Program-made: the position numbers and the translations under genes
Notes under the pieces: model-generated
What the model saw: the letters and a program-made list of their open reading frames with translations, nothing else
Database searches by the model: none
Told to the model about the DNA's origin: nothing
Source of the DNA: Eledone cirrhosa
Lineage: Eukaryota
Direction of reading: 5' to 3'
Length of the DNA stretch: 64,000 nt
Assembly: GCA_964016885.1 (NCBI GenBank)
Contig: OZ024740.1
Location: forward strand, 87,668,001-87,732,000
Shown here: one piece after another, positions 1-64,000 of the stretch
Layout of the letters: the number at the start of each line of letters is the position of its first letter
How positions within the stretch are numbered: the stretch's first letter is position 1

Positions 1-867
1 CATATATTTCATTGGTTTGTGGTAGCAATTGTTATTTTTACTAAATTACTTTTGATAGGCTAGCATTCTATCTTGGGAAGATTTTTTTCTCATCTACTTA
101 ATGTTAAAGAACTACGTGTAAATCCTGGCTTGTTATAGATCATAAGGAAACAGAAAAAAGTTAGCATTAGATTTTATGAACCTGGTGATATTTTCAGTCT
201 CCATGCTACAAATTTATAATCATGATTCATTCTTAAAAGCATTTACAGTGCGACCCCAATCAAAATACGGCCTTTTACGTTCTTTTTGACAATTCACAAA
301 TTATGAATTAAAACATAAAAAAGGTATACCCTTCATTCTTGGTATAAAATTTACATTTATGATTTCAATAGTAATTATCTTGTCATTCACCAAAGAGTTA
401 GAAGCAATACTTAATGATTTCAATAATGTCTGATTAAAATTGAATATCTTCAGATATATACATAAAATTACTTTAATGGAAATATTTCTAATTCAAAATT
501 AAATTATATACCAGTGACTTACTTCACAGATGCCCAGAAGGAGGGTAATCAAATACAATTGATATTCAGTAAGAAACTGCAGACCTTTCACCCTTCATTG
601 TACAGTATTGTAATTCTGAGTTCTATCTACTGAACGAAGTAGTTACGATTTTGAATATGGGTGGGTCAACATAATCATTAATTTCTTTTATTCCTTTATA
701 CTTTTACTGGTTTCGGTCATTAGACTGCAGTCATGCTGCAGCATCACATTCCTTTATTCTTTTACAGGTTTCGATCAATTGACTGCGGTCATGCAGTAGA
801 TTTAGTTGATTATACCAACTCTAGTACATATATTTCTAATTTTAGTACTTATTTTATCAATCTTTTG

Positions 868-1500
868 TTATTCAGGAGAACTTCTGTCCGAGTTGTTATC
901 CAGAGCGTTAATTACTTGAATGAGTTTGATGTCACAGTTGTAATACTTCATCATTTTCCACAAACCCTCATGCCAAACATGATCAAAGGTGATTTTTTAA
1001 AGTCGAAGTAATGATAGGAGGCAGAGTCCACGATCATTTGTTTCTACAATCCCAAATCATCCCACTGTCATATGCATTTGGTCATATGCATCTGGGACTA
1101 CTTTGACATTCCAGTCTCCTAAGATGATGAAGATGTAATTTTTCTCCAGATCCTCATAAAACTCATCAACATCATCATAATTGAGTGTTGATGCATAGAC
1201 TTGTATGATGGTAATATTCTGTGATCTTGCAGCCCCATGCATGGTGATGAGTCTGCTGGATACTGATGACTGAGCTCACTCTGGTTTCATTAATGATGAA
1301 ATCCACTATGTTCGTGCTTGGTGTCATCACCACTGTATCACAGTTTGTGGCCCCACCAAATCAAGGCCATCTGACTTCAGCCAGCCCTAAAATATCCAAT
1401 GTGCATCTGGCAAGTTCGTGTAATTTCTTTCATCCTTCCACAAACATAGAGAATGCTGATGTTCCATGTCCCAAGACAGTATGTTCTTTATAAAGGATGA
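868..1500 (-). mobile_element. Degenerate RTE (BovB-like) LINE fragment: APE endonuclease part joined to a short RT remnant
   Basis: ORF 1057..1242(-) has NITIIQVYASTLNYDDVDEFYEDL..IILGDWNVKV, the classic RTE APE motifs; the minus strand at ~870-1010 reads like an RT-domain piece (IKLIQVINALDNN..VLLNN). Multiple stops and deletions. Confidence 0.8.
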
Positions 1501-2939
1501 TTCTTGATGTAGGTGTCATTGCCATTGTTGTCATCAGGGTGTTCAGGTAAAAAAAACACTTTGATGTCCGGTAGTGACATCCTTAGGGATGGATGGGTAC
1601 ATTGATTATTCTCACTATTGGCTCTGAAAACGTTTCAGCCACACCCTGGAAACTGCTTCTGCTGGCAGGTTAAACTTAATGAAGGACTTGATGCTTAGAG
1701 AGGAGACAGGCACCACCAAGCATTCTAAGGCACACAGAATTACCATGATAGACAAACATATAATATACCAGATCAGTCGAGATACAGAAAACCAATGACC
1801 GCGCTCTCAACTGCTATTGGAGGTGATGAATGTGCAACTGGGACAATGACAACAACCACACAGACCTACTTGCATCTATAATTATAGAACTATTCAGCAA
1901 ACAATTTCTCTAAATAGGTTTGCTGCTAAATTATGAGCAAAGTCTAATGAAAGTTCGCTGACCATCCTCTATTTTGAGTTGTGTTTTGTAAGAAATCATG
2001 ATTTTCTTTTTTTATGAACATTTTTATAAGATATAGAATGAGTTATACCTCTGATTGATTAAATACAACAAAGAAAAAAAACAATACAAAATAGTAAATA
2101 AATCAAAAGCAAACAAACTGCTTAGATATTTCTGTCTTTGTAAAAGCAGAATGGTAAGGAAATATTGGGTGACAGAAAAATATAGATGCAAGTAGATGTA
2201 TAAAACTATACAACAAAAAAAAACTACACATTTGATCTTGGATTTTGTATCTTGTTACATTTTACTATATTATTCAACAGTAGAAAGTAAAATTCATCTC
2301 AATTCAAAATAGCTGAACATTGTTTTCACATATTTCAAATACTTTTTGTCTTTTAAATTTTTTCTGTTGACTATTTTAAAAGTAAGTTTAATTCAAGCAT
2401 AAATTTTGGATATTTGTGATGCTCAATTCCAATGTTTATTTGCTTCTAATATTAGGAATAATTTTTTAAAAAAGATAAAAAGCTTGTAATAGTCCTAAAT
2501 TTATTAGGTCTTTGCTCTAGTGTCTGGCTAGCTATACAATTTATCATCTGGTTATGAAAAAAATAAATGAAAAAAATTTGTAATCCTTTTAACTCCAGAC
2601 CAACAGTAATTATATTTTATATTTCTGTCTCCATTAGTTATGCAGCTTCTATTAAATTATATTTTGTTAGATACCATGAATGTTTATAGGACATGTTTGT
2701 ATTAGAATATTTATCCAATCATCATCAAGGCACAATCTCTCATTTGTAAGTTTTCTAAGCAATGGCAGCAACACTGCTTACATGTAGCTTTATCCCAAGA
2801 GAACAGACAAAAGCATTTAGCAAGACCAGTTCTTTCTAAAACTATTTTCCAAAATAGATTCTTTTTCCTCTCTGTCTTTATTTCTCTCTCTCACTCTCTC
2901 CTTTCAGTTGCAAGAAATATTTTCAATAGGTAACACTGA

Positions 2940-3620
2940 AGACCTTACAAACAAAATTCCAGTGATGCTTCTAAAGAGAAAATGAAAAGAGAGGAAAAAG
3001 AAAATTTCAATTGATACTATCTAACCATCTCCATTGCTTGCAACTGTGTTTTGATTGATGAGACCTCTGATTCTCTCTTTGTGCCAGCCCAAATATGGTA
3101 TCCAAGCTACAGAATGAACTCTGTGAATCTTTATGATTGGCGTTCTTATCCACTCAGACAATGAGTTAGTTATTGTGAATTTTATTTATCATATATAGTA
3201 TGCGTTGTACCTGAGGATGATAGAATGTTCAGATGATCTTTCTGTCTGCCTTTCTCTAGTCAAAACATTGCAGCGGAAACAAGGAAAGATGAGTATTCTC
3301 GGAAATGGTGTGAAGTAGCAATGATAAGTCATCTCTGATATGTTGGATTTTGACAAGAATACTCAATTAACTGAATAATATGATCTGAGGGTGATCATAA
3401 AATTATACAAATCTAACACAGAATAACAGAGTAGAATGGCACTCTCCCAAGTTCTCTTCACATTTATATAATGTCTGAATCGAAAGCAGCATTCTGTTTT
3501 TTCTAGAATTTCTGTTATATGAATGACTGGCCAGTTTTAATAGTTCCAAGAAATTGTTCTAGCTAACAACTTAGAAGAACATCGCCAACAATTAAAAAAA
3601 TGCTTTTTCACTAACCATAA
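2940..3620 (+). mobile_element. Possible ancient hAT-type transposase remnant
   Basis: Broken peptide pieces resembling the DES/TD catalytic motif (attgatgagacctctgat = IDETSD) and a LN.LN..L.G-like stretch near 3350-3400; heavily decayed. Confidence 0.3.
3203..3275 (+). mobile_element. Decayed Penelope-type hammerhead ribozyme relic
   Basis: CGTTGTA-c-CTGAGGA-TGATAGA...TCTAGTC-AAAAC-at-TGCAGCG: CUGANGA box, stem II, GAAAC box with a CpG-type G>A change, and stem I CGTTGTA/TGCAGCG. Confidence 0.45.
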
Positions 3621-4534
3621 TCATCAACTATCTAAATCTGACTTGTTTGCTTTGATAATTTAATAAATAGAAATATTTGATTAAAAAAAATAACAGCATT
3701 CTATTTTTTAGTTTGAAAGAAGAAAAAAAAAAGTATGTCAACATATAAATAGAAATAAATTTTATTCTAAACAGTAGCCAATGAAAATGTTCAAAGATAT
3801 GAATATTTATTGATGTCATTCGATTAGAGTTAAAATAAAGACAGAAAAAAAAATTCTAATGAAAAACCTGTAATTTTATATTTTAGGGTGGGGTCATTAT
3901 CTGAGAATAAAGATCATTGCTTTTAACTTTCAAATCCATAGTGGACAAAAAGAAACAAGGAGAAGTAATATTAAAAGTGCACTGTTGAATTCTTAGCATA
4001 TCAAAGGGACACACAAGAGAGAAGGATGGTGCCATAATGAAGAAGAACTGCAAGTAAAGCATCACAGTTGGGTATTAAAGAAAAGAGTTGTGTGTAAGAA
4101 GCAGATAAAAAGATGAAGTACACACATGTTGAAAGAGTGGTAGTGGGCAGGCAACTAGAAATATGAGATCAGAGTCCAATACAAAATTGGTTACGAAAAA
4201 GTAAAGAAAATGAGAGACATCACGAGCATTGATTTTGGATTGAAGATTTATATTAAGAAATGGTGATTGCTGGTTACAGGGTTGCCAGATCAATTTCATA
4301 GTTTTCAAAAAGTAATAAATTCTGTTAGAAAATAGCTGAATAAAGATGCCCTTCCTATCTTCAAGCACTTTACAAAGTGTACGGGAGGTGTTTATAATTC
4401 ATATATATATGTAGAGAGAGAGAGCAAGAGAGGGGAATAATCCATTATTTTGGTAAGGAACATCAAGCTTGATGCATTATTAAAGTCGGAATTTGAATAA
4501 CAAGCTTGGTTTTTCTTTTGCATTTACATATATA

Positions 4535-4830
4535 TCATCATCGCTTAACATTCATCTTCCACGCTAGCATGGGCTAGAATGTTTTGTTCCATTTGATGCG
4601 GGAATGGTCGGGAGACTGTCTCGCTCATACGGAAGTGTCTCTGGCAGGAATTTTACAGCTGGATGCCCTTCCTAACACCAACCACATTTACAGTGTGGAC
4701 TGGGAGCCTTTTTACCATGTCTCCTACACGGTCACCTTACAGTGTGGACTGTTGTGTCATTAACACAGTGGACGGAACAGGAAAGGGAGGATGGGGGGTA
4801 TATTGGGTTAAGAGGTGCCTACTGACTAGA
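4535..4830 (-). mobile_element. RTE 3' UTR / RTE-tailed SINE fragment
   Basis: Reverse complement of 8160-8535 (catcatc..ttaac..ttccacgctagcatggg; gctggatgcccttcctaacaccaaccac; aggtgcctactgac). Confidence 0.8.
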
Positions 4831-4892
4831 TTTGTATGCAATGGTAGTTGGGTCTGCTGTACAACTACATGATGCCATCTCGATCCAGTGTC

Positions 4893-4926
<34 letters not shown>

Positions 4927-4927
<1 letters not shown>

Positions 4928-4990
4928 ACGAAGGAGGTGTGGTAAGGAACCAGATGGAACATAACACACCAGAGTACTCAATACTTCGGG
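4927..4990 (-). mobile_element. Solo fragment of the terminal-repeat family also at 59265-59445 and 62928-63270 (Penelope pLTR-like)
   Basis: aacgaaggaggtgtggtaaggaaccagatggaacataacacaccagagtactcaatactt is almost identical to 59264-59323; (TA)n on both sides. Confidence 0.7.
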
Positions 4991-5387
4991 TATATATATA
5001 TGAAATATAGTTGTTATTCAGTAATTTAGTGGTTTACTGGGGGTAGTACAAATATTAGAACTCAATGCTAAAGCAGAGTATAAATATTAAGAATAACATG
5101 ACGAGATTCACATGAATGATTTTATTGCTTAAAATCAGCTACAAACGTTTCACAGATGATTGGCTCAAGGTCCATATGTTATAAACTGACTCCAGCATTA
5201 ATTTGCTGATCAGACTTGTTAATCAAACAAAAACCAAAGTTTTATCCAAGGTTGTTTTTAATCTATAAAACATTCATATAGAACTTTGTCAGTTATTTTA
5301 TATATATATATACACAATATTTTATACATATTATACACAATGCTTCAAGTAAACTATAACATTTTATTATTATTATTATTTCGAAAG

Positions 5388-7106
5388 TATGGTGGGATGG
5401 GGGAAGTAGAGAACACTATCAAGTTGCCAGGAGGGAAGCTAGGAGACAAGTGTACTTTGCAAGAAGGAAAGCAGAGGAAAGAAAGTTCAAGCATGTTCTA
5501 CAACGCGAGGTGTTCAGGATTGCTAGGCCAGTGTGTCAAGGAAAACTGTGATATTGTCGGGGAGAAGTGTGTACTTAATGATGATGGTGTACTTGCCATC
5601 ACTGATGCTGATAAGAAGGTAGCTGGGAAGTGTCACTACGAGAGGCTACTAAATGAGGAGAATAAATGGGACAAAGATAGTCTGCCCCACATCGATCCAA
5701 TAGAGGGACCAGCAGTGCAAGTTGAAGGTAGTACAATAAGTAAGGTAATCAAAGATATGAAGACAGGCAAGGCAGCTGGGCCTTCGGTGATAGTTGCTGA
5801 AATGCGGAAAGCATCTGGAACAGTGGGACACACCATGGTCACCCGAATAGTGAACCAAGTCATACAGAATGGGGTCATACCAAATGACTGGCATAGCAGC
5901 ATCATCATTAACTGCGACAAGGGTAAAGGAGATGCGCTAGATAGAGGAAACTATAGGGGCATTAAATTAATTGACTAGGTCCTGAAGGTCACAGAAAAAG
6001 TTATAGCGCAACTAATCAGAGAGATAATTGAGCTAGACGAAATGCAGTTTGGGTTTGTGTCAGGTAAAAGTACCACAGACGCCCTTTTCCTTGTACGACA
6101 ACTACAGGAGAAGTACCTAGCTAAAAGTAAACCACTATACTTAGCTTTTGTTGACTTGGAGAAAGCATTTGACAGAGTCCCCCGCGCCATTATCTAGTGG
6201 GCCCTTAGAAAACTAGGGGTTGATGAATGGCTTGAGAGAGCTATACAAGCCATGTATAAAGAAACAGTCAGCAAGGTTAGAATTAACAATGAATATAGTG
6301 AAGAATTTAGCGTAAAAGTTGGTGTTCATCAGAGCTCTGTCCTTAGCCCCCTCCAGGCTATAACAGGAGTTCAAGACCTGCTGCCCATGGGAACTTCTCT
6401 ATGCAGATGATCTAACGCTCATTGCTGAATCAATGGATGAACTAGAGAAGAAATTCCAAACATGGAAGCATGGCCTAGAATCAAAAGGCCTTAAAGTTAA
6501 CTTGTCTAAGACTAAAGTTCTAGTATGTAGGAAGGAAAATAGGGCACAGGTCCCTTCTGGGAAAGGGCCATGCTCAGTGTGTAGGAAAGGAGTAGGCAGA
6601 AATTCCATTTTATGTCCCAAATGCCAAGTATGGGTGCATAAAAGACGTAGTGGGATCACAGGTAAGCTATCTAAGAACGTAGATTTTATATGTGGCCGGT
6701 GCTCAGGTGCAATAAGTAGCAAGCGCCCACAAGATACTAGCTCCTTCTATTGCCCAGATAGCTCTATAGAAATAGTGGACACCTTCCGTTACCTGGGTGA
6801 CAAAATCAGCAGTGGTGGAGGGTGCTCAGAAACTACAGTAGCCAGAGTCAGAACAGGATGGAAAAAGTTCAGAGAGCTTATACCACTATTGGCCGCTAAA
6901 GGTTTCTCTCTAAAAATGAAAGGCAGACTGTATGATGCCTGCATACGAACAGCTATGTTACATGGGCATTGTGTGCAGAGGATCTGCGCAGACTGGAGAG
7001 GAACGAAGCATGCATGCTCCGCTGGATGTGTAATAGTAATATATGTGAACAGCAAAGCATAAAGTGAGAAATTAGGTATAAGAGGGATCAGATGCTGTTT
7101 ACTGGA
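5388..7106 (+). mobile_element. RTE-clade LINE copy A (5'- and 3'-truncated RT pseudogene)
   Basis: Motifs MKTGKAAGPS..AEM, IPNDW..SIII..KGKGDALDRGNYRGIKL, QFGFV.GKSTTDA.F, AFVDLEKAFDRVP, GVHQ.SVLSP, LLYADDL, GLKVNLSKTK, FRYLG; in-frame stops (5976, 6195) and frameshifts. Confidence 0.95.
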
Positions 7107-7210
7107 AATATAGTGACTGTTTTTACGAAGACAAGAGTGACAACAGAAGTAAAAAAAATTTGCATAAAATTAGCAGTTGAAAATTGCGAACAAATATCGT
7201 CCGCACCCTG
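7107..7210. mobile_element. Probable Tc1/mariner-type DNA transposon end wedged between two LINE pieces
   Basis: Non-LINE segment ending ...cgtccgcaccctg|ta, the reverse complement of a TA|CAGGGTG terminus (same terminus type as MITE 54826-54903). Confidence 0.4.
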
Positions 7211-7260
7211 TATACATATGTATATATGACCATACATTTGCATATATGTACACACACACA

Positions 7261-8535
7261 CATAGCCTAGAATCAAAAGGCCTTAAAGTTAACTTGTCTA
7301 AGACTAAAGTTCTTGTTTGTAGGAAGGAAAATAGGGTACCGGACCCATCTGGGAAATGGCCATGCTCAGTGTGTAGGAAAGGAGTAGGTAGAAACTCCAT
7401 TTTATGTCCCAAGTGCAAAGTATGGGTACATAAAAGATGTAGTGGGATCACAGGTAAGCTAACTAAGAATATAGATTTTATATGCGGCCGGTGCTCTGGT
7501 GCAATAAGTAGCAGCAAGTGCCCACAGAATACTAACTCATTCCATTGCACAGATGGTTCTATAGAAATAGTGGACAGCTTCCGTTACCTGGGTGACAAAA
7601 TCAGCAGTGGGAGAGGGTGCTCTGAAAGTACAGTAGCTAGAGTCAGAACGGGATGGAAAAAGTTCAGAGAGCTTATACCACTATTGGCCGCTAAAGGGTT
7701 CTCTCTAAAAATGAAAGGCAGGCTGTATGATGCCTGCATACGAACAGCAATGTTACATGGCAGCGAGACCTGGGCGTTGTGTGCAGAGGATATACGCAGA
7801 CTGGAGAGAAACGAAGCTTGCTTGCTCCGCTGGATGTGTAATAGTAATATACGTGAACGGCAAAGCATAAACGAACTAAGGGAGTAATTAGGAATAAGAG
7901 GGATCAGATGTTGTTTACTCGAGAGAAGACTATGTTGGTACGGTCACGTGATACGCATGAAAGACGACAGCTGTATAAAAAAGTGCAGGGCAATAAAAAT
8001 AGACGGTAGCCACGGAGTAGGCAGACCCAGAAAAACCTGGGACAACTTGATAAATTCCGACCTCACACACTTAAACTTCTCCAAGACAATGTCACTGGAC
8101 CGAGATCTTTGGCGCTACACAGTAATCGAGAAGACCCGCCTTACCTAAGTGCAAAGTGAAACCTACTACAATCAGTAGGCACCTCTAACAAAATAGACCC
8201 CCGTCCCACTACCCCCACCCCATCCACACCACTCCTTTCAATGTAAAGTTATGTTGGTACCACAACATCCAGCCTGAAACAAATGAGGTCGTGTAGGTGT
8301 CACAACATAAAAACACACAGTCCACGCTGTAATGTGGCCGTGTAGGTAACACGGTAAAAACCTCCCACTTCCACGCTGTAAATGTGGTTGGTGTTAGGAA
8401 GGGCATCCAGCCGTAGAAAACCCGCCAGACAGTCCTATGCGAGCAAGACAACCACTCTTGCCTCAAGTGGGAAAACTCCCGTCCAAACCCATGCGAGCGT
8501 GGAACATGGACGTTAAACGAAGATGATGATGATGA
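7261..8535 (+). mobile_element. RTE-clade LINE copy B (5'-truncated, complete 3' end with (GAT)n tail)
   Basis: Re-starts at the position of copy A 6469 (offset 792); encodes GLKVNLSKTK..PHD..FRYLG..KGRLY..GSETW..RL.WYGHV.RM..GRPRKTW; ORF stop at 8148, then 3' UTR and ggacgttaaacgaagatgatgatgatga tail. Confidence 0.95.
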
Positions 8536-10928
8536 CACACACACATATTATATGTATATAGTTATGAGCCACATTTAAGACCTATTACAGAATAACTGTT
8601 ATAAGATAATAGTACAAGAGTATTTCAATTCCACAACCAAATCCATACACATAAATACATCAATTGGCTATGCTAAAAATACATTCAATCAACACAGTAA
8701 AATAGGTATACTACTTTGGACCTTGCCCAATCCATAAAAGCATGAAAAAGAAAAAAGAATTATGTATGGTGTCTGAGTGTATATTTATGCTTATTTGTCC
8801 CATTCAGGCTAGTATGGAAAACGGATGAGGAACAATAATGATGATATTGATGTATGCATTGTAGTGAATTATTTCATCTAGGTTTTAGTGTAGTACTTCA
8901 TATCATCATCATCATCATTTAACGTCCACTTTCCCTGCTAGAAATCAGTATTGAAGAAGGGTTACTGAACTCCCAGACGTGTTGGTAGTGGGGTGGGTGG
9001 ATTCAGGTCTGCATTCCACTTATGTACAATGATACATTCTATTGAGAGTGAAGAAGAGGTTGTCATGTCTTGGCACAAACTGAAGGGTTCTTCCAACCCT
9101 TTGTTTGGCAAACTTTCTATGGCTAGATGCTTTTCCTAACACCAACCAATTTACATCATGTACTGGATGGATTTCTCATGTAGATCCCCAACACTAGAAC
9201 AGCTATTGTGTTTCACGCAAGTGAAGGGTCCTCTCAACCCTAGTCCCCTCTAGAGTGAGAGAATAAGTAAGTGAAATCTTCAGCTAACAGAAAATTTTTC
9301 ACAACTCTGTAAATTTGCATGACTTTCTACAGTATAGCTCAGGTGGTTCAGAAACTTTTTAAGATTAGTTTTTAGACTGTTTATAACAAAGATTCTATCA
9401 TTCTTCAAGTGGAAAGAAGTAAAATAGTAAATATTTTCAGACGGACTAATTCTTTTTATACTGCTTAGTCAAAAAGCCAAGGGCAGCAACTATAACTGCA
9501 TTTTATTCAGGGCCTCTGAGACTGGTGTGAGGAAGGAAGGAATTTATCTTCAAGTCAGAAACACAGCTCAAATGCCTACAAAAGAATGGATACTACTAAA
9601 GGCCAGGTGAAAAGGTAGCTAGCTGAAGGGACAAGAGAGTTAAACTACTGACTCATGATTCGGGGGTTAAAAAAATGGTTGTATTTTGAGGCAAGACCCC
9701 CCACACACACACCGAAAATAAGATACAGGGCACTGATCTAAGAAAGTTACTAAATGAAAGACTTTGGAGGTGGTATTATATTGGATTCTCAGGTCATATA
9801 ATTTCAAATTTTGTAACAAATTCATGGTTAAGTTTGCTTCAGAACCTCTCAGGATTTCACATTTGATCCTACTATGTGGTACCTTGGCTAAGTGTCTTCA
9901 ACTATAGACTAAATCCAGCAAAGATCTTGTGAGTGAAAATGGATAGAAACACTGTAAAAGCCTGCTGGATGGACTGTTCTTGTTCTTGGTTAGTACTCTT
10001 AATCTGTCATCTAGTTTACCACCACTAGCTAGATCATGGGTGAGTTTGGGGCAATCCACTCCATCACAAGTTTTTGTGAAAGTTCCTCAAACTGATGATA
10101 ATTTCTTTCCTTCTCACTAGTCTAAGGCCCTGAAAAATCATGGAGTGCTACCTATCCTTCCATAATTAAGTCATTAAAAAATTAAGCTCTACTTTTCCCC
10201 TGTTTTAAACAAAATACATTACTGATAACTGTAATTGATTCTTGTGGGTGGGGAGATGAAATATGAAACAAAAAACAACAAAAACAATAGAAAAAGATCT
10301 GGGGGTGAGTTTGAACTCAGATTATCAAAGGATGTGACTGAATTAAGTGAAGTCTTAGTGCTATTGCTTCTGTTAAACCTATCAACTCCCCCAAAATTAC
10401 TATTACATATATTACAATGATAGCAACATTAACAACAAAAAGAAGAAATTCAGTAAGAAAAATAAAAGTTGAACATTGAAAATAAAGTAGACAGCAATTA
10501 TATGAAGTACAATTTATTAAGTTTTAAGCATATTTAATCTGCTGTCAGTTTACAGATAGCAATTGTCAAGTCCAAGTCAAGAATATATCATTTATGCAAA
10601 GCGGTCAGTTGAATGCAGATTTTCAATTTCAACTCAATATCAATCACTTCAACCACATTTTTATTTCCCCAGCATCAGCCAACATACACCAACAAAATTG
10701 TCAGTTAACATCAAGGAGACATAATTATTCTCATTTAATTTATAAAAATCACTCATCCTTACAAAGAATTTTAAAAGATAAGCATGCAGCTATTCAGGAT
10801 TGTTAACATAAAGCATTAATCTTAATTAAGATAAAGAGGCAACATTACCAGTATTACCTCCTACCTATACTGATGTACTGCATTCTTATAGCTCCCACTC
10901 TCCCACTATATTGCTAGCATTTTCTATT

Positions 10929-10980
<52 letters not shown>

Positions 10981-11789
10981 AACACATACATATTCCTATA
11001 CTATGTTTATATTACCTTATCTCCCCCATACATACAAAGTAAAGGATGGTGTTGATTTCTAGATGACATGAAATATGTGCATGTGTGATGGTATGCACAC
11101 ACAAATATATATATATATATAATATATACAATCCAATAAAGTATATATATATACTTTAATTTATTTTATACATATGTGTGTGTGTCATGCTGCTAGCTAA
11201 ACATTGAAGTAAACAGCTACATATTATTTTGACTCAATCTAAAACAGTATTTGAGTCCTTCATTCAGTGCATGCTTAGAAAATTTAATTACACAAAAGTA
11301 CAGAACAATTATATATATGTATGTGTGCACATGCAAGTACACACACATTCATGAAATATTTGGATGGCTAAGACTGAGCTATGGAATGTCAGCTGATAAG
11401 ATTGTATATGCTAGACACATTAAGAACTAAAATCAATGCACTAGATATAGAAATCATCAGAGATGATGTATGGCTGTCCATGTGCTCCAATACCACATAA
11501 ATGGCCATACACAGGATAACTAGATATAAGGGACATGATTGTAAATTTTAAAGAGTTGGACCATAAAATTACACAATTACCATTACAGTTACCACCAACC
11601 ACAGTATACTACATTTTCAAGATATAAATGACTTAGATACCTGAAAATAGCAACTGTTTGGAAATCCAAATGATTAATCACTACGTATAAACAAAAACAC
11701 AATATTATAGAAAAGTTAATCTGAAATTTAGTGAGTAAGCAAACTGATGACCAAGGGCATTCCAACTGTGACCATTTAGAAAGTACAAT

Positions 11790-12580
11790 ATTTAATGGAT
11801 CTTAGGACAGTAGGGTGTAAATTGAGGTAGATTTGGTTGAAAAGGATAGCAGGGTGAATGATTGCATAGCAGCCCCTTAGTATAAGCAGTGGAATAATAT
11901 ATCCTCAGGTAGAAATACTGCTGACAACACCTTTGAAAGAAGAAGTTTAAAGAGAAGATTAAATTCTTATCCCAGAACAGCGACATAGCAGACCAAGAAA
12001 ATGAAACATCATCAGGGTTCTACCCATAATATTAAATGTAGTTAGGAATTTCTTAATGTTAAATTAATCAGGAACCATTTTCCAGCCAACCACAAATGTA
12101 CAAGAGCTATTCAATAAAAATAAAATACTGTCAAAGTAATCTATGGTTGCACAAGGAATGTAGGTAATATTATAAAAAGCAAACATAACAAATGTATCAA
12201 GTGCAATGTTGGGGATCTCAAATTTAGTTGTAAGACAAAGTTAAACCAATGGCATACACTTAAGTTAGACAAGTATCTACAGAACTACAGAGCTAAATTA
12301 CATCTCTGGCAGGTAGCAGAAAATTTGAAAGAAATTAGATTAGTATGAGTGAGGTTAGTTTCAAAGGAGGTCTCTTTAATCATTCAGATATAGGAGAAAG
12401 AGAAATGTCACAACTGTATCAAAATACATACTGATAGGAGGGAAGGGAGGGAATGAGTCTAAAAGACCACGATGTTGAAGACATTGAATGGTCGATCACT
12501 GAGCACAGTGCATACTCCTTTATTGAGTAAAGACAATGTCACCTCTGTTGCTGCTGAAAATATAGATCTTGATGCAACAA
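11790..12580 (-). mobile_element. Ancient CR1/Jockey-like LINE RT remnant
   Basis: Minus-strand fragments LSDRPFNV and FLLYLND resemble the FLSDR...LFLLYINDL RT segment; very degraded. Confidence 0.4.
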
Positions 12581-12587
12581 TTCACAC

Positions 12588-12643
<56 letters not shown>

Positions 12644-12875
12644 AACAATAATAAAAAAAACATAAATCATCATGAAATGCTGTCATTAAAATAGATTCTA
12701 GCTAGAAAAGAGGAAGCCTGACTGATCTATCATATATATGCAAATCACACTTGTAATTGAGCCCTTTGTCATTTTAAAGATCTTTCTTCATTCAAATATC
12801 ACTCAAAGAAAGAATGGCATTATAGGCAGTTAATAATTATAACGGATGTAAAACGGTGATGATGATGATGATGAT

Positions 12876-13140
12876 ATCATCATCACTGTTTTAAGTTCAC
12901 TTTTCCATTCTTGTGTGGGCTGGAGGAATTCTTTTCCAGCACAGCATCTTTCTAATTGTCTCAGTCCTCCGTCATCTCCTCTGTGATGTTTATTGATTTG
13001 AAATCAGCCCCGACACCTGCCCAGATCTTCCTTGGTCTCTCTCAACCACAGTTCACTCCACTGTGATTTTTCGGCACTACTTCAACCAACGCTCATCATC
13101 CATAAACATCACATGGTCATACTAGTGCAGTCTTCACTCA
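12876..13140 (-). mobile_element. RTE LINE 3' fragment with (CAT)n tail
   Basis: Similar to 27757-27990 (GRPRK.W..V..D..MT.D region) and ends in atcatcatcactgttttaagttcacttttcca. Confidence 0.65.
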
Positions 13141-13226
13141 TGCCTGATGATGATGTGAGGGTGCAGGTGAAACTCCAGAGTAACAAGGCTCACTACTTAG
13201 CCATATTAAATTAATATATACAAATA

Positions 13227-13413
13227 TGAGAGTTGGTTGAAAAGTTCATAGGCTGACTATAAAGGAGTGACTATGAAGTTGAAATCTTGCATGCATCAAT
13301 TTAAACTCTTAATTGCATTGTTTCTTTCCAGGGACTATGATAAAAAATAAACCTCACTTGGTTATTACATCAGAGTAGCTTGGTCAGCCTATGAACTTTT
13401 CAGTCGACCCATG
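13227..13413. mobile_element. Tc1/mariner-type MITE
   Basis: TIRs tgaaaagttcataggctgac / gtcagcctatgaacttttca, TA on both sides; same family as 13830-14024 and 62157-62418. Confidence 0.9.
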
Positions 13414-13416
13414 TAC

Positions 13417-13488
<72 letters not shown>

Positions 13489-13829
13489 TATATACATATA
13501 GTTTGTGTGCATACACAAAACCAACAGACTAAAAAATGCTTTCACAGATGCCAAAATTAATTCAAAATAACTAAAACTTTCTAAATATATCCAACAATGT
13601 TATTTCTTTGATGAAATATCTTTACCAGAATATCAAAATTAACCTTCAAATATATATCAAACAAGCTGCAAAGTTTCAATCAAAAGTTTTCTTATGACAA
13701 TTTAGAGTTTTCTTAATTATATGCTACATCATTTGATTAGTAGGCAGAACTAAACAAATAAATAATTACTGCAGTGTAAGAATGTCCTCATTTAAAATAA
13801 TCAAACCACACCATATAGAATGTTATACA

Positions 13830-14024
13830 TGAGGATTGGCTGAAAAGTTCATAGGCTGACTATGAAGGAATGGTTCTAGTGCTGTGAAATCTTGCATGCA
13901 TTAATTTCAACTCTTATTAATAACAGCATTGTTTCTTTCCAGTGACTATGTTGAAAAATAAACCTCATTTGGTCATTCCATGAGAGTATCTTGGTCAGCC
14001 AATGAACTTTTCAGCTGACCCTCA
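13830..14024. mobile_element. Tc1/mariner-type MITE (second copy; extra half-copy at ~14148-14192)
   Basis: tgaggattggctgaaaagttcataggctgac ... gtcagccaatgaacttttcagctgaccctca|ta. Confidence 0.9.
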
Positions 14025-16156
14025 TATCTACAGCGAGTCATTTCAAAGGCCTTTGTGAAGTAAACCTTTGGTAGGTTTTTGCCAAGCAGTAAAATACACA
14101 CTAAGGAAAATATTGGACATTTCAGAATTAATCATCATCATCATTCATGGGAGTATCTTTGTCAGCCTATGAACTGTTCAACCAGCCCTTGTATATCATC
14201 GCTTCACAACATGTAAATGAATGAAACAAGCTTAAGTTTATGATAGATAAATGAGTTATGTAATTCAATGACTTGATTTAGATTTAATTTGACATATCTG
14301 ATGATAGCCCTACTATTTTTGCCATTCTCTGACAGTCATTAACTAACAGAAAACTCAAAGGATCCCCAATTAGTTTCAAAGAAGAATATTCAGCTGTTTA
14401 TGAAACTGAATATCTGACTTGTTAAATCAACATTGAAATAGTTGAGTTTCTCAGACGCGCGCGCGCGTGCGTGCGTGCGTGCGTGTGTATATATATATGC
14501 CATATCACCATGACAATATGTGACGAGGCTGGGTTTTTGAATTACAGATATGATCCATTTGATGGTTTCTGTCTACTCAAATTCCCTCAAGTATTGGGTC
14601 CACCTGAGGCTATGATAAAGAAACTTGCCCATGATTTTGAAACAAATTCTTTAACTACCAACAAATCCATGCTTGTATCCAATTGAAAGCACACTAGTTT
14701 TCAAAATTGTATCTGTTGCATTTGTGGCAGAAATTAACGAGTGTTACTTCAAATGATGAACACTTTGGTTCTTTTATGTCAAAGAAGTAATTTAATTCAA
14801 AACAACCTTTTTTCGGTTCCAAATATACACTATTCTCAACACATACTCACACTTCTCAAAATATATACGAAAATATAGAAAAAGTTCTGTGAACAAATTC
14901 TTACTAATCAACATATTGCAACCACTGGCTAAACCTTTGGCTAAATTCTACATCTGCTACTACAATGTTCACAAAAGATATATTATTGAAGTTCTAAATG
15001 TATGAATTTTATTTACATAAATATTTTACAAAAAAACAAAGAGTAAAGAATTAAATGAAAATGTGGATGAGTAAAGTGAGGGGGCAGATTTCACATTCTC
15101 TCTCAAATATATCACCTAACCATCACCTGACCTAAATGTAAATTTGTCCCTCACTTCACCCTCCCCAACTTCATTTCATCAGGCTGAACTAAACACTTTG
15201 TCAAATCTCCTTTTTTTTACCCCTACAATAATATATCCTTCTTGACATCACTGACTATGTAATATTACCTGCAACAATTGTAACAAGATTTATTATACTA
15301 AACCTACCCCTATTACTTATTTTATCCTGGGGGATCATGAACAAGGACAGTAGCACTGTTTTTTACAAACCATTAACTCTCTCCTCGATTCATTTAGAAA
15401 AATCAAATATAACATGTACCTTTAATATCATATGAGAGATAATGATATAATGTAATAACAGCACCATAGATAGTAGTGGGTGGGGGGAATTTCATCCTTG
15501 TGCCATAACCACAAAATACCTATTTATCCATTCATTATTATTTGCTCCACATCACCTATTGTTTTTTTGTTGATTCCCTTCGTCTAAAATTAGAACAACT
15601 ATTAAATTTTATTTTTTTGATGTTGAAAGAAAAATATAGCTGCATTCTACTAAACACTTAAACACACATATGCTCTTAAACTCACTTTCATCTTAATACT
15701 TTTATAATGGTATATATATTACCATGTACTAAAGCCTTTCATTGTATATTTATGACCTGGTCACTGATACTCCATCCCACTAAATCTAGTTTTTAATAAA
15801 AAACAAAACAAATAAAAAATTTTTCCTAGATATTTCAAAATTCATGGTGTATATATTTCTAGTGAAAAAAATGTCTGACTTTTTCATATTTCCTTATATG
15901 CAAAAAGGAATATGCATGTGTGTGTGTGTATATATGTGTGTTCAAATGTTTCTCATTTATTTGTTTTTCTTTGCCAGAATGGTAAGCATTATCCATAGCT
16001 AAATTTAGCTGAACATGGCATCACACATGAAGTTAATATTTATAGCCTGAAAATGCTTTTGCTTAAAATATATTTTATTATATAATTTATAAACATGCTA
16101 GGTCTTCAGTAGCATTATATTTTATATACACTCACATATTATATATACATATACGC

Positions 16157-16316
16157 CTGTAATAAACACACATTTAGAAAACTAAATGACTTCCTGTTAA
16201 TAGAAAAATGAAACAAGATATGTTAGCAGAGTGAAGAAGCCCTATGTTCTGCTACCTTGCTTTTCATGTGCAATGTAGCAAAAACTAATTACTAATCCTA
16301 CTGCTGCATTGCTGAA
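16157..16316 (+). repeat. Unclassified ~160 bp interspersed repeat, inverted partner at 28595-28749
   Basis: gccctatgttctgctaccttgcttttcatgtgcaatgtagcaaa..ctaatt is the reverse complement of aattagtctttgctacattgcacatgaaaacaaggtagcagaacatagggc at 28621-28671. Confidence 0.85.
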
Positions 16317-19300
16317 GCTAAAAAAAAAAAAAAAAATTGTCTGACTGTTACAACTACCCCTTTTACCAAGCCTACAGATCTAATAACTGGAGTACTAGAA
16401 TTCCTCCTTACATAACAGTCTACTGTAGCTTCAACGAGGGTACTAAAAAACTGTTTCTAGTCTTATATATTTTTTATAGGTGTCATAACAATTGGTATTC
16501 AGAACACAGTTTTGAATACTATAGTTAAAGAAGTACTAAAATTTATTTCTATTAACATTTGGTGGTGACTGTTTTGTTAAGTGATGATGGTGGTAATTTT
16601 CATACTTTATACCGAGAATAAAACCAAAAACAATAAACAACCTTTGATCAAATTATTTCTGAAGATTAAATAATAATCATGAAATAAAATCGAATAAAAT
16701 GGAAATAAAGCCAAGATGCTGTCACAAAAGTTCCATCGTTTACTCATAAAAGCAGCTATGGTGAAAATACCATTGAAAACAAATTATGATGACATAATAC
16801 AGGATCTGGACACAAAAAAGTTACAAAATTTTGGTGGTAATAAGACAATGTGAATCATGAGATAAAAAAATTACTAAGCAGACATTAAAACACGTTTGTT
16901 AAAACAATTCTTATGAAAGACAACAAAGAATAAGCCCATACAACAGAAACCTTATATTCCATCTAAGCTGATTTCTAAAATATCCAGTTTAATAAACATT
17001 GCTATACTAAAAATAAATAAAACAAAATATACATTTGGAAAATTCAAAAGTAGGAAAGAAAAAAAAAGTAAAATATTTTTAAAATATAAAATCACAAAAA
17101 CAAAAAAAAACTAACAAACAAACAAACAAAACTAATAAAAAAAAAATAAAAAAAACATCAAACAGTAATTTCTAATGAACAGAACCATTTTCTCTATTCA
17201 ATCGTTTCTTGCATTTGTAAGGAAGGAAACAGGAAAATAATTTTTCATTTACGATTTTTTAAAATTATTATTACTACTATCATTATATGTTGTTTGTTTT
17301 TTTTTCAATTTTAAAAGCATTCACTTTTATTAGCAAACACAGAAATATCAATAGTAATTAAAATAGGTCTATACAGTATAGAGCAAGAAGCAAAACTATA
17401 AAAGTTTTGCCAGAAGAAAAAAAGACAAGAAAGAAATTAAATCAATCCAGATTAATTACTTCCACAGACAATTTAGCAGGTCATAAATAAAGAGATCACA
17501 AATCAAGTGAATTCCAGTTTAGTTTCGTCTGCTTTCATTTTCTTTTGCTATTACAGAAGTCTTTTTAAACAATGTATATTGAAAATACTAGCTAATGCAC
17601 TGAGGAAGCCTCTGTGAAGCTGCTTGGCCTGCTAGAAATAGACATATCTCCCCCAAAACATTCCACTGGGTAAGGACTATATTAAATAATGTAGTCTGAG
17701 ATAAATATATATACTAGTTGTGAATTTTCTTTTGGACAGTCTTCACTGGTATGTGTTCAGCGTTTGGTCTATTTTGTAGGATAAAATTGCACACTAATAA
17801 TAAAGAATTTAATATTATTAAAGTAGCATTCTAAAGGTACATCAAAAACTTTGAAAACACTAGTTAATGTATCGATAAAGAGGCCTCTATATCGTTACTT
17901 GACCTGCTAAAAATAGCAGACAAATCTTAAAATCACACTCAAACATGTTAAATACTATAGTCCTTCATAGCTTTAATAGGATAGGAGGGTCATGATGGTG
18001 GCCATAACTGGAATGTCTAATCATAAATCTACAAAATAAGAACCAACTAGGACTTTAATGACCCATCCAACTCATGTCAGCATGGAAAATGAATGGAAAA
18101 CAATGATAAAGAACTGTCAGAAGCATCATGTCTCATTTTGATTTTTTTTTTTGGGGGGGGGGTTAATACAGCATATCACATAGTTCTTTGGTTTGGTTTC
18201 TAGTTTTTGTTGTTCTTTATCTTTTCATTTTCATAAATTATATTCTCTCAGCCTTCCAACAACTCTCTATGTTCAAGTAATCATCTATTAATCGCATACT
18301 AATATAATCTAATTATATAACAAGTTCTACAACCAGTATAAAATGGCAGCAGATGTCAAAGTGTGACAGCAAATGTAATGTTCATAGACTCTAATTTCTG
18401 TTCTTTTGCATAATTGCTGAGACAAAGAGAAAAAGGAAAAAATAAAATCTCTACACTTTTCTCAAGACATCTTATGCAAACATATCTTAGAGTTTAAAAT
18501 TGGTGTAAGTGTATTGAGCTGTGGTGTGTATTCTTAAGGAGGATTACTAACTTTTTACTGGGGCACCACCTTAAAGGGATTTTAGTCAATCATATCGACT
18601 CCAGTAATTATTTTTTTCAAGTCTGGTACTTAGGTGTTTTTATTTTGCTCTCTAATTGTTAAACTGGTAAGTTATTTGACATATGAAAGTAGAACCCCAC
18701 CCATACAATAAACCTGAGTACTAATTTTTTTTCTTTTATTGTTGAACCAATAAGTTGTTTGACAAAACAGTAAACACGCACACACACACATGCAGGTGAT
18801 GGGCGTTTCCATTTTCCATTTACCAAGTTTTAATCAATGCATTTCTGAACCAGCAGCTATAATAGAAAACAATTCCCCTATGTGCCATGCAGTGGGTTGG
18901 GACTTGAAACACTGGTTGCAAAAAAACCCCACCTAAACCAGAGCCATACCTGTGCATTGCCTACACCTAATAAAAAAATTAACATTATTTTCTGTGTCAC
19001 AGTTTTGTAATCTGCTAAACTTATCATAGAATTGAGTAATAACATTTTGGATTAATATAAAGAATACTAGTATACTTTTTTTTTCAAATCTGTTAGATTT
19101 TCTTTTGAAAGGGAAGGAATTTCTGTGTTAGGTTACTGTTCCTCAAACATGTCAGTTATTGTGTGAGTATTGTATGGGCAAGTGTTGTGTATGTGAGTAT
19201 GCATATAATTGTAGTATCTCAAACTTCCCTGATGCAAACAATGATTATTTCTGCTATATTGCTTTTATATAAAATGGTATAAAGAGAGAGAGAGAAAGTG

Positions 19301-19979
19301 AGTGAGATATGGCAGTGTGGAAAAAGATAAATAGGTGGTCAGATTAACAGACAGGCTGATTGGTAAGTTTCATACTGAAATACTTGCTCAGTATGACACC
19401 TTCATATGTAATCATCCAATACGTAATAATAACAATATCTACTGAAAGTTAACTGTACTTATCAACAAAATCACTTTCATTTAATGTAGACATAAAACAA
19501 AAATAGATTGTGTTCTTTCTTCTCTGAAGATGAAAGTATTTAAAGAATCTGTGGAGTAATTTCTGAACGAAAATAATCAGAGAATATTACCAAACAAATA
19601 TTAAATAAGAGAAAATGAGATATTTGTTACTAATTAATGAAACAAGCTTAAAGAGGTGCCTTAAATTCTACGTTAGATCTATGGTTAATATTAAATAAAC
19701 TTATGAAAGACTAATATTCTGGTACTGCAAGGCGTTACCATCTTAAGACATTAATTATAATACCATAAAATAATTTTTATTGAGTTTCAGTTCATTATGT
19801 TCTTTCACGGGATAATGAAAATTACTTACTGCCCTTTGTGTTCCAAGTTCAAATTTTACTGAGGTCAGCTATATTCTCATCATTCATTCCCAGGTTGATT
19901 AAAATATATACCATTGAAATACTACTGTTAATTGAACTAAATACATTTGACACATCACCAAAAAAATTGTGACCTTGTA

Positions 19980-20037
19980 ATCAATTGTATTTATTTCATG
20001 ATTTCAGTGATCAATTGTATTTATTTCATGATTTCAA
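19980..20037 (+). repeat. 30 bp-period direct tandem duplication
   Basis: atcaattgtatttatttcatgatttca present twice head-to-tail. Confidence 0.9.
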
Positions 20038-21522
20038 TGCTAAGTGTTTAATTGTTTAATGAACTAAAAATAATACTCATTAAATTAATGTGTAAATGAA
20101 TGAATATTTCAGGAGACATACATGGTCTTAAGCAGAATTTGTGTGACTGTATTTCCAAAACCAATGTGACTGAATATTCCAAGGAGACATGGTCTCTAGC
20201 AGAATCAGTATGACAAAACTTTATCTTTGAATTATAGGTACAATTCATCTGACAGGCTTCCACACAGTTTCCATCTACCCAGTTTCACTTACAAGGCTTT
20301 AGTCAATTCAAGGCTATGGAAAAAGACACTTGCTCAAGATATCAAGAAGAACCTTATGACTGTAAAAATAACTTAACTATTCAGCTATGCATGTCTCTGC
20401 AATAAAACAGCAGAATTTTATGAAACTGGTGATGGTCTGTGTTGGCAAATTGTAGTACAATAGTTTGAACAGTAAAATAAATGTTATGTTCTGCTATACC
20501 GTTTTGGCTTCAAATTCTGATAGAGTTAGCTTTGCTATATCTAGCTAACTGTTTGATTAATAAATTACATGTATGCTAACAGTATTTAGTTTCAATGCTA
20601 AACTGTACTATAGAATATATATTTGTGGACATAAGCATATTGTTTTTATCATCTTTGGTGGTGCAGGCATACATAATTTTCCAACAAAATTGACTAAATT
20701 TTCTGACAATTTTGGAGGTGCGCCTCACCCTCCAACAATACACCAGTTTGTGGACACAAAACTAAAAGAGGCATCAGATGGATTAGTATCAGTCATTATG
20801 TTGGCATTTTATAAGTGAATACCTCTGTCTATACAGACAAAGGATTTACACCCGTCTATACATAGTTTTGACTAAAAATCTATAGCTGCAGGTATGGATG
20901 TGTGATTCAATTGTTCACTTTGTAACCATCTGGTTTTAGGTCCATCCTTCAGTATGGCAACTTAAGCATGTGTCAACAGTTGATCAATACCTTGTGAGGA
21001 GAATTTAGTAAATGGAGACTGCAGAAGTGTGCCATATATAAATACATGTTTGTGTGAGTGTTTATATATTTGTGATTATGTACTGTAACATTTCAACAAA
21101 AAAGAGATAAATTATATACCCAACACAAAAAACTAAGTACTGCATGGTCGAAGTCTAATGACTGGCACAAGTAAAAAAATAGAAGATATTTTATTGGACA
21201 CTATATTTAATTGTGTCTGAAAAAACAATTATATCAGTTTCCTTTTAGGCTTTGAGCCTCATCAAAAAGGAAATCAGTGTGGCAGGAGTGGTATGGCATT
21301 AAGTCCATACTGACAACCTGCTTTTAGTTCCATGTTAAAGCAATTTCTTGTTTCCTGTCTTTTATAAATCTGAAACATTTGTAGTTTAAATGAAAATCAC
21401 TTTGTTTTCTTCCAATATGGTTTATTGGCAGAATATCCAGGCTATAAGCACCAATATCTCAACCAATCATTGGCAATATAATTCTCTACCTAGACAAAAA
21501 GAAATAACATTATATAACATAA

Positions 21523-21712
21523 GGGCGGTGGATTGACAGTATTGGTAGAGGGTCGGATGCCATGCTTTGACGCATAGAGTTACGGCCCTTGCCATTCTGA
21601 TTTCAAATCCTGCCGAGGTTAACTTTGCCTTTCATCCTTACAGGGTCGATAAAATAAATTACCAGTAATGCACTGGGTAATTGCTGGCCTTGTGCCAAAA
21701 GTAGAAACAATT
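21523..21712 (+). mobile_element. tRNA-derived SINE with Meta-like central domain
   Basis: A-box-like tgacagtattggtaga, B-box gatttcaaatcc, then gaggttaactttgcctttcatccttacagggtcgataaaataa..accag (resembles the Meta-domain consensus), tail ggccttgtgccaaaagtagaaacaatt. Confidence 0.85.
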
Positions 21713-22106
21713 ATATAACAAGCCAATGAAGGAAAGTGTGTTTGATTTCTAGAAATAGCAGCTAAATCACAAACTGGCCATCCTCATCATTGTTTTACAT
21801 CTATTTTTCATGCTAGCATAAGTTAGATGGGTTGTCACATTCTGAGAATGATTACAGATGAGATGATCATACCATGGTCTTAGAAACCTTGCCAAATTAC
21901 AGGTACAATCCATCTGATAGGCTTCCACACAGTTTCCATCTCTCCAGTTTTACTCATTCTTGGGTTGATGAAGGCTTTGGTAAAAGAAACTTGCACAATA
22001 TATTATGAAGGACCTCATGATTGTTAAACAAACTTCTTAATCATTCAGCTATGCATGTCTCTGTAGTAAAACAGTAGAATTTGGCATGGTTTCTGTGGTT
22101 GGATGT

Positions 22107-22163
22107 CCTTTCTGGTGATCCTGTGAGTGTGCAGGTGAAACTCTAGAGTAGGAAGGCTCACTT
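22107..22163 (+). mobile_element. Minimal type I hammerhead ribozyme relic (Penelope pLTR-like family; other copies 13144-13200, 28314-28425)
   Basis: CCTTT-CTGGTGA-T-CCTGT-gagtgt-GCAGG-T-GAAAC-TCTAGA-GTA-GGAAGG: stems I and II intact, palindromic stem III ACTCTAGAGT, GUA cleavage triplet; core has A>G (CTGATGA is intact in the 13144 copy). Confidence 0.7.
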
Positions 22164-25100
22164 AAATGAATATATATATATATATATATATTATATTATA
22201 TTATATTATATAAAGAGGAGTTATGGATACAGCAAATATGTTTTAATAATCTACTGGAATAAAAATATGGAAGATTAACTAAGGATAAGAGAAATATCCG
22301 TTGCACTTTTATCTCTGGCTTGAGGTGAAAAGAAACTAAGTTGGAGAACTGACAAGTGTGATGGCTACCACAATTCATTTTGCTGTTATGTTAAAAGAAA
22401 CAACAAAATACAAAACAAAAGAAAATTCCATTCAATGGCTCTTTTCCATTTCGTTTTCTATCTAACTGGTTTATTTATCAAATTTAGTGTCTAATAGAGG
22501 TCAGCATCTAATTGAAAATAAAATTATTTGTAAAAATAATACAGAACACAAATACAAAACAATGTCTGCTTTTTTGTGTTATTTTTGTTTTGTTCCCCAC
22601 CTCCAGCCCCAAGCTATTAATTTAGCTTTCTTAAAGATTATGACAACCTACCAATTTTACTAAAGAATGGTGAAACAAATGTTTAAAGAAAGTCAGTCAG
22701 TATAAGAAAGAAATAATGTTTTAAGAATTGAAAACTAGGTTAAACTTTTCGTTAGTAAAATATCCATATGAGGAAGAAAAAGATTTAGTTATTTAGTAGT
22801 AGAGATTGGACCCGGGGGGAGGGGGGGGGGAGTGGCAGTTGAGTCATTAGCAGCAGTCTTACAGAGATAAACAGCACTATTATTTGATACTAGTTATAGG
22901 CTATTACTATTAAATCACAAAGAATAAGAATCTATACCTACCATTCCTCTTGTTTCACATACCTACAGTATGCATGTGCACATGTGAGTGTGTGTAGTCA
23001 TGTTTCATATACTTAATATGTAAGCATGTGTGTGAATATTCAAGCATGTTTTCTTTAGTGCAATCATGTTTCTGAAGACAGACAACCATAGCAGTCACAG
23101 TTCTTTAGTAGTAAACAAGTCAGATTTTCTGGTTCAAAAATGAGAACTGGACATGATAGTAAACAAAAGACTAAGATCAGAGAATCAAACTTAAAAAAGC
23201 TCTTGCTTGAGTGTAAATAACCTTTTTTTTTTCTTCTACAGTTTAATTCTAGTAGTCTTCAATTCTGGCATTTTTTTCATCTTTCTATTTACTTTACCTG
23301 CTTTGATTAACATCGGACTACTTATTGAAAAATTGATAAACATTTAAAAAAAATATATTGTAATTCAAACAAATATAAATATATTAATATATCTATGATT
23401 ATCATCATCAACATAATTTCACTTTTGCTTTAAAAAAAAAAATACTGAATTTTAGAAATTAAAAAAAAAAATTCTAAGACTAACTAAATTATGAATTGTC
23501 ATTTATTAATTTTTTTCAATATCTAAATCCACAATATTGTATCTATAATTTAAATAAAAGTACACCAAATCTCTTCTTTGCTTCTTCCTCCTCTTACTAT
23601 TATTCATTATTGTTATATAGTTACTAATTTTGAAGAAAACAAATGAATGGAAGTAGTTCTTACAGGAAAACACACATACACACACACAAACACACACAAA
23701 CAAAACAGAAGAAACTAGAAGAAACAAAACCAGCTTTTAAGTGGTTGGAAAAATAAAAATTGAATTACAAATAATTGTTTTCATTATTGACAAAAAATAA
23801 TGTGTATATTCAAGAAGCACACACACTCATATATATATATACACACACACACACGTATAGATAGATAGTAAATAGCCAAAAATGTATGTGTAGATATGCC
23901 TTTAAATATAAATATATATGCGTTTGTATGTATATATGCATATATATATATACACATTTATGTGTGTAAATAAATATATATATGTATGTTTGTGTGCGCG
24001 TATATATGTATATATATATAGATGTGTGTGTGTGTATGTATATTTATACACACACAGACAATGTGAAGCACGAAGTTAACTCTTAGATATCAACTATTAA
24101 AAGTTGTTTATCAAATCATGAATCAAAATGAGCATTCTAAGATATAATAGTTAGAAGAGAAGGAATATTTTGAGTGACTATATGCAATACAAAGAAAGTA
24201 TTTCCATCCAGTCTCAGATAATTACTACTAAGAAATAATAAGCTGCTACAATAAGAAACCGTTTTCTTTGCTGTTTAAAGAAGGAAAACAGCAATATTTA
24301 ACAGTTGTCACCCTTTGGGGTTCATTGTGTACCAAAGAAAGACTTGTAGACAAGGAAAATATGGAGAAATCTGTTATTGTTTCAGTATGATAGCCAAAGC
24401 TGAAACTGAATAACAAAATTCTTCAGAGAAGAATAATAGAATATTTTGTCTTCACAAAGACTTTTTTTTGCTCTTGAAAAAATATAAAGTGTTTTGAATA
24501 GTTTAAGCAGCCAGAAAAAATACAGATCTACTGAACTTCAATTTTTTTTTTTTATGTGTGAAGAATTTGATATAGTTTTGATAAGTTTTACTGCAATGTT
24601 GATTTAGAATGTTTCCTTTTCAAGTTCATTCCATTGTGTCTTCTTCGAATGACACTTGAGAAAGAAGGAAAACGTAATGGCTGTGTATATAACAGAAGCA
24701 TATAAAATATTAACTTGATAATGCCATTCATTGCAAGTCTCTATCCTACTCTATATCATCACACACTCTCCCATGCAACACCATATAATAAAAAATGGCT
24801 TGTCAAATAGTAAAATATTGAGAAAAATATAGCATTTTTGACACAAAAAAAGAAAAGATTGTAGTCAAGCTATGGACTGACTTTGGTAAATAATTTTGAC
24901 AAGAAAATGTCAAAGGAAAATCCTACATTGCAAAAAATACATTTTTTAAAGTATTTCTTTGTAGATTCGTTTTTCTTTTGTTTGTTTATCTCTTCCTATT
25001 TTGTTATTCATTGGAAGAGGCAGTTCATAGCACTGAAATAACATTACATTTTCTTTTGGATTTAATGCATAAAATATAACCCCATGATAGTCACGCTAGT

Positions 25101-26039
25101 GTGTTGATGAAAAAAAAAAGCACCAAAAAACTCCTCCTCACATATTAACATAGAAAATATTTTGGTAAAGTACTTTTTGCTAAACTCTCTCACATGATAT
25201 AAAAAATATATTTCGGAGATGTGGCTTAAGAGAGGTAGCAAGCTTTTGCTTAAAGCAGTGGATCCTAAAACTGTTTTGTCAGAGAACTCTGATATGCTTT
25301 TTCAGAAATCATGGAACTCATACTTATAGTTGACAACTAATCCCATTACCCTGATTTTAATAAGACATCAAATGCAACATTTCTTTAAAAAAAGACATTT
25401 TTTATTGAATTTTATTAAAAACATTTATCTGGGGAAATCCAATATTCTTTTTGCAGGACCCTAAACTTCATTGGAATGTTCATTGATAAAACATTGGATT
25501 AGAGTAGCCAAAAAGAGTCCTTAGCATCCTTCATCTACATACTGTTGCTGTTAAGCACTGGTTGAGTAGACCTATGATTAAAACATTCCAACATTGACTA
25601 TCCTGGCTTTTATTCAGACATAATGTATCCTGAACCATAGTATCCAATGTGTACTTTTTTTAAAACTATAAATGTATTATGTAAGGGAGATTTGGTTGTT
25701 ATTTCTAGCTGTTTGAGCAAACCTGTTGAGGCAACTCCATTGGCTTGTGTATACATGTTGATTACTATCCTTAGCAGTAAAGAAACATCTCAAATAAACA
25801 AAATAATGGCCTCTGCCTCTTTTTCTTTTTGCTGCCAAACAACTGCGTCAGGAGATATTTAATAACTCACTAATAGCATAATCTAGGGTACTTTGTTGCA
25901 ATAAAAATGTCTTGATTCTTTCATTAAGAGAGACATACTTCAAACATTCCACTACCATTGGGATTCATGCAGATTATAATTACTTTAGACCACAGGTTTT
26001 TATGCTAAATATACTGATACTTATCAATATGACTATAAA

Positions 26040-26258
26040 TATGGCTGTTCATTATTGGTAGAATGTCAGACAGCCTGCTTCGTGGCAGAGAGTTACGGCT
26101 CTTCGCGTTCTGAGTTCAAATCCATCCAAGGTTAACTTTGTCTTTCATCCTTACAGGGTCAATAAAATAAAGCACCAGTAATGCACTGGAGTCGATTTAA
26201 TTGACTTTCCCCTCTCCCCCAAAATTGCTGGCCTTCTGCCTAAATCATAAACCATTAT
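26040..26258 (+). mobile_element. Meta-like tRNA SINE
   Basis: gagttcaaatcc B-box and ggttaactttgtctttcatccttacagggtcaataaaataaagcaccag. Confidence 0.8.
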
Positions 26259-27216
26259 TCCGTAGTTCAAAGTAAACCTTCATGAAATGCATCTCAAAGG
26301 CAAAGATATTAGTTAATATAATTTGGATTATACTCTCAATTGTAGTTAATTTTTAGTTTACTTACATAAATGTCTTAGAGTATGAGGGCCACGACTGAAC
26401 TTTTCATTCACCTGCTGACAGCTTACTTAGCCAAGTTAAATCTGTGTATGATGATACTACAGTAAATGCACATGGCTTAGAGGTTAGATAATTGGATTTG
26501 CAATTGTATGGTTGTGAGTTTGATTCCCAGACTGGACAACATGTTATGTTCTTGAGTGAAACACTTAATTTCATTTTTTTTTTTCTGTTGATCGCATCCT
26601 TTTATGATGCTACAATGATGAATTAGCAGGAACATTAGAGTGTCATGAAATACCATGTGGTATTTGTTCAAGCTTCTGGCATTCTGAATTGAAATCCCAT
26701 GAAGGTAAACTTAGCTTTTTATATTTGTGTACCAGTCTAGGGCAGTGAATAGTTTGGTAGCATTGTTAGAGTAATGGATGAAATGATTTGCAGAATTATT
26801 CTGGCTGTTTAAATCTTGATGTGGTCTGCTTAAATGCTAAGATTAATCCATTGCCCAGATTCACATCACCACTTGACATTTGAGTACCTTTATCATAATC
26901 CCCTATAGCAAGCATTTGTGACATAGCCCCAGTTTAAGGATACCTCCCTCTCTCTCTCTCTCTCTATCTCAGCAGTATCAAAAGCCTTCAAAATGGCCCT
27001 GGTTGTTGTTTTCCCTCCTGACTAAACAATACAAGAAAATGTAAGACATTGGATAATATGAATATGTATATACCAGAAAATATGTGATGGTCATAATTGG
27101 AGTGCCTTTAATCATAGGTCTGTTCAACAACAGCAGTGAATTACTGAGTTGCTATATATTCTCTTTTAGCTCATAATATTCAATGACCTACATTGGGTGC
27201 AACTAAGCATCATAAG

Positions 27217-27307
27217 TTTAGAGAGAGAGAAGGAGAAGAGAGAGAAGGAGAAGAGAGAGAAGGGGAAGAGAGAGAAGTGAGAAGAGAGAGAAGTGAGAAG
27301 AGAGAGA
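27217..27307 (+). repeat. GA-rich ~15 bp tandem repeat
   Basis: About five copies of agagagaagg/tgagaag. Confidence 0.85.
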
Positions 27308-27756
27308 CGTTTATATATTATTATTCAATGAGAAAATAAAAATGTGTATTTTCAAATTAGCTTCAATTTAAAGGGTTCATTATTGAAATTTAAAAAGTTT
27401 CTTTGTTAAATTTCCAAACCATATGTAGGCACCTGTGGCATTGACAATAACCAAGTTTAATCTATATAGAATAATGTGTACCAATTAAATACTGGCTACA
27501 AGTGATACAGCTATACATATATATATATATAGTAATAATAAATATGAAGAACAAAATCCAAAGAGACGGATTGTATATATCATTATCATTGTTTAATGTC
27601 TATCTTCCAAGCTAGCACGGGTTAGATGGGCTTGTCCCATCGACAGGCAAATTGGGTCAAATGACCGTGTCTAGCTGATATAGGATTGTTTCTGGCTGGT
27701 TTTCTATGGCCAGATGTCCTTCCTAAAGCCAACAATATATATATATATATATATAT

Positions 27757-28122
27757 CATCATTTTACATCCGCTTGCAAGGATTAGATGGGTCCTATTCA
27801 GCATCTCTCCACTTCTCACGATCCTTCGTCATCTCCTCGATGAGTTTCAGAGATCTGAGGTCTGCTCTCACCACCTCCATCCATGTTTTACGTGGTCTAC
27901 CTCTACTGCATCTTCCTTCTACTGGGATTTCTTGGCACTTCTTTACCTAGTGGTCATCCTCCATGTGCATCACATGTCCATACCATCTCAGCCTTCTCTC
28001 CTGCACACCACAACTTATCCCTCTTATACCCAGTTTCTTTCTCAACTCGTCTATGCTTGGTCGTTCATGCACATTGACATTGCACATCCAACAGAGCATA
28101 CGTGCTTCATTTCTCTCAACCC
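27757..28122 (-). mobile_element. RTE LINE 3' fragment (different subfamily from 7261-8535)
   Basis: ORF 27947..28291(-): [55 protein letters not shown], continuing to GRPRKTW; both ends bounded by microsatellite. Confidence 0.9.
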
Positions 28123-28176
28123 GTATGCATGTGTGTGTGTGTGTGTATATATACACATAGATATACATATGTATAC

Positions 28177-28216
<40 letters not shown>

Positions 28217-28313
28217 ATAGATATACATGCATACATATACATACATAGGTATACATACATATATACATGTGTGTGTGTTATTGATGGACAAGAGAATGAA
28301 TTCTCAGAACTCC

Positions 28314-28425
28314 ATTTATTACAGCTAAGTAGTGAGCCTTGTTACTCTGGAGTTTTATCTGTGCATTCTTTTAGGGTGCAGGTGAAATCCAGAGTAACAA
28401 GGCTCACTACTTAGCTATAATAAAT
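28314..28425. repeat. Fold-back (inverted pair) of the hammerhead-bearing repeat
   Basis: 28323-28350 agctaagtagtgagccttgttactctgg is the exact reverse complement of 28389-28416; the stem extends outward and inward with G-U pairs. Confidence 0.9.
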
Positions 28426-28594
28426 ATATGCCCACTTTCCATGTTAGCACAGTTTGGAAATGTTGTGGTCTGAGACTAAATGGTCAAGGAATCATGTTTT
28501 GATTCATACATTACATGTGACAGATATATAAACTCTATACTTTGGTTATTAGCTTTATAGGTTTGGTGAAGGATAGTCAGGTAAATTATTTAGG

Positions 28595-28749
28595 TTCAGC
28601 AATGTAGCAGCAGGATTAATAATTAGTCTTTGCTACATTGCACATGAAAACAAGGTAGCAGAACATAGGGCCTCTTCTCTCTAGCATATCCTATTTCAAT
28701 TTTCTATTAACAGAAGTAATCTTACTTTCTAAATGTTTGTTTATTACAG
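28595..28749 (-). repeat. Inverted copy of the repeat at 16157-16316
   Basis: Direct reverse-complement similarity over ~150 bp. Confidence 0.85.
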
Positions 28750-29459
28750 CAGGTAAATATGTACTAATATAATAAACATCCATATATATATACTTACATT
28801 ATATAATATATATATATATATATTATATATATATATATATATATAAGTGGTTGATGGTAGGAAGGGCATCCAGCCACTTTTCCAGCCTATATTTGGTGTG
28901 CTGAGTCCATTTTCTCCTGTAGGAGAAAATGGACTCCTGTAGGAGAAAATGGACTCAACACACCAAATTGCAATATAAAAATGTATTATGTTCCAGGTTG
29001 TAGGCTAGTTTTTCACAGGGGCATATTTTTTGCAGAATATCTTAAGCTATGTCACTTGATTTCCTAAATTTGCTCTTTTATAGCTCATGACAAAAAAGAA
29101 AAAGAAAAATATTCTATACCTCTAAGCAATAGACATTAGAACAAGTTACTGATTAGAAAAATAATTCAGTTAAAGTAATTATGTAAATTAGAATAATTTT
29201 TTTTTAATGTTTTCATAGAAGATTAAAAAAATATGAAGGAGCATAGTTTTATTATAGGTTCAATATTTGTTTTGTTTTTTGTGCACATTTATGAAATTCA
29301 GCATGAACCACTTTCTGAATTGTTTGATGCAACAATTCTGAGTGAATCAGCATTCTTAGTTCAACATTAGATTGCCAGCATCTTTTTATCCAAAGTATTG
29401 TGAATTCATGTGATTATATTTATTTCAGGTTTTACTAAATAGACATGTACAAATACATA

Positions 29460-29750
29460 TGTGTGAGTTCAATTCTCAGACTGGGTGATGTGTTGTTTCC
29501 TTGAGCAAGACACTTTATTTCACATTGCTCCAGTTTACTCAGCTGTAGAAATGAGATGATAGGGACTGGGGTCCATATCATTCCACTGCAAAGTGGACGT
29601 GGAGGTGCCACGGCAAAAAAGCACCCAGCACTCACTGTAAATGAGGTTGGTGTTAGGAAGGGCATCCAGCTGTAGAAATCAAGCCAGAATCAGTTCCCGT
29701 CCCACCCTTGCAAGCAGGGAAAAAGCGGACGTAAAAAGATGATGATGAAA
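29460..29750 (+). mobile_element. CORE-type tRNA SINE with RTE-derived 3' tail
   Basis: gagttcaattc B-box, gtgttgtttccttgagcaagacactttatttcacattgctccagtttactcagctgtagaaatgag core, ggtgttaggaagggcatccag shared with the RTE 3' UTR (8391-8410), gatgatgat tail. Confidence 0.85.
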
Positions 29751-30652
29751 AGATGATATATATAAAACTGACAAACCATGAGGTTGCAGTGGGTATTGCC
29801 TTTGCCATTTTGTCTGTATGCAGCCAAAACAACAGTCTGACTTTGTTTGACTAAATATTAAATTCTTTATTATTATTTAAGTAATTTAAAAACAAACCAA
29901 AAACTAACATATAGTGAAATAAATAACATCAGCAATTATGGTCATTTTATACAGCAAACATAATAAAGAACCACAAAAAGTAGACAGAATATCTCCCTTC
30001 CACCAAATCTATGATTTTGACCCCTTCTTTTAATAGAAACCCAAATAGAAATAGGGGAGTCTAAAACCTCAAAAACCATCAAAATGGCTACACAAATCCC
30101 CAATATATTCCTGGAGTGGGTTTCCATTGGTTTTGATAACTATTTCAATTGTTTGAACAACAGAACAGTTTGCTCATGAAAATAACATGCACATGATTGA
30201 ACACTCCACAGACATGTGTACTCTTAACTTAATTCTCAGGGAGATTCAGCATGACAAAACTTGCCTTTTGCAATACAGATACAATCCATCTAATAGCTTC
30301 TACCCACCCAATTTCACTCCCAAGTTTACTTGTAAATGTCATATATGCCTAAGATGACTTGATAAATGTCACATCCATCTTAGATACCAAGGTCCCAAGG
30401 GAATCACTACACTCAACATTTAAAGGTGTGTAGCCTAGTGATAACAGTGTTAAACTGATAATCATAAGGTTGTTAATTTGATTCTTGGACTGGACAGCAT
30501 ACTGTATTGCTGAGTAAGATGTTTCATCTCCTATTGCTTTTAATGATATGACTGGTGCCCTGCCATTAAAACACCAAATATGCAAAAGGGTTAGCTTTTG
30601 TGTCCATCCTCAAATCTTCTAGAAAACCACTCTTTAGATATCACTAAATTAC

Positions 30653-30708
30653 CTTTCTCTCATACATGTAGGTTTCGCAAATTCAAACAATTATAAACGA
30701 CCACTGCA
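30653..30708 (-). other. Candidate small exon of the minus-strand gene
   Basis: Acceptor ttttctgttttgtaactag| and donor AAG|GTAATT; all three through-frames closed but ATG TAT GAG AGA AAG| is open to the donor; keeps CpGs in a CpG-poor region. Confidence 0.3.
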
Positions 30709-31856
30709 CTAGTTACAAAACAGAAAATACATGATGGCTTCAAAATAAACATACCATTTTCTCTACTATCAAATCTTGATTCCATTCCCTGCTATCCACT
30801 TATACTAAATATAATTCTCTTATACACACACACTTTTTTACTTGATAGGTCTAGTGGAAGGGGCAGTGCTCTTAGCATTCACACATCCTCCGAGACTGGA
30901 GAAATCGATGCCATTGATATTCTATGTGTATGTGTGCATACATACACACACACAAACAAACATACATATGCATATAGAAACACAAACAAACATGTATATA
31001 CAATATATAATAATATAATAATGATGATAAATATATATAAAAGAAAAGTAAGAAGCATATATCAGTTATTTACTATTGATCCAGACAGAAGTTGAGAGGT
31101 ATATAACTTTACAAACAATCAGTATTGCCTGAAAACACTGGAAATATAACGAACTTCCCATTTAGTAAAGAAGAAAAAAAATGATAAAAGCACAAAACAA
31201 AATACCATGTTATGAAAGTAGAGTGTTTCTTGGAAATATAGATATAATTTGATCTGACACACACACACGATGACATATACACATACAAGCGTGCATAGAG
31301 AGAGAGAGAGAGCAAAAAAAAAGAAAAAGACAAAACAAGAGAGAATATGGTAAAAGTTAGTCCATATCTTTTCATCAGATTGTAGAGAGAGGAAGACAAA
31401 CTAAAGAAAACTAGGATAAAAAGAAGAAAATCAGGGAGAGAGCTGACAAAGTCTGTATAATGTTGCTAAGGCAAGTCTGCTGTGACAGGAGAGCTAGAAT
31501 AAAAGGAGATAAGTTAAATATCCACACATAATAGTATGCATACTCTCCTACACAAATATTTACCCATATAAGCACATTCAAATATGAATATATTCCATGC
31601 AATTCTGAAAGCGTTTAGATGAAATTTTGTTTTTAGCCTGATTAACAAGACTGATGAGCAGATTGATGTTGTGGTCAAGCCTATAAAATAAGAATATGAA
31701 CCTTGAGCCAATCATCTGTGAAATATTCCTAAGGGTTTAATATTCAATAAAATATGTTGTGAAACTTCATCTTGTTATACTTAATTTTTACACTCTACCT
31801 TAGAGTTACTAATGGTGCCCACAAAGTTACTGAAATTATTGAATAAACTCAAACAT

Positions 31857-32572
31857 ATCATCATCAACGTTTAACGTCCGTGTTCCACGCTTGCATGGGT
31901 TTGGACGGGGGTAGTCCCACTTGAGGCAAGAGTGATTGTCTTGCTCGCATAGGACTGTCTGGCAGGTTTTCTACAGTTGGATGCCCTTCCTAACACCAAC
32001 CACATTTACAGTGTGGGTCTGGGAGGTTTTTACCGTGTTGCCTACACGGCCACATTACAGCGTGGACTGTGTGTTTTTTTGTCGTGACACCTACACAATC
32101 TCATTTGTTTCGGCCTCGATGGCGCGGCACCAACATAACTTTACATAGAACGGGGTGGTGTGGATGGGGTGGGGGGTGGTGGTGGTGGGACGGGGTGTAT
32201 TTTGTTAGAGATGCCTACTGGCTGGAGTAGGTTTTACTATATATTTAGGTAAGGCGGGTCTTCTCTGTTACTGAGTACCGCCAAAGGTCTCGGTCCAGTG
32301 ACATTGTCTTGGAGAGGTGTAAGTGTGTGATGTCGGAGTTTATCAGCTCGTCCCAGGTTTTTCTAGGTCTGCCTATTCCGTGACTACCGTCTATCTTTAT
32401 TGCCCTGCACTTTGTTATACAGCTATCGACTTTCATGCGCATCACGTGTCCATACCAACGTAGCCTTCTCTCGAGTAAACAACATCTGATCCCTCTTATC
32501 TCTAATTTTTTCCTTAGTTCGTTTATGCTTTGCCGTTCACGTATATTACTGTTACACATCCAGCGGAGCATG
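31857..32572 (-). mobile_element. RTE LINE 3' end, same family as 7261-8535
   Basis: ORF 32245..32652(-): [67 protein letters not shown], followed by the full 3' UTR and (CAT)n tail. Confidence 0.95.
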
Positions 32573-33236
32573 CAATATATATATATATATATATAAACAC
32601 CCTTGCTAGCAGGGAAAAGCGGACGTAAAATGATGATGATGATGACAAACATACAGATATATACATAGAAGTTTACACATATGTAGGGACCCGTAGGGAT
32701 GCCGTAGTGCTATATTGCGTTTCTAGGGCGTTTTAAGCCTGTCAGAGCCCATCCTTCTCCAGGTCTGAACTCAGCACATCTCTCCCAGAGAAGGAAAGAA
32801 ATGATTACTAAAATATGAGGTGTGAAATTTCCACCAAATGCCCATTTACAAATAACTCCTAGCTAATTTAAATTCAATAGAATCTAATTAGATGCCTAAC
32901 ACACATTTTTTGTGTGTGTATAAGCCTGTTACCTGACATTCTCTTCTAAGATTTGACCATACACAACATGCACCAACAGAATTCATCAACCCGTGGTCAC
33001 TGAAAAAGAACCCTTAAAGCAGGAAATACCTTCACTTGAATCATATTCTCATGAACAATGATATACTTAGCATGAAACTTAAAAGCAATGGAAAAGTAGA
33101 TATTTTATCTATTCATAAGAAATTTATTCACTCTATACAACAGAGCTGTATCATTTTTGTCTGTGAAACCACTTATAATCTATTATGTGTGTTGATACAT
33201 ATATGTTTTGGTGTGTGTATGCACAGACACACACAC

Positions 33237-33303
<67 letters not shown>

Positions 33304-33834
33304 ATGGATACTTATAATAATCTCAAAGTTATACACACATTTCTTCCCAAGGGAAACACAGCTTAGGAATAATAATAAAGTTTTGACAAGTAATGCAATA
33401 TTTGTGCAAAATCTAAAACCATTAGGGGTCTATTTTGTATGACTTGACCTGTTGTTTTGGTTAGTAAAACTTTACTTTCGGCTACCAAGTTGATGTTCAC
33501 CTTGAATCTTACAGCTTACTTTTGTGAGCTTCCATAAATTTTCTTCAGTTGAAATCATCTTTACTAATCATGGTTTTTCTCCTCTGAGGATGAAACTAAA
33601 AGTGGTTGTTTCTCTGTGAATAATGGTCGCATTAAATGTACTGAAGCATTAACCAATATTAGAATATGGATATATATATTTTTTTTTTCCCTCCCACCAT
33701 CTTTTTTGACTTTGTCTTTTTCCTTGTTTTTATCTTATTACTATTATACGTGTGAAGAAATAGGTGTATTGCATTATATGTATGTATATATGTTATAAAG
33801 TAAGAAGAAGTGTGAAGTGTAAAAACATCAGAGG

Positions 33835-33963
33835 CCAATGTTATCGAAGAACTAATATGACCTTGTATTTGTGAGCCAATCAGAAGTAAGACTAAGCTTT
33901 ATAGGAAAAGCGCAATTACATCAAGAGAAGAAACATTACACTCTTGAAAGGGAACTGACCAAT
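33835..33963 (+). promoter_or_regulatory. Triple CCAAT-box cluster
   Basis: ggCCAATg 33835, agCCAATcag 33876, gaCCAATatg 33959, same strand, spaced 41 and 83 bp. Confidence 0.3.
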
Positions 33964-34934
33964 ATGAGGGAGATATTGATTTCCTATTTGTGGATGTTTC
34001 ACAGTCCCCTTTGGGAAAAAAAATGAAGAAAGCAATATTATTGTCTAAATCGATTCAGTATATTACTGGTTCTTATTTATTCCATCGACCCTGGAGGGAT
34101 GAAAGACTAAGTTGAACATACAAGAAACTGAACTCAAAGAACCCTGTCCATTAAGCTTGATACTCGTGTTGCATTATATACTGTTATGATAAATGACAAA
34201 TATTTATATAGCAAATATTTACATGCAAAGAAAGTCTGGGTAAATTTTCCATATATTGTTACATGTGCAACAATATGCACAGCTCTTCAAACAAATGTCT
34301 CACTAGTAGTTCTATTGACTCTAGAGGAATCAAAGACTAAATTGATCATACAAAGAATTGAACTAAAAAACAAAACCCATCTATAAAGCTAGATAATCGT
34401 ACTGAAATGTATATTATTATGATAAATGATAAATATCTATGCAGCAGAGTTAGAAACATACAAAGGAATTCTAAGAAATCCTCCATACCTCATCATATTA
34501 CATCAGCACTTTGAGAAATCGTCTTCTATCCTAATCTCAAGGTGATCCAAAAACTGTAGCGAAACTGGATAGAGAGTAACTGTAGATAATTGCAGTCCTA
34601 GTTACATTATGTAAGAAAAAAAACTGTGGTTATGTCTGTAACACATTTAATTCTTGGTTTGTTCAGCTAATGCAGATCCTAGATCAAACAATAAAAAGAG
34701 ATAGGTACTTTCAACTTGATACTTTGAATCAAATTGATTCAAAGGCTCCATGATTAGATAATATTCATAATGTATGTTTATTGTTGCCAAATCCATCTTT
34801 ACTAAGTCACTTGTAATGCAGTTCAGCCATCTTTAATGCCTGATCTTGGGATGTGTTCATGGACGTTGCAAAGCTTAGGCATATTAAAATTCAGAGTTTT
34901 GAGAAATATAATGGTCTATCACTAGGTCAATAAT

Positions 34935-35385
34935 GAATACAGTGGTGAGAAACTTTTATGTGGTAAAATGTTTACTAAACAATGATTTTACATGGAAATA
35001 TTACTGAATATTGCAGTGAAATTTGTAAGAAAATATTCTCTTTAAAACATGAAGATTTCATGCATAAAAAACATGCAGAATGAGAAAAAAAACCTACCAC
35101 TGTGAAATATGTAAAACTTATTTTGTATATAACAGTATTTTAAAATAACACAACCCATGTCAGCATGGAAGAACGAACATTAAATGATGATGATGATAAC
35201 AAAAGCAAAACTATTTCACTGTGAAATGTGTGCAAAATCTTTCATTAAGAACTTGAAACTTGTTATTCACAGACATAACCACACTGGAGAAAAACACTAT
35301 CATTGTTAAATATATGGGAAATTCTTTGTCTCTAATGTTATATTAACAATGCACAAAAGAATATACACTAGAGAAATTTCATCTG
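34935..35385 (+). pseudogene. C2H2 zinc-finger gene relic
   Basis: FHCEMCAKSFIKNLKLVIHRHNHTGEKHYHC*IYGKFFVSNVILTMHKRIYTRE at ~35214-35375 (TGEK linker, CxxC..HxxxH); further decayed fingers upstream (YHCEICK ~35095; GEK..CGKMF ~34945); interrupted by a short RTE-tail insert at ~35152-35197. Confidence 0.85.
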
Positions 35386-35520
35386 GTGATATACACATAT
35401 ACACATATACACATATACCTATGAAATAGAAATACTGAAATACATATTTATTCACTAAAAGCATTAACTAATAATAAATGTAGCTATTTAGAAAATAAAT
35501 GAAAAAACAAAACACACACA

Positions 35521-35748
35521 AATCTACAGAGACAAAGACAGACTCAGACAGACAGGCAGATAATCAGACAGACAGGTAGCCATAGCTAGTCAGACATTTA
35601 GACAGGAACATAGAGTCAGATGGACAGGCACAAACAAACACAGGTAGACACAGGCAGGCACAGACAGAGAGACAGGCTGACAGACACAGGGTGGCACAGA
35701 CAGACAGAAAGACATGCAGACAGACAGACAGACAAACTGACAGACAGT
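35521..35748 (+). repeat. Degenerate (CAGA)n simple repeat
   Basis: Runs of cagacagacagg/cacagacaga. Confidence 0.85.
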
Positions 35749-35865
35749 TTGGTAGCATTTCCTGTCAAAAGATGGTATTGAAAAATAAAACAAGTGACAC
35801 AACTTGACATGCTGGTGGGACATGTGTAGCTCATGGCACAGCAGTTTTGTGTATATAATGGTACA

Positions 35866-36100
35866 TTGGTGGGTGTGTATAACACAGGAAACTGGCAGGG
35901 GTGAGTATAACACGGGAAACTGGTGGGTGAGTATAACACAGGAATCTGGTGGGTGAGTATAACACAGGAATCTGGTGGGGGGGGGGGGGGGGTATAACAC
36001 AGGAAAATTGTGGGGTGTGTATATCAGCACACCAGTGTGTGTATAATGGTAGATTGGTTGGTGTGTATAACATGGGACACACATGGATGTGTATAACAGA
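35866..36100 (+). repeat. 26 bp minisatellite
   Basis: About five good copies of ctggtgggtgagtataacacaggaa(a/t) plus decayed copies; one unit carries a poly-G expansion. Confidence 0.9.
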
Positions 36101-36214
36101 GGAGAGGGGGTGATGTGAAGGAAAGAAGCTGGATATTGAGAGGGTAATGAGGGAGGGAAAGACAGGATGAGAGAAGTGAAGAAGTTGGCATGAATCATGA
36201 TATATGTGATAATG

Positions 36215-37553
36215 ATAATTGTTTCTACTTTAGGCACAAGGCCAGCAATTACCCAGTACATTACTGGTAGTTTATTTTATCAACCCCCGTAAGGATGAAA
36301 GGCAAAGTTAACTTCGGCAGGATTTGAACTCAGAATGGCAAGGGCCGTAACTCCATGCATCAAAGCATGGCGTCCGACCCTTTACCGATACTGCCAATCA
36401 CCAAATATAATATTGCAAGATCAGTGATAATGATGATAATAATTTCATTATTTATTGTGATAATGACAATCATGATAATTTCTTTATTATTTATTTATCT
36501 ACTTATAACGATGATAATAATGATACCATATATACTATTGTGATAATGATGATGATACCAAATATAATTTTATAATAATAGGGATAAAGAAAAATAATTG
36601 TTTCTACTTTAGGCACAAGGCCAGCAATCACCAGTTCATTACTGGTACTTTATTTTATCGACCCCGTAAGGATGAAAGGCAAAGTCAACCTCGGTGGTTT
36701 CTGATTTAGACACTTGGCCAACAATTGTGAGGGAAAGGAAAGTTGATTAAATCAGCTCCAGTGCATTACTGGTACTTTATCTTAACCCTGTAAGAATGAA
36801 AGGCAAAGCTAACCTCAGCAGGATTTGAACTCAGAATGTAAAGGACCTTAACTATATACTGTGAAGCACGTTCGACACTCTACTGAAACTGCCAAGCCAC
36901 TGCCCTGTATGATAATAATGATGTCTAATTTAAGTACAAGGCCAGCAAATTTGGGGTTGGGCAAAGTTAATTATATCAACCTCAATACTTAACTGGTACT
37001 TTATTTTATTGTCTCCAAAATGATGAAAAGCATGTAAATCTCAATGGTATTCGATCTCAGAATTTAGAAAGATACGATCACTCAATACTGCCATTCTACT
37101 ACCCTCTGTGATAATTATACCTAAAATCTAAAATTATTTCTATTTTTGGCACAAGGCCAGCAATTATCTCAGTGCATTACTGGTACTTTATTTTATTGAC
37201 CCCATAAGGATGAAAGACAAAGTTAACCTCAGCAGGATATGAACTCAGAAAATCTAAAATGATATTGCAATAATAACAATGATAATGATATTAAATATAA
37301 TATTGTAATCATATTGTAATCATATTGTAATCATACTGATAATGATACCAGAAATATAAATACTATTAATAATTGTTTCTACTTTAGGCACAAGGCCAGC
37401 AATTATCCAGTGCATTACTGGTACTTTATTTTATCGACCCCGTAAGGATGAAAGGCAAAGTCAACCTCGGCGGGATTTGAACTCAGATCGTAAAGGGACG
37501 TAACTATGCTGGAAAGCATGGCGTCCGACTCTCTACCGATACTGCCAATCCAC
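36215..37553 (-). mobile_element. Head-to-tail array of ~6 Meta-like tRNA SINE copies
   Basis: aattgtttctactttaggcacaaggccagcaatt..actggtactttattttatcgaccccgtaaggatgaaaggcaaagt recurs at ~36216, 36596, 36712, 36925, 37133 and 37371, separated by (ATA/ATG)n. Confidence 0.9.
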
Positions 37554-38599
37554 AATGATTATAAAACATACATAATAATAATAGTAATAATAGAAATGCT
37601 CTAGGCATAAGTAATGTATCTGTAAAAGGGAACAATGTGAAGTATGTAAAACAAAGTGAATAGGTTGTAAGAGTATGGAGATAATCTATAGGTAAGTGGT
37701 TTGAGTGAAAATTGGTACAAAAGAAATAGCTGTCAGGGAGACTGTTGGATCAGCTGTTTGTTAATTGAGATGATAATATAAATAACAAAACTAGAATTTA
37801 GAAAAATAATAATAATAGTGAATTGAGGTTTGCAGAATAAGAATTCCAAAATCACAATAACTTATTGGTATGAAGATAAGAATTTCATAAATCAGTGGAA
37901 CTTACTGGTAAAGAACTGATATGAAAATAAGAAAAAAAACGAAGATAAGGAAGAAATATGATAGAGCTTGTGGATAAGCAAAAGTAAAATTTTAATGCAA
38001 GTGTGGAACTTATTAGAGCAATGGAATAAACAAATATACTGCTATAGATATGGACTAAAGATAAAAATGGGATATAGTTATTATAGTTATAGAGTTGGAA
38101 TCAAGAAAAAAATATATAACAAAAATCCTATAACAATCTTGTGGAAGAGATAATATCTATGTGTAAGAGAGAAAAAAAAATCAGAAATACATTATTATAC
38201 ATTAAAATTATGGAATAACAACTGGAATAATTGAAAAATATTGATAAATAAGGTGATTGCATATAAATAGTATTAAAATTGTATGGAAAGGTTGTGATAA
38301 TGATACAATGATTTTATAATTGAGATGTGATGGGGTTGTAAGAAAATTATATGGAAAAAAAACAAACTAGGAGAGAATGTGAAAAATTACTAAAAAATTG
38401 TGGGGAAAACATACAAAAATTTGAAACAATGTAAAAATGTGTCGGCGATATGTTCAAGTGTAAAAATAAGAAGATACAAAAAATACTTGAGAGGGAGAGT
38501 GGCAGTTTTTGTATTGTAGACATGGTTCCTGAAGGTAAATGATACCTGGAGAGAGAGGGGGCGCAGGGGTCAGTTAGGGAAATGGTATAGATTTGAAGT

Positions 38600-38885
38600 A
38601 TTAGTGTGTTTTAAAGATTTCATAGCAACTTGTATATAAACTGTTGATGTGTCAATTGAATAGAAATTCTTTGGTTTTATAGCCATCACATCATCCTATT
38701 ACCTGTATGGGACTTGGTTCTAGTGTGTGTCTTTAATTTGGCATATCTTTGGTTATGGATTTCCCAAATCAGGTTGAGAGAGAATGTTTTTCTCCTGGAG
38801 TTATTTTCATAAGACATTGTGTGCTGATTATATCTGGTTTTGAAAGTGTTAGCAGTGAAGCTGTTTTGTAGATTTAGCAATGATT
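38600..38885 (-). mobile_element. Penelope-like element, GIY-YIG endonuclease C-terminal remnant
   Basis: ORF 38686..38952(-) contains TANTFKTRYNQHTMSY..RRKT.SL..IWEI, matching the F-K-x-R-Y-x-x-H..LS..IW segment of Penelope endonucleases; AT-rich tail to ~37600. Confidence 0.7.
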
Positions 38886-39350
38886 TTATATTTGTTTCGT
38901 TAACATTTTCCATCTCCAGATCTGCTGGCTTTGTGCCAAAATTACAAACCATTATTTATAAACTCTCAGCAACTCCCTAATCCTCCTCAATGCCTTTTGG
39001 CCCATTCTCTGCCTCCAGTTCCATCACATATGTCTCCCCTCCCTTTCTGTGTGCCCATCTCTTATTTCTTAACCCCACCTACACAGAGACATGCAGAGGG
39101 ATGCCTCATTCCCAGTGGCCTTTGAAAACACTGATCAAAGATTTATGATTTCCCTATTTTTAGATAGTTGTTCACCCTATGCTGGGTTCAACCATTTTTT
39201 ATACAGCTTTTGTTTTGGTCCTGCTGAGTTTCTAGTAACCTTCTGCCAAGATAGCTTTGTTATGGTGCCAGTTTAGTCACTGATGACTTGATCATACATT
39301 ATGCTGCTTGAGTGTGCTATTCACACATTTATATACAAACACACACACGC

Positions 39351-39387
<37 letters not shown>

Positions 39388-39480
39388 GGCACACATATAT
39401 ATCATCATCATAATCACCTTTTTTACATCCACATTTCCAAGCTTGCATTGGTTGAATGTATCTGCATATGTCTGTGTGTG

Positions 39481-39524
<44 letters not shown>

Positions 39525-40111
39525 TATGTTTATAAATGTAAAAAAAAAACAAAAAACAAAAAGGAAATTGAATTTCCAGGTTTAGCTAGCCTCCTACAAA
39601 TTTGTATTACATAGATTTTTTGGGGTGTTTTAACTAGAGGGGTGGCCAGTCCTATCATGAAAAGTAACATGAAATGATGCCTCTTACTCAAGTACATGTG
39701 TGACTATCCCAGGAATCAAACCTATAACCTTACAGTCATGAGGTGATTAACCAAATCATGAAACCATGCTAGTGTGGAAAAATGGACATAAAACCGTGAT
39801 GATAATGATATAACAATACACACACACATATATATATGTACATGTTAATATCTAAACATATAAAGAAAAGAATATAAATTCCTGCCTTGTTAATCTTCAT
39901 TTAAACATTTTTGTAAATCATTTGATTCATTTTCCTTTTGCTGTTTCATTCCATCTCGCCTTTCATCTGAATCTTATTATGCAAGAATTAATATGAGAAA
40001 TATAATTAAAACTGGATTACTATAATTATGAACTATCACGAAAATTTAACATATCTTAAACTTTCATGAGACAATAATAGCAGCTACAAACATAGCGATC
40101 CTCTTTGTGTA

Positions 40112-40467
40112 ATAATTGTATCTACTTTTGGCACAAGGCCAGCAATTGCCCAGTGTATTACTGGTACTTTATTTTATTGAACCCATAAGAATGAAAGGCA
40201 AAGTTAACCTCGGCAGGATTTGAACTCAGAATGGAAGGGCCGTATATCTATGCGTCAAAGCATGGCGTTCGACCCTCTACCGATACTGCCAATTCACCAA
40301 ATAATGGTTTTTGATTTAGGCACAAGTCCAGTAATTTTAGGAGAGGAGGAAGGAAAGTCGATTAAATTGACCAGTTCGTTACTGGTACTTTATTTTTTGA
40401 CCTCATAAAGATGAAAGAAAAAGCTACACTCAGCAGGATTTGAACTCAGAAGTTAAAGGGCTGTAAC
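40112..40467 (-). mobile_element. Two tandem Meta-like SINE copies
   Basis: Same consensus as 36215-36405, repeated twice. Confidence 0.85.
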
Positions 40468-40583
40468 TTTTTTTTTTTTTTTACATTCTAAGTTCAAATC
40501 CCATGGAGGTTTTTTTATTTTCAGAAATTTTATCATTTTGACATTGCTTTAGAAACTAAATTGTGTGAGTGTGTGTGTTGTGT

Positions 40584-40614
<31 letters not shown>

Positions 40615-41133
40615 GGTTAAATTTGCTGAGTTACTAAATTGTGTCTCTTAACCAAAAGTTAATAATCAGCTTAAAGAAAAAAATAACTAAATAGATAAAT
40701 AATAATTGTAAAGGTGTAGCTCACTTGCTTCCTATCCAATGAAATCCAATTATATATTGTGGGTAAGATACACTAAAACCTGTACTACTTATTTGCGGAC
40801 TCTGAAGTGGTTATTCTTCCAGCCAATATGTCGTGTCATACCTTAGGCTATATCTAAGAGGTTGCATAAAGAATCAAAATATATAAATAAATGAAAATAA
40901 AAATGAATGAATTTAATGCCTTTCTCCATAGAATCTACTGGATGGCAGTGGTGAAAAAATTGTTGGAAACAGAGCATTGATATGAATGCCTGAAAATACT
41001 GTTAATATATGTTTAGGTGAATGTTTCGGAGTCAATTTCCTCAATTTTTTTTCACCTTAATGCAAATCAAGCAAGGTGATGAGGCAATGCCAGTTACTTG
41101 CTTTGCTTGAAATAGCTACATGGCCCAATCTCC

Positions 41134-41295
41134 TTTAACCAGCCATATCCGGCCAGAATTCTCTCACCTCTTTCTGTTTAAACTAGCCATAACTGGTCAC
41201 TCATACTTATGTTAAGGTATTGTTCTCAAAATAGATAATATCAAAATCTCATAGATTCAATATTATAAAGAGTAATGTAAATTCTAAAGGGTTAA
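41134..41295. mobile_element. piggyBac-like MITE remnant
   Basis: Ends ...ctaaaggg|ttaa; left end ttaaccagccatatccggcc is degenerate. Confidence 0.45.
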
Positions 41296-41626
41296 ATCAC
41301 ACAAAATCATAAATTAGAAAGAAAAAGTAACTCAGATAATATAGGATTATATTATCTACATTTTTCAGGATAATAGTACAAAAGAGACTAATGGTAATGC
41401 TGAGGACAAGAATTTTAAGGTGGCTGAAATTTGTATTGAGAATGAGGGGTTGGAAAGGTACCAAATGGGTCACTGGTGTGGAAGTTCATGGTGGCAAGGC
41501 CTAAGTTGACATGACAAAGATAGATGTGTGTGTGTGTGTGAAAAGTAAATGGAAAGCAACACAGCAAATGATACAGTACAATGAACATATATATTACTTT
41601 AACACTTGATATAGTAGAAAGAGAGC

Positions 41627-41660
41627 CTTAATGCTTTGGACGATAGTCCTTCACCAGCAG
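41627..41660 (-). mobile_element. Decayed hammerhead relic
   Basis: Minus strand CTGGTGA-A-GGAC-tatc-GTCC-AAAGC-ATTA: perfect stem II, core boxes mutated by transitions from CTGATGA/GAAAC. Confidence 0.45.
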
Positions 41661-41759
41661 TTAGAATGAGAAATAAAAGAACTAACACAATAGAGAGAAG
41701 TGTGAAGAGAAAGAAATGAAAAGAAATAAGCGAAAATGCATGTGTGTGTTTAGTTCAAC

Positions 41760-41800
<41 letters not shown>

Positions 41801-43120
41801 TCCACTGATGTATGGTTCAGTATGAGATGGGCTAAAGACATGTTCCTAAAAAGACAATGATCTCAGCTGGAATGTCTGATCATAAGTATGCCTTATCAGG
41901 GTTTTCATGGAGTTAAACAACAGAATGTTTCAAGCAATTTCTGAAGTGTGTTATAATCACTCCAAAAAGTGTTTTGGTTACTCAACCTATTAGTAATCTG
42001 CCTATGGCTGTTTCTATTTCCTTCATAGAAAATAGCTTATTTTAAAGTGTTTATATTCAAATTCAATCTTTCATCACAACATTTATAGAAAAAAGCAACA
42101 TTTTACTGCTTAGCCAAAGAAGGAAAGGCACCAGTGATGAGGTATGTTATTCAGAGCTTTCAAGACTAGTGAGAGAAATATCTTTTAAAATCCAGAGCTG
42201 AACCAAATGTTAGCAAAAAGGTGAACTCTGCTAAAAGTCCTGAAGAACAAGATGGGGGTAATAAACTGGGCAGCAGATTATGTCTAGCACTCAAGAACTC
42301 AGAATACAAAGAGCTAGAACAAATGCCATAATGCTATAATGATTCTGTCAATCCACAACCCTAGACCAGCATTTTGTCTTTCATTCTTCTGGGGTTGATA
42401 AAATAAAGTTGAGCTCGGTGGGAATTGAATTTAGAGCACAGGCAGCCAAAATAGTATCACAAAACATTTTGTTTTATGCTCTAAAACTGTCAATTGATCT
42501 TTTAGTTGAAACATTAACTGCCTATTTCTTCAGAAATGATTAAGGTATAAATGAAGGTATTTCTACAAAACTATGGTCATTGTTACCATTTTTAAATTTC
42601 CTGTGATATCTACTATAATGCTGTGTGACAACACACTCCTGGGTAGACATAGTCAGTTGTTCAGTTAAACACTTCCTGCAGGCCTAGGTACTGCAAGCAT
42701 ACAAGCTAGATATCTAACTTAAAGATACCTTCCCTTTTCCTCATATCAATCTTGAATAGATGAGAATGTATGGAAACTCATTGAATGGATTGTATCTATA
42801 ATTCAAAGGTCCAGCTTAGATGTCACACTTAGCTTAAACGGACATGTCAGTCACTTGTTAACTTAATGAGTTGGATGATGAGTTAATCAAGTAACAGAAT
42901 GCTTCATCAATGACACCAACAGAGGATTCAGCAGCAACTACAATGTAAGACCAATTCATTGATGTAAACTTTCTGTAGAGAATAGAACACTATTATGAAA
43001 ACAACTCAGGAGGATGTGTTTTTGGTTAAAACTACATAGAATCTTTAGTAGTGACACAGCAAACCATTGGGTTGGTTAGGAGTGGGACAAGAAATTAAAA
43101 TAAAACAACACAAACTATAA

Positions 43121-43680
43121 TTAAAGGAGATACTGACAAGACTGAGCCTGGCCACTTCTGCCATGGCAAAGCTGAATGTCATGGAAAAGCAAGTCCATCA
43201 GTTTTCCAACAAAGCTCAAACTATAACAAGTCCTTGGTGACTTTGATCTGTTTGTATAGGTGTGATTGTTGGACTCACAGAGATGACATGGAACAAAGAA
43301 GCCAGTCATTCAAGCACAAGTGTTTCAGAAGGTTGCTACACATCCCATACATGGAGTACAAAACAAACACCTTTGTCAGGCAGCAAGTCAACAAATATGC
43401 TGGCAGAGAAGAACCACTCCTTGCAATGGTGAAAATACAGAAGCTTGTCTAGTATGATTATGTATCCCACCACAACTCCCTGTCTAAAAACTATCTTTCA
43501 TGGCACAGTCGAGGGAGGGCAGACAAAGAAAATCCTGGTTCGTCAACATCAAAGACTGGACTGATCACATCGCTGAGACCCCTCTACACTTGATGGAAAA
43601 TAGAGACCTGTGGCCATGGCTGATTGCGAAAGCATCCAAAGTAGCACCCCAACATCAGGTTGCACCAGTTGTGGGAACGG
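43121..43680 (+). mobile_element. RTE-BovB-like LINE 3' fragment
   Basis: KSISFPTKLKL..SLV..ICLYRCDCWT....QSFKHKCFRRLLHIPYME.KTN.FVRQQV...EPLLAMVK..KL and GRQRKSW.VNIKDWT. Confidence 0.9.
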
Positions 43681-45682
43681 TGATGATAAATTGCACACAT
43701 GAATATAGGTTATGTACCAGTAATTCCAATGTCTGAAAAAGATTCTATCCTTGGCATATTTTATGTCCGTTCTATGCTGGCTTAGATTGGACTGCTTATA
43801 TGTGTGTGTTTGTGCTTGTGTGTGTACGTGTTTATATAGTGTACTTTGAGATAGTAAAATGCAATTTGATGAAGGATATGGCTGCTATTTCTAGCATGTT
43901 CAGCAACCTCGTAGAGGCTTCTTTATTTCTGTATAGCGAATACACAGAGGCACGGGACCACCAGCGATGGAGAGCACTGGTGGACTTGGTCGGCTTTACA
44001 CACGACAATGCTTTGGGATTGCTGGTTTAGGATGGCCCCAGCCTTGTTGAGCAAGAAGAGTACAGAGATGAGTTAAAACATCCATGGTAAAGAGATAGGA
44101 TTGTGTTATTTTTAGTCTTTTACAGCAGAGATATAAAGGGTAGTGGTGAAAAGAGTAGGATTTCCTGACCAGAGTATTCCTTGTTGTAGCTAAATTACAG
44201 TAGTAAATCAGAATAATTGACTTATATACTAAAGATGGTGTGAGAGAACCGAAGTTGGTAGGTAAGCAATAATTAGGAATCAGTTAAAATTTACAGTCAA
44301 ATCTTTCTCAGATTACACTATTGTATTAAAAAAAATTGCATAATATTCTAGATATGTTAATCCCAGAAAGTGTCTGTGTGTGTGTTTGGGTCAGACACGA
44401 GAGCCAGGCTTGTGGAAAGCTAGTAATAGGGTCCAAGCTAGATGTGAGATGCAAGCCTCTGAAGATGGTCACAGGTCCAGGCCAGATGTGAAATATAGGC
44501 TTCATTTCAAACCACCCATTAAGTAATTTTGTAATCAGTGCTAAATATGTATGAATTATGCCTGGGTTAAAGCTACTTATATGTATATACAGTGTTCATT
44601 AGTTACTACTACAAAATCCATTCACTTCTTTGTGGTGACAGGATAAAACCTTTCCATCTCACATGATCCAACATCAACTACCTCATTTCTTTATCGGATA
44701 AATCTGTATCTTCCTCAATGACTCTTTAGTGTCTTGAGAGGTCTTCCGTGTTTGTGTTTCACATTAATGGTCTCCTGTAGTAAAAGTACTTATTTACCAA
44801 TAACTGAATAGAAAAGGACTAGCACTGGGAGGGAGTATACCCCCCCCCCCAATCCTAGTCCCTGCCAACTGACCCCATCCCCACCGTCTGTTTAGGGTTG
44901 GAATATATTTGATAAGTCTAGTTGATCAGAGTTGATCTGGTGCTAAATAACTCACAGAACCTAACAACTTATTACATCATTTTTCATCATTCCAAATTTA
45001 AAATCAAGGCAAAAAATGCCAATGAAATTCTTCAGACCTATGATAACACTATCACCACCACCATCACTACAAATGGTCTTTTATATGGTTTTATTCCACC
45101 CACGTCCACCCGTCAGACAAGTTACTTGCTTATATGCACACAAGAAACTCTGAAAATGTATAATATCTTATCTAATATAGCCTAGAAAAACTTCCCTTCA
45201 ACTCAGTCACTACAATTTATAGGTCGAATACAAGTGAAAAGGAAAAAATTCTGAATGAATGAATGCTGCCACCACCCCATTTTCTATGGATGTGGGGGTG
45301 GATACAGAGGTGGTATCTTAGAATTTCTTACTACTTAATGCTACACCATTCTTCCACCTCTACCACCACCAAACTTTCAACATTCAGTCAACTATTTAAG
45401 GCTAGAAACCTGCAGTACGTTAATGAGGCCACCACATGGCCCAGGAAGAATAAGTGCAAAAGATATTAATATATTAGTAGAATGTGCCAAAGTGATGCTT
45501 TGTTTGTGTGTGGGTACATGTGTGTGTGTGTATATACATATATATATATGTGTGTATGTGCAGATAATCTGTGACTGCACTATATATCAACAAAGAGAAG
45601 ACTGTGTTAAGAGCTTGATATATTTTTTATAAAAATGTAGTCATATTTGTAGGGGCTACTATAGTTTCCTGCTAATCCTTAT

Positions 45683-45738
<56 letters not shown>

Positions 45739-46991
45739 CATTTTTACTGGTTTCACTATTTAAAAGGATGTAATACATAATATCAAACCCAGTACTTTAA
45801 TATTTTCAAGTCCTATACAACATATACACATGTAAATATACAGTTTCTGTCAAAATTTTTCTAGGCATTGACTAACATGAGTGTATAATAGAATATCCTT
45901 GCCCAAAGTGCCATGTATTAAACTTAAAGCAATGCAAACACTAAAAACTTGACCTGTTTATTTAAGAAGCCAGAGGTCAGCCAGTACATTTGTCTAGGGT
46001 CTATAAAGACAAATGCGAGTCCATGAATATCTGATACTCCCTCGAAAAGCTCTCAGCCCTCTTGAATTTTGAGAAGAGCTTACCCTACCCTGGCACCTGA
46101 AACCAGCCTTGCTTCTCTTGTAAAATATGCATGTATATATATAAACACACACACAAACTAGAGAGACAAAATTCGATGCATGGGTAGAGTGATATATATT
46201 CTATTATAGCTCTAAAATGATACGAGTGACTCAAGATAAAAACGATCCATGCTTAATATATATATATACCTTCAGATGAATACATGGGGAGGCAAAGGTG
46301 AAGGGTTTATTTTTTTTTTTACGCGGAATATTTATACAAAAGATTGAAAGCAATTTTCTTCGAACTGCGATTTTTAAAAAAATTCATGTTTACACACATA
46401 GACACATTTTTATTTTTATTTTAGAGGAAAGAGATTGTAATTTTCTTGACTATCAGCAAGAACATACAGGGAAAGTGAGAAATCTGTAATTAGCAAAATG
46501 TTACTTAGTGAAATTATTCCTTGAAGAACACTCCTTGCATTTTATTACTGCAACATGCTTTGATCAAATTAGCACACACACACACACACACACAAAAAAA
46601 AAGGCAAAAACAAAGAAAAATATTACATCACGTATATTTATTTACAAAGAAAGTATTTAGACACGTAAATGTATTTTGGTCATGTATTTCATCTTACAAT
46701 CTCTCTAAGACAGACAAATTACTGATTTCTTTTAGCTGTACCAACTTTTTATTTTTTGGTCGTTCTTTGCAATACAACAAAGTTGATTGAATCAATTCTT
46801 TAATATTGATCTCATGAACCCTATAAGGGGGGGGGGGGGGGGGTGAAAGGCAGAGTCAGCATTAAGTAATATCTAGTCTCAGAATTAATCTTTCTGTCCA
46901 TCTTGTGATGGTCATTTTTATTTATATTTATGGTGGAAGAAAAATCTATGAAAAATAACTAATTTAATATAATTAGTAACAGAATCTTAAC

Positions 46992-47133
46992 CTGGAGGTG
47001 GGTTTAACACTACCACCTGGTCCTTCAGTTAATCTCTAGCAGAGTCCACTCTTGCAAGCAGTCTCTGAGGATTCCTCCTTTCTACCTTCCTCAGAAGTCA
47101 TAAGAGGTATAGGTACTACTATTTCCTCTCTGA
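46992..47133 (-). other. Internal 142 nt exon (5' UTR/uORF-containing) of an unidentified minus-strand gene
   Basis: Strong acceptor ttttttttgctttttgctatttag|, donor CCAG|GTTAAG, locally raised GC, unique sequence. Confidence 0.6.
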
Positions 47134-49732
47134 CTAAATAGCAAAAAGCAAAAAAAACATTACAAAGTACAAAGCAACAGAATTGTTTTCTATAGATAAA
47201 TATAAATGTACTTTTTCTACATACAATCTCTCTTCTTCATTTTTGTGAGAGGGGGCAAATATTCCTGAAATATTACATTTCTTCACTCTTCACAGCAAAC
47301 CAATTTACTGAAATCTGAACCCTTCTACAAGCCAACAAAAGAGAATTTACGTAGTTGAGGTACCCTCCAGAAATAATAACCAAATCCTTCAAAATTACAC
47401 ACACCTCTTTTCTCTTTGAAAAGGACTGGTTAATGCAGTCAAAAGTACTTCCTAAAAAGACAATGTAACCACTGGGGAAGGGTGGGGTAATATGTCTGCT
47501 TTGATCAGAGCTGACCAAGGTATAAGGAACATTATCAATAACAAACTCATCTTTTTCATAGAAGTGTGGCAAAAACTTGTAAACACAAAATTTCATTAGC
47601 TCTTGAAAACTATTGACCACTTGAAGGAATAAAAGCAAAGCAAGAAAAATGTCCTTTTGTTGGTAAATAATTAACCAAAAGTCTTGAATAATCGTAATTA
47701 AATTGACATTATTCACCTTTATTCTAGAGTGAACATCTGGTCTGTATATTTGTTAGACAACAACAACAGATAACAATAGACAACAATAACAATAGACACT
47801 TTGGTGGTGTATTTTGTTTGGCAAGTGACTTCATTTGCCTCCCTGTTGAAACCAAAACGATTATATTAATGAAGTCACTTTAGCCAATTTAATAAACACA
47901 CAAAAAACTGTTGTATTCACTTATTTTATTTTGTGGAGTTAAATTTTTCGTTGCACTCTTTGCAGCCTGGTTATTGACAATTCCACTGCAGCTCAATAGA
48001 CTTCTGACAGCAGTGGTGTCACAAGACGGGCTCTCATTGCTTGTGGTCAAAGGTACTTTTGGTGTTCCCTCCTTAATTACCAGGTATATTAGGCTAGAGG
48101 AAATTTTGTAATTTTTCATACATGCTTCCAAAGCTGACCATCTCATCTTCCTCCGCCAGTGTGTCAGTGACCAGGCATTCCAACACAAAATGTTTTTGTA
48201 TCTGTATTTTTAGTGGTTAAAATGCCTCTTCCACGATGGAATAACAGCAATAGTCTTAATAGTAAACTGTTCAGGAATGTCTCCTACTAACCTTCTCCAC
48301 GTGCTACATATCTCAAGGCAGCAGTGGATGGCGGTAGATCTCAAGTCAAAGAAAGGAGATACAGATATTAGGGAAAGGAAAGGGGATGCTGATAATGAAT
48401 GGTATACATTACAAGTTTACGATATGAAGGAGCCTGGAGGAACCATGAGAAAATATAGTAACCGATTTTACACATGCCATGCCCCCTCCCATACACATTT
48501 GTCGTTGCTGTTGTTTGTGCTTATTATCGTCCCTAACAAATTGTTATAAATTTATTAAATTACTGAAAATAGTTCTAAAGATTGCTGGTTTGAAAATAGG
48601 GAAGAATGCGGCTCTAATTAATAATAATATTTCATATTCTTCAACAAATTACAGTACAAAAGAAAAAAAATGCTACAGCAGAATCAGTCCCCAAAGACCG
48701 GAAACAGCTCCTACCCGCGTCATTAAATCTCAGAGTCAATAGGGGCAACAGAAATTGAAGGGGGGGGGGGGGGTACATGGTGGTTTCTTTTAATGATTTG
48801 ATGCAATTTTTTTCGAGAGGAGGGGGAGATTTATTTTTTTCCATCTGTTGAATGTTAGATTTCGTGAATACAGTTAACAAAAGAAATGTTTCTTGGTTGG
48901 TTAATATTTCAATTCCGTTAACATTGAATTTAATGAAATAGCTAAGTAATAATTAAATAACAATGGGAAACTGTCGAACTAACGAGGCCGTCTCTTTCTC
49001 TCCACATGGTCGCTTCACCTACTAGAGAGAGAGAGTCGAATATATCTCAAAAGATAACGTTACTGTTCGACAATGTAATGCTTGAAATATACAAAGAAGG
49101 AATGGTCATGGATGGAATATATTTAATTGTGGGTCTGATCTAGAACTAAATAACAAAAAACAAAAGTTCTTTGAATTCCTTTGCTTACTGTTTTAATAAT
49201 AGTTTTGAGAGAGAAAGGTTTTATTTTTGTATATATATAAAAGAGCGGGAGAAAGTATATTTTCATTTTGATATTATTATTTACGAGTATATTATTCCAT
49301 AATCACCTACACTATTCCCACTCATCAAACACTTTCCTTACAACCCACCACCTTATTGCAATAGAGAAACTTTCAACTATTATAACGCCCCCTCCCCGCT
49401 TTATATAAAATGTCTTGGTTTTTCTTTTAATTAAATCCAAACTAAATTTTTTCTGCAATCTCTTTTCTTTATGAATCGAAAAAATAAATATAGCAAAATC
49501 AACGATAATAATTCTTAATGTTTCTAAACAGGCACAAAACCCAAACTCTTTTGGGTGGGTGGAGGATATTCGATTTTATTGAACCCCAGGTCCATTATTT
49601 TATTGACTAAGACTGATGGAAAGGAGGCGGGAATACTTAACCGGAAACTTGACCCCGAATGCTTACAACAGAAGGAGACTCCGCTAAAGGCACCTAAGAA
49701 CCAAGGGACAGATTAAGACTACCATCGAAACT

Positions 49733-50200
49733 ACTAAATTGTTTCTAAAATAGGAAGATGGCTAAAAATTGGGTGAGGAGGAATACTCGATTGATTTGTC
49801 CCGAATATTTGACTTTTTTCGAATCTTAATGTTTTTGTTTTTTTTATTTCACCAACCGTGGAAGGATGAAAGGCAAAGTTGCCCTCGGCAAGCATTTGAA
49901 CTCTGAACGTCAACAACCGGAATATATGCTGCAACGAATATACTCCGACGTTTTAGCGATTGTCAATCACCTTCCTTAATTTCTAAATAATACACGACAT
50001 CTTTATTTTTGAAATTTTTTGGCAGCAAGGGAATGGTTATTTTTTTTATCAACTCCCTGTATTTGACTGGTACTTTATCCTATTGACCCCGGAAGTATAA
50101 AAGACAAAGTTGACTTCGGCGTAATTTGAACTCAGAATGTAAAGTGTTGTAACTAAATAACGCATGACACTGTCCGGTGGTCTAACGATTTTATCAATCC
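49733..50200 (-). mobile_element. Two Meta-like SINE copies with CpGs retained
   Basis: gaaggatgaaaggcaaagttgccctcggc..tttgaactctgaacgt and ggtactttat..gaccccggaag..aaagttgacttcggcgtaatttgaactcagaatgt. Confidence 0.75.
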
Positions 50201-51520
50201 AGTAATAATTTAATTTTATCATTTGGACTAATGAGGAAGAAACAACCAATTACAAACAGGATATCACATTTGAAGACATTTTCTTTGGAGTTGTTGTTTA
50301 GCTCCAGGTCAATCCCGGCCAAGCAAATCTATGATTTAAAGCATTCTACTCATGACCATATTCTCCTTGTCCTTATTGCAGAGAATACAGGATCATATCA
50401 TTCAATGGGTCTTTTTTTTTTAAAGACGGTCGGTGTGTGATTTGTGGGAGGAGATTTTGGCTGCTATTTCTAAAGAGATGTGTGATCACATAGCTTCCCT
50501 CGTTGATTCGTCTGTGTGGTGGTACTGCTGGTAGTAGTTATAGTTGTGATAGATAGATAGAATTATTTATTTAAACGAAGTTCAATTTGACATAAAATGA
50601 GGCAACAAGTATATAGAGAGACCTTTGTCACAAGAGAAAGAGAAAAATATAAAGTCATAGTTCTTTGTGTGGAGGAAGAAGACGAAGGTAGAGATTGTTA
50701 GAATCCTGAATTCCTCTAAGAAAGGTATAACATGGCTTAGAGAGCGAAGAGAGAAAGAAAATGAAGAGGGGTAGGATAAAGAACGAAAACTGTTGCTAGC
50801 AGACTGCTCTAGATAGGCTGGTTTCTTCAGCTAGTATGTATGTATATATACATGTATGTATATATAAATATATATACATATAAAGAGCCGGTGTGACTTC
50901 GATGTAACCAGCTTCTTTATCAGCGTGCAAAACTTAGAGAGCTGTGTAGAGCTGACCTGAAAACTTCACATGAGAAGAAGGAATATAGTGGAAGGATGAG
51001 AAGAATAATCTTCGAAAAGTTTCTCCAAGAACGCATTTTCTTTTTTTCTTTCTTTCACAGTAGTAACACGAGCTAAGTTATACGTCTGGAGTATGAAACA
51101 TTCCCTCTGTGTAAGATGAGACTTAATACGAAATATATAGAATACAGAAAGGTGAAGTTAGTTATATTCCACCTACCAACATACGCGTGTGACTGAGTGT
51201 GTCTGTAATATCATATATATATATAAATGCATTTGTAGTAATACCAAGTATATATTCACGTAACTGTCCGAGTTTCAAATCTAAACGACGGTACCAACAT
51301 GTATACATGTATTAATAAGACGAGTTTTCAAGCATAAATTTCTTAAGAATAAAAATTAAATAACAAAAAATAAAACAGTAAATCAAGTGTTAAAAAACAA
51401 CAACAAAAAAACAAGTATTTCTGTAAGTAAATTATTAGTAAAAAAATACTAGTTTGAATTCTTATGAAAGGCATGTGTAATTTTATTAAAAATCTTTTTT
51501 AAATCTATCTTGAAACATTT

Positions 51521-51555
<35 letters not shown>

Positions 51556-52558
51556 CAAATAAATTAGAATTTATATGAGAGTATGTATAATTTCGCATAG
51601 ACAGGGTATGGAAAGGTAGAAATTGGGTAGCTTCAGGTATAAGATAATCTGGAATGGGTAGTTTCATTTCCATGTCAACCCTAACCAAGCAGAACCACGG
51701 TGAAAGACGTTCCAGTCGTGACCATCACGTACTTATTAATGTCAAGGATTAGTGTGCAAAATATTTATTTGGTTGATATTTCTATCAGATCGACTTAACA
51801 TGTAGCGTTACCCTCGCTTGTTCGAGGTAACTGAAGTTCGTCACCTCCAAATCTACCGTTAAGTAGACGTATGGTTGAAAGCGTTCCAGCTTTGACCATC
51901 CAGTTTTTCCCTAGGTATCATATCTAATAGACAATACCCAATGTGTACTTTTTTCTCTTTATTTGGAAAGGATTTGGCTGTTATTTCTCACAGGTCAAAT
52001 GGGTGGCGAGTATGGGTACATTTTGCACATGGGTGGAAAGAGTAGTGAGCAGTGTGTATGGAACACCTGGGCTGGTTTTTGATTAGTTTCAGGTCAACTC
52101 TGACCAAGCAGATCTATGGTTGAACACATTCCAGCCGTGACCATACCGTCCTTTTTCCTATATGCAGAGAAGCGAGGAACACATTATCGAATGTGTCTTT
52201 TGTATGAATTTATGGCAAAATATGGCTGCTATTTCTAACATGTCGAATGACTATGTACAAGCTCGTGGGTAGTTTGGAATGGTGGCGACGACAGTGCATT
52301 TGTGTTGCCCCTTTCATTGCCTTTGGGTAAACCACGTGGGTCAGTGAAAGGACACGAAGGACCTGGGAAATATATTTCTAGGCCTTAGACATTTAGTGGC
52401 AGTGAATTTTGCATTATTGTTGTTGTAAATTGGCTGTTACTGTTTTTTAATGACTCGTAAATATTAGTAATGGCTTAGTATGAGACTGAAAGAAATAGGT
52501 AAAAACATACATATGATTATATTTATATTATATAGCAAGCAATATTATAGCCTCTTAC

Positions 52559-53200
52559 CTTGCATAGCTGCCCAGCAGAGGAAACAGAAAATATATAGGA
52601 ACGGCATTTCCTTCAGACACCCCACCGACTCACCAACACAAATGACCACCACCAATGAACTAACACTTATATTAAGCTAGTGTATTGTGTGTTGTGGTAA
52701 GAACAAAGATAGTAAACCAACAACAACAACAAATGGTAAGAGGGGAGGGGGACGACACAGAAAACAAAGGAAGAAATTCTTAAAATATAATAAGATAAAT
52801 ATTGGCTGAGGGGGAATTTAAAAAAAAACAAAGACAGAAAAAAAAAGGACTTGAAGAACACACGAACAATAATAATTTACTCCTGGTGATTTCGGGTGTT
52901 GAAGACACGCATGATAAAGAATATATTTGGTCAGGGTTGGGGTGATATACTCCGCTAATGTCCTGTAAGTATCCTCCTGGGTGGTTTGGACAATGGGTGT
53001 ATGACGGGTGGTGGTGACAGTGGTTGGTGTTAACAGTGGTGGTGGTGGTGGTGATAGTTGGTGTTATATATTTTTTTAGTTATTTTTTATGTTGTTTGTT
53101 GTGTATAAAATTGCGAGAGAGAAAATTATAATATTTAGGTTATTGAACGTATTAATTAATAACCAATAATAACAAACAAACAGTTTGTTGTGTTAGTCAC
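52559..53200 (-). other. Candidate first-exon region of the minus-strand gene with three splice donors
   Basis: CAAG|GTAAGA (exon end 52559), TTG|GTGAGT (52634), GGA|GTAAAT (52881, followed by a pyrimidine-rich intron-like tract), immediately downstream of the CpG-rich block. Confidence 0.5.
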
Positions 53201-54100
53201 TTTCCGATTCCGAGCGGCACATCACGCCCCCTCCCTCACTGCTCCACACTGCCCCTCTGTTGCTTCTACGAAATTCGATCCGAATTTTTCTTTCGACGTC
53301 GGAACATAGTAGCAAGAAAACTACATAAAATCCACCGCGTTGAGATGAGGGACAGAGAGTAAGTGAGAGAGAGAGAGAAAGAAAGAGGTGGGGGAGGAAG
53401 AGATGGGAGGGAATCCGTCCGCTGTGATGTTAAAACGCGTGCGTGCGTGGCTCTAGTAAAAATGAATATAACAACTGTAAGTCTATGGAGAAAGAAGCGC
53501 GGACGTCCTCTAACACTCCGCTATAACACTAGCATGGCGATGGCGGAGATAGGGTGATACTTTGAGTTAGAGAAGGAGTAACGGATCTATAATAGGCGTA
53601 AACAGAGAGAGAGTGAATGTGAGAGAGAAAAGAGAGAGATTTGGGGGTGGGGGTGATGAAGGGTGATTGACGAATATGGTGAGAGAAAAGAAGAGCGTCG
53701 TGTAGTCTAGTAAAGTGAGGAGGCAATGAAGGGGAGGAGACCCAAAAATGGGGGATGGGGAAGAGAAAAAAAAAGAAGATAGGTAGGTAATGTAGCGTTA
53801 TAGATTGAGGATTGATTGGCAGAGAAGTGAGAGCTTGAATAGTTGTCTTAGTAGTAGAAGACATAAGACAAAGAGAGAGAGAGAGAGTAAGTGAGAGAGA
53901 AGAAGCAAGAACTAGCAGTCGGAATTAGAAAGATAGGAGGGAAAGTATGAGGATGGAAAGACAGAGAGAGAGGATGAGGGAGATGACTAGCCACATGTGC
54001 TTCACAGAACGGTTTTGTTAGCGTAGTAGCGTAGGCAGCGAATATGTACGTAGTCTTTTAAACTGCGAAGACGACGAAAGTCTTTCTTCTTCTTCTTTCT
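53200..54100. promoter_or_regulatory. CpG-rich, TE-free promoter-like region (possibly bidirectional)
   Basis: Highest CpG density in the window; CACGCCCC GC-box (53223), CGACGTCG (53294), ACGCGTGCGTGCG, YY1-like ATGGCGATGGCGG (53535); flanked by GA-rich tracts and by splice donors on both strands. Confidence 0.6.
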
Positions 54101-54258
54101 TCTTCATCTTCTTCTTCTTCTACCATATAGAGTAACTAAAGTATGCTGATGATAATGAATCCGAGGAAGAATGAAAGCGAGGGAGTGATGAAGAAGAGAA
54201 AGAAAAAGAAAACGAGAGAGAATGGGCAGGTGGAAGACAGGATGAGATAGAAAGAAAC

Positions 54259-54307
<49 letters not shown>

Positions 54308-54339
54308 CAGTAATTTTGGAAAGCTGAGCAGTGAAAACT

Positions 54340-54376
54340 ATGATAGTCGCAGACTGGAATGTATTCTTACAAAAAG
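54340..54376 (+). other. Possible plus-strand first coding segment
   Basis: aaaactATG ATA GTC GCA GAC TGG AAT GTA TTC TTA CAA AAA G|GTAACA. Confidence 0.2.
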
Positions 54377-54825
54377 GTAACAACTAGCAAAAAGCATCAC
54401 TTTGTCTGGTGTTGAAATTAATCGTGGTCTATAATTGATGCTGGGAGAATATAAAAACAGCAACAAACAAAAAATATATATAAGTAAAAAAATGTCAAAA
54501 CAGCAGAACAAAAAAAAAAGCAAAAGGAAAAAAAAAAAAGAAAGGAAAATGTAAAGAAAAGAGAATTGTTAACAATAATTTGACACTATTTGGTTCCAAG
54601 TCACCGACAACTTTATTTACGAGCCTTATATAAAAAAAATATGTTCACATAAATTCTTCGGTTTGTGAAGGAATATCGTCTTTTTGTAGTTGTTGATTGT
54701 ACATTTTCCCCCCATCTCTGTCATATATATACATACATACATAAATTCGTACATACATACATACATACATATATAAAAAGATATACATACATATATTGGT
54801 AAACCCCAATATAACTACATATATA

Positions 54826-54903
54826 CAGGGTGTCCCCCCAAAAATGTATACATACTTCAACAGCATTCTAATAAAAGTGTGTATACATTTTTTTGACACC
54901 CTG
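54826..54903. mobile_element. Miniature Tc1-like MITE (78 bp)
   Basis: TA|CAGGGTGTC..AAAAATGTATACA ... TGTATACATTTTT..GACACCCTG|TA. Confidence 0.85.
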
Positions 54904-55208
54904 TATATATGTATACATATATATGCATTCAATTGTATATTTTATATAATTTATCTGAGAACTCTTTTAGTGTTTGACTTTACTGTTAGATTATTCGGTT
55001 CTTTGTTTATATACTTAGGTACACACATACATGTATATAATCACTCGCACACGCACAAACACACACACACACAAATATATATATATTCATATAAAGAATC
55101 TTGCTAAACAAATTCAGAAACGACATGTATATGTATTTTGCTCTGTATTCTTTCATGAGCTTTTTCGCATTCGGTATGAACGAGTGTCAAACCCACACTT
55201 ACTCTTAC

Positions 55209-55282
<74 letters not shown>

Positions 55283-57334
55283 GCATAAGCGAACACATAC
55301 TTATATCCATACTGGAATACTTATATGCATATATATATACATACTTATGTAAATACATGTTTACATACATATGTGCATACATACATACTTATATAAATGC
55401 ATGATTACATATATACGTGCATACATACATACATACATACATACATACATTGAATGTTTACAGTTAGAAAATGGGAAAGACTAGAAAACAATAAAGTACT
55501 CAATACATTGTGTACTTCATTGGTATGTATGTATGTATGTATGTATGTATGTATGTATGTATGTATGTATGCATACAAGTGTGTAAAATTGTAATTTAAC
55601 GAGAGATATCAGACTACCAATCATTTCATTTTTCAGGTTTCTCTCTCTCGCTCCCCCCCCCTTTCTATATATATATACATATATAAACATATATATATAT
55701 ATATATAAACATATATATACATACATATATTCTATATAAATATGTATATAAGTGCTTTAACTGACAAACCGTCTGTAACTATAGTTACACATATCTACCG
55801 TATACATACATACACACACACACACGGACATATATATTATATAATATATATGTGTGCTTGTATATATATTTATGTGTAATTTACAAATGATTCTTTTTAT
55901 TTTAACTCTCATTCCTTCTTTATATCTAAATTTACTACATGAAGACAGACACAAGTATGCATGCATATGTGCATACACGCATGCATATATATATATGCAT
56001 ATATATGCTAGGATGAAACGATCGTAAGTGATTAAATGTTTTAAACACTCTTTGATTGTCTTGTATATATCTATAATGGATGTGTTTTATGAATAATCAA
56101 AAATAAATATTGCAATACATATACATACATATATATATACATACATATATATATATTGGACATATACGAATAATGTCTAACAGAAAGTAAAATGAAGAAT
56201 AAAATAACTACCAAAGTACCAGTAATTATTGTTGGGAACCACAATAAGATCTTTCTACATTATGCTAGTATCAAGTTATAGTATTGCATACAATAGTGCC
56301 ACAGACACACACACAGACACACATATGCACACAGACTCACACACACTTAAATAGGTACAGAGACACATACATATAGTTACTGGAGTGTATTCGATTGCGC
56401 CCATGCTGGAGGGCCATACTGAAGAAATTCAGTCAATCATATCGACCCCAGTACATATGGTTTTCAAATCTGATCACGTATGGATCACTTTTCGTTGGTA
56501 CGCTAAGTTACAGAACATAAACAAACAGCAAGCGTAAATGGACACACACACACACATATACACTCACATATATTTAGACACCCACACATATATGTATATA
56601 TATGCATATATATACATATATGTGTGTACATATACATATATGTGTGTGTATATATACATATATGTGTGTGTGTGTGAGTCCCGGGTTGAATCGGGGGTAA
56701 CCACAGTAAGTAGGGTACTCAATATATTTGTAGAGTATATACAACATTTTGTTGTGTGTATATATATATATATATTACAGTTCAGAAACCATTATTGTAT
56801 AGACAAGTATATATATATATATATATAATATATATATATATACAATAATTGTTTCTACTTTTGGCGCAAGGCCAGCAATTAATCCAGTGTATTACTGGTA
56901 CTTTATTTTATCGACCCCCTCCATTTACCAAATTTCTCTCACAAAGCCTAGGTCAATCTGAAGCAATAGTAGAAGACACTTGCCTACGATGCTATGCAGC
57001 TTGACTGAACCCTAAACCACATGTTTGCAAAGAGAACACCTTAACCCCGAGTATGTCTCAACTTTTATACATACAGTGTCCATAATCGGACTTTATGTAT
57101 ATATATATGTATATATATGAGAAGTTATGGCACCGACACTGTTTATGTTTATGGCGAAACATTCTCTTCTTTGACATTGTCCAGGTGTTTTATAGTTATA
57201 AAGGTGGGTCTGTGTATTTTAATTTACCTTTTTAATTATTATGTTTTTTCCACACTTTATGTTGTTCACTTTAATGGTTTTCCACCTCTCGCAATTGAAA
57301 ACACCCTTTTTATGTTTTCTTCTCTATCATCATT

Positions 57335-57722
<388 letters not shown>

Positions 57723-57749
57723 GCATACATACATATATGTACATATATA

Positions 57750-58115
57750 TATCATCATCATCATCATTGTTTAACGTCCATCTTCCACGCTTGCATGGGT
57801 TTGGACGGGAGTTTTCCCACTTAAGGGAAGATTGGTTGTCTTGCTCGTGACTGTCTGGCGGGTTTTCTACGGCTGGATGCCCTTCCTAACACCAACCACG
57901 TTTACAGTGTGGGCTGGGAGGTTTTTACCGTGTTACCCACACGGCCACATTACATCGTGGACTGTGTTTTTTTTTTTTTCGTGACACCTACACGACCTCA
58001 TTTATTTCGGGCTGGATGTTGTGGTACCAACATAACATTACATCTAAAGGGGTGGGACGGGGGTGTATTTTTGTTAGAGGTGCCTACTGACTGTAGGTTT
58101 CGCTTTGTACTTAGG

Positions 58116-58116
<1 letters not shown>
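57750..58116 (-). mobile_element. RTE LINE 3' UTR copy
   Basis: Reverse complement of 8143-8535, with (TA)n at the truncation point. Confidence 0.9.
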
Positions 58117-58187
<71 letters not shown>

Positions 58188-58677
58188 ATGTATATATACA
58201 TAGCCTTAATATTGAAACTCAACTTCGGTATTGAGGACCCTTCTACCCCAACTGTCAACCACATACCGATATATATTTATATACATATAAAGTTCCTGGT
58301 GTGCGTACACACACATACAAATAATAACAAAACCAGTGAATATTAACAAATTGAATACTTAATGCTTATAAGTAAAGTACAGAGAAAAAGTGTAATACAT
58401 ACAAGTGCAAAGAAATAAAATGGTGTTTATGTAATATGTAAGTGTAGGTATGAATGTCTACATGTATTTATGAACATATGTATGATTATATATGTATGTA
58501 TAGGTATGTATTTATGAACATATGTATGACTATATATATATATATATATTTGTATATATGTATGTATAGGTATGTATGTATTATGTCATATAGTCCAGGA
58601 ATATTGTAGTGTCTATTCAGACCAGATTGATTTATGTCAAAGAATTTATATTTCTATCTTTGACAAAATGTAGTGTA

Positions 58678-59222
<545 letters not shown>

Positions 59223-59264
59223 ATTACGTCCGCTCTTCCCTGCAAGTATATATATATATATAAA

Positions 59265-59445
59265 ACGAAGGAGGTGTGGTAAGGAACCAGATGGACCATA
59301 ACGCACCAGAGTACTCAATACTTAGGTCGAAACGGCTTGAGATCTGCCGTTGGGGTTAAACTTTTTCCTATTACCCACTCTACTACGCTAAATATTGAGT
59401 ACTCTGGTGCGTTATGGTCCATCTGGTTCCTTACCACACCTTCGT
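59265..59445. mobile_element. Inverted pair of Penelope pLTR-like fragments
   Basis: Perfect 49 bp arms 59272-59320 / 59393-59441; spacer contains tCGAAACg (3' half of a hammerhead core); (TA)n on both sides. Confidence 0.75.
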
Positions 59446-59852
59446 CATATATATATATGTGCGTGTGTGTGTTTGTCTATATATGTCTTCTCAGTATATT
59501 TTCTGATCTCCTCCAAAATCTTCATTTAGAAAACAATTCAACAGCGTCTGTTTCATTCAATTTTATAGTTTTCTATCTTCAGCTAACTCCCGTTTATTTT
59601 TACATATTTTTTTTCTCTCGCCCCGAAGGAATTCATTTCAACAAGGGAGATATTTATTAATTTATCTCCTTTTAATCTAATAAATGCTTTCCTCTCTCAC
59701 AAATACGCACACACATACACACACACTCTCTCGATACGTCAATTTGCTGAGTGGCAGCAGTTCCTGTCTGTCTCTCTTTGTGTTAGTATTGACCCAAAAT
59801 GAATTATTGTTAGTACACGCACACGCATTCACACACACGCACACATTTATAT

Positions 59853-59944
59853 ATGATGAGCTTTTGATTTCAATGTCAGGCCCGATCGATAGAGATCGAA
59901 CCTTGAGCTGATCAATTCCGAAACGCGCGTCACACCTGAATAAA
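59853..59944 (+). ncRNA. 5'-clipped type I hammerhead ribozyme with long stem II (Penelope-associated)
   Basis: aTGATGA-G[..TTGATT..TCAGG..CGATC-gataga-GATCG..CCTTGA..GATCAA..]C-GAAAC-GCGC-GTC-acacctg-AATAAA. Confidence 0.65.
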
Positions 59945-61559
59945 CTTTTTGAAAATTTGACACCTCATCCATACTTATTATTGATAATATATATATATAT
60001 ATATATTATAATTATAAAATAACAGGAGGCTGGACTGGTCTAATTCCTAAAAGGTTTATTATACTATGAACATTTCAATGACCGGGTTCCGTATGAATCC
60101 GGTGACATCATCAGGTATTCGAAATTTAACAAAGAAATATAATCCATGGGGCTGAAAAGGCAGAGAGACAAGAATGCGACCACACATTTAGCAGTTTCTA
60201 GTTCGGTCGGCTGCCTTCAAGTATATATATATGGAAAAGCGGACGGCATATATATACATACCAGTGATTTTGAAACTGATTTTGCTTGCGGAAACCTTAC
60301 GAAAAGTTCGCGGAGTCCATATCTATATTTTACGGGCAATCTACTTTTAATTGGACTTCAGTCTTCCGCGACAAACCTCTCTAAACCATACGTTCTCTTG
60401 CTGCTCTTTCGCACCCATTCCAGCTGATATTGACGTCCTTATCTCTTGCAGTGCTCGTGACTTTAAATATTACATTCAATAAATTTATCAAATTTGATTA
60501 AACCACACATTATTTGGCGCTTATCCTGTTTTTTTTTTCTTTCTTTCAGAACTCACATTTGGGAAACACTGGTATATATAATATATGAGGCAGAATGGTT
60601 AAGAAGTTTACGTTGCAATGATTAGGTCCCAACTTTGATCATGCTGCATGGTATCTCGGGCAAATGTCATTTAGTTTCAGGTCCATCGACACCTGGTGAA
60701 TGAAATTGTGTAGACGGAAACTGGAAACCCGTCGGATGGACTACACCTGTAATTCAAAACGCCGATTTTGTCACATACTGTGTTGCTGAATCTAACTGAG
60801 AATTACGCTAAGAATACACGTCTTTGTGTAATGTTCATCCAATTAGACGACTCTGTAATTTAAATAGCCAGTCATGTCACGCTGAATCTCCTCGAGAATT
60901 ACTAGAGTACGCGTTAATTTCGTGAGCCGGCTGTTTCTTTGATCGTACAACTGGAATGCTCATCGACTTAATTGACGGAGGTCCCTTCCAATAATGATCT
61001 AATCGTCTAGTTATTTCACTTTCAAATTAAAACTGTCTATAATAAACTCACCAACTATTTTTAGTCATTTTAGGTAGGTGATTATAGGTTTAGTTTTGTG
61101 GTCAGTCACACATTGGGCAGGCTTACAATCAAAGTCATTCCAACTGTTATGTGTCAATTTTTTCTCAAACCTAAGCACATCAAACGGTGTTATCAAATCT
61201 ATAGTTCCTTTTACTTTTTGCAAAACTATTTGGTTGACGTTGATGTTAGCTCAATGGCAATCGCGATCAAGGAAACCTATGATAAAATGTGTTACAGACT
61301 TGATCACAGTCGCGTAATCAACAGTCATATCTCCTTTTTAAATAGTAGTGTATGATGTAAAGGACACTTAGCTGTTATTCTAGTAAACGAGTGACTCAAT
61401 GGAGAAACCGTCGTTCTCTCGCACTTTCAGTTATTGTTTTAACACCAGTTCTGTTCAGCCCTGATTGAACAGAATTAACCATTAAGCTATATAAACACAC
61501 ACCTAGGACATTAGGAGAAGAGCAGCACCATAATCTTTTAAGTACTTAAAGCACTCTGA

Positions 61560-61815
61560 AGTCTGTCGCGAGCCGAGAGGCTCACCAGGTAGGTCCTTAT
61601 CTCGGTTTCCGTGGCGAGAAGCAACTGAGAGTACAGGACTACCCTTGATGCCAGTCCATCGTAGAATTAAACCCTATTCTATTACTGGTACTCATTTTTA
61701 GCTAAATATACTGAAGCAACGTGAAATGAAGTGTTTTGCTCAAGAACTTAACACAAAACTCAGTCCATGATCGAACACACTACATTAAGATCGTAAGTCC
61801 AACACACCACTAGGC
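61560..61815 (-). mobile_element. CORE-type tRNA SINE (different 3' part)
   Basis: ctggtactcatttt..ctgaagcaacgtgaaatgaagtgttttgctcaagaac..atcgaac..caacac, reverse complement of a tRNA head plus core. Confidence 0.65.
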
Positions 61816-62156
61816 TAAGCCCCTATACTCTTTCATATACGTCTCAGTATTTAAACTAAAGAGTAATGTAGAAGGTACGTTACACGACGGCTGCTGCCTG
61901 ATGGTGTCCATCGTCCCCATACCAGTAATAGGTGCAGGCCGGTTGTTTTACATTAACATGACTTAATCTGTTCCTGATGTAGCCATCACATTTTTTTGTC
62001 AGATGCAAGTGTATCTCTGACCATATTATACAATTTGTACTTTATTTTTTATACATTGCAATTAAACTAGACTGAACTGTTATATTCAGCATGTAGAGCA
62101 ACCGCCTTAATGCTCTACCGTTGCCTCACATCTAATTCTCCTTTTCCACAAATATA

Positions 62157-62240
62157 TGAGGGTCGACTGAAAAGTTCATAAGCTGTCTATGAAGAAGTGA
62201 TACTAGAGGTATGAAATATTACATGCATAAATATCAGCCC

Positions 62241-62273
<33 letters not shown>

Positions 62274-62418
62274 GTTTAACGTCTATCTTCCACGGTAGTA
62301 TGGGTTTTAATAACCGCATTCTTTCTTTCTTTCCAGGGACTATGTTGAAAAATAAGCCTCATTTAGTTATTCCTTGAGAGTATTTTGGTTAGCCTATGAA
62401 CTTTTCATTCGACCCTCA
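62157..62418. mobile_element. Tc1/mariner-type MITE interrupted by an RTE-tail fragment
   Basis: ta|tgagggtcgactgaaaagttcata ... tatgaacttttcattcgaccctca|ta; (CAT)n-gtttaacgtctatcttccacg insert at ~62243-62305. Confidence 0.9.
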
Positions 62419-62504
62419 TATATTTGTCTATATTTAATGTCCTTTCTATTATTTTGCTATAGATGAAACCTGTATATTTACATGTATTTCTTTTTTTCCC
62501 GCAG

Positions 62505-62623
62505 ACATAACCGGAATCAATCCATTTACGTCGATGCCACCAGCTCTATCGAAACCAAAGATATCGATCCATTCCAGACGATATAGCCAGCCTGCCAGAG
62601 TACCCATCAAATCCCTACACTGA
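62505..62623 (+). other. Candidate plus-strand exon
   Basis: Strong acceptor atttctttttttcccgcag|; unique, higher-GC sequence; phase-1 frame ITGINPFTSMPPALSKPKISIHSRRYSQPARVPIKSLH*. Confidence 0.3.
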
Positions 62624-62828
62624 TCCCATCACCTACAGAGTACAGACACACACTCATATATCACTATCATCATCCTCTTCATCGTCATAATCATCACCAT
62701 TTTACATCTGTTTTTTTATGGTAGTATGGGTTGGACGGGCTGTCAGTGTGACCACACCTTGCTCATCGTTTCATTCTAATATGGTTATTACGGCTGAGAA
62801 AAAGCACGTGTGTGTGCTTATGTATTTC

Positions 62829-62861
<33 letters not shown>

Positions 62862-62888
62862 ATTTATATGTATATATATGTATATACA

Positions 62889-62926
<38 letters not shown>

Positions 62927-62927
62927 G

Positions 62928-63044
62928 ACGTCCAGAGATCAGCCGTCGGGGTCCTGACTCTTTTCCTATTATCCACTCTACAACCCTAAGTATCGAGTAT
63001 TCTGATGCATTATGGTCCACCTGGTATCTTACCACACCTTCTTT

Positions 63045-63138
<94 letters not shown>

Positions 63139-63259
63139 TAACAAAGAATGTGTGGTAAGATACCAGGTGGACCATAATGCATCAGAATACTCGATACTTA
63201 GGGTAGTAGAGTGGATAATAGGAAAAGAGTCAGGACCCCGACGGCTGATCTCTGGACGT
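62928..63259. repeat. ~330 bp near-perfect palindrome of pLTR-like arms around (TC)n(TA)n(GA)n
   Basis: Arms 62928-63048 and 63139-63259 are reverse complements with two mismatches seen; the centre is itself palindromic. Confidence 0.95.
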
Positions 63260-64000
63260 TTCGACAGCTAGATCCGACAAATATAGGAATAAACTAATAC
63301 AACAAACCTAAACTTCCCAAGAAACAACACACAAAATACAATTATCTGATTACAAAACAACGTATACATATTTAAAAAAAACAAAGGTTTACGACAACAA
63401 AACTCATCCACAAAAAATACTAATATCCAATGAACAAAACATAGAATTACAGCAAACTTAAATAACCCAACACACACCATAAAAGTATAGATAATCAGTT
63501 ACAAAAAAGTAACGATTTATAAAAAAAAAAAAAAAAGAACCAAAAAACAACAAAAAAATAACGTCCACCCTCAAAATACTGGACGTCAAATCAAGAAAAC
63601 CCTGTAAGTCATAAGGTTAACCTTTAATTATAATTTAAGGGTTAACCTTAAATCGATGTCAGAAAGCAATACTACTTCTCCCTCACCCCACTCCGGTAAA
63701 TACGATAACTTAATAAAATTAAAATTTCGTTCCTGTATTAAATTGCTGTTACCAGATACATTAGTATTGTATACTATGAAGTGCAATAAATACTTAAACA
63801 TATTAAAAAACCAGACTAATAAACACACAATCATCACACTCAATAGATATTACCCATATAATGCCATACAAAACTAATTCAATAAACCTACTATCCATAA
63901 AGTAAATGAGAAATTAATATTTAAAATTAACCAAAACCTAAATTGATCATTCCATAAATTAGTAAAGAAAGCAAATTAAACCAAAAAGTGATGATGTTAT

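Follow-up and report, generated by a model that had tools for sequence, protein, structure and literature searches.

The window, by which we mean the whole stretch of 64,000 nucleotides that was analysed (Eledone cirrhosa, contig OZ024740.1, positions 87,668,001 to 87,732,000), contains two copies, A and B, of an RTE-type LINE whose reverse transcriptase (RT) is interrupted by a PHD finger. Both copies are broken. Their features are listed below in window coordinates, with the basis of each call in brackets.

5380..7106, + strand: copy A, an older copy truncated at both ends (about 89% identity to long genomic copies)
6571..6702, + strand: PHD finger of copy A; Arg in place of Cys at the sixth ligand, 6646-6648 (ligand pattern, Pfam)
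7252..7263, no strand: left 12-base target-site duplication of copy B, within an (AC)n tract (12-base match)
7264..8534, + strand: copy B, a 5'-truncated RTE-type LINE of subfamily 1a (sequence reading)
7279..7314, + strand: RT motif 6 of copy B, GLKVNLSKTKVL (aligns with L1 ORF2p GYKINVQKS)
7363..7494, + strand: PHD finger (C4HC3) of copy B, eight ligands intact (ligand pattern, Pfam, predicted fold)
7561..7593, + strand: RT motif 7 of copy B, IEIVDSFRYLG (frame +2 translation)
8535..8546, no strand: right 12-base target-site duplication of copy B (12-base match)

The frame of copy B extends from motif 6 to its natural stop at 8146-8148 and is interrupted at 7885-7887 by a premature stop; the copy lacks YADD, and its 3' UTR terminates in a (GAT)n tail. 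Copy A has YADD at 6400-6411, contains stops and a frameshift near 6364-6374, and lacks the 3' end. The inserts of the two copies differ at 10 of 132 bases.

Other repeats occupy parts of the same window. Further 3' fragments of this LINE family, none of which extends as far as the finger, lie at 31857-32575 (-) and 57726-58118 (-), and a 3' fragment at 27779-28123 (-) is nearer to the second finger-bearing family described below (protein identity 72% to its copy at L125 and 58% to family 1). Short elements at 8927 (-), 62283 (-) and 4534-4757 (-) join the LINE 3' tail motif or 3' UTR to different upstream DNA and are likely SINE-type passengers of the finger-bearing LINE. A fragment of an old, different LINE family, the genomic copies of which are mostly 43-77% identical and decayed, is found at 43099-43452 (+), and long simple or degenerate tandem repeats at 35590-36276 and 57465-59301 give rise to spurious open frames. 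Long repetitive open frames likewise result from long tandem arrays that make up the whole of locus L146 and positions ~1400-4900 of locus L143; these arrays either expanded from a short coding segment of the old LINE represented at 43099-43452 or were placed within such a segment.

Identity and predicted fold of the insert

In frame +2, positions 7363-7494 encode the pattern C-x2-C-x10-C-x2-C-x4-H-x2-C-x14-C-x2-C, with Trp two residues before the His and Phe two residues before the last CxxC. The initial annotation had read this spacing as a C4HC3 PHD finger and had placed the same insert, with one Cys>Arg, in copy A. Both statements are confirmed: the insert of copy B reaches 33.4 bits on the Pfam PHD profile PF00628 (E 4.7e-8; curated cut-off 24) and that of copy A, at 6571-6702, reaches 26.0 bits. 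In the profile comparison that the annotation had recommended for the 44 residues, PHD thus scores above its cut-off and ahead of the RING, C1 and ribbon families. Readings of the insert as a RING, C1 or zinc-ribbon domain were rejected on score, with C1_2 at 24.5 bits and the C1 and RING families below their own cut-offs.

A structure prediction had also been recommended, and we modelled a natural sequence. AlphaFold2 gave the natural 791-residue frame a mean pLDDT of 88.3, with 83-93 in the blocks of the finger. The best match of the full model is L1 ORF2p (Z 28.1, rmsd 4.2 over 605); the model ends at the equivalent of L1 ORF2p residue 1060, and the C-terminal domain of L1 is therefore absent from the finger LINE. 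Modelled alone, the finger has a mean pLDDT of 77. Its top Foldseek rows are PHDs with a TM of ~0.65 and an E above 0.001 throughout. In VIA, too, PHDs account for the best Z values (5.6, 5.3 and 5.2), and the fold matches include those of TAF3, Pygopus and PHF23. A best Z of 5.6 and no Foldseek row at E 0.001 are usual for a domain so small. The insert is predicted to be a PHD fold set on an otherwise L1-like RT core.

The finger-bearing lineage and selection on the finger

The finger LINE has features of the RTE clade, in which a short tandem-repeat 3' tail is typical: APE endonuclease and RT are encoded in one ORF of ~1000-1100 residues, and tails are (GAT)n. A search over 3.0 Gb of the genome returned 61,397 first-look candidates, and the 150 of these that were scored are 95-100% identical. 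The same genome contains a second finger-bearing family, with open frames of 1024 and 1045 residues from the endonuclease to the C-terminus; it has the 3' tail motif of family 1, though synonymous divergence between the two is saturated. Full endonuclease-RT-PHD frames of this second family lie at L124 1626-4760 (+) and L125 1395-4466 (-). Pfam finds Exo_endo_phos, RVT_1 and PHD together in proteins P0004, P0050 and P0095.

Among public proteins matching the window fragment, the motif is present in all 120 of the matches listed (the best 120 of 225), and in 112 of these 120 the first Cys lies 57 residues past YADD. A second search used RT motifs 0-6 only, which removes the bias of a finger-holding query. 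Its best 120 of 978 matches comprise 106 with the full motif, 13 with a variant or broken form, and one from which the whole loop is absent; a finger or its remnant is therefore found in 119 of the 120 listed relatives (of 978) picked by RT alone, and the earlier view that the insert is a property of the family holds. The expectation that ordinary RTEs have only a short linker at this place is borne out as well, with YADD and [YF]LG typically separated by 65-70 residues in finger-less relatives versus 127-136 in finger-bearing ones.

In RT trees built with the insert left out and distant RTs as outgroups, the finger-bearing rows group on one branch together with a single dead row that lacks the finger (SH-aLRT 85, 64 rows). 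A more careful tree of 51 rows, obtained by removing 13 long-branch or near-duplicate rows, gives the finger branch 92/85, not starred. The trees are consistent with one gain of the finger and one loss, given that the outgroups are distant; the loss is that of P0275, a dead relative nested in the finger clade. The finger-less tree neighbours and relatives, which are of fish, plant and insect type, we take to be RTE types (Expander/Rex3-like and plant RTE-like), the trees containing no named reference. The named hosts are Octopus bimaculoides, Hydractinia symbiolongicarpus and Mercenaria mercenaria, and the host range thus rests on three named species plus P0149, a protein from a symbiont assembly that is probably contamination by the host; the matches in octopus, hydroid and clam agree with the earlier belief that similar inserts occur in other invertebrates. 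The PHD finger marks one whole lineage of RTE-type LINEs.

Two observations concern single members. P0175, P0181, P0209, P0210, P0222 and P0234 have additional residues after the His and ahead of the following Cys, a spacing that is therefore open to variation. P0002, a gene model of Octopus bimaculoides, has an RT-PHD fragment fused to a LETM1-like domain and is probably a gene-model artefact.

All eight ligands are invariant in a 121-row alignment, as the initial annotation would have them, and the finger is kept among relatives of 40-67% identity. In rows found with a finger-holding query, the first half of the finger is conserved like RT motifs 3-5 (0.76 each), and the flanking linkers are variable, with a mean top-residue share of 0.40 before the finger and 0.27 after it. 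The recommended dN/dS comparison revealed purifying selection. Over 49 codons, pN/pS of the finger between subfamilies 1a and 1b and family 2 (8, 7 and 8 natural copies) is 0.14 (95% 0.04-0.39), 0.23 and 0.26, the two values against family 2 overstating dN/dS because synonymous sites are saturated; all upper bounds lie below 0.45, with Fisher P from 1e-3 to 1e-12. Between 1a and 1b, dN/dS is ~0.11 for the finger and 0.13 for the RT core. Eight intact ligands are also present in 129 of 131 copies, a count that, like dN/dS within the family, is biased since similarity in this region was the basis on which the copies were selected.

Insertion sites and the proposed role of the finger

We compared the insertion sites of family 1 (76 loci) and family 2 (40 loci) with those of a young PHD-less LINE of the same genome (49 loci), presumably of CR1 type. 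This control and the distant-RT outgroups were used because finger-less RTEs of the same genome occur only as old or tandemly repeated fragments. The control family (L157-L206) has many intact 945-residue frames, ~99% identical, and an (ATT)n tail.

Junctions were scored for an alternating purine-pyrimidine sequence in the 12 adjoining bases, loci without a clear junction being left uncounted. In family 1 such 12-mers, mostly TA, adjoin 26 of 53 5' junctions (26 of 56 in a first pass) and 25 of 62 3' junctions; the counts for family 2 are 10 of 26 and 17 of 32, and those for the control 4 of 33 and 2 of 46 (Fisher P versus control: 0.0005 and 1e-5 for family 1, 0.03 and 9e-7 for family 2). The background frequency is 6%, and about half of the finger-family junctions lie outside such tracts. 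The TA-type microsatellite bias of the finger families is real and family-specific. Because the family is very abundant and young, its target bias shapes this genome. The bias is not assignable to the finger, as the control also differs in endonuclease and tail, and the microsatellites at the junctions may have expanded after insertion; for both reasons it is no evidence for the finger as such. An automated search for target-site duplications found matches of 7 or more bases at 14 of 46 loci, most of them uninformative because they lie inside microsatellites.

CpG o/e, an indirect proxy for chromatin, was computed for the flanks and is 0.45 in family 1 (76 loci), 0.50 in family 2 (the 38 of 40 loci with enough flank), 0.40 in the control (49 loci) and 0.69 in the background (100 pieces from 20 stretches). 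The finger families show no difference from the control in this measure (P 0.20 and 0.15). CpG-poor flanks were therefore rejected as a sign of finger-guided targeting: the PHD-less control has them too, and there is no chromatin signal in them that is specific to the finger. CpG-rich DNA is generally read as promoter-like. Only 4% and 13% of loci in the two finger families exceed a flank CpG o/e of 0.9, against 24% of background pieces, and we see no pull towards CpG-rich, promoter-like DNA. Of the non-random insertion that the initial annotation had anticipated, the part that stands is a bias at the level of DNA sequence; a finger-specific CpG signal did not emerge. The bias fits effects of DNA or of tail pairing at least as well as steering by chromatin.

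The position of the finger in the RT suggests a function. Papers are cited here by PMC accession, for the parts of their text that were available. On the family profile, the R2Bm chain aligns through residue 669, which corresponds to profile position 746 at the end of motif 6, and the first Cys of the finger falls at ~760, some 14 positions past the end of that alignment. The R2 6a loop comprises residues 672-677 between motifs 6 and 7 and reads target DNA; its deletion blocks nicking, and the authors predicted it to be unique to R2 (PMC10499050), a loop of this kind being present in vertebrate R2 too (PMC11601368). By this alignment, extrapolated a few residues beyond the aligned stretch, the finger occupies the loop that matches R2 6a. 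For the terms tried, the available text of the L1 study of target-primed reverse transcription (PMC7617806) has nothing on the loop between motifs 6 and 7. The finger itself is basic, with a mean net charge of +6.5 (range +1 to +12) in the 212 of 236 stored proteins that have the motif and with a conserved patch, HK[RK]C.

We tentatively propose, at slightly less than an even chance, that the finger acts in target-primed reverse transcription by gripping the target DNA alongside the nick. Its loop would face the target DNA like the 6a loop of R2, conserved Lys and Arg residues would contact that DNA (naked, linker or nucleosomal), and these contacts would help to keep it in place during nicking by the endonuclease and the onset of RT activity. 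The microsatellite bias may arise in part from the finger, or solely from the endonuclease together with (GAT)n-tail pairing. As finger-less sister RTEs exist, the finger is dispensable for RTEs in general, and as the R2 endonuclease is of another type, the path of DNA in the finger LINE may differ from that in R2.

The initial annotation had put forward a chromatin-reading module that steers insertion, and the corresponding reading, that the finger binds a methylated histone tail through a Pygopus-like H3K4me pocket and so tethers the element to marked chromatin, draws on the best sequence and fold matches, which are the H3K4me readers Pygopus, TAF3, PHF23 and BPTF. The Pygopus PHD reads H3K4me2 with a pocket of Y341, V350, A356, I357 and W366 together with D352 and E360, has a negative histone face, and loses binding when E360 is mutated (PMC2726290, available text). 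We mapped this pocket by sequence alignment onto the 224 of 384 proteins that have the first six ligands at this spacing. The equivalent of Y341 is aromatic in 194 of these (209 counting His), that of V350 is Val in 209, that of A356 is Ser or Ala in 219, that of I357 is Ile, Val or Leu in 222, and that of W366 is Trp in 221. These hydrophobic residues are conserved as strongly as residues of the RT core, and plain DNA gripping does not obviously need them. The equivalents of D352 and E360, however, are acidic in only 4 of 224 proteins each, the Pygopus stretch aligned to the finger is acidic where the finger carries its positive charge towards a basic ligand, and the flank CpG resembles that of the PHD-less control. 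What survives of chromatin steering is thus the five hydrophobic positions, and we consider such tethering somewhat unlikely, although a general targeting role has been proposed for the Pygopus-like PHDs of CR1/L2 ORF1, for which no functional study existed according to the portion of PMC4120745 at hand. It is similarly doubtful that the RT palm contains a true methyl-lysine reader which, its basic surface set against nucleosomal DNA, docks the enzyme on nucleosomes that bear the mark; DNA grip and methyl-lysine reading could work jointly on a nucleosome.

The basic surface and conserved aromatic residues would equally suit binding of the element's own RNA or of an RNA:DNA hybrid, in aid of template recognition or RNP assembly, and the element has neither a C-terminal zinc knuckle nor, in the model, the L1 C-terminal domain, while a 3' tail motif is common to both families and to the short elements of the window. 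This role is unlikely, given that finger-less RTE relatives do without a finger and that the equivalent R2 loop contacts DNA, not RNA (PMC10499050, as available). If the finger instead served as an adaptor to some host protein other than a histone, or packed against the RT in a structural capacity, it would have a parallel in the second face of the Pygopus PHD, which binds BCL9 (PMC2726290, in part), and in the non-H3 peptides (VRK1, TET3, ASXL2) contained in several matched PHD structures; the finger is also modelled with more confidence in the full protein than alone, the underlying alignments being different. No partner is known, and the variable linkers on either side of the finger suggest a tethered, mobile domain, so that this role is decidedly unlikely. 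It is hardly credible that the insert is carried along neutrally or results from faulty annotation, as the loss in P0275 might hint: the pN/pS values far below 1 refute this in large part, and the eight ligands are invariant in the alignment. The PHD finger in the RT core is real, and the DNA grip is a proposed mechanism.

Significance and comparison with known systems

In APE-type LINEs, the endonuclease is usually regarded as the sole determinant of target choice. The presence of a folded domain under selection in what corresponds to the target-recognition loop of R2 suggests that targeting has a second input in this lineage, which is widespread among animals. The loop between motifs 6 and 7 can accommodate an entire domain, and this bears on the understanding and engineering of retrotransposon RTs. 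If the finger were a true reader, a LINE polymerase equipped to read chromatin, found from cnidarians to molluscs, would drive a repeat family that is among the largest in this genome. The targeting idea voiced for LINE PHDs (PMC4120745, in the text available) is directly testable in this single-protein element. The literature searched, a scope outside which most subscription papers fall, yielded no account of an RTE RT with an internal PHD (Repbase may note one), and the available portions of PMC3849965, PMC3520747 and PMC7617806 contain nothing on such an insert.

Like other RTE-clade LINEs, the finger LINE has one long ORF with APE endonuclease and RT, a short tandem-repeat tail, 5' truncation and a target-site duplication; unlike ordinary members of that clade, it has ~62 extra residues with a PHD finger between RT motifs 6 and 7. 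The octopus element RTE-2_OV has a terminal C2H2 finger, and no PHD is described for it in the accessible text of PMC9115989. With R2 6a (R2Bm, 8GH6) the finger shares the character of a lineage-specific insertion with basic residues between RT motifs 6 and 7. R2 6a is a short loop that reads a fixed rDNA motif in an RLE-type element (PMC10499050 and PMC11601368, each in part), whereas the finger is a whole domain, predicted to hold two zincs, and belongs to an APE-type element whose insertions are dispersed; contact of the finger with DNA is putative. The PHDs of CR1/L2 resemble it in being LINE-borne and in having Pygopus (2vpb, 3zpv) as best matches; they sit in ORF1 or at an ORF N-terminus, whereas the present finger interrupts the RT core of another clade (PMC4120745, available part).

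The Pygopus PHD itself is similar in fold (Z 5.6, rmsd 2.7 over 52 residues) and in the five hydrophobic pocket residues, and differs in that D352 and E360 are absent from the finger, which is basic where Pygopus is acidic and for which no HD1-type partner is known. A chromatin-reader fold on a DNA-rearranging enzyme is familiar from the chromodomain integrases of LTR elements. The PHD of RAG2 is another such case, with mark binding reported (PMC3520747, in the portion available). The finger LINE joins a comparable fold to a different enzyme, and mark binding by its finger is putative.
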